Part shown: positions 1 through 64,000 of the stretch, piece by piece
Numbering within the stretch: the first letter of the stretch is position 1
Layout of the letters: each line of letters begins with the position of its first letter
Assembly (NCBI GenBank): GCA_038496445.1
Contig: JALMLS010000123.1
Location: 1 to 64,000, forward strand
Source: Trichosphaerium sp. ATCC 40318
Lineage: Eukaryota > Protista > Tubulinea
Length of the DNA stretch: 64,000 bases
Direction of reading: 5' to 3'
Translations under genes and position numbers: made by a program
Notes under the pieces: generated by a model
What the model was told of the DNA's origin: nothing
Seen by the model: the letters and a program-made list of their open reading frames with translations, nothing else
Database searches by the model: none

Positions 1-504
1 TTTGCAAAATTCATAGAGCTTTAATCGAAAAAGGGTTTGGCCCTGAAAAGTCCACCATTCGTGTTCTAGTAGTGTGAGTTCTGTGAGGTTGTTGTGAAGT
101 ACATACTTCAGTACAAATCGGTCTCCTTGCAACCACACCTCGGCAGGGTCTTTACCGAACTTGTCGCTGAAGTAGGCTTTCGTTGGTGGAAAGAACATTT
201 TTTCCTCTGTAATACTGTACAGTCGCCTGGCGTTTTTTTGTGCCTTTGCTTTATCGTAGGCAAATGCCTTGCTCTCTTCCTCAAAGAGCTTGTTCATCTC
301 TTGCTGTGAGTATTTCATATTCACGTTTTCTTCGTCTTTGTTTGTCTGTAACTGTTCTTGGTACTCTTCTGGAGTTATATAGTTTGGTTTTGACAAAGGC
401 GGAGGGTTATCTGTGCAAAATAACCGTACAGCTCGCTTATTGCGCCTGTATCGTACTTTACGCGTATATTTACCTGTAGTGAGGCGTTGAGAGAACCTCC
501 ACAT
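1..504 (-). CDS. 5' part of an uncharacterised, probably mitochondrion-targeted protein (runs off window start)
   Basis: ATG at 504 opens a frame with no stop to position 1: MWRFSQRLTTGKYTRKVRYRRNKRAVRLFCTDNPPPLSKPNY...EKMFFPPTKAYF. The N-terminus is Arg-rich and lacks acidic residues, with an RLF|C cleavage-like motif. Confidence 0.7.
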   Translation of the reverse strand, partial: MWRFSQRLTTGKYTRKVRYRRNKRAVRLFCTDNPPPLSKPNYITPEEYQEQLQTNKDEENVNMKYSQQEMNKLFEEESKAFAYDKAKAQKNARRLYSITEEKMFFPPTKAYFSDKFGKDPAEVWLQGDRFVLKYVLHNNLTELTLLEHEWWTFQGQTLFRLKLYEFCK

Positions 505-528
505 TGTTAAAGCAAAAAACAATAACAG

Positions 529-1951
529 ACTGCATTTGACCTTAAAAACAGGCCTGTCACTCGATGCGTGTATGGGGTGGCCTCAAAGGCTGCCCAACGT
601 GTTCTGTTTGAAAATGTCGCATCAAAACTACGCGCATTCACCAAAGCGAGCTGTTATGCTATAACTCGCAAGGACGTGATACGTCACGGTGGAACATCGC
701 TGTTAAAGACGTAAGTATTACAAAATCTTTAAAACTCACAGTAGTAGATATGGTTACACTGTATCTAATATAGTAAAGTCACTGTACCCTTCGTATGATT
801 GGATAGAGTGGAAATTTGGGTACGGCTTGTACTATAATTTACAGCTCGCTAAAGTGCTAAAAGATCCGTACCAGACTACTATTGGAATAGTGACAATAAC
901 CAAAGGGCATTTTTGATGATTTAGCTGAACGCCTCACTTTGTACTGCTTGGATGATTGGTACACTGTTACCCATCGAAGAATGCGAGAATTAGGCGCTAC
1001 GGGCATCCTATACAATAGGTAGCACTTAGTTAACGGTTTATTTTAACAAGTTCCACAGATTCAATGATTCAGTGTCTTGTGCTCTTGAACATATTTACCC
1101 GGAACACGAGTGGAAACTATGGAGATTCAGGTTGTCGTTTTAGTACGTAGTAGATTTCTAACCCTCTCTCAAGCCGAAAACCAAACCGTTTTTTGGAAGA
1201 TGACTATATCAAATCTATGATAGATAAGGTAGCCCACAGGCTAAACGTCAAAGCACCACGTGATTGGGAAAAGTTTAGTATCAAAGAACTTAAACAGAGT
1301 GGTTTATTGGAGTTGGTAGACAGGTACAACACTTACTCACAATGAGCTAAAGGACGTGTTCTAACAGTGACACTTTTTGTCACTGATAGGATACATACAT
1401 GCCTATTATGGTTACCTGTCGTTGTGCCCTTAACCAGTCTGTAGTCCACACCTTGAATCAGTGTTACCTCCCCGATTATATAAGCTTATAAAGAACCCGT
1501 GCGTCTTGTTAATTTCGCTGTTGCTCATAGTCGTAGGAAAAATAATGTCCCTGTACGTAGAGAGTCACCGAGTAGAGAGTGGGGATACTGGTTTAGTAAA
1601 TCCAATATAGCGAACTTTGTTAGATACGCAGAACAAAAACTAAACATCACTTCATGTCAAGAATGGTGTGGAGATTACTTTGATAGCTCTCTAACAGCTG
1701 TAGGTATCGTGTATCAGCATGCACATTGCTTTCGATTGGTGGTGGAGGAATAGCACACTCGTTTGGGTCAGTACTTCGTTGGTACTATCCAACGTTTCCG
1801 TGGCTGGGTAAAATAGTTGGCGGTAGGATGAAGAAGTCAAAGCAATGGTACGTGCGTTGTTAAGGCTATTGCTGACATTGCATTCAAGGCAATTACGCAA
1901 GTACACGCATTCTTTGTTTGTATAGATAACTACTGATAACTTGGAGAATAA
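529..1951 (+). CDS. Trp-rich helical-repeat protein (W..N..F...L.I....DWY.V...GG..LL...YP...W..W.F repeats); start codon and 3' end uncertain
   Basis: Spliced exons give YWNSDNNQRAFFDDLAERLTLYCLDDWYTVT..LGATGIL, ALEHIYPEHEWKLWRF, YWFSKSNIANFVRYAEQKLNITSCQEWYRVS. It is a paralog of 34181-36182. No in-frame ATG was found after the stop at 523-525. Confidence 0.65.
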
Positions 1952-2424
1952 AATGTATTGCTTTTTGGTTATCTCAACACTTTCACTTGTGAGTGATACT
2001 GCCTTTCTGTTTGATTCCTCGCCTTGTTAATTTTGATCCTCCTGTGAACCTTGTTCTTAACTGATTGGCGTCAATTCACGAATAGATTTACCCCAATTGA
2101 CTTTTGTAGCTTTCATTCACACGCCCTTATTATTACAATAGGCAGCAGAGTAAGTGATAATACTATTGATTGCTTTGTAAGTTGCTGGTACGTTCTTTTT
2201 TCATTTTTCTTTGTTTCTGCAGCGAACTATTTATTATTGGTGTTGTACGCGGTAGTTATGGCTTTGAAATTCCATTTTTAACCTATTCTCGCAAATCCGT
2301 TACGGTAGCTTGTTTTTGCCTATTTTTTATTTAGCATCGTGCCATCAGCTACCTATACGACGTTTAGTTACATAATGCTTTAAAATTCGGTTTTGCGACC
2401 CGTTTCCTAACAACCACTGTAGGG

Positions 2425-5400
2425 ATGAGTTATTTGGCAAGCGACAAAGCACAGGCATTCCGTGACCTTTGCACTGAACTCGGGGAAGACCCAGACAAGA
2501 AACTACAAGAGCTAGACAAAGAGTTGGCCGCAGTTTACGACAAGTTTTATGACAAACTAAACAGCCAGGTTGCTGGGCGTCAAAAAATGTTCGATAGTTT
2601 GGCGGAAAAAGTAAAGTCGTGTTGTGTATCCTTTTCGCCATTTGTAGCGTACCGCCTTTCGTATTACTGTATTTCTTAACATCAAAGAAAGAATTGGGTG
2701 TCACAGAAACAGACTACATGCCAAATAGCACTACGCCTGCAAAGGATCATATATCTACATTGCAACAAAATATTAAAAAGCTTTCAGCAGCAAAACAAAG
2801 ACGGTACGTCTAAATTCTTAATTCCTTTGTTCTTATCTCATTTTATGCTTAGGGAAACGCACATCGCTGGTCTCGTTGACAGAATCAAGATGCTTATGCA
2901 ACGACTCGGTGAAACACCAGAGGCAAAGCTTGAAAACTACACGGCAGGATCTTTGGGCTACACCTTGGATCTCATAAAAGCTTTGGAAAATAAAGAAAGA
3001 GTGCGTATTGTAACCAGCAGTATAACGTCTAATGTTTTCATCAGGAATTTGTTGAAATGGCTAATAAACGTCGATCAGAGATCAAAGCAGCTATGCAAGG
3101 ATTACGCGAAGCATATGATGCCGCTGGAACACCTGAGGAAGACCGTCAAAAACATTTAACTAAATTTGACATTAACAAGTCAAGTTTGACAACTAACGTT
3201 CTGGATGGTACGGATTCTTTTTGACGAAATTGAAAACTGAAGATATCCTAGAAATTAAGAAGCAGATGGCTACTTTGAAGGGTGGCAAACCTGCAAAAGG
3301 AAAGAAGAAGAAAGGTGGAAAGAAAAAAGACACTAGGGTAAGCATTTAGTAAATCAAAGAAAAATTTCTCACTGTCTTATCTTACGTAGGCATCATCCCG
3401 CGTTGGTCTTGTTGGAACACTTGGTAACTCAGAAGCTAGTGGAGAGTTCCAGACTCCTGAAATCTTGCCTCACGAAATTAAAATCATCAGTAAAATCGGA
3501 AGTGGTTGTTTCGGAAAGGTAGAAATAAAATTTAGTTTTTTCCTTCTTTTTTCATACACTAACATTTACAATAAAGGTATTTAATGGAAAATGTCGCGGT
3601 AAACAAGTCGCTATTAAGCAGTTACTCCAACAAGACTTGGAAGAGGATCTACTTGAAGAGTTCAAAAAAGAAGTTGAGATTATGACACATTTGCGTCATC
3701 CTAACATTGTGCTCTACATGGGATGCTGTACTGAGCCAGGAAATTTGGCTATCATTACAGAATTGTTGTCGAAAGGTAATTTGCATGAGCTTATACACAA
3801 CAAAGACGTAGACATCAGTCTATTGCAGATTATCAAAATGGCAAAGGATGTAGCTCAAGGTAAGCCTATTTGCTTTATTGAAAAAAATTGTGTAACAAAG
3901 TTTACAGGTATGAATTGGCTTCATTTGTCTAAACCACCAATTGTACGTACTAAGCTATTAATATTTAAGAAAAATACTTACTCACATGTAGATTCATCGT
4001 GATTTGAAGCCTACAAAGTACTAGCTAAACTGCCCTTAATATTTTCCATCATTCTTACATTTGGTTTTTAGTTTGCTTGTTGACGATAGCTGGAATGTTA
4101 AGATTTGCGATTTTGGTCTTTCCGCTGTCAAACGATCTCAGAGCATGAAGGATGATGGCGTAGCGCCTGGCACTGTACGTAAAAATTTATTACATTCATA
4201 GCATTTCTAAAATACCATTCAAGCCACTCTGGATGAGTCCAGAAGTACTTCAGGGTAAAGCCTTGAGCGAAAAGGTAGATATCTACTCTTATGGTATTGT
4301 TTTGTGGGAAATGATTACCAGAAATGAGCCTTTTGAGGACATGGACTCATACAACACGTTTGTTTCCGCGGTTTGTGATAAACAAGTAAGAAAATTGAGA
4401 ATGTTGAATATTTTACTCAATTTTGCTTAGGAGCGTCCTCCTCTCGATGATAGTATTCCAGTTCCACTACAAGAACTTATGGAAGTGTGTTGGGCTGAAG
4501 ATCAAGCTATGAGACCTTCATTCACAGAGATTATCCAAAAACTCGATAAATGTGCCGTACAGGTTACCATATCTGATAAGAATGGTCAAACTCTATGGAT
4601 AGACAATTGGTTTGGACATACTGCTGTAGAGTTCAGCAAATTCATCAAAACCTTTTGTAACACCATCAAAATGCGTCCACTCACTACAACTGATCTTGAG
4701 TACAAAACTCTCCAAGCACTGTTAGGTAAGCAAAATGAGTCCTTTCTTTTTTGACAACAACCTAACTCGTCTCGTTTTTAAAGGCACAAAGAAGGACGAT
4801 GAAGAAGTTTGCGAAATCGAGAAATTTGGGTATTTCTTGAAATGGTTTGGACCTTTGAACGTAGATGCCAAGGCCTCTTTGATAGTTGAGAAAGCAAAGA
4901 ATACACTCAACAAAAAGTACTAGTTACATGTTTGCACATACTAGTTACTCATAACTACTAGGTGGTTCCATGGTGATATCTCCAGAGGAGATTCTGAATC
5001 TAGACTATCAGACCAACGCAAGGGAACATTTTTGGTTCGCTTGTCTACCACTGAACCTGAGAGAATGCCTTTCACAATATCTAAGGTTTGTTCTTTTTCG
5101 TTCTTTTTCGTATTGAGAACCTTCACTCACGTTTACAATTAGGTTACAAGAAAAGATAATTCTATCACTCATCAAAGAATTTATACTCGTCAAGATAAGA
5201 AAGGTTACTACCTACATGTACCTCAAAAAGGAGGTGGCACAAAGAAGATTGACTGTGTTGGCTCTGTAGCTAATTTAATTATGAAGGTATGGTTGTTGCT
5301 TTAGATTTTTTCTTTCGCTTTGGTTAACTATTTTATAGGTAGCAAACAGCTTGTACTTGCGACATGATTGCCCTGGTTCAAAGTACAACATTATCTTCAA

Positions 5401-5455
5401 GAAGGACGTCAAGATCAAACAAGCTTACCTCGCTGACCCAGAAGACTATGATTAG
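2425..5455 (+). CDS. TKL-group protein kinase with C-terminal SH2 domain (Shk-like) and N-terminal coiled-coil region
   Basis: Exons encode GSGCFGKV, VAIK, HPNIVLYMG, HRDLKPTN, DFGLS, WMSPE and DIYSYGIVLWE, followed by an SH2 domain (WFHGDISRGDSESRL...GTFLVRLS). Ends QAYLADPEDYD-TAG at 5455. Confidence 0.9.
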
Positions 5456-5579
5456 AGGTCTCAAGATAACGTTTTTTGGCGTGTAAGAAATAGAAATAAA
5501 CTTAAGTCAAAACCAGAAAAAAAGACTGTTTTAGCGTTCTGTGAAGGAAAAGTTGGTATTGAACGTCTGTTATTCAACT

Positions 5580-8500
5580 ATGGCCACAGATCCCAAGTTC
5601 GCTCAGAAAATATACACCATATTAAGCTCGTTGCCTGGTACAGCGCGTGAGCCTTTGCCAAAAATACGTATCCAGGTTTCGTTCTCTGGTAAACTCTTCT
5701 GGGTACCTGTACCTTCAGAGGAAACAGTACAATGGGTTATGGATGAGGTACAGTAATTATTTGCGCACACTGCGGTTAACGCCACTGTAGGTGTGCAAGC
5801 GCTTTGAAAAAGTACGCGGAGTGAAGGCTAAGATAAACAGAATCACCACTGAGAAAGGCGCAGTCATGTCACCTGAAGATAACTGTGGAGACAGTATCTC
5901 TCCAGGTGTAAAGCTCTACGCGTACGGTGAAATCGACCAAGAAAGTGACGTACGTTCATTTTCGCCTAAAATCGCCCACTAAAAGGGTTTTAATTCTCAC
6001 AAACGTTTTCCACTACGACTACATTGCTTTACGCTCTTTGAGCCGAACAAAATTATTTGGTTTATGTTTACCTTAAAAACACAACTCAAGATGTTTTTTA
6101 GGCCGTCAAAGACAACGAACGATTCTCAGTTGAGCGTAAAAAGATCATTGATCCAGACACAGGAGCTGTAGTTGATACTAGATGTATGATTGTTCTCAAT
6201 GATACTGTTCTCATTGAGTCCATACGTTATTTCATCAGCTCTGATATCTTTTACGAGAAACGGTACGCGTTAGGCTGCAGTACACCTCGTTTTCTTCACT
6301 GAATTTTCCCTTTGCTAAAAATACGTTTTCTTACGCCGTTCTAGCCCGAAAGTTAACGCAGAGGCTCTGCTACAATACCTCGAGCAATTCAAAAAGAATG
6401 CAACATACAGAGCTCGATTGAAGCCTCTTATCGACTTTTTGGAGAACGAGTACGAGGACATCCGTAAGAAGATCAATACTATGTTAACAGACGGTAAAAT
6501 CAACTACGACAGTCTCTGGAGTATTTTTGCACCATCTACAACTGTACGTACCAAACGCTCAGAAAAACTGCTCTAATAGTTGGTTAGATTACCTCAAAAG
6601 TCGGAGTATCACAGCACGCAGTTGGTGCAAAGATCAAAACGTCCAAATACAATAGATCATCCTGGTTCCCTTCCTTCGACATCACTGCCGATGTTATTAA
6701 ATCTAATGGTGGAACGTACTACAGAGCATCAGAGAGTTACTCAATCCCTGCCTTCTCAGGTGTTAAAACACTAAAGGTACTTCCTTCAAAATCAGAAAAA
6801 AAATTATCAACTGATGATTGTAGGATCTGCCTGTAAGACCTTTGGATGAGGCAACAAAAAAAATTCTTATTGCTCGTGGTAAGAAGTTCATGCAAGCCGC
6901 TAAAGGCGCACATTACATGAACTACACAGGCAATATTGAATGGAAACAGTACGCAAGAAAAAAAGGAATATCACATGCTCATAATAACCTTTAGTTGGTG
7001 GACAACAAACTCAACAAAAGCTTACGGAAGGTAAAAACTGAAAAAATTTTCTGATTATTGTTCTCAGTTTATTCTGTGTTTCTTACTTTATCAAAGGGTT
7101 ATGGTAGATGGTGTTAGTTTTTCGCGTATGAATCCAAATTATAGATCATTTTCTACATCTCCTGCTTCGAGTACTAGAATGGCAGTACGTACTCCTTCAC
7201 AAACTTTTATTTTTTTTTGATTTTTTTTGCTTTTTCGTTCATTCATTTGTTTCGCTAAATGTTTCTCTTCTAGTCCATTCCTGAGGAGCATTTGTTCATG
7301 ACCTGGCCTACCATTGGTGGTTTTAGTTTTTCAGCCAAGAAATGGGGTGAAATTGTTGTTGAGAACTTGCTTCCTGTTAAATACGACGACAAAGCCTTCG
7401 AAAAGCTTGTCTTCCCACCAAAAAAGAAACAATTGATCAAGAGTCTAGTAGAGAACGCACACGAGGTACCCATGAACCATTTCGCACATAATCTTCATGT
7501 CTCTCGGGAGAGTGCATACGCTTATGCAACCTCTTTTTTTTTTGGGTTTTTGTTGCTTTTGTGGTCACAACTTGATTTTTCGGTTATTTGCACTTTTTTG
7601 ACCAAACCACTTTCAAAAATGTTTCCTTTACGATTGGATACGGCCATACAACCATGAAAACTCCGTGTCTCTTTCCGAACCGCGAAGATAAGCATGGTAT
7701 GGCCCTGCCAGTACTTGGGTCCGTGAGGACCAGGGAACGTAGGGTGCTGTATTCATTTTGCTTTTTTCGTCATGAAGCAAGCAGTACGAGTGCATAACAG
7801 CAACTCAAACGCTTTATTTTGTTAGATTGCACATGCGTCCAGAATACAAAGAGTTTCCTTTTTTTTGTTCAAAAAATATCGCCAACTTGCATTACAAATC
7901 ACTAAATCTGTGTTTAGTCGTTTGCCGATATCATCTCTGGAAAAGGTGGTGGTTGTATTTTCTTGCTCCATGGTTCTCCTGGTGTAGGTAAAACCCTCAC
8001 TGCAGAGGCAATTGCAGAGTTATTGCATAGGCCATTGTATTCTGTTAGTGTTGGTGAACTTGGTACAAACACCAAGGAACTCGAAGAGAAATTACGTCAG
8101 ATTCTTGAATTGGCTAGTATCTGGAACGCTGTCGTCCTTATAGATGAGGCAGATATCTTCCTTGAGAAGCGTTCTGAGAATGCTATCATGCGTAATGCTA
8201 TGGTAAGTAAAGTTTCGAAGAAAGGAAAAAAGATCCACAGCCAACAATCTTGTTTTTTCTTCTTGTTTTTTTTTCTCGTTTTTTTCGTATGTCTTACTTG
8301 TTATAGGTTGGTATCTTCTTGCGTTTGCTTGAATATCATCAAGGTGTACTTTTCTTGACAACCAATCGTGTCAAAGTATTCGATGAAGCCTTCCACTCAC
8401 GTATTTCAGGTACGCTCTCTTTTTTGTTCTTTAAAAGCTATTTTTCTTTGCTTCTTTCTCTTTTGTTTTTTCGGTCCCTGATTTACTCTTCAGTCGCCCT

Positions 8501-8774
8501 CAAATACGAGAACCTCGATGAAACTGCACGTGAAAAGATTTGGGGTAATCTATTGGAAACAGCAAGCATTAAAGGACTTGACATTAAACGCCTTGCCAAA
8601 TATGAGATTAACGGACGTCAAATCCGTACTACAATCAGGCTAGCACAATCTCTTGCATTCACTGCTGGTGTACCAGTAACTGAACAGCATATTGATGAAA
8701 CAATTGGTGTTGCAAACCAATTCGTTACTGATCTCATGGTTGCACAGAAGAAAGACGCCGAACAGCAAAATTAA
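5580..8774 (+). CDS. AAA+ ATPase (single AAA domain, family common in fungi/protists) with N-terminal ubiquitin-like region
   Basis: DIISGKGGGCIFLLHGSPGVGKT (Walker A), VLIDEAD (Walker B), LEYHQGVLFLTTNR, DEAFHSRI, NGRQIR. Multi-exon, stop at 8774. Confidence 0.9.
7636..7755 (+). rRNA. 5S rRNA: 5S rRNA gene, nested in intron 7466-7917 of the AAA ATPase
   Basis: 120 nt, GGATACGGCCATAC...CCGAAC..CGAAGATAAGC...AGTACTTGG...GGGAAC...GTGCTGTATTCA. Terminal stem GGATACGGC/GCTGTATTC, helix ACCATG/CATGGT, GGTCC-GTGA-GGACC GNRA hairpin, followed by T-runs. Confidence 0.93.
7756..7767 (+). terminator. RNA polymerase III oligo-T terminator of the 5S gene
   Basis: TTTTGCTTTTTT lies immediately after the 5S 3' end. 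Confidence 0.75.
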
Positions 8775-9068
8775 ATCAATTGTGATCATGATTTAATAAA
8801 ACATCAGATGATTCAAACGTCTCTAAATGACCTGTTTTCTTGCCAAGTTCTGAACGCTCTTGCCAAGCGCTTTAACCTCCATCTGTCACACATGAAGCTT
8901 TGTCAGAAAAAAGCTGTATCTATTCGAGCTACCACGCATTAACGTGCCTCTACCATAACGTCTTGTTGAGCCTTTCAGCATGAGAAGTGCCTTAATCAAG
9001 GAAAAACTCTTTTTTTTCGAAAAGTCTTCAAGTTTCTTCAAAACAATCAGGTACACAAGGGAAGTGAC

Positions 9069-9704
9069 ATGGAACAAGCTCGCTACACTTTATTGTTGCT
9101 TCCATTAGAGCTACAGTTTGAAATTATACGCTTAGACTTTGAAGTGTACAAAAAATGGCCTATTTTATCTAAACAAACGGCAACAACTACAAGGTTTGAT
9201 AGTGAATTAAATAAGCACGGGAAATGGATGAAATATGAAGAAGCATTTTTGATATTTGAAAAAACACAATATACTTTTGTACATGGTTCGCTTGAAGGTG
9301 ACTGCAAGAAGTGGTTTACTAATGGTAAATTGCTTGAGCAGTATCAACTTGTCAATGGCAAGAAAGAAGGAGAGAAAAAGGGATGGTTCTTAAACGGTAA
9401 ACTGAGTATCAAGTGTAGTTACAAAAACAATAAACTACACGGAGAGTATCAGCTGTGGCATAGCAATGGTAAATTGCAGAAGCAATGTCAATACTCTAAT
9501 GGCGAGCTTGAAGGAGACTACACAATGTGGCACGCTAATGGTCAATTATGGGAGCAGTGTCAATATATTAATGGCGAGATACACGGAGAGAAGAAGGAGT
9601 GGTATAAAAATGGACAATTACTTGGAGTGTCAAATTTTATCAATGGAAAACCTAGAGGAGTGTTCAAGAAGTGGACTCAGGGCGGTGAGCTATTCATAGT
9701 ATAA
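9069..9704 (+). CDS. Intronless MORN-variant (YwqK-like) repeat protein with F-box-like N-terminus
   Basis: 211-aa single ORF. LLLLPLELQFEIIRLD is followed by about five 24-aa repeats of the form G...WHSNGKL..QC.Y.NG.L.G. Confidence 0.85.
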   Translation: MEQARYTLLLLPLELQFEIIRLDFEVYKKWPILSKQTATTTRFDSELNKHGKWMKYEEAFLIFEKTQYTFVHGSLEGDCKKWFTNGKLLEQYQLVNGKKEGEKKGWFLNGKLSIKCSYKNNKLHGEYQLWHSNGKLQKQCQYSNGELEGDYTMWHANGQLWEQCQYINGEIHGEKKEWYKNGQLLGVSNFINGKPRGVFKKWTQGGELFIV

Positions 9705-10325
9705 TTTTGTAGAGTGGAAGGTACGTGAATAGGAGTAGCAACAAGCAATGTCAAGTAATTATAGAATAAACACAGCAAGAATTTGCTTATTCTCTGTCCA
9801 AAAGGATAGTACAAGTGTACAATTTCCTGAAAAACAAATGATAGCTAGAAACTTAAAATCTAAAACGTGTTGTACTACGAAATTGTCCTGACATTACTAA
9901 AGAGGCTGCATAGTCGATGGGTATTTCATTTAAAAACAGTTAGTACATGTTGTGGTTAGAACAGTTTCCTTGCACGAATGTCTTGCCTACAAAGTTTGGC
10001 ACGGTCAAGATACACAGGTGTCACTTGATAAGATACAACAAAACTCACTTAGAGGCGTTATTGAACCAGTTTTGTAACAGGCCTATACTAACTGTGTCGT
10101 GTGGTGTCTTTTTTTTTTCAAATATCTGTTATTCCAGTTTTTGCTTATCTATCTAGTCCGAAGGCTAGAGAAACATTCACCTGAATACTACCAAATAAAG
10201 AAGTAGCGCTATCTTTTTTGCCCGATAGTCAACAACCATGAATTTGTTGCTAAGATACAGTTTTTATTGTACAAGACTTTCTTCCTTTTGGAAGTTGTTT
10301 TTCGGTAGACTTTGGAGCAGTTTTG

Positions 10326-11810
10326 CTACAATAAAAGTCCACCACAAGAATTAAGTACAGCGTATAGTACTTCATGCAACACACTGATAATCTGTGACTT
10401 GTTGATAGCGCTTACATTATGAACAATAACTTCCCGCTTTTCTCCTCTTGCAGGCAATACAAGTTCAAGATATTTGTTTTTTATGTACTCAAGCACAGTC
10501 TTCATAGTCTGCTCGCCTTCAAAGTCTGGATAGGTCTCTTTGAATTTCCCTTTTTTAAGTGTTTGTTCCAATAGATCTATCTTATTTAAGAATAGTACTA
10601 CAACAGCGTCTTGAAGATAGTGCGAGTTGATGTTTTCGTCCCAAATCTGAATTGAAGTCGCCATTTTTGTATTTCCGGCAACTTCATCACAAGGGATATT
10701 CCATTCGTTTGTAGCGGTTGTAAACATGATCGTATGCGTATTTTCGAACCTGAGAAAAGAGTTTTTAGACAGCATTCCAAAACAAGCGATTAACGCAAAA
10801 AAGGTTGATTAAAACAATATGCTATACGCCATTTTAACCCACTACTGCGTAAGGATCAGGGTTTGGGTGACTCTCGAAAGAAAGTTCAAAAAAATTATCC
10901 GTCAAAAGAAACAACGTACGCGTGAATCCACTTTCTACGCTCGTTTTTCTGACCTCCAACATCAACCATTAACCAATACCGACCAATATGTTTAAACCCG
11001 GTAGTATTGATACCACTTGTTCTTTGACGCGCTCTCACAATATCTTCATCATTTGGTGTCCATGCAGCATAGTCAGAAAGCATTTTATCGATAACGGTGT
11101 CCAAAAAGTACTGTAAGTTCTGAGTTTCTAAGCTCTGAGCTCTACAAGCTTGAAATACTCTATTTATAACTGGATCCTCCCACAATGCTTTGCACGAGCG
11201 AATATCTGTTTCTGTCAAACCGCCTACAATAAAACATTAAAACTACAGAACACCTACGCTCTTAAATCAATCACAAACAATTTAAACTTGTTTCAATTCG
11301 ATTTGCGAAAAACCAATTAAACAAAACTTGTAGAGCGATCAAAAAAGATCTTCGCTGTGCGATGTGTATCTACAGCGAGCGGTATAATAGCGGAGCAAGC
11401 CATATATCATAAACACCCAATCTATGATCAAAACGCCTTTTGAAAACCAAAGCGGAATAATTATGCGTACCATACAATTTTGCATCAAGAACTGCTACCA
11501 TAGCTTCCTTTCGTTTATGAACTACTTTTAACTCCATCTTTTTTGCTTCTGCCAGTAATCGTTTGAACCCCGCAACAATATTGGTACGTATTATATCCTT
11601 GTATGTCCCCACATCTGATTGTGAGAAACCGCCGTGCATAGAAACAACTTGCTTTATAATTGTAGACTTTCCAGAGCCTGCAGCGCCCAGTACTAGAACC
11701 CTACTAGTAGTATTATGTAGCTTGTTGTCTTTCTTTAGCTGAGCGTCTATTGCCTTCGATTCTGGCGTCCTTACATTCGTTGGTCCACAAACACCAATTA
11801 CGCCGCCCAT
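10326..11810 (-). CDS. Heterotrimeric G protein alpha subunit (divergent)
   Basis: MG..C N-terminus, GAAGSGKST, RQRTSG, DVGGQKNERRKWIH, LFLNKID. Introns at 11224-11470 and 10750-10919. Confidence 0.92.
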
Positions 11811-12131
11811 AATTACGTTTTTGAGCCTCCTGTTGTATTTAGTGTAGTACCGCGTTTCAAAGCAACCTAAAAAGGAAACTCTGAATAGTATAACTATATT
11901 GTACCTACTCGCTAACGCCCCGGCGATGGACTAACTAGCTAAATATAAAGTGTGAAGCATCGTAGTAAGAAATTGTCTCCCTTAAATTTCCACAAATGCT
12001 TCCAATTTGTGATGCAGTCTACCTCAAAACTACTAAAAACAAAAAGAAAAAACAAGACAAAGATAGATCACACATCAGAAACCCAATTTGAAAAAAACCG
12101 AAGCGTTATATTTTCTGAACTTAGTTTTAAT

Positions 12132-15100
12132 TTATTTTACATTGCACTTTTAAAATTGGGGTACATAGGTACAGTATTTTCTTTGTTTATAAAAACGACG
12201 ATTTTTGACGTACTGGTACTTAACACGCCTTAAAACACATTTTGGAATTTCTCTTCAATCGTTTTTCTTACGCAAGTATATAATTATACCTACAATGATT
12301 GCAAATAGTATAATGCAACCTAAAGCACCAATAAGAATAAAAGCCCATAACGGGATTTCATTTTCTTTAGTTTCCTCCTTCTTTTCAGACAATACCACAA
12401 AAACCCTTCCACCTGATTGGAAATGATTAGTTTTTATCTTCAAAAAAAATATATTGTTCTATGATCTTCGTACGTTCTTCAAATAGATTTGAGGATCTGC
12501 TATCAGGTAGATTATTGATGGTTACAGCAATATTTTCTGTTTCTAGTGGAGGACAACCCTTGTCTTTAAATTCTGCTAAATGTACTACTTTTCTTGATGC
12601 TAACTCTTCTTCACTTGCATCAACATCAAAACCACCCTAAGTCAAACATCAGACATTCTACTTAAACAAATGAACGTTTATGATGTAACGTACAGTGCCA
12701 GGAACAATACATCCTGTGACTATAGCGTACCCTCTATCGAGGGTTTGAATAGGCGCAACAGTATTAGTTTGTTGCCGTTTTGTTTCAGCAGTAAAGTCGT
12801 CATCGTCCGCATCGAATTCAATCTTTATGAAACCTCCGCGGAATACTAGATTACCTTCTATGACAATAGTAGAACTCAGGGATAATTCTGATTCTACGAC
12901 AACTTGTTGTTGAACAGTACACCTTAACAATGTATAAGTAATATATGCAAATATGCGATGTGCTTACGATTCTAATGGTTGGCAAGTAACTGAACAATTG
13001 CCTTCATCCCAACTAGGATCTATTGGACATACTGCTGCAAATGAAGCTTGCCCTCCCGGTGTAGGTGCCTCCATTGGGGGCGATGTTGGTACCTCTGTCG
13101 GAGGTTCTGTGGTGGGTGGCAGCGTGGATGGCGCCGCTGTTGTAGGTGGTACAGTTGTGGGAGGTCGAGTCGTTGGTGGCTCTGTAGTAGGTGACTGGGT
13201 AGTTGGCGCAACTGTCGTAGGTGCTGCCGTTGTTGGAGCATCTGTTGTAGGTGGGAGAGTGGTTGGAGTCGCTGTTGTAGGTATAGTTGTTGGAGGGAGC
13301 GTTGGAGGTGAAGTAGTTGGTGGTAGGGTTGTAGGTGGCAGCGTTGTTGGCGGCAGTGTTGTAGGCGGCAACGGTGTTGGTGGCAGTGATGTTGGTGGCA
13401 GTGTTGTAGGTGGCAACGGTGTTGGTGGCAGTGTTGTTGGTGGCAGTGTTGTTGGTGGCAACGTTGTTGGCGGCAGTGTTGTAGGTGGCAGCGTTGTAGG
13501 TGGCAGTGTTGTTGGTGGCAGCGTTGTTGGTGGTAGCGTAGCGTGGGTGCCAGCGTAGTTGGTGGCAACGTCGTTGGTGCGGCTGTAGGTGGGAGAGTAT
13601 CAAATGGATCAAATACCCAAAAAACTGGGTCCACACCTGGTTGGTCTGTTACACTGTACAATATTAGACCTAAAATTACTACATCAACAAACGCAATCTC
13701 ATTAATAATACTCTTACTCTGATATTCAATAGCCGAAACTGGTGGCTCCACAAATGGTGTAACACGATCAATTTTGAGGTCAGATGAGAAATCGTAGTAA
13801 TACAGATAGTATTTATTATCATCTAAATCTTCCAGACACTAGGTTTATAGTTAAGTGATTTGAAAGGAGCTCAAGTATGACGTACGAAATAAGTTCTTTC
13901 TGAGCCAGGAGTACTCACTACATTAGTAATAGTATGTGCAACGTAGTTTGTATTATCCTTTACTCTTAATACTGTAATGAACTTAAAAAAGCGTTAATTA
14001 GTATCTAGCGTTTAATGGAAAAAAAGAAGAAAAAAAAGTTCAACAAAGCGTGAGCCTTACAGGAGTACCACTTGTATCAAGAACATAAACAAGGTTATTA
14101 CCACTGGGTTGCTGAAGAGCAATAAAAAATAATAAAGTCTTCGTAGGATCAAGAACCATCTCAGATTCCACAGAATCTGGTTTGGGAATTGTAAGCAAAA
14201 TAAATTGCAAATAAACAACTTTAAAAATTGCACTTACCTGCTTGTATTTCAAGTACTGTCTGATAATTATCCCCTTCAAAAAAAAACATATGTGGTGAAG
14301 AGCCCAAAAATCCCATAAAATACAGCCTGGAATTTACTGGTACAAAGTTGAATGGCCGACTTCCGGCTGGACCAGAATTAATATCTACAAAAATAAATTA
14401 GCGCTTGTGGCCTACACCAATATGTCGACGTACCAAATACGTTCTGAACAAAAGGATCAGGATCCCCAGGGCTCATTTGGACTAATTCCTCTCCTAAGAA
14501 GCCACCCCAAGTCGTATCATCAACAATTTGTTGAAAAAATAGGTTGTCTTGGAATACAACAAAGTTTTTAATTCCAGCCGCCACTATGAATGTAAGTATT
14601 AGCATTTCAACGAACACAACGCGCTATTGTAGTGTATAGTAATGTATAAATAAACTGTTATAACAAAACTTACCGTTGTTATTAACCACAGCCCATGGTC
14701 CATCAAATAAGCCTGCGTCATTTAGCCTCCAAATTTCATTTCTGCATTCAGTAAGCTGAAATCTTGCACTTAAGTACAGAGCGTTGTTAAGCTCAACCAT
14801 TTCAAAAATAGCATCGAGAGAATTTGCAACATCCGTCGTTACAGCTATAATAACAAGGGTGTCATTTGGTGGTTTTTTTTTTTAATGTGAGTACTCCTTT
14901 TTTAGTTGAAAGGTAGTAAGGTTCTAAACGTACTCCCAGAGGTATCAACGTTAAACACAGTAGCAGGTGTGGTACCACAAACTGGTGGAGGTGGCTCGTG
15001 AAAATACAGCTTGCCTTTCCTATGAGGAATTAGATACTTTTCTTGGCTTTGTTCTTTTTTGTTTTAGAAAAAAGCTCTTTTGTACCACTCTACTTTTGAA

Positions 15101-15415
15101 TCAAAAGTTACAGCGTTTAATTCGTTGCCAGCTGTAAGATCAAAGTCCCACAATGCCGCGTTTGGATTTACTTTTTGCGCAGAACAAACTACTTTGTTAT
15201 TGTATCTATAAGGATTAATAACGCTGCCACTACTAGATAGCTATTGTACACTACGGGTTTGGTGCATATTTTAAGGGATGTATCAGCAGCCTGGAAAAGG
15301 GATGCATGGGCCGCTAAAACACGTAAGACAGTTCGTAACCCAGAGTGGACGAATACTTGCCTGTAATAAGTAAGACAGCCACAATAAAGCACGGGAGAAG
15401 CTTCAGCAAGCGCAT
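12132..15415 (-). CDS. Type I membrane surface protein: signal peptide, beta-propeller-like ectodomain, Pro/Thr mucin stalk, beta-rich juxtamembrane domain, TM helix. Contains an apparent frameshift near 13540.
   Basis: MRLLKLLPCFIVAVLLIT signal peptide (ATG 15415); blade-like segments (MVELNNALYLSA, FVVFQDNLFFQ); PPTTL repeats; TM LWAFILIGALGCIILFAIIVGIIIYL. The 5' exon structure and last exon are tentative. Confidence 0.75.
13080..13590 (-). repeat. 15-nt-unit tandem coding repeat (PPTTL)n
   Basis: Repeated GGTGGCAGTGTTGTT-like units on the + strand encode the mucin stalk on the - strand. Confidence 0.9.
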
Positions 15416-15510
15416 TTTACGCGATTTTTAAGGACCCGTAGCTTTCAGGAGAAGTTGTATTTGCTCTGAAACAGAAATTTCAACTTTTTCAGCTTTTGCC
15501 ACAAAACGAA

Positions 15511-16589
15511 ATGGAGTTAACTACCGATGCGACCGTACTCAACGGTCTTAAATCTGAGTACTTTAGCAGATTTCTGATTACAACGGACAATGAAATGGCT
15601 TTGTTTGTTTCTTCAAGCGCATCAAACTTAGTTTTCCCTCCTCTAAATGCCATGTTTCGCTTGTTTATTCATAAATGTGCTGTAAGATGGCAAATGAAGA
15701 GTTGTAGCTACGGATCATTTGAGGAGCGTCAAACAACGATTACCAAGACAGTGAGTAGCTTATTCATGCTTAGTTTCACCTTTTAACAGGAACACACGCA
15801 AAAACCGTTAATATCGCTTCCTATGTTAGTGCCTAAGCGTCAAAGAGATGTAATAGAAGAATTCAAGCAAAATCTGCGTGTCAAACAAAAAGATACAGCA
15901 GAGCAACGGCAGCAACCGCAAGAAGGGCGCATAGGTCAAACAAGTGACGTTGGCCAAAAACGCAAAATAATCCATGACACAGAACGGCTTTCAGCTACAA
16001 CAGATGACGACGATGATAGTCTTCAGCGATTACTAGCGTAGGCCTATAACAAAATATTCAGTAAGATGCCAACAACGCCTAGATCATGTGGTAAAAAACG
16101 TGGCAGAGGACACAACAAACGCGTAAAAAAAGCTGAGATTGTACAAACTCAAACACAAGATGATGAAATACAAGCACAGTTTGACTATTCTACTTTCACC
16201 AAAACCGACGAGCGCATAGGCAAGTACCATGTAAAGTAATTTTAACCTAACATACCTGGAAAGGGGACGATGTACCTAGCACAGTTGGACATATCGTAAC
16301 GACAACAGGAAGCTTTAAGGACGATCAAAAAAAACGTGCAAAAACAATAGACAAAGATGTCATCCTGCTTGAAGACAAGAATGAAAATACGCGTTGCCTT
16401 GTATTTTCTACTGTTGAGTTAGCATCAGTATTCCTACAAGAGAACAATATGTGCAAGACACTAACCGTTAAGGTTACAAGCACCAAACGAGGTTCAGAAA
16501 TGGAGCCCGACTTTAAACAACAACCTCGACCGTTCAGAGCAAATGTGGGTGTTGCAAAGAGATTATTAAGCACTGCCCTCCAAGATTAG
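15511..16589 (+). CDS. R3H-domain protein, R3HCC1-like
   Basis: R3H motif FPPLNAMFRLFIHKCA. The C-terminal ANVGVAKRLLSTAL resembles the R3HCC1 tail. Confidence 0.7.
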
Positions 16590-16867
16590 ATATACGTAGT
16601 ACTTCAATGTCTAATACTGACTGTAACGATTGCTGTTATCAATCCTGGAAGTGTCATAATAAACGGCGCAAATTGTACATGTTGACACCCTTACCAATCT
16701 AAACGACATAACAAGCTATGATTATAGAAAAAAAATGGGGTATTGTGGAGTACTTGGCTGAGGGAGAAAGTTTAATGTAGTGCATTTCTACGATAAGTTT
16801 TATTAGACGTCTGCTATTGGGTTGTATACAGGTGCAGTGTCCAAGAATGAGTGAGTTGGCGCTTATA

Positions 16868-17256
16868 TTAAACGCCTTGAGGGTAAAACTAAAAACAACG
16901 CTGTTACTCCTTTTGTTGTTATAATTTAGACGTACAGCTGATATCTTTTCTCCAAACGTGCCCATTTTATCCCATAGCAGAGCATACATCGCATACCACA
17001 CCACCAACACGACGAGACTAATAGCGAACAGTACCAGTGATAATCTAGCGTCTTTAAAACGCGTTAGAAAAGTAATTTACTTAAAAAACGTACATCGTTT
17101 AACTTCAGGTGGCGTAGTTCGTTTATGTAATACTGGATAAAACAACAAGTAGTTTGCTAGCCACATAAGAGGTAACATGGCAAAACCGCCATAAAATAGT
17201 TTTTTTGCAACTGATTTTTTAGTGTCCGCATCCATGCGGTCATCTGTGGGGTCCAT
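16868..17256 (-). CDS. PSENEN: Gamma-secretase subunit PEN-2
   Basis: KKLFYGGFAMLPLMWLANYLLFY...EVKRYARLS...W...G..ISAFYPQGV, in 3 exons. Confidence 0.88.
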
Positions 17257-17349
17257 TGTTGGTATTTACTCTATCTCAATTTTTTGCGTTAAGCAGTAAA
17301 TTAAAGCATCTCGCTTGATCAACAAAAAACTTGAAACTTTTCGTCTAAT

Positions 17350-18110
17350 TTAATCTTTATCCTCGATTTTATCTTCTGTAACCTTCGCTACAGCTTCTCC
17401 TTGAACTACTACATCTCCTTTATGACATTAACTAAAACGTTAGACTATTGTGACGCGTACCATTTTCATTAAAACAAAATGTGTCAAATGTCACAATGCG
17501 TCGTTTTGGCATCATTGATTTTACAACAACTCTAATACATTAATTAGTATCCAAGCAACAACGCGTGTAGTACTTTGCACGAACTGTTTCTCCAACATAC
17601 ACCGGTTTCTTAAAGTTTAGTGTCTGTTTAAGGTAGATGGAGCCCTTGTTACAACTGTTAGCGTAGTACTTCGCGCAATGAATCGTACAGGTCCTGGCAT
17701 TTGTGTACCCGCCACTGCTGAAATTAACGATGAAGACAGAAAGCCATGAACCTTAAACTATCAGGACAAACAGTAACGTTACACGTACAATACGCTTGCC
17801 AAAGATAGAGTCAGCAGCGTACGACTCATCTAAGTGTATTGGGTTTTTATCCTGTCACAATGTTAAATGCTAGGTAGGTCTTAGGTCCACGTACCAAGCT
17901 AAGCTCTGCAAACTTTGTGACTTCTTCGATGTTAAACGACTTTGAAAGTTCTGAATAGTGCCCCACGCGTAGTACACCTCCATTGTAAGGGATTTCACTA
18001 TTTTCACTGCTTTTCTGTTCACTAGCGTATGTTTTCCTCTGAAAAGCTCTATTCCGGATATTCACCGGTTTACACGCATATACCCTGCGCTGCAAACGCT
18101 TCAAAAACAT
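17350..18110 (-). CDS. Mitochondrial MaoC-family (R)-hydratase / 3-hydroxyacyl-thioester dehydratase (HTD2-like)
   Basis: Presequence MFLKRLQRR..., then FAELSLDKNPIHLDESYA, IVHG, MPGPGSIYLKQTLNFKKPVYVG. Confidence 0.88.
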
Positions 18111-18207
18111 TTTTGAATTGATTTGAAGACAATAAAGGTCAGCTGAGAAAACTAGATAACGGTTTGAATGCACAATTGTCGATGGCGTGTTTGGACAATT
18201 CAACGGC

Positions 18208-21200
18208 TTAAATAGAAGGATTTTTATTTTTAAGCTCTCCCAGTTCAGCAAAAAACAGCTTTAGAAATTGTTTGCCATTGATAAGATTTTGTAGAGATAA
18301 CCGCTCATCAGAGAGGTGAGCGTTATCAGAACGCTGTCCCATAGGGAACAATATTGTCTGTAAAAAAAGATGAGAAAAACAACTACTTTTTGGTTTTTTT
18401 AACATGTACAAGGTACCTGTTTTACTTGCAGTGTGTGCTCTAGAAAAGTTGTATATGGAATTGTTCCACCTTCTCTTATGAAATTTGGTTGTTTATTCCA
18501 TACTTTTTCCAGGACTTTTTTAGCTGTTTGGTAAACAACGCTCTGAGAGAGTTAGAAATGAAACAAAAAAAAAGTTGTCAAAAAAAAAAATTCAATAAAG
18601 GAAGATGGATTACCGTAGGATCTCCAAGCCACCATGCTCCTTTTTTAACACACTCCACTTTAATTTTATTCGCAGAATTTAATTTATCAAATTCATTTTG
18701 TACAAACTTTTGAAAAAGCTTTATTAACTTCTCATTATCTTGATCCTCAACAGTACGCATAGATACCTTGGCTATAAAATAAAGTTTAACAAAAATCAGT
18801 ACGTAGTTTAGAAGCTTACCTGTTACCATCTTACCAATAAGTGTTGGATGATTCTGAGCGCTTGAAACAACACCGTTTATTGACAAAGTCGGATACCGCC
18901 ACCTTTACAAAAAAAAAAGAAGTTAGTACCTTTTTTGTTAAGACACTTCTTCTCAATAGTACCGCTTTAAAAATAATTCATGAGCATCGTTTGCATGTAT
19001 GTGTCCGCCTACTTTTTCTCGGTATTGAGGTAAAGTAACGTTAAGATTCTCATATAGCGCCTTTTCTTTTGATGACACTTCACGAACATCGTCATAAAAC
19101 CCTGTTAGCAAAAGTTAGTAATCTTCAAAGCATTCAATAAATAATCACCTGGTATAAGTACATTCCCTTTATCATCAACTAACTTGGACATGATACTAAC
19201 TAATTGGGCCATTGGCTCAACGACAGGACCTCCATCAACACCTAGTGAGGTGTTAGTACCGAAGTATTGATAATTGTAACCAAACCTGAATGTAAGTTCA
19301 TCTTTGGTCCAAACACGGAAACTTCCATGTGAATCATGCCTCTTAAACCATAAATAAGTCCAGGTGTTGTATCATCAGCCCAGTAATTGTTTGACACAAG
19401 GAGAAGATCAGTGTCTTTAAAGAAGTCAATGTTTTGTTTAATACATTCTTCAAATCCCTAGAGCTTTTGAGTATTGATTCATGATGAAAAAGTTCGTACT
19501 TCTGATGCTGTTTCTTCTTCACCTTCAACAACGAAATTAAAGTTGACAGGCAACGAACCAAGTTCGTCCCGTAGCTCCTTCAAAGCAAAAATGGAAGCTA
19601 ATATAGGTCCCTTTGAAATACCATTAGAACACATCAGTTATAGTCTACTCACCTTATCATCCGAAACACCACGCCCATATAGATAACCGTCTCTACCAAC
19701 CAAATCAAAAGGATCAGACGTCCATTCCTTGGTGGATTTAGTACTTTAAAAGAATGAATGGGAATAACTTACACTTGCTCTTACTGGTACAACATCATAA
19801 TGTCCATACCTATTAACTTGTGTTAATTGTATTCCTGACTGCCTACTCTTACATTGTTATTGTATATTTGTTTTTATCTTTAATAGTTCTTGCAAATACC
19901 AAAGGATTTTTATCACGTGCACCTTAACATAAAGTTACACGTAAAAAAACCTCAGTAATACAATACCTTCCATAAGAGATGCTTCAAGGCCCAACTTCTC
20001 AAAGAGTTGCTTTAAAAATCTGGCCCCTTCCCAGCAATCACCACGCCTTCGTTCATCACTATAATTTATCAGAGAGCAACAGTCAATTGAAAAAGAAGTA
20101 GATTGTGATACCTGCTTATTGTCTTGATAGCGACAAACCGCCTCAACATGCCGATAAGATCAGCGTCAAATCCTTCTAATTAACTATTAATAACAGATAA
20201 TTTTTCGTACAATGTACCTTCATCATCAACTTCACTATCGTCTTCGTCCATTGAATCTATCTTTCGTTTCTTTGAATCACTTTCGCGAAGCGAATTTCCA
20301 GAACGTTTCAAATTTCGTTTGTATGAATGTACCTTTTCGAGTTAGCACGTTACGACAATAAAATAGCACGTGACGACAATAAAAAAACATGTAACGACAT
20401 ACCCCAATACCACCATCACTCTGTCCTACAATAATGGTATCCTCGCTGTACACAATGGTCTGTATAGTTGATTTCTGTTTTATCTCTTGCAACGTATAAA
20501 ACGTTTGCTTATCCCAAACGCTACGAAATTAATTAAATCTATTGTAGTGTAATACAAAACGAACATACTGAACACTACCACATGCACCAGCACTAAATAA
20601 GTAATGTGGACATACACACAACCCTAGTACATCACCACCTTGAGCAGTGAGAGTACGCATAAGCATGAAGGTCTCTAAATCCCACAGCTATCATTAAACA
20701 TTTTAGACAGCAATAAATACAACCAACCTTACCTTTATCTCTCCATCACAAGAACCACTATAAAGTAACTTATCATCCATAACTAAAGATAGCACTGCTT
20801 GTGAGTGACCTTTGAGAACCTTCACACACGTCCAAGTGCTAGTGTCCCACACCAATAAGAAGAGGTTAGAAGGTTTCGAATAAAATCAGTCACATGATAC
20901 CTTTACTGACTTGTCTCCTGATGCTGAAAACACATAGTTGTTCTTGGCTTCTAAGGCGTATACAAAGCCCCGGTGCGCTCTTATTTTTGTAAAGATGTCG
21001 CTTTTTACCTCGGCAGTAGTAGTTAATGACTCTTGGAGAGCTGAAAGTGTCAAGTATTTTATAGATGTATCTTGACACCCTGCAGAGCGACGTTAGTATT
21101 TGTAGATATGGTAAATGCGCGGTACCAATAGCCAAATGCTTTTCTGTGGATGTGATACAGTAAACAGATCCAACGCCAACTGAAATACTGCCAAGGTACT

Positions 21201-21590
21201 CCAAAGTGGAAATACGCCACACCTACTATGTTTAGAGAAAATAAAAAGCAAAGCATTGTACTTTGATGCAATTGTCACTTCCAGACGAATACAGATGGTC
21301 ATTATAAACATACAGCGCTAAGACAGACCCATCGTGCGCATTTAGCGTTTTTTCCTCTCTACACCACTTCATATTCCACACTTTTATCGTACCATCCTCG
21401 GACGCGCTGAACAAGCGCTCTCCATGCATTTGCAAGCATAACACACTTTTTTCATGGCCAGAAAGGCTCTGAGATGGCGCGTATACAGCAACTGACCACT
21501 GTCAGCCTTGTTTAATATTTTGACCGTGCCTTTTCGCTCCTGTACATCGTCTGCGTATACTTTTACGTGGAAACCGTATTCAGGGTTCAT
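18208..21590 (-). CDS. WD40-repeat + M20 metallopeptidase fusion (Dug2-like)
   Basis: N-terminal WD40 repeats (GHEKSVLCL..LFSASEDGTIKVW). M20 motifs GHYDVVP, GRGVSDDKGP, EGEEE, DLHSGVDGG, IREGGTIP, DNAHLSDE. Confidence 0.85.
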
Positions 21591-21761
21591 ACTAAAGCAA
21601 TGTACACATTACACGTGGTCAGATGCACTATATGTGTGACGTCACTGACAGTCTTGTACGTTTAAGTTATGAACAAGGAGTACAAAATACAATTCACAAT
21701 TATGGAAAATGTAACAACAAAGGAAGTCAACGGATAAAAAGATAATTTTATTTTTTTGTAT

Positions 21762-23804
<2,043 letters not shown>

Positions 23805-23870
23805 CTACCATATATAATACGCAACAAATAGTTATTTATGAGTTACATTAGCTACATGGTAAGTGGTTAT

Positions 23871-24283
23871 TTACTTTGCGGGTTTTGGGTGGTGTGGTGG
23901 AGGTGCGTCTCCGAGTGGGGTCTTGAGGGTGATAACTACGTCCTTGTGTACTGGCATCAACAACATTTGACCTTTGAAGTCAATCAAATCTCTTCTCTTT
24001 GCTGCCTTTAGGGAACCTACCTGAAGGAAATGGTTAGGCTGATTGTTTTGCTATTTTGACAAAAAAAAGAAAAAAGACTCCGTAGCGCACCAAGGATTCG
24101 AAAATCTGTTCGACCTCCTCATCGTAGAAGAATTTACCGAAAGTACAAGTCCATGTACCTGTCAACAAGTCAGCCTGCTGTATTTCACCAGTTTTTAAGC
24201 GTACCGTCCGGTTGTTTGTCGCCCAAGCGCTCCAAGTGTACTTGTACAAGTTTTACTTCGTTATCAACGTCGTAAAAGGACAT
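23871..24283 (-). CDS. ABRACL: Costars-family (ABRACL/cosA-like) actin-associated protein
   Basis: Spliced sequence MSFYDVDNEVKLVQVHLERLGDKQPDGTWTCTFGKFFYDEEVEQIFESLVGSLKAAKRRDLIDFKGQMLLMPVHKDVVITLK. Confidence 0.9.
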
Positions 24284-24614
24284 AACTTCGCAATGGTTAG
24301 TTACTGTTATTAATATCGTTGCGTAAGCGCGTGGTCATTGCGCTTGCTAATAAGCGGCATTTTCTGTGTGAAATGTATTGCTACAGATCGCCACACGATG
24401 CGAACAAATTTAGCGAATGCGCGCAATGACGCATAGGTCGCGAGCGAAAATGATAAAATCACAAAAATAGACGAGCGTCGTACCTGTTGTTGTTTACTAA
24501 GTTAAAAAAGTGATGGGGAAAATATTGAAATTTCGATGACTGTTTTTTTAACCTTTTATGCGCCGTTTAAAAAGTCAATAGCACATCCAAAAGGATAGAA
24601 ACTGTTTTTAGGAC

Positions 24615-26411
24615 ATGTCATTTGTTACTAGAGGCATAATTACAATATTTTGCGCGTTTGTGGCCTCAACTTTGGCAAACGCTGACGCTGATACACCGTT
24701 GGTACACACAGCGCTCGAATTTGGCAAGGAGGTGTTTGGACACGCCAACCTATCAAACTATGTTTATTACACGTACAATACGACGCGTTGATGTTGTTTA
24801 ACGAGACGTCATAGGTTAAACCACGCAAGCGAAAGGCCGTTTTGGATTATTTTACAACCCTGTGATGGAAACCCTGATTTGATTGTCTCAAAACAAGATA
24901 AAACGCCTACGATTCATAAATACGAATACATGAGCATAAACGGTCACAGAAAAACCGACAAGGTAAATGTTGTTACAAGTTCGTTAACTAACGAGGTGCA
25001 GGTACAAATAGTACACTCTGAGGGTGTACTACACATTGGTATCTATGGTATGACGGCGTCAAACTTTACCATAAAGGCGACCTATGATGGTAAGTGAATA
25101 TTATGTCATGGACACGTGACTCATCAAAATGCAGGTGCAGCACCAAAGATGATACCAGGCAATAAAGGCTTGTTGAGAATGGCTACTATAACATCAAACA
25201 AAGCTGTGATCACTTGGAAGCCGTCACGTAATTATCCTTCGTTGTGACGCACTACTTACTCTACGTAGGCTTCATTGGTAAAGTTATGAACTCTACAGAA
25301 GGTTTGATTTTTTTTCTTGCAATCAAGTTCCTGTATCTTATAGCGGTTAGTGGCGTATAAAGTATACTACACTACAGATACAGAAGATAGTCTTACTTTC
25401 GGTTATAATCCGCGTAAAAAGACACTTGTGGATATGCCTTGTGGCATGAAATATTCAGGCGTTTTGGTAAAGATAATAAGTTTCAATTTATCTTATACTG
25501 TGAGTAGGCGCCAGGTGCATCCAAGATTTCCAAACAAGGAGGACAAATCACATACCAACATACGATAAACAGGCTCAAACCTAATACAGTGTATTCTGTC
25601 AATGTATTGGCTATACAAAGTGATACAGAATTTGCTGCATACGAAGTAAAATCCTTCAAAACAATAGGTACCAAAAGGGCTACAAAATATTTATCAACTA
25701 ATAACACTTAGACTTTACTCCTTTGTCTGTTGGCCGTTGGTACAGAAATTCGTTGAAACCAGGTATGTTGTTTGTGTAAATTGTGAAATAGGTAACGCGT
25801 GACGTGAAGGGATGTACAAGCATTACCGATTAGAGATTGGAAAGTTGTATACAAGTGATAGTAAAGACAACTATCATGTTCAAGCTCACTTAAAACTTAG
25901 AATTACATTGCATTCTACTTTAGGTAAATTCTTGTTCGTAACACTTTCTTTTTGACAAGTTCTAGGTGATGCTGATGTGTTGGTATCACGAGACGTTGGT
26001 CCACCTACAATCTATTCATCTGGTTAGTGTAGTAGTTGTTTAAGCTTTCTCTTAACACAAAGTAGATTATAGCTCTGAAGCTGTCACTATAGATGTAATA
26101 GACATAGATTATCCTCAGGGTATAAAAAAAACTTGTGACTTATACTAACAATAACTATCAGAGCACACTGCCTACTATATCTCTGTGTATTCAAAAGATT
26201 CATCACAGTATGTACTCACGACATCAATTTCAGACGTACATGCAAGTATATCACGTGCGTACAACAATGTTACTTGTCTTGTTTTCTTTTAATTACAAAA
26301 ATAGAGACTCGACAAACAACCAAGAAAAAAACCGAGGAGAAGGAACTCCCTGAGTGGCTCAGTACACTTTTACACGTTCTCTTTGAGATTTTGAAAGCTT
26401 TGTCTGATTAG
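24615..26411 (+). CDS. Secreted protein with PPC-like beta-sandwich and fibronectin type III domains (NDNF-like)
   Basis: Signal peptide MSFVTRGIITIFCAFVASTLA, then ILQPCDGNPDL, AVITWKPS, TGLKPNTVYSVNVLA...FAAYE, and a second GDADVLVS-type module. Confidence 0.6.
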
Positions 26412-27115
26412 TATACATTTTAAAAAAAGCATGATACAAAAGTAAAAACAGGTTTTTAACTGCACCTGCATCGACTGTGATATCTCAACGCATACTAACT
26501 ATGTGATCAACGTGATTTAGAAAAAAAACAGTGTAACACGTGCTATTACAACAAAAGCTGTATTATTACTTACTACACGTGAAAAAGTACAAAAATAACG
26601 TGGTGTGAAAACTAGGCAAGCTTTCGCCACGTAGGTGGGGTGCACTACACAACATAATTAGCCTATACCTAGCTTTTTAGAGCAGATAGTTTTTTTGGGG
26701 TGCTAAGAACGAGAGATACAGTTTTTTAATACAAATCTAAAACTGAAGATTACTATGCCTCTATCATGATCTTCATCTTCCAACTACTTTAAAGTGCACA
26801 GATATCTGTGGCTTTGAAAAAGATAGAGAAGTACCAAATAGCAATGTAACCAGTCATACACGCGAGCAAAATCCTAGTTTAATGCATCGGGGTATCTTCG
26901 GATAAACTCTAGTGATTGGTTTAGCACGGAAACTCCCGGAACACAAGTAATAAGTATTTGTTAATGCACTAGAATACTATGTTACAGCTTCAAAGCACGC
27001 AAAAAGCGAAGAAAAGAAATCTCGTTTATCCTTTTGAGCAAAAGTTGTGCACACAACTTATGTGTCTCTAATTCAATTCTAACAAGCTGCATCCCTAGCA
27101 AGCACGTCGCAAATA

Positions 27116-27743
27116 ATGAAGCTTCTTATTCTCTCATTACTATTAACTGTACGTAAGATACAACTGTAACATGAACAGTTATCTCACGTTTCTTCTAAAA
27201 ATAGGTATGTTTGGCACAAACCTATCCTGCACGTAGGCGTAGCATGGACCCTGAAATTGATGACTGTAAACCTCTAACGTATGATCTCAGGAGTATTCAA
27301 GGCAATTGGGCACTTTCTCTACAAGGTGCTTTTTTCGATGGTACGTGGTGACATTGAAGAAAAAAACACCTTGTGCTAAACAAATACAAGGTTCCAACCA
27401 TTTCTTCTATGGTAACGGTATAATCTACTTTGATGGGTTGGGTGGATGTACAGGAAAGGACAACGTCCTTGTGGCAAGTGCAGATGCCGCGATTACTGCT
27501 GAATTTATAGGATACACAACATGTTCGTATAGCGTCAATCCAGGTACTTTGACAGGTTTTTAGACATCATGAACTTAACTTTCTTTTTTAGATGGCACAG
27601 CGATTTTGCAATTCACTAAAGCTGATGGTGGTAGTTTTAGTGACAACATCATCATTATTAACAAGAATTACATGACATCGTCCAGAAGAATGAGTTCCGA
27701 CCCTGGAGATGCTTGGGTTGCAGAATTCAAACGCCGTGGATAA
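27116..27743 (+). CDS. Small secreted beta-rich protein of unknown function
   Basis: Signal peptide MKLLILSLLLTVCLA, then SIQGNWALSLQG..GNGIIYFDGLGGCTGKD..CSYSVNPDGTA, ending FKRRG-TAA. Confidence 0.7.
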
Positions 27744-27812
27744 TTGCGTTTTTGGTTACAAAACTGTACCATACACAATCTCAATAAAATTGATATGTAG
27801 TGTTTTTCAGTT

Positions 27813-30404
27813 TTAAAAGTTTTCTTTATGATACACAAATTTTGCACCATTGGCTGAGTTGGTGTATTTACAACATTTGTTATATAGAGTTTTCGATAGT
27901 ATAGGAGGTCCGCAAAAGAAACACCCTATTTTTGTGTTGTCATGAGATGCACCGATTCTCTTAAACACCTAATAAAGTTTTAACAAAATACATCAAGTGT
28001 CCTCATCACGTGACGTGATGAGAACCGATACTTGTGATATTATTTTTCTAGGAAGAGGACGTACTGCATCCCAATTTGGTCTGCCGTAAAGAGTACGTGC
28101 TTGAAGACCAGTCATAACATCAGGAGATTCTTAAAAAATATGTTTAGTCCGGTCGCCATATATACTTTTTGTTTAAGTTGTTACCTTCATCTATTGCCTT
28201 CGCTTCTTTAACCATCAGACTCTTTACTTTATCAACTCTTAATTTAGCTGTTAGATGAATATGTAGCGATAACCAATTGCCAACATTAGCCTCCTCAAGA
28301 TCTATTTTATTAAATAGTCAATGTCATTAAAAGAAATAAAGGATACCTGTTAGTAGCTGACCAAACCATTCGAAACTTGTTGCGTCCCTCGCTATCCAAT
28401 AAAAATACACTTTTTTGTGAGGTATCTGTTGGAAAAACAAGTTAAAAAAAGACGAAAAATGTACTCAATAGGCTTAGTTTTTCCATTGCCAATTGATTAT
28501 TTAAAGTCACAAAACTACTTTCTTACTCTGACAGAGTGACCTGTATTCAATGCTTGATCGATGGCGTGTTTTATACTTTGTAAAATCGATGCAAACGGTG
28601 TTACTTAACAAACAACAAATTAGCATTCATTTCACTACTTTTTTTGCATACCACCGATACCAGCACCTAAAATAACAATGTAAGCAGTTATCTACTTTTC
28701 AAATTACGAAGTATATTTACCTATCAACATGACTGTATCATAGTTAAAAACTTCTTCGCTGGCAGCGCCATACGGTCCTAGGAATAGCAATAAACATCAT
28801 TGTTTTTTTTTACTGAGGTGTACCATCTACCCTAAGTATCGCCTTTCCATTCGGTGCAGTGATGAGATTCCTTTGTATAACTCCATTTTCTACACCATCG
28901 GGGTTTAGAAGCTTTTGTAATTCCTTTGTCCAATCACCAGCAGCCTTAATTTCGAACGAATGATTAATTAAAACGCAAACTCTCGCGTACAAAAAATTAC
29001 CTTTATATGAACGCTTACATACTGCATCTCTGGCGCACTTGTAATTGTGAACGGATGATATTCATGTCTTGCAATATAAGGGCAACTCAAAAACAAATAC
29101 TAGAAAAGTTAACACTCCGTAAAGACAGCAACACCAACTACTTTAATTCGGTTTCGTTTTAAATTACATGAAAAAGGTTGTACCTGGCCAACTTTGTAAT
29201 TAAATTTCTCTTTTTGCAACCTCAACTCAAACACTTTTGAAGGATGCTGTCTTGCCTATTTTGTATTTTTTTTCAGAAAAAATTTATCACGTGATCAATA
29301 TCATTATTACCTCCACTATGATAGTACTCTGAGAACCTCTCAATATTCTTATGCCCCTCTCAATAGCATACATTACAAGAGGCCCAATAGCATATTGCCA
29401 AAACTGTGGTGGCGCAAATAGCTTGGCAAATCCTAAGAACGTTTGAGCTCAAAAAATAAAACAAACAAGAATAAGTCACGTACCATGGGCTATTCCCAAA
29501 CCAAAAAATATAATAAAAAGATGGTGAGTGTACCAAAATACCTCAAATCCAGGCTTTCTGACATGCTCATGAGCGGTGGTGTACATGAATACCATGACAA
29601 TAACCAACACAACACCTTTTTCGATATTATTTTAAAGTGCGAAGAGTATTACTTGCCTGTTGCTCCAGGCAACGTTAAAAATAGCAGATACCAATCGCTT
29701 GGCACTGATTCAAATCCCAAGTGAGCAAGATTCGCTTCAGTCGTCTGAGAAACAACACGAAAATTATAGTAATGAGCTCCTCTGCAGCTTTAGTTAATAA
29801 CACCACAGATATATTTCTTAGTACACGTGAAGTGCTGTCATCCACGCAATTGTCCAAGCTACGAATATTTAGCGATTGAACTAGAATAAAATGACCAAGA
29901 TACGTATAAAACGCACCAATATAGCGGTGAAATATGATATTCTAAGCGAAGTGTCAAAAGGTATTCAATCCCAAAATTTTGAGTTACAAAAAAAACGGAA
30001 AGAAACCTACCTTGTCTAGAGGAACCCACATACTTATCCAGCGTACTGATCGAAGCCACGTGATAAAATTACGGCACACAGTTATAAGTACAAGTGCTAT
30101 ATTCAGTTTTATTACTGCTGCAGAAGCACGTGCAAGTATAAGACCCCATCCAAGTAACTCTACACTTTTTCTTGTTCCGTTTGTTGGTGCAAAGTTTTTT
30201 TTTGCGTTTAGTAGATCTACAGGCACTTAGTGGATCACTGTTGTCACCTGGGATTACCAAATATTGTTTTAACGAATAACACGAAGTTTGCAGCAAACCA
30301 AAGAATCATCCAAGCTAGTTTGACACCATCATTAACACAGTACTTTTTAACCTAATAACAGTGAATTCCATCGAATTTGTACGCCGTTTAGCACCTTCCG
30401 CCAT
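27813..30404 (-). CDS. noxA: NADPH oxidase, gp91phox/NoxA-type (no EF hands)
   Basis: ARASAAVIKLN..LITVCRNFITWLR, EYHPFTITSAP (FAD), DGPYGAASE, GAGIGVTPFASIL, GRPNWD, VFFCGP, HKENF-stop. Confidence 0.93.
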
Positions 30405-30808
30405 ACTTTACGCCTTTTTGAGTTCTTAGTTTCTTGTTTTACGTCGTTGTCTACAAGGCGCTCGTATTCGTGTGTGTTGCTTGCGCTAGGAAACTAAGCA
30501 TTTGTAAGAGCTCAAGAGGCATTAGTAAGCGGTTACAGAAGGATCCATCACTTTGTAATCCTACTAAGCTCCTCACGCGTTGTGGTTACCACTTTTAACA
30601 GACTCAAAAATGACTAACATGGCAAGTAATTCACTAAACGGTGAGTGACACTTATTAACGCTCAACTGTTCGCTGCTGAGCCCAGTCAGCGCGTAGTCTA
30701 TCATAACAGTGCACACGATTGTTTAATAACAGTTTGAAAAGCAGTAGAGGGCACGATTTTAGAACAGTCTTTTTTGGTCAGAACTGCCAATCATCTGATT
30801 TAACAACC

Positions 30809-33025
30809 ATGAACGAGGAATACGACGTAATAGTACTTGGTACAGGATTAACTGAGTGCGTTCTCAGCGGTACGTAATTTTAATCTAGTCTTGTGGCAGG
30901 CCGTTAATCGTTATTGGCCATTTAATTGTACAGTGGTTCCAATGCTTACATTTTACATAGGTCTACTATCCGTTGACGGCAAAAAAGTGTTTCACTTGGA
31001 TCGCAATGACTACTACGGCACGCACGTTAGCTTGCCCTCTTTGCTTACAACGAATAGGAGCTGAGTGCGCTTCGCTCGATTTAACTCAATGCTTCAAACG
31101 TTTTTCAGGTACTTACTACCTCGGCCACAGGCTACGCTTCAATTTCTTCGCATTGTATGTTGTTAACAGCCAAAATTAAAATAGATGGCAAAGAACCACC
31201 AGAGAGCTACGGTCCGCCAAGAAAATACCTCATTGACCTTGTACCAAAGTTCTTGATGGCTGAAGGTACGAAAGCACTTTTTTTATCAACTTTGATCGTT
31301 TTCTCCATTACACCGTTTGCGCTGTTAATGTATTTATAAAGGAACACTCGTAAAGATTCTTGTGCACACAGACGTTACAAAATATCTCGAGTTCCAAAGC
31401 GTTGAAGGAAGTTACGTTTCAAAAGCAAGCAAGAAGGATAAAGCCCTAAAAATCCATAAAGTACGTCCACTAAATGCCTCCTGATCTTGCTTCTCATGAT
31501 CACGCTTTTAACCGTATTGTAATAACCCTTTCTAATGGCTATTTTAGGTACCTGCAACAGCAGGAGAGGCTACAAAATCTAAACTTATGGGCATGATTGA
31601 AAAAAAACGCTTCGCTGATTTTCTTAACTTTGCTGATTCTTTCGACCCTGAGAATCCTGAAAAGTCTAAAGGTACTTTAGTTACTTCCCGTACATCACCC
31701 TTTATTAATATTTTATTAAGGTATCAAGAAGGATACATTGACTAAGGACATGCTTAAAAAATACAAATTTGATTCAAACACCATTGATTTCCTTGGACAC
31801 GCACTTGCGCTGTACCGTGATGAGACGTAAGTGGTGTATTTTTTCTGACTGCAAAAAATTGGTTAACCTGTCATTTGGGCCAATAATGTGACGTTATGCT
31901 TACATCTTTTTAACTAGATGGATGGAGCTCCCTGCCACTGAGACTTTGGCACGTGTAAAGTTATATGGTGACTCTCTAGCTGCATACGGAAAATCTCCAT
32001 ACTTGTACCCATTGTACGGATTGGGTGACTTACCTCAAGCGTTTGCAAGGTACCAATTCTAAACTTGGTTTGGTCTAAAAAAATTTCTTTATTTTTTAAC
32101 ACATTGTCTAGACTTTCTTCTGTTCATGGAGGTTTGTACTACTTGCCAAAGAAAGTTGACAAACTTGTCTATGATGACAAGGGACGCGTTTGTGGTATAA
32201 GTTCCGATGGAGAGGTAAAACAATACAGAGATTTTTTTAATAGTTGGCTAAAATGATATTTAGATTGCCAAGTGCAAAGCAGTTATTGGACATCCTTCAT
32301 ACTTTCCTGATAAAGTTAAAAAAGTAGGACAAGTTGTTAGATGTATATGTATACTCGATGGACCTGTACCTAACACCAAAGACGCCAATGGATGCCAAAT
32401 TATTATCCCACAATCCCAAGTAGGACGTAAAAATGGTAAGAGGTCTGATTTTCTTACACAGAGCTAATCTATTGTCATAGATATCTATATATCATGCGTA
32501 TGCTCCACTCACGGTGTTTGCCCTAAAGGAAAATGGATCGCAATCGTTGGTACGTTAGACCTTGGTCATGACGCGTTTTTTTGTCGACATTTGAGACTCT
32601 ATCGCCTTACTATTGCTCTCTATTTTAGCAACTACTGTTGAGACTTCTGAACCAAATGCTGAACTAGAACATGGTATTAACTTCCTTGGAAGCAATGTAT
32701 TAGAGAAATTCTATTACACATCCGATCTATTCGAGGTAAACTTAGTTTTATTTTTATTAGGCTTATTTATTTAAATGTACTAATCCTTTTTTTTTCAGCC
32801 AACCAACGACCCTTCAAAGGATGGTGTATTTATCACCAATTCTATTGATGCTACTACTCATTTTGAGACAATCTCTAAGGACGTTCTACGCGTGTACAAG
32901 GCCTACGCCGGAAAGGTACTAAGCAGCATCAAAAAAAAAATAGAAAATTTTTTTGCTATGGGTTGATAACAGGCTTATTTCTTGCTTAGGAACTCGTATT
33001 GAAACCAAAGAAACAAGAGAGTTAA
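30809..33025 (+). CDS. GDI1: Rab GDP-dissociation inhibitor
   Basis: [71 protein letters not shown]. Confidence 0.96.
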
Positions 33026-33152
33026 GATTATTATTTAATAATTACATACACTACCCATCCCTTCCGGTTGTATAACTTGCTCTTTATGTGTTGTGATTAA
33101 ATGAAATTGTGCTTGCCCCTTTCAACATCTCTTTTTTTGTAGTTTGTTTTTT

Positions 33153-33971
33153 CTAATCTCTGTTTGCACGTGCTTCTTCTTCTGCTTCTTCTATCAATCT
33201 ATGTTCATTGTATTGTCTATGTACCACTCTATTTGTGTACCTAATATAACCCAATTATCAGAAACAAAGACAGTAAACAAACTCTTTCAAATCACGTTTT
33301 TTCCTAAATTATTCTTCAAAAAAACATGTTGCCCTACCAATGTCTGTATTTAAATTGAACCCACAAAGCTAGTGGATTGAATAATATACGACCAAGTAAT
33401 CCTGAAAGACCAGGCTTATATTGGTACTCAATAGAATCCCTGTCGATAAAACAATGAGCTCACTTTTCGAACAAACTCACAACAAAGAAACTTACAGTAA
33501 AATAGCTCCACCTGTAACTCTGTCGCGTTGCCAATGGTGAGAATGCTCCCAAAACAAGAGTGGCCCTAACGAAAATATGTCACGGAAATGTCATTTTGAA
33601 TTTTGGGAAAAACCTTCTTGTAGTGTATCTGTGAAGCCACTTGAGCTACAATTTGAGTAACGACCAGTCCACGTTAATCCCCATGTAGTGAAGCTAACTT
33701 TGTTGCCGTTTTTTACCGGGTCTGCCTGACATTTGGTAAATTCGTATTAACAATGGCGTATGTATCAGCATAGCGTATATTAATCGTTTGGCGCTGTTTC
33801 TACGCGTACAATATTGAATTTAAAGTTCCATGTGATAAAAAACGGTAACATGTCCTGTAGAGCTAGAGGAGTGCTATGAAACCTTGCCACATACTCTACA
33901 GGAGCACTTAAGCTAGATTGGTGGCGAAAGTAATGTATATGTCGTTGTTCATCGATTTTCGAACTTGACAT
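33153..33971 (-). CDS. SRPBCC/polyketide cyclase-like protein
   Basis: SSLSAPVEYVARFHSTPLAL, FTDTLQEGPLLFWEHSHHW, DSIEYQ, FKYRH. This pattern matches SRPBCC domains. Confidence 0.7.
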
Positions 33972-34180
33972 CGCGTTGTGACGCGCCCCGGCGAGTTTAA
34001 ACTCAGTCTAAAATTTTGACTGCACAAGAAGAGTACTTGACACTCAAATATCGTACTACACAATCGAAACAAGGTACGTGATACAGAAATTACAATCAGT
34101 TTCGCTATTGTCAAAAGGTCATTGCAAGAAATTGTAATGGTTTTTTCTATGCTTTTTTTTATTTTACAATTGATGCCTGT

Positions 34181-36182
34181 TCACGCTTCATTTCTATTTC
34201 CTTTAACATTTAGGCTATCGTTATTATCTTCATCTGAAGCTTTACTTTTGTTAGGCAACAATGGATTCGCATCTCGGAAAGTAGGTTGCATTAGGCTGTC
34301 TGCGATCGATACTAAAAAAAAAACAATGAGAAAGTTGCGAACAAGCTACAGAAGTAAAAAAAACGAACCTCTTCCATCGCCATTGAAATACGCCGTGGGT
34401 GTAACTAAAGGCTTAGCATCACAAGGTACAGACACAAAAGGTCTCACATCAGGTCTATAAATGAAATTAATACTGTGCCTTTTTGCACGTGATTATTTTT
34501 TGGGTACCTGTAGTGTAAAATTGTGGCAGCTAAAACAGCTGTATCTCCTGTGTTCCACCAATACGGTATAGGTACAAGTGTTATACCTAATATTCATATT
34601 AGAGTTTTTGTGGTTTTTAATGTTGCTGGGGTTCAACCAGTGTAAACTTGCATTGGAGAAAAAAAGTTCTGACTTTTTATGTTACAAAATTAGCGTACCG
34701 TGTTGTTTGCACTTTGAAAGTTTATCAATATCAGAGGCTTCTTGCACATTAGCAGGAGCAAATTGTTGCGGAAAATCTGAATAGTGTTGGGCGCCTGAGG
34801 TGCACAATAGTTAATCGTGGTGCCTTTAAAAAAGTAACTAAATTAGTGCACCTTGGAACTCCAAAGCAATGTTCAAGCCATGAACGAATACATCAAAAGA
34901 TGACTCTGCTATTTGCAAAGGAAACCCAGGTTCGTATTCTTCTACAACATCAAACATTGGAAGTATTGATTTTGTACAAACAAACATATGCCTAAAACGA
35001 GAATTAAATGAGAAAGAAATTGTTTGGTTTTTTAGAAGTTTTTTCTTACCTTTGTGCTGCCTTCTTGTTGTACTCTCTCAGAGATGCCTCATGATTTTTT
35101 ATTTCTGGGTATGTTTCTGTAATTACACCTGGCCAATAGTTTAATACGCTTGCTCCACCTACATCTTTAATCTGTTGCTTTGAAATACGTAACCAATCCA
35201 AAGGCGATTTGATCTTAAGTGGTTTTTCAATACTCTTTAAAAACGCTGATGCGTTCTTCTGCTCTTGCCAGTACTTTAATGGCCTTCTCTTTAATAAGAG
35301 AGGGTCCCATTCACGTTCCGGATAAAAATAGCGTAACATTTCAATGACACTATCACAAAACATGCTAAAACAAAACTGTTAGCTTCAGAGCTAATCAACT
35401 TTTTTTTGTTTGCAAAGAAAAGTTGATATTGATCTCAGCTTCTTACGCATTCAAAAACTTTGCTCCCATTTCTGTGTTAGCTACCTCAACACGTGAATAT
35501 TCATACCAATCATCAATTTTTTTAATATTAAGCTGTTCTTCAAGCTAAACACAATTACAAAAAAAAACACGTGCTACAATCAAAAAATAACATAAAAACA
35601 ATTGTAAAAACGTACAGCTCTCATACCAATTAAAAGTCCATCAGGTGATCCCCAAAAGAATCGTGGTACTTGGCCTGATTTTGTAAGCTATTTGGTAGTT
35701 GCTGGCTGAAAGTACAAACGTACAAAAGTGCCATGCAACCCAATCGTAATCAGGATACATGTCCTTTAAAAACGCGTACAAAGAAAATCCATAGCGTCTG
35801 ATAGTGGTTAGGCTTTTATACAAGATTGTCTAGAGGTTTAGTACTTGAAAAGGTTAGGCTGCAGCGCCACTGCTTTTTTACGCGATCTTGTGTACCTAGA
35901 GGCTCACTTAGTACGTGTTACAGACATACTGGCTCTACCAGTCGCGAATTTCAGTAATATTTAGTTTTTCTTCAAGCTAAGCGCATTAATTAGTTTGTTG
36001 TAAGCGAATGTCACGTAACTAATATACAAATACGGATTCTGTTAACTCTGAAACTCCAATAACCATTAGGAACGCCTAATGGCAATTACTTACACTCATA
36101 GACCACAATACGCACTATAAAGCAATGCTTTCTTGTTTTCTCTTATTCTAGCCTCGTATCTGTACGCAGATAACGCTCTCAT
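34181..36182 (-). CDS. Trp-rich helical-repeat protein with C-terminal RAP/DUF559-like PD-(D/E)XK domain
   Basis: Repeats (PNGYW, YPDYDWVAWHF, DDWYEYS, KYWQEQKNASAFLKSIEKPLKIKSPLDWLRIS..GGASVL) are followed by FDVFVHGLNIALEFQGAQHY...DIDKLSKCKQHG..LVYIPYWW-like sequence. Confidence 0.75.
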
Positions 36183-36333
36183 GGGCGCAATACAACGTCA
36201 TTACCCATCTAGTGGCAATTACAGTGCTACGTCTAACTTGTAACCGATCACAAAGTCAAACTACTTTCAAATCAAGCAAAATTTTTTGCAAGTCATTTTT
36301 AAGAACCGTTACTAGTTTGCTTTATTTAACAGC

Positions 36334-39151
36334 CTACTTCTTAATGGCAGCATACATTGCGTCAATTTCTTCACGGCATTGTCTGTATACTTCATTACGG
36401 TTCAACTTCATGGCAGCTGTGAGCATTTGATTATCAGGAGTCCATTCAAATGGTACAATGTAAACACCCTTAATGGTTTCGATGGAACGAAGCTTAACAT
36501 TATGTTAGAGAAAAGACACTTTATGGCGGCTAAGAGTGTACGTACTTTTAATTTTTTACCAGTTTGTTGCAATTCCTTTAGGAGGAAGGCTCTAACTTTT
36601 TGGCTTGAGCAAAGACCTTCCCAGTCTTCAGGATCCTGATAAACACAATCAATGATATGAACAAATATAACTCAACGTACAACACCGTTAGCTTTAGCCC
36701 AAATTGTTAACATAGGTTTGGAAGGTTGGACAATTGCAAGTGGATAGTAGTGCATACTATCAGCATAACAACAAACAAGCTCAACGTAGCCGCTGTTACG
36801 GTAAACGGACTCAAGTTTCTCGAGACTAATTGCAAACAGGTAAGCAAAAAAAGAAAAAAAAAACAAGTACAAAAGCAAACGTACGCGATGTATTCACCAT
36901 GTGGAGGCTTGATCAAATTCTTAATTCTGTCGACAATAGATAAGGTACCCTCTTCGTTGATACGGCCAATATCGCCTGTAGCGAACCAACCACCTTCCAA
37001 GAAAGCTTCCTTTCTAAACGAAGTCGTAAGAAAACAATTAAAAAACAACCTACGCTCTACGTACGTTTTCTCAGGGTTCTTGTAGTATCCTTTAGTTACA
37101 GAAGCAGAGCGAATCAAAATTTCTCCCTGGTTATCTTTGCTGAGGTAGTTCATCTTTGGTACATCGCGAAGTTTGATTTCTAAACACAAATCAGCAAATG
37201 ATAAAACCATAAATTAGTACGCACCAGTTGTTGTTAGAGGTCCACCAACACATGAAACGCGAATATCATCTTGCATTTGTGCGGTACCAGAAGAGCAAGT
37301 CTCAGTGAGACCGTAACCCTGGATAAGAGGACATCCAAAGCAACTAGTATGTAAATTTAGACTAAAACCCAACAGAATGTTGAAACTAAACCACGTACAC
37401 ACGAATAAAGTCATGGACTTCAGGTGAAAGAGGAGCACTTCCAGTGATCATACATCTAATACGTCCACCAACACGGTCTTTAAATTTATTAAAAATAAGC
37501 ATGTTCCAGAATGGTGTGTCTACACCAGCGTAGTAAGCGTTCTTCTTTTGGGCAAATGCCATGCTGAACAAGGATTGCGTAATGAAGCCAGATTGCTTGA
37601 TTTTTACCATAATACCCTTTCAAAAATATTAATTTCTCGATACAAAAGCTTTCAGGTACCTGACGGATTTTTTCGTAAATAGTTGGGACAGCAAGGAGGA
37701 GAGTTGGGCTTAGCTCGCGCAAATCACCCTTACATTGACGAACACCAGTATCAGAAAGAGTACGAGGAGACTAGCGGAACATTAGCCAGAAATTCAAAAA
37801 AAGAATTCATACACCGTATCCAAATGGAAGACCATGGTACATTGCTACATTTTCAACAACGAATGCCATAGAGTGAGCAAGAGGGAGGTAATGTAACATA
37901 ACGTCGGTTGCTCTGAAATCGATGACGTCATCCATACCACATACGGAAGCGACAAGATTAGCATGTGTAATCATAACACCCTTTTTAAAAAAAAAGTGAG
38001 TGCCACGTGTCTACGAACAAAAAAAGCGTACCTTTGGGTTACCAGTAGAGCCTGATGTGTACATGATAGCTGCAAGATCTTCTGGCTCTGGTGGGTTTGG
38101 TTTAGTTTTGTTATTAGATCCTAATTCGAGCACGTCGTTGAAAGAAATTACTTTCACTCCAGATTCTTCAAGACTTTTCTTTGCGGCAGCATTTGCCTTG
38201 TTTGGGGTATCATTGTAAATAATCACTTTGATTGAAGGCAATTTATCGTGAAGAGTGTTGAGTTGAGATAGAAGGGATGCATTTGTGAAAATATACTTGA
38301 TTTCACCTTGATCGAGTGCGTAGAGCAAAGCTTCTTGTCCCAAATTGGCGTATACGGTGAAAAGAATAACTCTAATGGCGTAGGCGGCTCTACAAAAAAA
38401 AAAAGAAAACTTGAGCAAAAGTTCTTCTCAAGCGTTTTTAAGTACCTGGCAGCCATAGTCCATTCTGGTCTAGTGTTTTCGTACATGGCTAAGAAGTCTC
38501 CCTTTGCTTTGTTAGCGAAAAAATCAAAATCGTCACAGTACTTCTTTCATGCCGAGAGCTGCTAATCCGCTGGTGAAGTTGGTTACTTTTACACGTATTT
38601 CGCCGTAAGTTTGCCATTCGTAAGGGCCAAGTTGAGGAAAGGTGAAAGTTTTTTTAACACCATCAATAACCTTTTTAATTGACATCAGATTATGCAGCAT
38701 TGCGTAAATAAACATACCTTGACCTCAGAGAAAGTTTTGACCTCTTTTCTGATACCCATGCAATTACGATCAGGATAAGATGTAGAGGCATGTCTGTGGT
38801 ACTGTTAATAAAAAAAGAAACAATTTACCCGCTACGCACTCGAAAATGTCATAAACCGTTCTAATATCCTCCAATCTTGTCTTTACCACGTCAGGAGACA
38901 TGCTGTTACGGTATGGAACACCTTCAAAGAGTTAGAGTAGATCGCAAGCTGATTCCTTTGTCCAACGGTTTTTATTTGGGGCATTCGAAAATAGAAGTTC
39001 TAGTGACTGTACCTTCTCCAGCAACTTTTGTGGCTCCTTTTGAAGGAACGCCGAACTTTTTGGTTCGTTTCTTTGGTGGCAATGGTCTATTGTACCACAT
39101 AGCAGCACCAATGGCGGCTGTGAGACCAACAATTATGTAGAGAGGATCCAT
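36334..39151 (-). CDS. Long-chain acyl-CoA synthetase (AMP-binding)
   Basis: N-terminal TM, IMYTSGSTGNPKG, YLPLAHS, QGYGLTET, GWFATGDIG, IVDRIKNLIK..HGEYIA, LTAAMKLNR. Confidence 0.95.
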
Positions 39152-39276
39152 TGTTACGTATGAGTAATACCAATTGTTGTGACTAAAATTTAACTCGCTT
39201 TTTTTTTCAGTGCAAGAATTTCGCCGATTAATAGAAAACTATTAACAGGTTATTCCTGCTTTTTGAGACAAGCAAC

Positions 39277-39992
39277 ATGTCGCGTAGAACTTACAAACGA
39301 CAACGCCAGACAAGAGTCCGCCGTTCTTTTCAAGATTTTGACAATGAATGGAGAAATGACCATAAATTTAACAACCCACCAGACTATAAAAAAGAATTAA
39401 AGATGAAGAGCAGAATGAAACAATTTCTTGTTAACATAGGTAGAATTGAAACAAATGGTACGCATATTCCATTAACACGCGTATATTTACTCATGTAGGG
39501 CGAATTAGAACGAGTGCTTCCAAAAAGCTCGAACAACAAGAGCAAACTAAAAAGCGAGCGAAGGAAAAGGAAGAATTAGAGTTGAAACAAGCGCAAGAAG
39601 CAAAAACATCAATGGTAACAGCTCAAGCAAAATCTGTACCACGGTCAACTGCAAGCAAAAAGCGTAGAAAGCGCAAGAGGCTGCGCGCAGAGGAAGCAAG
39701 GAAAGAAGCTGCCTACAGCCACACCAAAGACAAAGTGGAATTTGGTGAAATTGCTGATAGGCCACCTACAATTTTAACAGCGCCCAGACTCGCCAAAAAG
39801 CTTGCTGTACATCGCAGTGACTTGCCAGAGTATGATGCTCAAGATTTAGCTAAAGAACGGTCTGAAGAGATGTACAGACAACGTATAGTTACAGCTTATC
39901 GCGTAGCTAAGAGACGCAAGAGGCAAGAAGCAAAACTAGAGAAACCAGATCCAGCAAATGAGGGAAAAATGGAACCAAGTTCGTACTTGTAG
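39277..39992 (+). CDS. Basic coiled-coil nucleolar protein, CCDC137-like
   Basis: Lys/Arg-rich, with DKVEFGEIADRPPTI and RQRIVTAYR motifs. Confidence 0.65.
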
Positions 39993-40272
39993 ATAGTAAA
40001 GATGTGTACATTAATAGTTTGACTAATGGTTTCTTTCTACTTTGAAATATGACCGCTCACAGGCTATAGCTAAGCCAATACACAGATATTTTTCTCATGT
40101 TTGACAATATGCTTTCCAGCGAGGTGTTGAGAATTTGTTTTTTGATAAGAAATGTGACATTGTTGCCTGACATTTTTCCAATTTTCATTTGGTCCTTAAT
40201 AGTAACTCTCAATAACCCGTATATCAACTATCAGGCACTAGTATACGCGTATTTTCACCTTTTTGCGCCTGT

Positions 40273-42260
40273 ATGCTGCGTCTGAGTCGTAAATTACACC
40301 AGGTTCTTGGTGACCCTCATAAAAGGGTGTGGAGGGTGCCAAATACTCTATGGGGCCAAGTAGAAGGTGCAGAAGGTATAACTCCCTTCAAAAGCGAAGA
40401 TGATGCCGTATCCGGTAATTTATTGCTTGACAAGAATACATATTCGCGTATGCAGGTTTGTCATAAACTCACAGCCTCACAATCGGTAAAATGGTGTAAT
40501 AGGTGATAAATTACGACTCTGAACCTGTAGATGGCACCTACGTATCAAAGTGCATTTCTTCTGCACTTGAGAAACGACGTACAATGGGAAAACACTTTGA
40601 TGTCAACAACGTTGCATCAGGGTTCAGGCTTATTAATCATACGTTCGATGGTCTACCAGGCGTTGAGGCACTACTACATCTGTCACCATTATAAAATAAC
40701 AAAGTGTCAGGTTGACGTTTATGCTGGTCACGCAGTAATGCGCTTGTACAGTCACTATTGGCGTAAATTCGCACGTCCAATGGCAAGAACAATTTTGGGA
40801 TTGAAAACAAGGCCAATCTCTGGTGTACGATTCAAATCTTTAGGCCGTTTGTTGTAACCTCTCTCGCAGGTATACCTCATTGATAACTCAAGAAGTGAAG
40901 ATGACCGAACACCACCATCCAACAGTGTGTCGTTGCTTTTGGGTAAGAGGGCACCACGCGATATGACAAACGTAGAGGAGAACGGTTTGTTGTTCCAAGT
41001 TGAGCTTGACAGACAATCAAATGGCGTATTTCTTGATCAAAGGCGAAACCGCCAGCGAGTTGTTGAGCTTATGGAAAAAGCTCCAATAGTAAATAACCCT
41101 GGGGTAGAGAAAACAAGAATTTGTTGGAAGTGGCCTAATAAGCGATTATTAAATGTGTTTTCATTTTCTGGGACTTTTAGCGTATTTGTAGCGCAGAAGA
41201 ATCATCTCAGTGTTAACGTTGATGTATCTAAATCAGCACATGCTATTGCAAAGAAGAATTTTTACCTCAACAGACTTGACACTCAAGGTCATTGGTTCAA
41301 TCCAAAGGTAATTTTGCTATTTTTTTTTTTACATTTTGACACTTGTTAACCTTACAAAAGGACGCTATGGATAAATTACCAAATCTTTGGAAAGAAAGGC
41401 ATCAATTTCAAGTTGTTCTTTTAGATCCACCTACAGTCGGATTCTCAAGGACAAGTGAAGGAGTGTCAAGGTTTTCTACAAAAACACATTATAGACGATT
41501 GGTTGAGGTTGCAGCACCATTAGTAGCACCAGGGGGTACGACCCAGAGCCAAGAATATCATATTGATGGTATGTAGGCTATCTTGTTTGTTTTACAAATA
41601 CAAGAACATTGAGCAAACTAAATTGGATGGGGAATATAGGTGAGTCCTTTGCTTTCGGCCTTCGTACTAAAACACAATTCTAGAGGACGGAATAAAGGAT
41701 GCAAAGATAGCTATTAAGCCACAGTTAGAACAAGAAGCCTTTGAGGCAGAGAGACGAAGGCTTCGCTTGCGGCGTACGATTGAAACAAGTATGCATTGAA
41801 ATAATACTTTTTAGTGAAACTCTCACCAAAAGAACGTGAACGTGCACTGCGTTCAACAAAGTGGGATATATCTGATAAAGAAATGGAACAGAGATATAAC
41901 TTTAAGAAAGTTGATGAATGGACGCAGGATGAAGATTTTGGATGGCTTCCTGGTATGAAGAGAATTACATGTTTAGTTTGATATTTTCATTGATTAACGT
42001 ATGCAACAGGTGATGAAGATTACTCGAAGTACCTTATAGGTGTTGTATATAAACGAGAGTATGTACATAAAATGCCAAAACGGAAGACAGATATGAGAGA
42101 GTTTAAGAAAAGAGAAGATAAACTGGAAGCAAAAAATAAACGTAAAAAACTAAAGAAGCCAAAGAGAACATTTATGGTTTCTAAAGAAGACTTGATGGCT
42201 GTTGACCTGTCACGTGTAAAAGATGTAGAGTTGGACGAAGGTGAAGCCTCAAAAGAATAA
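40273..42260 (+). CDS. RlmI/RlmK-family SAM-dependent rRNA methyltransferase, probably mitochondrial
   Basis: MLRLSRKL presequence-like start, FRLINHTFDGLPG.VDVYA, ENGLLFQV..GVFLDQRRNR, LLNVFSFSGTFSV, VVLLDPPT. Confidence 0.85.
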
Positions 42261-42433
42261 AAAAAATTGTATTTGTGTCATTGGTTGCAAGTCTAGAAGT
42301 GATCCTCACGTGACGTAAGTTGATTTTGTGAACAGAAATAATAATGTGATGACGTTCGTCGACACGCTTTTTCGGTTAATAATAAGCTGATAGTCAAAGG
42401 GAGTACTTATAGGCGAAAAGGGAGACGGACTTG

Positions 42434-44062
42434 ATGGCAACGGATGATATGGACATAGATGAACCGTTTGCGGAACCATTAACCTATAGATTACCAGGAG
42501 AACTACTATTACATGTGTTTTTGCTATTAGATACCTCTGCCGTACGTAGCGTGCGTGCTGTAAGCCAACGGTGGCTTAGTATTTCTGGTGAGGCAACAAT
42601 TAGTTTCTATGTCTTATTTACGGGCGATTTACAGATTCTGACGCTATATGGAAGCAATTATGCTTTAACCACAAAAATTACGGATTTCCTGTGATTGGTA
42701 ATGGAAGGCAGCTATCTAAGTTACAAAAACCGCCTTCTGATAGCTACAGAGAGTTTTTTTGTGAACTTTGTCTGTACGAGCTAAAAAAACGTAAGTGGCA
42801 TGTCAAGTAAGAGCTACCGCAGTAAAAAACCGTTAGGTACCATTTGCAGAGCATTATATGATTACACAGCACAGGAAGATAACGAACTGTCATTCAAAGT
42901 ACGTCTTTTTATTGAAACATTGTATAATGTTGCGCTAGGCAAGCGATTTAATTATTGTAATCACTGAGTCAAGCGATTCTGAAAGCGGTTGGTGGACTGG
43001 GTATGCAAAGGGTCATGTAGGGTTGTTTCCAGCGGAATACGTTGAAACGTTAGAAGACACAAACACTCAAATACTTACACCAATAACGCTGAATGGCACG
43101 ATAAAATCATTCTATAATCACTAATATTGCGTGTAGGTCCAAAGATAAAGTTTAAAGCAGTAAACCTTGAAAGCACAATTCATTTGCTCAATGATGTTAT
43201 GAAACCATACGACTGTCGTAAACATATAGCTAGATGTGAGCAACAAGGTTTCCAAACGGCATTGCATCATAATTCAGTACGTCAAAGTCCTTTTGCGGAA
43301 AACTCTTTGTCAAACCTTGTTCGTTTTCAGCATTTTCTTTTTTCTCAATATCAGAATTTGATGATGTCATATACTTAACTTGGTAAAGGTTTGTCCGTAT
43401 GCTTCCAAGTGCCTAAATAATACTCTTTGGCCTGGTATAAGCGATAAGATGCCGTATGTTACGTACCAAAATAGGATATGGACGCCAATAGGTATGCAGA
43501 TTTTCTCACTTTTCCAAAAATATTTTAATTTTCTGACTTTGTTGATGTTGTACCAACAGGCATAAACCCAGAAAGTAAGGTTTTCAAATATAAGGCAGGC
43601 GATTACTCCGCCATGCATATTGACGGTCCTTACACACGAGATTCTGAAACACGAAGCTTCCTGTCAATTATCATTTACATGAACTCCGATTTCATCGGTA
43701 TGCCTTTCCCTCTCCTCCTTTTAGACTAACAAGATGCCATAGGTGGTAATACGACGTTCTTTTCTAGCCCTGTCAAGGTTTATCGTGTTGTGCGCCCAAG
43801 AGGAGGTAAAAACAGATATTTTATCTTATTGACGATGTTTTCTGATAATCTTCCATAGGTCTAGCTATTGTTTTTCCACACGTTATTTTACACGCATCCG
43901 AGAGTGTTTCTTCGGGTTTGAAGTATTTATATCGCTCAGATATTGTTTATAAATGTACTGATATGTACGTTGAAAGTTTTTAGTTGTGACACTGATCAAG
44001 TTGATTTAAGGCTTGCTACTGGCGACTATTCGCATTTAGATAGGAAAGTAATACAGCTGTAA
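42434..44062 (+). CDS. F-box + SH3 + 2OG-Fe(II) prolyl-4-hydroxylase-like fusion protein
   Basis: F-box: RLPGELLLHVFLLLD...VRAVSQRW...DAIWKQL. SH3: ALYDYTAQEDNELSFK..GWWTG...GLFPAEYVE. Oxygenase: KYKAGDYSAMHIDG..LSIIIYMNSDFIGGNTTF..P.GG.AIVFPHVILHAS..V.SGLKYLYRSD. All are joined in frame by GT-AG introns. Confidence 0.85.
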
Positions 44063-44257
44063 ATAAATAAAATAAAACAAAAACCGCGTAATACGAACAA
44101 CAACACTGAGTAGAGGAGTTATACCTCAATACACAAAAAATAGTGTTTTCGCATTTTCTGTTTATTGTCAATAGACTTCAATGCTAAAAACAACATCAGC
44201 TTGAGGTCGGCACCACACGCATGAATATATAGTAACTAGCATCTGTATACACAAAAG

Positions 44258-47129
44258 ATGGACCTAGAGTTCAAATTATCTGCGCTTACAAGCGATGATA
44301 GCGACCAGGGCAATAGCTTTGAAGACAGCGAAACCATGAGCGATGGAGGCCCTAAAATGCAAATGGTGGCTTTCTGGAAGGATCTATACGGTATGAGCCC
44401 AAAGAATGCGGAATTTAATTAAAGCGCATGTTTAGATTCTTCACAACAACACTCCACAGTCGCGAAGAACATGCATGGTACGTAGCATTTATTGTTTTAG
44501 TCCTTTTTTGTGAAAGGGTTTCTTCATCATCGTAATTATCCGATTAGAGGAGTTAGAAAACGAGAGGAGAGTAAACAACGAGCTCTCCACAGCAAACCAG
44601 GAATTAGTAGCAACAATCGGAAAGATAGAAAAAGGCAATGAGCGTCTGCGCAATGAAAACAAGCAACTCAGAAAGGCGTTGGAATATTTTAAGGTATAGT
44701 TTAACGTTTTCGAATATTGCGGCCTAATAGTCCAACTAGACGCGATTCACCGAGTCTGAATCGTCGACGGATAGAACAGAAGTTTCGTCGCCTAGGCGTA
44801 TTGCACATAAAAGTTTACGCCCTAGAACAGCGCGTGCGCCACCAGCGTCCTCAGACTATACACAAGACAAAAAGAAGAAGAAGAAAAAGAAACGGTATTT
44901 ACAACATTTATAATTCCTCGTTTTTGATTGTTGCAATACTCAATTCCTTTTACCTTAGGCGCCATTCCGATGAAGGTTCTGGACCTCAAGTTCCTCTACA
45001 AGTGCGACGGTCTTCTTCTTCAAGCCAGAATCGACCACCACCCAAATTACGCCGCAACATGCCAGGTAGTAAATCTAGCGATCATTTAGCAGTAAGTGCG
45101 ACAACGGGGCGTTCGCGAAGATTCCAGTTGCTAAAGGGAAAGGTATGCTAAAACAGTTTTTTTGTGACAAAAAACTAAATACATTTCAGCCTTCTCAATC
45201 AACTTCTGGAATCGTTTTGGGACCTTTGCTCAGTAGAGCAAGAAGCGAGGGAAGAGTTAGAAATAACAAGAGGGCGATAAAGACACCTAGAAAGGCTGAT
45301 CGCTTCTTTAGAGATGAAGTAAGTGCTACAAAAACAGTCTAAAATTTTTGGCTTACACTGTTTTAGATACCTGTGGTAATTAGAGATGATAGTGACGAAG
45401 ATGAGCTACAAGCAGATACACTGAAATCTCTAGTGCGTAGGTGCACGGATATAAGCCCTAAGTTTGACTTGCAACGCGCGTTCTTGTGTACATACAAGCG
45501 CTATATTACTGCTGAAAATTTACTTGAGCTGTTAAAGCAAAGGTACAGCTCAAAAGTGTTGATGCCGAGACTAAGTGTACTTATTTAGATTTGACGTGTC
45601 AAAGTATTTATTCAAAATCACAGCCAAAAAAAGGAATCTTGCGCGACAAAATAGCGCTGTTCAACGTACAGCCAAAATAATACGATTGCGCGTTCTTGCC
45701 TTTCTACGTAAATGGATTACAGATTTCTGGTTCGACTTTGAAGAAGCTCCTCAAGTCATTGTATTGTTGGAAGAATGGATCAATGATAAGATTAGAGCAG
45801 CACCGGTATTGTGTTTTTTTTGAAGTTTTCGAGAAGTTAAATAACTAACCTTAATTAGTCCATGGGTGATAAAGCTGACCATTTGTTAAAAAACGTTGCT
45901 GATATGGTTCGTGTTTGAATTTGAATACTAAAACATGCTTGGTTTCTGAGGTTGTGTTGTTGATATTCTTGTTTAGGTAGATATGATAAAACGAAAGTCT
46001 GCTGAACGCACTTTCGCGTCAATCAGTCCTGGAGGTCGTTCACCAAAAAACGAAATTGATTGGTTTGAATTACAGCCAAAAGAGGTTCACCAGGATTAAT
46101 TAATACCATGTTCTCACACTCTGTATAGCTCGCACGTCAGCTCACATTGGTAGAGCACAAAATGTATAGTATGATAAAGCCGTCTGAGTTTGTTCACGAA
46201 GCGTGGAATCAACCCAATGCACAAGAATTGGCTCCTAATCTTATGAAGTTCATCGGGTGGTTTAATAGGGTATCCGGTTGGGTGGCAACTTGTATTGTCC
46301 AGGAAAAGGAACAAAAACGCCGTGTAGATATGATCAAGTTTTTTGTCACTGTTGCTAGTGTACGTTAAGCTTCAAAGCGATCATTTGTTGTTTTATCTAA
46401 TATTTGATAGCATTGTCTCGAGATCAACAACGGTAATTGTGCTTTGGAAATTGTCGCTGGAATTAGTCAAGGTACGCACTCTTACTAAATATTACTCAGA
46501 AGTTACTTGTATTTACGTGGTACCTAGGCCCTGTCCAAAGGCTAGAAAAGTCTATAACAGATGCTCTTGGCCGTAACGCACTTAAAGTCCCTACTGGGAC
46601 GCCAAAGAAAAGCTTTAAATCCGGTATAACTGGAAAATGGCAAAAAATGTCAGTCTTGGCTCATTATGCACAAAACTTTCACGCTATTCGTGACTATATG
46701 GACAATGTAATTCCACCTGCAGTGCCTTATATAGGCATATATCTGAAGGATCTTACAGCTCTTAACGCAGTACGTTCGGTTATCGTTTTTGCTAAACACT
46801 GAGCTTATCATTTTGTAGAATACAACGGATTATGTTGAAGACGAAACAAACTCTGGAGAAACACAGCGCAGAGGCAAGCCAGCTATTGGCAACTCTCGTA
46901 GACTCGTTAATTTTCAAAAGTGTAACGAAATAGCCAAGGTTTGTGAATGTTTTGAGCTACCTGCGTTATTAATGATTAAACTTAGATTGTGGAAGACGCC
47001 ACCAAGTTCCAGGCGGTAAGATTCCCATTTGAAGAGCAGGATTGGATCGTACAACAGTTACTCGCTATCGGGGGAATGGATAGCGACCAAATGTACGAGG
47101 TTATAAAGGGCTACAACGAGAGGAAGTAA
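44258..47129 (+). CDS. RasGEF (REM + CDC25 domains) with N-terminal coiled coil
   Basis: AFLCTYKRYITAENLL, IRLRVLAFLRKWI, ARQLTLVE, APNLMKFIGWFNRVSGWV, PAVPYIGIYLKDLT, LVNFQK. Confidence 0.92.
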
Positions 47130-47262
47130 ACGGACTTTAAACTATTTTTTTTTAAAAACTACTGTAACATAACGAATGACGGCGCAATAAATATTAGTAC
47201 TGAAACTATGAACAATACAGTTTATTGGTGCAACAACAAAATAGGCAATTGCGATAGATTGT

Positions 47263-47639
47263 TTAACTGAAGTACTCCGTTGGATCTTCTCTGGTCTTGT
47301 GTTCTTGAACACCGTGGAGAGAGAGCTTTGAAGTGTGGTCTCTGTATACGCGAATATGGATAAACTCCTCATCACCGACTTGAATCTATGTAAATAGTTA
47401 AAAAGCAATCAATACTGTGAGTGGAACCTTGATAAAGATGTTCATGCCGGAAACTACTTGAGTAGCATAACGAGTTGGTTTGTACAGTGGAAGAGTCCTA
47501 CCGAGCTCATGTTCAACATCTGCTTTTACAGCGAAAGCAACTGAATAGTCGTTAGTGTTTTGAGGTTTAAATAGTCCGTACTGTCAGTTGCGAACATGTC
47601 TGCGTCTTTTTCGTTTGATACACCCCCGGCTCTTTGCAT
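47263..47639 (-). CDS. Type 1 cystatin (stefin)
   Basis: Spliced ~97 aa: MQRAGGVSNEKDAD...YATQVVSGMNIFIKIQVGDEEFIHIRVY...KTREDPTEYFS, with the N-terminal G and QxVxG motif. Confidence 0.9.
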
Positions 47640-47863
47640 TGTGGGTATTTGTTTGTTTTGAAAGAAAACGCTTGAATTCTGGTCGGTAAAAAAAAAATCG
47701 CCTTTGTAATCGCTGTGTTAGGTGCTGCTGTAGGCAGTACTTGTTGTATTCTATCAAAGTACAACGTTTAAAAATAGACAACAGTAAAACGCGATTTTCG
47801 CACTTAATTAAGCGACACAGCTGTCAATTTAGTTATAAATACCTCAATACTGGTCTAGTTGGC

Positions 47864-50800
47864 ATGTCACAAAAGTCTGCGAAGAGACAGGCAAGACCAA
47901 CGCGTAAAGTTGTCCCTGTAAGAAAAAAGCCGCAGTTTTCGTTTCAAACAGTGAGGGTGCGTGTAAATATATTTGGTGGTGATGTTAATAGCGTAACAGC
48001 CCGGAGTTGACTTCTCAAACAAAAATGCACATCGCGTGAGTCTATCGGCGCCAGGGATGCCTTCAGACAAAAATGAAAAGCGTTCTAAAAAAATAGCGCA
48101 AAGGCGTTTAAAAACAAAGGTAAGTATGCCTAGGCCCCTTTATAGTGATAAACACCCTAATAGAAAGAGCTACGGCACCAAAAGAAGAATGAATCAAAAG
48201 AACAACAGGTTGTACTGACAGTTGAAGAACTGGGCACACTAGCTAACACATACCATCTTATCAATATGGCTAAAATAGGCGAAGAGGTGCGAGCAGGTTA
48301 GCTTTAACGGCTTTGTTGTCCTTATCGCTTAATAGGACATTTGGAATGGTAGTCCAGATGCCATGTCTATAATACGTCATTTTGGAACAGAACTCAGCGT
48401 TATACGTACAAATTACGCCTAGTCTTAAAACTTCTGACACTTTAATAGCACGTTATCCAAGTCCAGCAGTTATAAATTTTTACTTTCCTCATTCTCCCCT
48501 TTTTAAAGTAAGCGTAGCAACTTACCAACATGACAACGCCTAATAAGTATTGCAGGACGCTCCAGATTTCACTAAAGCGTATCGATTGCCTAAGGACATG
48601 CGTATAGGCAGTGTACGTTTGTGTTTTTATCACATAAATGATGTTAATTGTAACCTTAGATATTGACTATGCTTGGAAAGAAGTTTGGATTCAAATCATC
48701 AATGTATGGTCTCAAGACTAGATGTAATTATGACATGGATGTCAACAGCACTTTGGCAGAGTTTGGGGTTGGTATGACGCTCATAGAAGTGGTTAGTTCC
48801 TTTTAACCAAGGATTTAGGTAGTCTATTGCAAATATGGCAGTTATATGTGTACAAAAGGCTTAGAAAATTGGTGTCAGCGAGAACAACAAAAAAACTTGA
48901 GAAAGAAGCAGCTCAAAAGGAGAAGGAAGCAGCTCAATTAACAGACTCTGATTCAGTAGCATCTCGTCGCTCTTCATCAGCCACTGGTGATCCTCCTTTA
49001 TCTGACTCGACGTCACGACGCTCTATTTCAAGTGGTGACTTTACATACTCTTCAGAGAGTGGATCGTCTAGGAGGTCTTCTTCAGCAAAAGAGAAGGAAG
49101 GAACTAGAGGTAAATCCATTCATGGTTTTTTTTTCTGACTTGTTGTTAAGGTAGTCGCTCAGACTCGTTTAAGAAAGGCAAGAAAAAGGGCGATATAGAT
49201 CAAATACAAGGAAGTGATGCTAAAGGAAAAGAATTGAAGCGTAAAACGAGGAAAAGCATTAGCTCACGTAAAAAACCATCATCCGACACAAAACGCTCCA
49301 AAGCTGAGAAACGACGAACAGATAAATCTCAGTCTGCTAGAGGTGATAAAGGAACTGGTATAGATGATAGTGCTAAGAAGCAAAAGAGTAAGGATGATGT
49401 CAAAAAGAAGAAGGACAAAGTACGTTTTACCTAACTACAAGACAAACAACTAATGACACTTGCATCAGAAAAAAAAGGGAAAAAATAGCAGTGTTCAAAT
49501 AGACCCACAATATCCTGTGCTATTTATTCTTGACTCCAATTTTAAAGCTCGTTCTAGACGTGCTATGGTCAGACCACAAACAACGTTATTAAAGGTGAAC
49601 ATATCACAGTTTTACTCAGTCATTCTTATATCTTCAGGTTCTTGAATCTTTATGTAGCCTTGATGAAAATGATGCTGCGAACTTTAGGCTATATCGTGTA
49701 TTTGATAAGGATACATTGACATCCGTTGAAGTGACACAAACATTTAGCAACTTGGGGCTAGGTGACTCCTTTAAAGCAATGTACGATTATCTTGTTTGTT
49801 ACTACGATACTGATGATGCTTTTAAAGGCACTTTGCTGTTGCTGCTAAACCAATAGCAGTAGATTATAAATCATTGCGAATGAAGGCTAGTAAGTCTGCT
49901 GCAGCGTTACTGAAAACGCCAGATAAGACAATCAAGAAAGCAGATTTATCTAAATATGCTTCGTTTAGAAATAGCCATGGTATTGTTTTGGTGATTGAAT
50001 AGTTTTTACATTCTTATATGCATTTAGGTGTTGTGGTATTGCCTAAGGCATCAACAGAATCTGAAACATCCGAATCAACCCAAGAAGGGAGTACGGATAC
50101 AACTACTAAAGATTCAGAAGTACAAGATGTTAAAACAAAGTCAGAAGATGTTAGTCCACCTCCTCAGTTACCTGCTCCTCCATCAGCGCGGGGTACATTG
50201 CGTGGTAAAGAATCGCTTGCAAAATATACACAAATAGAGAAGTCTGTAGAAGATACAGCTCCTAAAGTAGACCCACCAATGACTGAGTCTAATGAGTCAC
50301 CAAAAGAGTCATTGAATGATAAGAATGAGAAAGAAGGTGGTACACCTTGTATGATCCCTAGCCCTTCCAATGTTTCAGTTGGACCAGGGCCTATTCGCTC
50401 TCCTAGCGGTATGGATCCTCCTGCTGATGATCCACCTAAGCCAAAAGTCACTGACGAAGCACCTGCTATAACTACAACTGCTGCTACTTCATCTGCTAAT
50501 GACGTTAAACTGCGCGAACTTACAAATGAGATTAACAAATTACGTGTAAGTGTGATTTTAGTTCTAGTAAGCTAGTATATGTAAGCTAATTGGATTTCTT
50601 AGATGGATTTGGACGAAGAGAGAAGCGAAAAGCAGCAAATACTTGCACAGCTTGAAGAACTTCATGAACATACTACAAAACGTGAGGAACACTTCTCAAA
50701 GAATGTTGCTGATTTGAAAGAACAGTAAGTAGACAAATTTCTACTTTAGATTCAGACTTGACTGAACTGTTTAGATTGTCTAATGTTGAACCTACTGAGG

Positions 50801-52230
50801 ATCCTGCTCCTGAGAATACCGTTATTAGTGAAGATTCAAGTGATACTAAAGAAGTTGATGTGCAATCAAAAGATGGCAATGCAGAAGAGCTGGTTCGTCT
50901 GCGTGAAGTAGTTAATGCGTCCGAGGATGCTATGGTTCAAATGATGGCTGATAATCAAGAATTACAAGAAGAACTTGAAGTATGCCTTTTCTTTCTCAAA
51001 TTGAAGTACAGTATTGCTTACTTTTTGTAGCTTAGACGTGCAGCAGAAGATGAAAATAATAATATCATTGACGGTCTTAAGAGTGAGCTTGCTGAAGTTG
51101 AAGTATGTCCATATTTGTACATTGTTTTACTTACAAATGCTTTGAAGGAAACTCTTGATACAAAGGTTGAAGAGTTTGAAAGTATTGTATTGTATATGTA
51201 TGCTCAACGAGAAGAAATGCAAGCTAAAATAGCTACATTGAGTTCTGCACCACATACTCAACGTACTGTGGGGAGTACTGAAGGTTCTGGATCTCATAGA
51301 GACCCTACTCAGTCTGGAAAGGGTGTAAACTCTACCAGTGGCACTGAAGGAGAGCCTAAAGATGCTAGCGACGTTGTAGCTGATAAAGAAGACACTAAGT
51401 CTTCATTACCTGAAGAAAAGGTTGCAGCGACATCAAGTGACAGTGTTCCTGAGGAACCTGTGGCACTTGATACAAACGGCACTGAAACTAAAGGTGCTGA
51501 AGAAGCTAAAGTTTCTGAGGCTCACATTGAAGAACTTAATGCTTTAAAAGCATTGCTAGAGCAACGAGAGAAAGAACTTAAACGAGCAACACAAGTACTT
51601 GATGGTACGCCTTTGTTTTGGTCAGCTGAGGTGATTTTATTAACGTGTGCTAGAAAATGGATTATCTGTTGGATTGTATTACAGCGACAACGATGTACGG
51701 GTGGCTTTTTTCTTAACTTTTTTTGACTTTTCTCAGGAGCCGCTTCAAGTGGTTGATGCTCCACCACCTCCTCCTATGATGCCGGTAGCTCCTGCTATGC
51801 CTGCTATACCTACATCAGCTTTAAAGCTAGGAGCGACACAACTAAGATCAGATGGTAGTTTGTCTAGTGTGGATGACAATGGTAATGATGTCGAAGAATC
51901 AGAAGATTTTAGGTAAGAGCCTTTCAACTATTTTAACTTTTGGTGCTAATACTGTTGTTTAGGTCTAATCTTCAATCGCTCATTGCTGGTATCCAACTAA
52001 AACATGCTAATGATCGCGTATTGGCGCCTAAACGAGAAGAAAACTTAGATATTGCTGATGCTTTGACTTCTGCTCTTCAGAGACGTTTCAAAGCTATGAA
52101 TATTGGTGATATTGAAGAATTGGATGATTTAACTGATGACGAATCTTCTTCTGATGAAGACTACTTTGAAGATGATTCTGAAGAATCTGATGATGAGAAT
52201 ATTTTTGTGGAACAATTTTTGAGTTTCTAA
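47864..52230 (+). CDS. Large protein with ubiquitin-like modules, low-complexity/coiled-coil middle, and C-terminal poly-Pro-WH2-Central-Acidic (WCA) tail
   Basis: Exons appear continuous. The C-terminus is PPPPPM...LQSLIAGIQLKHA...DIADALTSALQRRFKAM...DDESSSDEDYFEDDSEESDDENIF. It could be two genes if a splice was mis-assigned. Confidence 0.65.
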
Positions 52231-52831
52231 GAAGTGAGGATAGTAAACGAAAGCTCTCAACTTAATTTAATGTTGTCAGTGTAAGTGTAAAATAAAAAAA
52301 TTCACGCTGTGATAAAATCTCGTTTCCCTTGACACCTACTCATTCAACTAGCAAATATTACTTCTAACTAGCCATGTAAGAAGTTGTAGCTAATACTATA
52401 GTCATGTACTTTTATTTGTTAAATAAGTCCGAGCGGAGCTGTACTTTATTTTTCACTAAAATTTTTACGGCATTTGGGAATATTATGATAAGGTATTGGA
52501 ACTAAAGCGGTGACGAAATGGCGCCCTAAACGCTTCTGTTAGCAACCTAGCCTATTACAGAGTCTCAGTTTGGTCTTTGCTTTGATGTATCTGTGGAAGA
52601 AATATTTCCCCGAGAGATGGTCACCTTCCTTAAGCCACCTCACCTACAATGTCCCTGTTCCGAAAAAAAGAAAATAAATACAATGTTTTAAATTCACATG
52701 CTCACCAGAAGTAATACTCACAACGCTCTCTGAAAACGCGGCACAAAGATATAGAGACAATATGATGCCTATAAAAGAAAAAAAAACTGTTTAAGGCGTT
52801 CCAAGGCTAAGGACTGTAGCCACTTCTCACC

Positions 52832-54274
52832 ATGAGTGTCTTGGCAACGACTCTGTCAAAGCGCTGTATCCTCATAACACTTTTCACATTATTTGTCCCA
52901 TATCATTGTGTCAACTATGCAGACGCAAAAGAAGCGTGCGAAACTATGTGCGCGTATCACGTGATTGAATAAGTATTAACTTTAATTTATGTCAGGGGCC
53001 AAATCATTGTTAGAACCTCAAACGTGGTTAGTTTCAACCTGTTTAAAGAGCAAGTAAATAAAACTGCTACGAGAATATGGCTTGGCGCTGAACGTATTGG
53101 AGGACCCGACTACCCAGAAATGTCATGTGCGAGCTGTTTTGGTGAAGGCGACTGTGATTTATGTCGTGAAGCTTTCTCTTATATAGTTTGGCTACCAGAT
53201 AATGTACCAATGCTATCAACCGATTTATTTATAAATGGTGCTCAAGGAAACCTGTCATTGTTTCTTTCAAAGTATTTTACTGGAACTGGCCCTAGCTTTT
53301 CTCATGAGGGCAAAGAAGAGAGGTGCATTCAAATGAACGAAAGGGGTATGAGTATACTACTTCATTTTTTTCTTACCTTAGTTTCACAAGGACTAAATGA
53401 TGTATTCTGTGGCAACTCGATAGGAGTGGAATGTGAGGATTATGAGCCAATCCCAACTCAAGCTCCAACAGGCCCGCCCACGAATCCGCCTACAGAGGGA
53501 CCTACAAAAGCCCCTTCCGAGGCACCTACGGCCGCTCCAACAAGTGCGCCCACAAATCCGCCTACTGCGGGACCTACAAATGCCCCTTCCACCCCGCCCA
53601 CCGACGAACCTGTAGCAATTAATAGCACAATAGAGTTGAGTGGCATTGTATCGGTTATAGGAAAAGTGTTAGAGATAAACGGTGCGTGATTTTTATGCTT
53701 TGTATTTCAAATTTGAATTCGTTTCTTAGTATTGTAGGAAACTTAGTGCTTACGGAAAACACAATCTTATCAGTTAATTCAAACTCATCAATTTCCGTCC
53801 TTGGATGCCCAGTTTTCAATAAAGATACGGTGATAGATGTTACAGAAGTTAATGTGAGTATTAAATCAAACGCGTATTACAACACAAAGCTTATAATTTT
53901 ATAAGCAAACAACTGAAATTGAATTGATTACATTTTCTGTAAGTTGCTTGATTAACTTACAAAACGTCACAATTTCAGATCCAAACGCTTGCTTCAGCTC
54001 ACGTACGTAGAAGTTTTTACATGCGTACCACGTCTAACACTTAAATTGAGGTGTTCCTGGAAAGTTATTAATACTGTTTGGAGAACCATGTTTGTTTAAA
54101 GAGACTGATGACAATACTTTGATAATTATAGGTGTAATACTCGGGTGTGTATTTATCTTGGGGGTTGTCTCGTTACTTGCAATACTGGCAGTACCATCAT
54201 GGCGTAACGCTGTTTGTCCTTACCATTGCATAACGATATTCGAAAACAAATCTGACCTTGAGCTTTCAGAATAG
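52832..54274 (+). CDS. Type I membrane protein: C-type lectin-like domain, Pro/Thr stalk, beta-rich juxtamembrane domain, TM
   Basis: Hydrophobic leader, YADAKEACE..RIWLGAE..EERCIQM..LNDVFC....VECE, PT(x)AP repeats at 53445-53610, TM LIIIGVILGCVFILGVVSLLAILAV. Confidence 0.8.
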
Positions 54275-54290
54275 ACACGTGACACGTGAC
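54275..54290. promoter_or_regulatory. Tandem CACGTG E-boxes upstream of the intergenic foldback
   Basis: ACACGTGACACGTGAC lies in a convergent intergenic region. Function is inferred only. Confidence 0.35.
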
Positions 54291-54418
54291 TTTTACAGGA
54301 ACACTTTCTTTACTTTGCAACATATTTGATTTGTGTTTGATTCAGCAGACTTGCAGCAATGGGCACTTGTATATTTACTGTACTGCTTTTCATAAAAAAT
54401 ATATGTAATTAGAGCCTG

Positions 54419-54649
54419 TACCTAACTCTGAGTGCGCGCGTGAGCTGTGCTCCCATAGGTTCAGTCTGTAAGGTACGTCGTAGATATAGGTTAAAAGAAT
54501 ACTACAGATTTCTTTACGATTATGCGCTACCCATAAACTCTGCGCATTGTCTACCAGCTGGCCTACTTGAGTTGTTGGGAGCTGTGCACGTGGCCATTAA
54601 TGACCGAACCTATGTGAGTACAGTTTTCTAGCGCACAAAGAGTTAGGTA
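54419..54649 (+). other. 231-nt foldback with ~48-nt imperfect inverted arms (candidate pre-miRNA/ncRNA or TA-flanked MITE)
   Basis: Left arm TACCTAACTCTgaGTGCGCgcgtGAGCTGTGCTCcCATAGGTTCaGTC pairs with the right arm at 54602-54649, GACcGAACCTATGtGAGTACAGTTTtctaGCGCACaaAGAGTTAGGTA. Confidence 0.75.
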
Positions 54650-54800
54650 TTTCCATGAATGACGAACTGTGTCAAATTACAGTGTTTATTATTTTTGTTT
54701 TTCGTAAGTACACAACTTTGACAACAAACAAAGGTGTCAAAATTGTTGGTGGGCTGCCAGAACATGAATTAAAAAAGTTTCATGATTTGCTTATTGGCTT

Positions 54801-57800
54801 TTAACCCCAGAACGTTGAACGCTTCTTCTTAACAGCTCTGCTTGATTTAGAGCGCGGTACAGATTTACCCTTGCTTAAACTTGGACTACGACGTGATCTA
54901 CGCATGTAAGTGGCTATTGCTTTAGCAATACGTGGTCGTGGGTTTTCTTTATCCTTTGCAAGATCTAGAGGATACACAGGTACTTTTCCCGCCTAAAAAT
55001 GCGAATAGTTAGTACACATTAAAACTACATGCTCGATGAAATATGTTAAAAAACCAAAACCGTAGGGTAAAAGTGAGAAAAAAGAAGGATTTTTTGTCAA
55101 GTAAGTTTTTTTTGGTGTTTGTTTCTTGAAGACAAATAGGGCTTGCGTCGATCTTTTGTCTGTTTGTTTTTTTTGAAAGTATCATTTTATAAGTTCTTCG
55201 TTATTGACTTGTTTTGTTACCTGTATGACATCAACTTGTTGTCCAATAAGAACATTTACAATCTCAATAGAACCGCCTAAAACGGCCCAATGTAATGGAG
55301 TCCACTCCAAGCGACCATCAATCCTGTTTATATCCGCACCAGCTTCAATTAACAATTTAACAACATGGAAATTACCAATTAGACAAGCAGCATGAATAGG
55401 AGGAAACTCATTATCATCGACGTCACCCTATGAGAAAAGTCAGAGTCAATAAAAGTATTATCTGACGTTTTTTTCTTCTTGGCCTTTTTAGGAGGGTCGT
55501 GCTCCATTAAATGGAGTCTATCAAATAAAAACGTACTCTTTCTACATCAACACCATGGTCAATAAGACATTGTACCATTGCTACAGAGTCTTGTTTCTCT
55601 AACTGTTCAATAGCAATCAACAAAGGTGTTTGACCCAAAATATCAGTTGTTCGAAGTTTTGCGCCATGTTTTATCATTATACGAACTGCGTCGGTGCTAA
55701 AGGTAAGAAAATAAGTTAGCACACTAAAAGAGATAAATGATATGGTAGGTACCTTCCCCACAAGACAGCGAAATGAAGAGGTGGAATAGCAAAGGCAGTT
55801 GTGTTTAAGTTTTCTTTGTTGTTTGACAACATCTTTTCAAGAGCTAGTGGGTTGCTATCTTTTAATGTTGACCAAAACTGTCTGTCTTCATCAGTTACAA
55901 CAATAACTTGTTGTGTTTTATATCTATAATCTGCAGACTTTCTACGTTCTCTACCTTCAGTCTGAACACTTAAGTGTTCAAGTTTCTTAAGTTGTCTATT
56001 CTCGTTTGCTAGCTCCAAGTTCTTTGCTTCGAGGTCTTTGTACTTTAACAGCGCTTCTTGTACCAGCTCTGTTACTTGTACTTCCTCTTTACCTTCTGAA
56101 AGTAGTAGCTTGAACTTCAACTCTTCCACTAGGTCGAACGAGTCAGAGACAGAAAAAGATCAAGATTTTCATTTTTAAAGAAATGTACCTTCAAATTGTA
56201 GAGAAGAGTTTGTCTTTCTTAAACTAGCTAATTCTTTCGAATGAGCATCTGATAACTGTTGGTATCTATCTCTTAGAGTTTCTGTAAACTGTGAAATCTC
56301 TGCAGCTTTCTTTTTTACACGCATTGTGACAAGTGAATCCAACTCCTCTTGTGATATTGTAATACCATCTTTATTATTGTTATCCTCCTAAAAAACAATC
56401 AGCCAAAAAACGAAAAAACGGTCAAAGCTCCGGTATGTATATGATTAAAGTACGTACATGTGGTGCAATTAAGGTTCTTGAAATGGTTTTACCGTCCTCA
56501 GAAAACAAAGAGTCAAAAGTACCTCTTCTCTGAAAATTCTAGGGCAAGAGTAAATGTGATGATAATAGGATCTTTAACTTACCACACTTCTACCACCGCT
56601 TCTCTCATGAGGAGAGGATGGCGTTGATCGTCCTCTCTGCTGTTTAAGCTGTGATTTTGCTAACGCATGAGCACGTTTAATGCATTCTAGTTCAGCGATG
56701 ACTGTTGCTAATTGCTCATCTTTTGTTTTAATAGTGAACTCTAACAAAGCATTTCTTTCCTTTAATGATGCATTGTCGAGGTCAGGCAGTTCGCTTGTTA
56801 ATTTCTCTATCTCCTGAAGTTGTCTTTGTAGTGCCGTGTTATCCGTGGGCGCCGCTATGGTAATCGAAGGTACACTACTCTGGCTTGGTGAAGTTGAAAT
56901 TTCAGTAGAGCTCTTCAAGTCTTGTATCTAATTTTTTTTTCGTTAACTTTCTTTCAAACAGTGTTTAGTTTGTACCTTCTTTGAGAGCTCTTTGGTCTTT
57001 GCTACCTCCTTATCATATAAAGATTTAAGTTCTTTGTAATCAGTATATACATCATCAGCACTGATTGCTATAGCTGGTACAGGTGAAGCAGTAGTTTGAC
57101 TGTTTTGAAGAGATTCTTCCAAGCTTTTGATTTTATCTTCAAGAGCTTTAACAACGCCTTCATGGTTAGCAGCCTCAGCTGCCTCAATCTGCTTAGCCTT
57201 TTCAGTTTCTAGAGACTCCTCAAGTGATTTGACTTGCATCTGAAGTGATGTCACATTTGCTTCAGCTTCAGAAGACTTAGCTTCTTCTTTAGCAAGAGAT
57301 TCTCGAAGCTGATCAAGTTCAGTTTCTGTTTCATTGTTTACAGCTTCCTTAGCCTTTTCTTCTTCAAGAGATGCCTTTAATTGATTTATCGTTTCTTCTA
57401 GGCTAGATTTAAGTTCTTCAGATTCTGACTTGGTTTTCTGAAGCTCAGAAATAGTTTCTTCTTGAACAGTGTGTTTTTCTTTTAATTCTTTAATCTCATT
57501 AGTAAGCTCTAAGAACTTCTCCTCCTGTGAAGTTATTTTATCCTTTTCAGCTTGTAGTTGCTCTTCAAGTGTTAGAATAGACTGTTCGGCTTCCTTTTCT
57601 TTTGTTGTGTGGGCTTCAAGCTTTGTTTCCATGTCGTCCTTGATTGTTTTTAATTGCTCTTCAAGCGTTAGTATAGATTGCTCGGCTTCCTTTTCTTTCG
57701 TTGTGTGAGCTTCAATATTCGTTTCTAAGTCCTCCTTTACAGACTTAAGTTCTTCATTAATCTTTACTATCTCTGAACTTTTTGAAGCAATTTCTTTCTT

Positions 57801-60800
57801 GTACTCATCGACGTTTTCGTCTTGTAGTTTATCCTTTATGGCTGCATACTTAACTTGAAGCTCAGTAAGTTGAGTTTCAAATGCATCACGTTGGGCTTTT
57901 ATGTTACTAACATCACGTGCTTCCATCTTGAGCTTTCTAAGCATTTTTCTATCCAAGAGGTCAGCATCGTATCTTTGCATACAATGTACCTGGCTAGTTT
58001 CCCTCTCCACATCGTTTGAGCCCAGAGAGCTCCTCTTTGAAGAGATTTAAAGTATTTATGTCCTACTGAACCACGAATATATTTCTGTAGAACAGTGGCA
58101 TGATGCTCTAAGTAACAAGTTAATATTGTTTTCCAATCAAAAATAAAAAGCTCCAAAAAGCGTTCAACTCACCTTTCTTTTTGTGCCAGAACTGTCTTCG
58201 AGCGATTTCAGCACGCAAAGCTATTACTATGTTAGCTATACGTCATAATAAAGAATTAGCTTACCAGACTGGATAGTGACAACATCATAATGATCTGACA
58301 AGTATTTTGATCTACATAAATACATCCTTGCTACACGTTGTAATCGTGTAGCAGCACATGTTTCTCTCACTGCTTTTACGATAGCTTTTGCTTTAATCAT
58401 GCGCCAAACTAAATTGTTATTAAATACACAACATTGACAAGAAGCATTCAAAGAAAAGGCAATCAAAAAAAGAAAAAAAGGGGCACGCACATGCTTGCAT
58501 TTTGATGATTGCTTTACGCATTATAGCATACTTTTTAACAGCTTGAGATCTTTTGAAATGTTTCTGTATAGTAACAGCAGCATTGACACGTTTACGTCTT
58601 CTGAATTCCTCAAGATTTGCAAGAACGCCAACTTTTAGAAACAACTTTGTAACTCCAAATTGAATTAACTTTTCTTCAATCTTTAAATGCTCAACAAGTC
58701 TTTCTGCAGCTTTTTTATAATCCCCATTAGGCTTGAATAGTTTTTTAGCTGGTAAGAGCATATTATATCGTTCCCAAAAGTCAGAATATTTCTTTCTACT
58801 TGGAAATCCTGCTCGACAGATTCTTATTGCTTCCATAACACCTCCACACCGAAGTTGTTGTAATACCATTGACTTCCAAAACATCTCTGGGACCTTCTCC
58901 TCGTTCGGTTTTATACATCTAACATAGTGGGGTTTTGTACTACTAATTATACCCATAAGTTCAGCAAGAGACTCCTGTACAAGATTGTTAACAAATGGAC
59001 AGCTATCCGCAAATGATTTTCGACACGTGCCTTAAACTGAGTTCCAATACTAATAAAGGTTGTTCCAGAGCCTGACTGAGATTTATTTCCTCTAGGAGAT
59101 GCGGAACGTCCTCTTCGTTTTGGAGGTGCACTAAAAAATGTTAAAGGGTTTTTAAAAGTAGTTCAGAAATGTCTACCTCAGCCCACCCCTCTTTGTCTTA
59201 CGTGGAGCTCTCCCTTTTGACTTTGGAGGTTCAAAAACCTCAGCCAGAAAAGCGTTAGAGGATGCACGTATGGTATGAAGCTGTTCAACGATGACAAAAT
59301 CATTATTCTTCTCCAAGAAACCAGTTGCATTGTATTTGATTTTACCGGCATAATGTAGTATTTTAAATTCAATTTCTGATGTCTTCACAGTTTGAAAGAA
59401 TGGATTACGCCCGCTTGCGCGTACCAGCTTCCTAACATAGTGTGATTTACTCTAAAAAGAATATGTGGTAACTTACCGGCAGTATTGCTCATCAGAGCCA
59501 CCAGGAAATTGACATTCTTCATCAAGTACAGATAGAATACCATTACGCTTTTCTATTAGATCTAAGCAAGGTTGATTGTCCTTAAAATCAATATACTCCC
59601 AGCTTATTTTTTCTTTTTTGTAAGCTGCTTGTTCAAGTTTGAACACGTGCTATGATAAAAAAATTATACATCACGTGATACATAGAAAAAAAAGAAAAAA
59701 ACGTACCTGATTAAATTGTTGTTGAAGTTTTTCATTTGCCTTTTGGATAAGTTAGTTGAGTGCGAAGAAATTAGTTTGGATAAATGGTACATACGTAGTT
59801 AATACAAAATTGTTCAAAACTGTTATACTCAAACGACTCAAACCCGTAGATATCAAGTACACCAATAAATGCTTTCATTTTCTTTGTATTATCGATAGAT
59901 ACGTTAATACGATTAACAAGCCTTAATAAAAAGTTGGAATCATGCAATATGCAATCGTTTGTAGTACCATGTAAACACACGTGAATATATCAACATAGCC
60001 ATAGAATCACGAGCTTGCTCAGCTTCTACTACTTGCAATGGTACTTCATAAAACTCTGAGCTATTCTTTGAGCCTATTAAACGGTCAGCTACGCCTTAAC
60101 ACTCTTGGTAAAAAATATAATCATTGCACCTTTGACAGTAAGTTTTTTTGTCAACAAAGTTGATAAGGCTGCATCTATATTAAGACCAAGGAGATTACAC
60201 GATATGTCTAATGCTTTTACGCCCTAATACCTTAATAAGCAAAATAAGGAAGTAACAATCACGTACTTCTTCATCAACGCCAGCTTTGGTGTCTCCACCT
60301 TCTGCCTCATCTTCGATAAATGTGATATTACCCAAAAATAATACACCGATAAGAACTCTGATTATAACATTAGTTGACGTGTCAACGTAGTTTTATTGTA
60401 CCTCCAAATTAGTACTTGCTCATCTTTGCTTATACCAACAGTAGCCAAAGCTTGAAGAGTCTCTTCAAAAACCTCAGCATCATCAACGTCCTCAATTACT
60501 GGGTCTGATTGAGCTAGGTAAAAGAAATCTTCTGCCTCTAGATCTGTCAAGCCTAATTCCTCTCGGACATCATCTTCAAGCCCAGCAAGAAGCTATTCAG
60601 TAATTAGAGCGTGATGTACTAAATACAACCGTACTTGGTAGAAAATATGATAATTTCTTTCACTTTCAGATTGACGAACAAGTCTAGATTTCTCAAGGAG
60701 ATAAGTCCATATCTTAGCTCCGATAATGACACCTGCTTCATTGAATTGCACTTCAATAAATTTACCAAACCGACTCGAATTATCGTTACGCGTTGTTTTA

Positions 60801-61864
60801 GCGTTACCGAAAGCCTACATTACATTAATTAGTAAATAGATTCCATTTTACAGACACGAAAATCAATACAGCTTTCAAATACTTTGGCATTTGTTTTATG
60901 ACGCACCTCAAGTACAGGAGTGCTCGCTAGCACCTTATCCTCGATTGATTTTTGATCAGTAACATGATCAGGATTCATAGCGGCAAAGTATTGGAGAATA
61001 AACTAGATAAAGGGGTAAGAAATTGCTATCTTACCATTTTTTTTTTGTATACCTTCGTTGTTTCAGTCTTTCCCGCGCCTGATTCACCACTAACTAATAC
61101 TGACTGGTTTTCGCCTTTACATAACTGTCAGTATCCAGTAACAAAGACAAAAAATTATGAAATGATTGAGTGAACATTCTCTGATTCACTTCGAAAATGG
61201 TGATGCTACTGAGCTAGTCCAGCATTACACGTACCGAAATCTACCATGGAGCGATATGCGTTCTCTGCTAGAGAGTATACATGAGGTTCTAGTTGATCTC
61301 GGTCAGCACCAACGAAACTCTTTATTATATCAGGGGAATAAATAGGTAAACGCTTGTATGGGTTCACCTACGCGTGGTGAGTTGAATAGCGAGCGTAAAC
61401 TTTTAGCGTACAGCAACAAGAATTGTTCCTGAGAAAGTATAAATCTCATTTCTCTTGTAACGGTACCCCAAGTTATGTAATACGCCTGGTTCGTGCTTGA
61501 TAAAGTTAGAAGAGTTTCATTCAAAAAAAACGTTACCAATAATGACAAGTTTGTCAAATCAGCTACTCCTTGTAGTATTGAGGGATTACACATCCAGACC
61601 TCACCGCTAGGTACGGATTTTTCCTTTTTAGATAAGCCTTGATTTTTAATGTGGTATTCTACGCTGTACCTCCTCCCCGTCATCTGTATCTATTGATACA
61701 ACCGTCGTTGTAGCGTTTCTTGATTTTACGATGCCACTAATGTAAAATTCCTCCTGGTCCGTCACCCAAACCTGGTTTTCAGTTTTAGTTTCTGTTTTGA
61801 ACAACGAATGTTCTCAAAAACTTACTTTTGTTCCAACGCCTATTTCTTCATCTGTTGTAGCCAT
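54801..61864 (-). CDS. Unconventional myosin (class V/XI-like head, IQ motifs, long coiled coil) with C-terminal ankyrin repeats
   Basis: [64 protein letters not shown], several IQ motifs, coiled coil, then PPLHFAV / GQTPLLIA / PPIHAAC / WTPLHWAV ankyrin repeats. Stop at 54801. Confidence 0.9.
57556..57735 (-). repeat. 96-nt (32-aa) tandem duplication in the myosin coiled coil
   Basis: [21 protein letters not shown] occurs twice, 32 aa apart. Confidence 0.85.
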
Positions 61865-62156
61865 TTTAGTAGCCTCACGCCGTACAAACGCAACAGTAGT
61901 ATACTAACTGCGTTTATGGTAGTACGCGTTACCAATTGTCCTAGCGATTGAACGATTGAACGCAAGTGTGTTATACCGTAATTATGTAGCACAAATACCA
62001 AAGCGGAATTTTATCCTTCCTCGTACTTAATGTAACGGAGCATTAAGCAACCCATCATCCCGACTATTGCGTGAAGATACAGGTTCACGAGTGTGCGTAC
62101 ATCACGTGTGGGGTAATTGGTGTCGATTTGTCAAAACCAATACTTGATCACCTGTA

Positions 62157-64000
62157 ATGGAGGGTGAAACGAAGGTTCTAAAGTCGGGGGACTTTGTTCT
62201 ATGCTTCTCTGAGGCAGCAGAAGAGGATGGATTTTTAGCGCCTGTAGGTTCAGCAAACAATACCTGCACAGTGCGAGCGACGAAGGAGAAAGGTGTGCGG
62301 GATCGCCAAAGCTTTACGGCTGTATTTAACTAACACAAACAGATTGCGTCTTCAAGCTTGTGCCTGCTGTTCAACTGTTTCTAAACAACGGAAAAGACGC
62401 TGGTGATAAACTCAAGGCAATAAACAAGCTAATCAAAACGTGTAACGTTTTTAGGTTTTACAAAACGCTGCGAAGAAATCGCTTGAGACGCATCTAGAGG
62501 GTAAAGATATAGTTTACGGACAAATTCTACAGGTACGCTCTGATTATCGGATACGAACGTTGCCAACAATTTGTAGTTCATCCACAAGCGTACCAATCGC
62601 GTTTTATCCATAAGTTCTACGCCTGCGGGCTTGGACGACGGTAACAACCTAGTGTCACTTCAAAAAGAAGCAAGTGTTGATGCTTCATTTAAAATAGTAC
62701 CACACATGATAGACAAATGCGATGGTGACCAGGTGCGCGGTTTTTAACAACAAAAAACATAAACAATTTGTGTAGAAAAATAGCTATTTTGTGCTTATAT
62801 ATGTTCTACTAGGTCGAAAACGGCGACAAAGTGCGTCTAGAGCATGTACAGAGTGGTAAATTTTTACACCAAATGTCGACCACTGATGAGGAGGGATACT
62901 ATCGTATCAACTTGGAAACGGACTTTACAATATGGAGTATGTTCCATTCTGATATTGGCGAGGGTCACAGGTGTGTTACAGTGGCGTATTCTCTGGAAAA
63001 ACCGGTTCACCTTTAGCAATCGCTTATAAAATATAGGGCAGCATTAGTTACAGGAAGTGTGATTCACTTGAATCACCCTGTCAGTGGATATTTGCACGGA
63101 AGTAGCGATGAGCAAACAGGTAATGTTTTTCATTGTTGTATAATAAGCAGTCTATTTTAACTATTAATAGCCAAGTGTAAACGATATCCAATGAGAAAGG
63201 GTATAACACGCTCAACCTATAGGTATCCTACAATGTGGGTGGTAGAAAAAGCAGTAGAATTCGTAGAGGAATCTGATATAAATCAAGGTGCCATTGTTAG
63301 TATGGTTGTAAACTAATTGTGGTATTCATAGCTGAAATAACATGGAACCAGCCGATAAAATTGAGATTGTTCGGTACACATCAGTACTTGGCTCTTAAGG
63401 AGGTTGAAAAACAACCTTCACGTATTATACTAGCGGATAAATCTGACGTGACAGTTCACACAGTGTTTTCTCTTTATTCTGCAATGAAAAAGGTTCGTGT
63501 CTAAAAATGGTATCTCAATTCTTGTTTCTTATTATGGTTAATAGGAACAAGATGAAGTTTCTTTTGGTGCGAAAGTGATTGTTCAATCTACGACAACAAA
63601 GAAATGGCTACATTGTATCGATGAAAACATGAGCTACAGAGGATCTGACTTTGAAGTAAGTCTTAGTTCATAAAGTGTTTCAGTTCACTGACTTTTTTAT
63701 TCATAGCTTTTCACAAATAAAAAGTTTAATCTCAAGGACGCAGCTTCTCTTATTCAAGTACCACAAGCAGAAATTGAAGACTATGAATTTGTTCAACAAC
63801 GTGTAGAAGTTCTAAGAGAATACAATAGAGTGGTAATGCAACAAGCTTACTAAACTTTATCCGTTGATTTCTTTGTTAGGCTCATAGGTCCCAAGATGAA
63901 GAAGAATTACTAGCTGTTGCTATACGAACACCTGTTCGTAAAGCTTTACAAGAGCTGATATTCTTCTGTACTGTGAGTGACGAGGATGACCCGTTCCTAC
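62157..64000 (+). CDS. Inositol 1,4,5-trisphosphate receptor-like Ca2+ channel, N-terminal part (runs off window end)
   Basis: LKSGDFVLCFSE..DGFL, DCVFKLVP, QFIHKRTNRVL, FKIVP...GDQVENGDKVRLEHVQSGKFLH (suppressor/MIR region), LRLFGTHQYLAL, LQELIFFC...DDPF. Confidence 0.85.

Follow-up and report, generated by a model that had tools for sequence, protein, structure and literature searches.

An expressed Trichosphaerium gene for a protein with an F-box, an SH3 domain and a prolyl 4-hydroxylase-like oxygenase domain

A gene of ten exons lies on the forward strand of the Trichosphaerium sp. ATCC 40318 DNA analyzed here (a stretch of 64,000 nucleotides, referred to as the window), from the ATG at 42434 to the TAA at 44060-44062. 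The joined exons form a coding sequence of 1131 nt, that is, 376 codons and a stop, with no internal stop codon, and three-frame translation of 42400-44100 places an in-frame stop at 42410-42412, upstream of the ATG. Exon 1 (42434-42587) carries the start codon, an acidic N-terminus and most of an F-box (amino acids 1-51, with LPGE from amino acid 20), and exon 2 (42635-42790) carries the end of the F-box, with its conserved Trp at amino acid 57, followed by a linker for which the exon-wise scan gave no Pfam match. An SH3 domain is divided between exon 3 (42837-42898; ALYDY motif, amino acid 109) and exon 4 (42939-43095; WW, G-x-F-P and Y-V motifs), the latter ending in a second linker. The remaining exons belong to an oxygenase domain: exon 5 (43137-43276) encodes its N-terminal strand and a helix ending in GFQTAL, exon 6 (43389-43491) the helix ahead of the double-stranded beta-helix core, exon 7 (43560-43697) core strands with the H-x-D motif (His277 at 43616-43618 and Asp279 at 43622-43624), exon 8 (43743-43805) the strands past the GG-x-T-x-F motif, exon 9 (43859-43964) the distal His336 (43891-43893), Lys346 (43921-43923), Arg350 and Asp352, and exon 10 (44011-44062) a 17-residue C-terminal tail and the stop codon. 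The G+C content of the window is approximately 38%, and the introns are 40-112 nt long.

Spliced cDNA contigs from four public runs of three studies (X1, X2, X4 and X7) skip all nine introns of this gene. Of the words sampled from 42300-44200, 11-41% were present in seven public runs, which fits exon-only content, and contigs from four of the runs were aligned to 41500-45000. All runs were compared as assembled contigs, in which splice joints are visible but isoform proportions and expression level are not. The introns are located at 42588-42634, 42791-42836, 42899-42938, 43096-43136, 43277-43388 (112 nt, the longest), 43492-43559, 43698-43742, 43806-43858 and 43965-44010. The joint between exons 1 and 2 (42586/42634) was found in X1, X4 and X7, the joint between exons 2 and 3 (42790/42837) in all four runs, and the joint between exons 9 and 10 (43964/44011) in X1, X2 and X4; intron 5 was spliced out in all four. 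One X4 contig of 1211 nt begins at 42411 and spans all ten exons to the gene's end. At its 5' end is a loose 20-nt tail, which we take to be a template-switch cDNA oligo; therefore, the contigs are cDNA, and the start of the mRNA lies at about 42394-42411. This gives a 5' untranslated region at 42394-42433, the contigs beginning at 42394 in X7 and at 42411 in X4. Contigs of the neighboring genes end at about 42353 on one side and begin at about 44167 on the other, and the gene is therefore a separate compact transcription unit. Runs X1, X4 and X7 differ from the window at three positions; all of them are in exon 6 and all are synonymous third-position changes.

Eight of the introns are GT..AG introns. 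The ninth, intron 4, which joins the SH3 domain in frame to the oxygenase, is a 41-nt GC..AG intron in phase 1; the joint was first given as 43094/43136 with two ambiguous letters, and a shift by +1 yields GC..AG. Read from the genomic sequence by itself, no GT-AG intron joins the SH3 and oxygenase frames, and reading on past the SH3 exon meets a stop at about 43121, as if two genes or a chimeric assembly were present. However, the same in-frame GC-AG joint is present in all four runs, with 141 letters on its shorter side, and one contig covers all ten exons; the cDNA contigs thus rule out such an artefact, to which we give practically no weight. A manual model that made the connection through a weak GT..AG intron (43041-43144) was likewise overruled by the GC-AG intron at 43096-43136 in the cDNA. 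One expressed gene gives one mRNA and one 376-amino-acid protein. The preliminary description had placed the three domains in one spliced frame between 42434 and 44062; the intact reading frame and the contigs from four runs bear this out, and both ends coincide exactly with the cDNA-supported ATG and TAA.

The two N-terminal modules are canonical by their sequence signatures. In the search with the Pfam F-box families (PF00646/PF12937), exon 1 exceeded the cut-off for both F-box-like (E = 2.2e-6, 27.8 bits against a cut-off of 24.3) and F-box (E = 6.4e-5, 23.2 bits against 20.5); profile positions 3-34 fall within exon 1, and the remainder, including the conserved Trp, opens exon 2. The predicted F-box covers amino acids 19-62 or so. 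A search of PDB sequences with exon 1 gave nothing useful. For the SH3 domain, predicted at about amino acids 106-161, PF00018 and related families were used. Exon 3 matched SH3_1 (E = 2.4e-6, 27.5 bits against a cut-off of 22.9) and exon 4 matched SH3_9 (E = 8.2e-8, 32.4 bits against 30). Exon 4 also matched 90 SH3 chains in the PDB at E <= 0.01 (down to E = 1e-7), the best being yeast 1oot and 2a08, followed by cortactin and myosin 1E, and the ALYDY, WW, G-x-F-P and Y-V motifs of the domain are all present. The F-box is N-terminal and the other modules are C-terminal, which is the domain order of a typical F-box protein.

The C-terminal domain (amino acids 181-359 or so) is assigned by sequence to the Fe(II)/2-oxoglutarate (2OG) oxygenases, in the PF13640, collagen prolyl 4-hydroxylase (P4H)-like branch. 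Exon 7 by itself matched Pfam PF13640 weakly (E = 0.09, 14.1 bits against a cut-off of 27), exons 7 and 9 singly gave nothing useful against PDB sequences, and the exon-wise scan found no JmjC match in the exons. A phmmer search of 1.84 billion representatives with exon 7 returned three proteins. Two of them, P0001 and P0003, were judged from their sequences to be repeat-protein false positives; the only true relative, P0002, is a stand-alone PF13640 protein of 179 amino acids. Word-index searches with P0002 and a five-member alignment extended the family to 874 relatives, mostly stand-alone PF13640 proteins of 175-350 amino acids from bacteria, metagenomes and diatoms. Some of the PF13640 relatives have other fusions (SIR2, WD40), and no F-box or SH3 domain was found in the best 120 of the 874.

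A local HMM built from 120 relatives was run on every six-frame fragment of the 64-kb window. Significant matches were confined to exon 7 (E = 3.4e-12, HMM positions 122-171), exon 9 (2.2e-9, positions 187-222) and exon 5 (4.2e-4, positions 40-76; 18.7 bits in the exon-wise comparison), which are collinear and sum to about 88 bits in the exon-wise comparison. A further match, at 6102-6299, was not significant (E = 0.46). Exons 6 and 8 are defined by their cDNA joints and have weak collinear placements at HMM positions 103-116 and 172-181, respectively. Searches by tblastn with single relatives agreed with the HMM, with E down to about 2e-13 for exon 7 and a match of the relative P0007 to exon 5.

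The relationship to structurally characterized P4Hs was examined with a profile of 99 family members. Among solved P4Hs, the profile matched the Bacillus anthracis enzyme (E = 8e-21), PBCV-1 vCPH (7e-15), the Chlamydomonas enzyme CrP4H (3e-12) and P4H-TM (4e-9), and more weakly C-P4H alpha-2, PPHD and poxvirus C10. The AlphaFold model of the relative P0002 (pLDDT 95.3) has vCPH, CrP4H, PPHD, B. anthracis P4H, Dictyostelium PhyA and PHD2 as its nearest PDB folds, with TM-scores of 0.6-0.73; this evidence on the fold concerns P0002 and not the amoeba protein. Twenty columns are invariant across the 99 relatives. The amoeba protein is identical in 14 of these, including His277, Asp279, His336, Lys346, Arg350 and Asp352; two more are glycines on split codons that were identified by eye, three carry substitutions (F99S, L123M and G157S), and one, Arg48 of P0002, has no counterpart. 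The residues for Fe and 2OG, namely the metal triad H277, D279 and H336 and the 2OG binder K346, are intact. The HID motif (43616-43624) and the distal His (43891) lie where the preliminary description had put them, the Lys (43921) opens the KYLYRSD segment that it had named for 2OG binding, and all of these fall on invariant columns. K346, at His+10, is a Lys of the collagen-P4H type and not an Arg of the PHD/PhyA type; therefore, the analogy with the PhyA/PHD oxygen sensors that had been drawn from the same sequence has no specific support.

Approximately 15 residues are lacking in the amoeba protein after the first helix of the oxygenase domain (which ends in GFQTAL) and before the next one. 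The corresponding part of P0002 is a beta-hairpin, which carries Arg48, with a loop, and the Arg hairpin is kept in all of the best 120 relatives. The gap coincides with the junction of exons 5 and 6, at intron 5. No family-HMM match was found in this intron in any frame. A stretch in it that reads EFDDVIY in the frame of 42400 was considered as a missing exon and rejected, since splicing removes it in all four runs and the family HMM does not match it, and in-frame read-through of intron 5 as the lost Arg strand was no better than 391 to 500 of 500 shuffled sequences.

In the profile-to-PDB alignment, Arg48 of P0002 corresponds to chain residue 64 of CrP4H, which is Arg93 (the numbering offset of 29 was verified on His143 and Asp145). 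In the complex of CrP4H with a peptide, the substrate proline is surrounded by four residues including Arg93, whose counterpart in the finger loop of PHD2 is Arg252 (PMC2847220), and a passage of a preprint states that loss of Arg93 inactivates P4H (bioRxiv 10.1101/2023.05.22.541140, citing Koski 2007). The missing segment is at the position of the beta2-beta3 finger loop of the PHD-type enzymes; this loop is a main substrate-binding element in protein prolyl hydroxylases and is short in small-molecule enzymes (PMC7864055). Of the four residues that enclose the substrate proline in CrP4H (Arg93, Tyr140, Arg161 and Trp243) and mark a collagen-type protein P4H, only Arg161 is retained in the amoeba protein: the Arg93 segment is absent, the position of Tyr140 is Ser (Phe in the family), and that of Trp243 is by register an Asp, which is invariant in the family. 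The two marks of PHD/PhyA-type enzymes, an Arg as 2OG binder together with the beta2-beta3 finger loop, are both absent. The alignments indicate an oxygenase of the P4H superfamily whose cofactor site is intact and whose substrate site is remodeled, and the designation as a prolyl hydroxylase, proposed earlier, is therefore not established; what is left of it is a resemblance at the level of the superfamily.

F-box proteins that are themselves 2OG oxygenases have already been described, and those cited here are all of the JmjC type. The mammalian proteins KDM2A and KDM2B (FBXL11 and FBXL10) are chromatin-acting JmjC histone demethylases with F-box, CXXC, PHD and LRR domains. They resemble the amoeba protein in that a single chain has both an F-box and a 2OG oxygenase, but their oxygenase is N-terminal to the F-box, the opposite order. 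JcdI/Fbxo13 and JcdH of Dictyostelium are Skp1-binding proteins with an F-box and a JmjC dioxygenase, and O2-dependent activity was shown for JcdI, with a Km for O2 of about 22% (PMC9485057). These, too, are amoebozoan proteins in which the F-box precedes an Fe/2OG dioxygenase; however, JcdI is of the JmjC/JMJD6 type, lacks an SH3 domain, has a mass of about 120 kDa and is conserved across protists, whereas the present protein is PF13640/P4H-like and has an SH3 domain. The JMJD6-like JmjC domain and flanking homology segments that define the JcdI/Fbxo13 family were not found in it, and only the logic of an F-box followed by an oxygenase is common to both. Sporadic fusions of JMJD6 with an F-box were noted in 2010 (PMC2938197). 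We found no combination of P4H-like, SH3 and F-box domains in literature searches, and no F-box protein with an SH3, P4H or hydroxylase domain in the text of PMC9485057 and one of its supplement files. The preliminary description knew of no described protein with this architecture, which in these searches holds for the three-domain combination and not for the principle of joining an F-box to a 2OG oxygenase, known from JcdI, JcdH, the JMJD6 fusions and KDM2A/B; the novelty lies in the P4H-like type of the oxygenase and in the SH3 domain.

The other systems that invite comparison share single parts with the amoeba protein. Stand-alone PF13640 oxygenases (P0002, P0004 and others, about 175-350 amino acids) are the closest sequence relatives of its oxygenase domain, with 43% identity over exon 7 and a K-Y-x-x-R-x-D ending in common. 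Collagen-type P4Hs (CrP4H, 2jig/3gze; vCPH, 5c5t; B. anthracis P4H, 3itq) have the same H-x-D...H triad, the Lys at His+10 and the same domain topology, but they have no F-box or SH3 domain and carry the Arg93 segment that is absent here. PhyA and PHD2 are cytoplasmic P4H-superfamily enzymes tied to O2 and to the SCF or VHL ligases; in these, however, enzyme and ligase are separate, and the Arg 2OG binder and long finger loop that they possess are both lacking in the amoeba protein. FBXL5 is an F-box protein with a built-in hemerythrin domain that binds iron and O2. Its fold is different and it is not an enzyme, so that it is relevant only to the possibility, discussed below, that the oxygenase domain acts as a sensor.

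In the account that we favor, at a probability of roughly 0.4, the protein would be an SCF receptor or a protein oxygenase docked on Skp1, its SH3 domain binding clients and possibly replacing the lost substrate lid. The F-box would dock the protein on Skp1, and hence on cullin-1/Rbx1, and the SH3 domain would capture PxxP-type segments of client proteins; it may also stand in for the lid, comparable to the separate peptide-binding domain of collagen P4H. The oxygenase would then use O2 and 2OG to oxidize a residue either in the docked client or in a neighboring SCF component, and this oxidation could be tied to the client's ubiquitination or to the enzyme's own turnover. Proline is not established as the modified residue. 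Any such enzyme uses O2 as a co-substrate, and it is speculation that this one senses it. In bacteria, members of this oxygenase family occur fused to WD40 propellers that bind proteins, which by analogy fits a protein-directed enzyme, and JcdI is an amoeba precedent for a Skp1-bound, O2-dependent F-box dioxygenase. The absence of the segment aligned with Arg93 and the changes F99S, L123M and G157S count against this account. A stronger form of it would make one chain the writer, reader and ligase adaptor, the SH3 domain docking a proline-rich client, the oxygenase modifying it in dependence on O2 and 2OG and the F-box handing it to the SCF for ubiquitination. We consider this form unlikely; if it were true, the protein would amount to a PHD-VHL axis coupled in cis, with an SH3 domain replacing the lost substrate lid.

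Alternatively, the protein may be chiefly an enzyme like JcdI, its F-box maintaining the association with Skp1 and setting the level of the protein through SCF turnover, and its clients being modified and not degraded. In Dictyostelium, the O2-related phenotype of JcdI required dioxygenase activity and not the F-box, lower levels of JcdI were linked to the F-box and Skp1 association, and the solubility of JcdI in E. coli required Skp1 (PMC9485057). The argument is one of analogy with JcdI, however, and an SH3 domain beside an F-box would also be expected of a substrate receptor; we regard this possibility as worth keeping in mind, although doubtful. We are similarly doubtful that the oxygenase domain has ceased to hydroxylate proteins and is either a sensing or binding module for Fe, 2OG or O2 as ligands, gating the stability or client binding of the F-box protein in the manner of the FBXL5 hemerythrin domain, or a pseudo-enzyme used for recognition. 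The loss of the Arg hairpin, the retention of one of the four proline-cage residues of CrP4H and the changes at three more invariant positions would be in keeping with a non-catalytic domain, as would the inactivating effect of Arg93 loss given in the preprint passage (bioRxiv 10.1101/2023.05.22.541140). However, all of the metal and 2OG ligands and most of the invariant core residues are kept, which is unexpected in a decayed enzyme.

Two further possibilities concern the substrate. The domain could be a small-molecule oxygenase merely placed in the cell by the SH3 domain and the F-box. Finger loops tend to be short in such enzymes (PMC7864055), and this is the region lost here; nevertheless, the relatives in sequence and fold are protein hydroxylases and both partner domains are protein-protein modules, which makes a small-molecule substrate improbable. 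That the protein hydroxylates Skp1 in cis, as a tethered alternative to PhyA, appears to us very improbable. Amoebae have PhyA-type Skp1 hydroxylation, and an F-box would bring the enzyme to Skp1, but the 2OG binder is Lys and not the PhyA-type Arg. Moreover, the C-terminal region of Skp1 that holds the target proline is covered by the F-box. The amoeba protein also lacks the finger loop through which PhyA is inferred to bind Skp1 (PMC7864055).

Links between oxygen and protein degradation have so far involved either a separate enzyme and ligase (PHD/VHL and PhyA/Skp1) or F-box proteins of the JmjC type (JcdI and KDM2). A small, expressed chain that combines a P4H-superfamily oxygenase with an SH3 domain and an F-box is a compact test case for coupling of hydroxylation and ubiquitination in cis, and it could reveal how a protein oxygenase can give up its substrate lid in favor of a modular docking domain. 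If the enzyme is inactive, it would instead illustrate how a P4H fold is put to new use in recognition or sensing.

The distribution of the architecture was surveyed from exon 7. No close ortholog came out of the exon 7 search, whose query of 45 amino acids misses relatives well under about 45% identity, and the stop-free fragment that surrounds exon 7 had no match in a metagenome scan. The absence of an ortholog with the F-box-SH3-oxygenase architecture, based on this 45-residue query and one metagenome scan, is suggested only weakly. As no such ortholog was found, selection on the fusion as such is unproven. P0004, the closest relative with genomic context, lies on a contig of phage-like appearance.

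The F-box–SH3–oxygenase gene (hereafter the fusion gene) has nine introns, and the cDNA joints show that only one of these, intron 4, has a donor other than GT. This 41-nt GC..AG intron (43096-43136, + strand), defined from the cDNA contigs, lies between the SH3 exon 4 and the oxygenase exon 5, and its joint was spliced in all four of the public cDNA runs (X1, X2, X4 and X7). These runs bear three different organism labels; nonetheless, the identity of their contigs with the window is 99% or higher. In X1, X4 and X7, three positions within exon 6 (43421, 43424 and 43448) differ from the window, and all three differences are synonymous; at the same positions, X2 does not differ from the window.

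According to the cDNA contigs, the fusion gene is packed very tightly between its neighbours (42353-42411 and 44062-44192). The contig of the upstream gene extends to 42353, and the mRNA of the fusion gene starts at 42394-42411; on the other side, the contigs of the downstream gene begin at about 44167-44192, which is about 105-130 nt past the stop codon of the fusion gene (44062). The upstream gene itself (41343-42260, + strand) has four cDNA-confirmed introns, all of which are short (41 to 57 nt; 41535-41575, 41637-41680, 41774-41814 and 41952-42008), and its protein has a lysine-rich C-terminal tail. The word-depth of the fusion-gene contig (42436-43956) was about 6 to 50 times that of both neighbours in X4 (58.8 versus 4-9 in the flanks) and X7 (567.8 versus 5-16), although contig depth is a poor measure and these two runs were picked through the presence of the fusion gene itself.

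Outside the window, the closest stand-alone PF13640 relative of the oxygenase domain with genomic context was P0004, which is encoded on L001 (a Logan DRR337535 contig of 24.6 kb). In the region 1-10842 of L001, its neighbours are many small genes without a Pfam match, together with NUDIX, DUF2828, DnaJ and ClpP genes, and L001 has the appearance of a large viral or phage genome. Among bacterial PF13640 members in the ESM Atlas, fusions with a WD40 beta-propeller form clusters of 70 and 80 members; these proteins are a further case of a PF13640 oxygenase joined to a protein-binding module. Within the window, positions 6102-6299 (+ strand) resembled, weakly and without reaching significance, the strands at the C-terminal end of the oxygenase family (E 0.46 with the family HMM), and tblastn searches with several oxygenase relatives also reached this segment (E 0.07-4).
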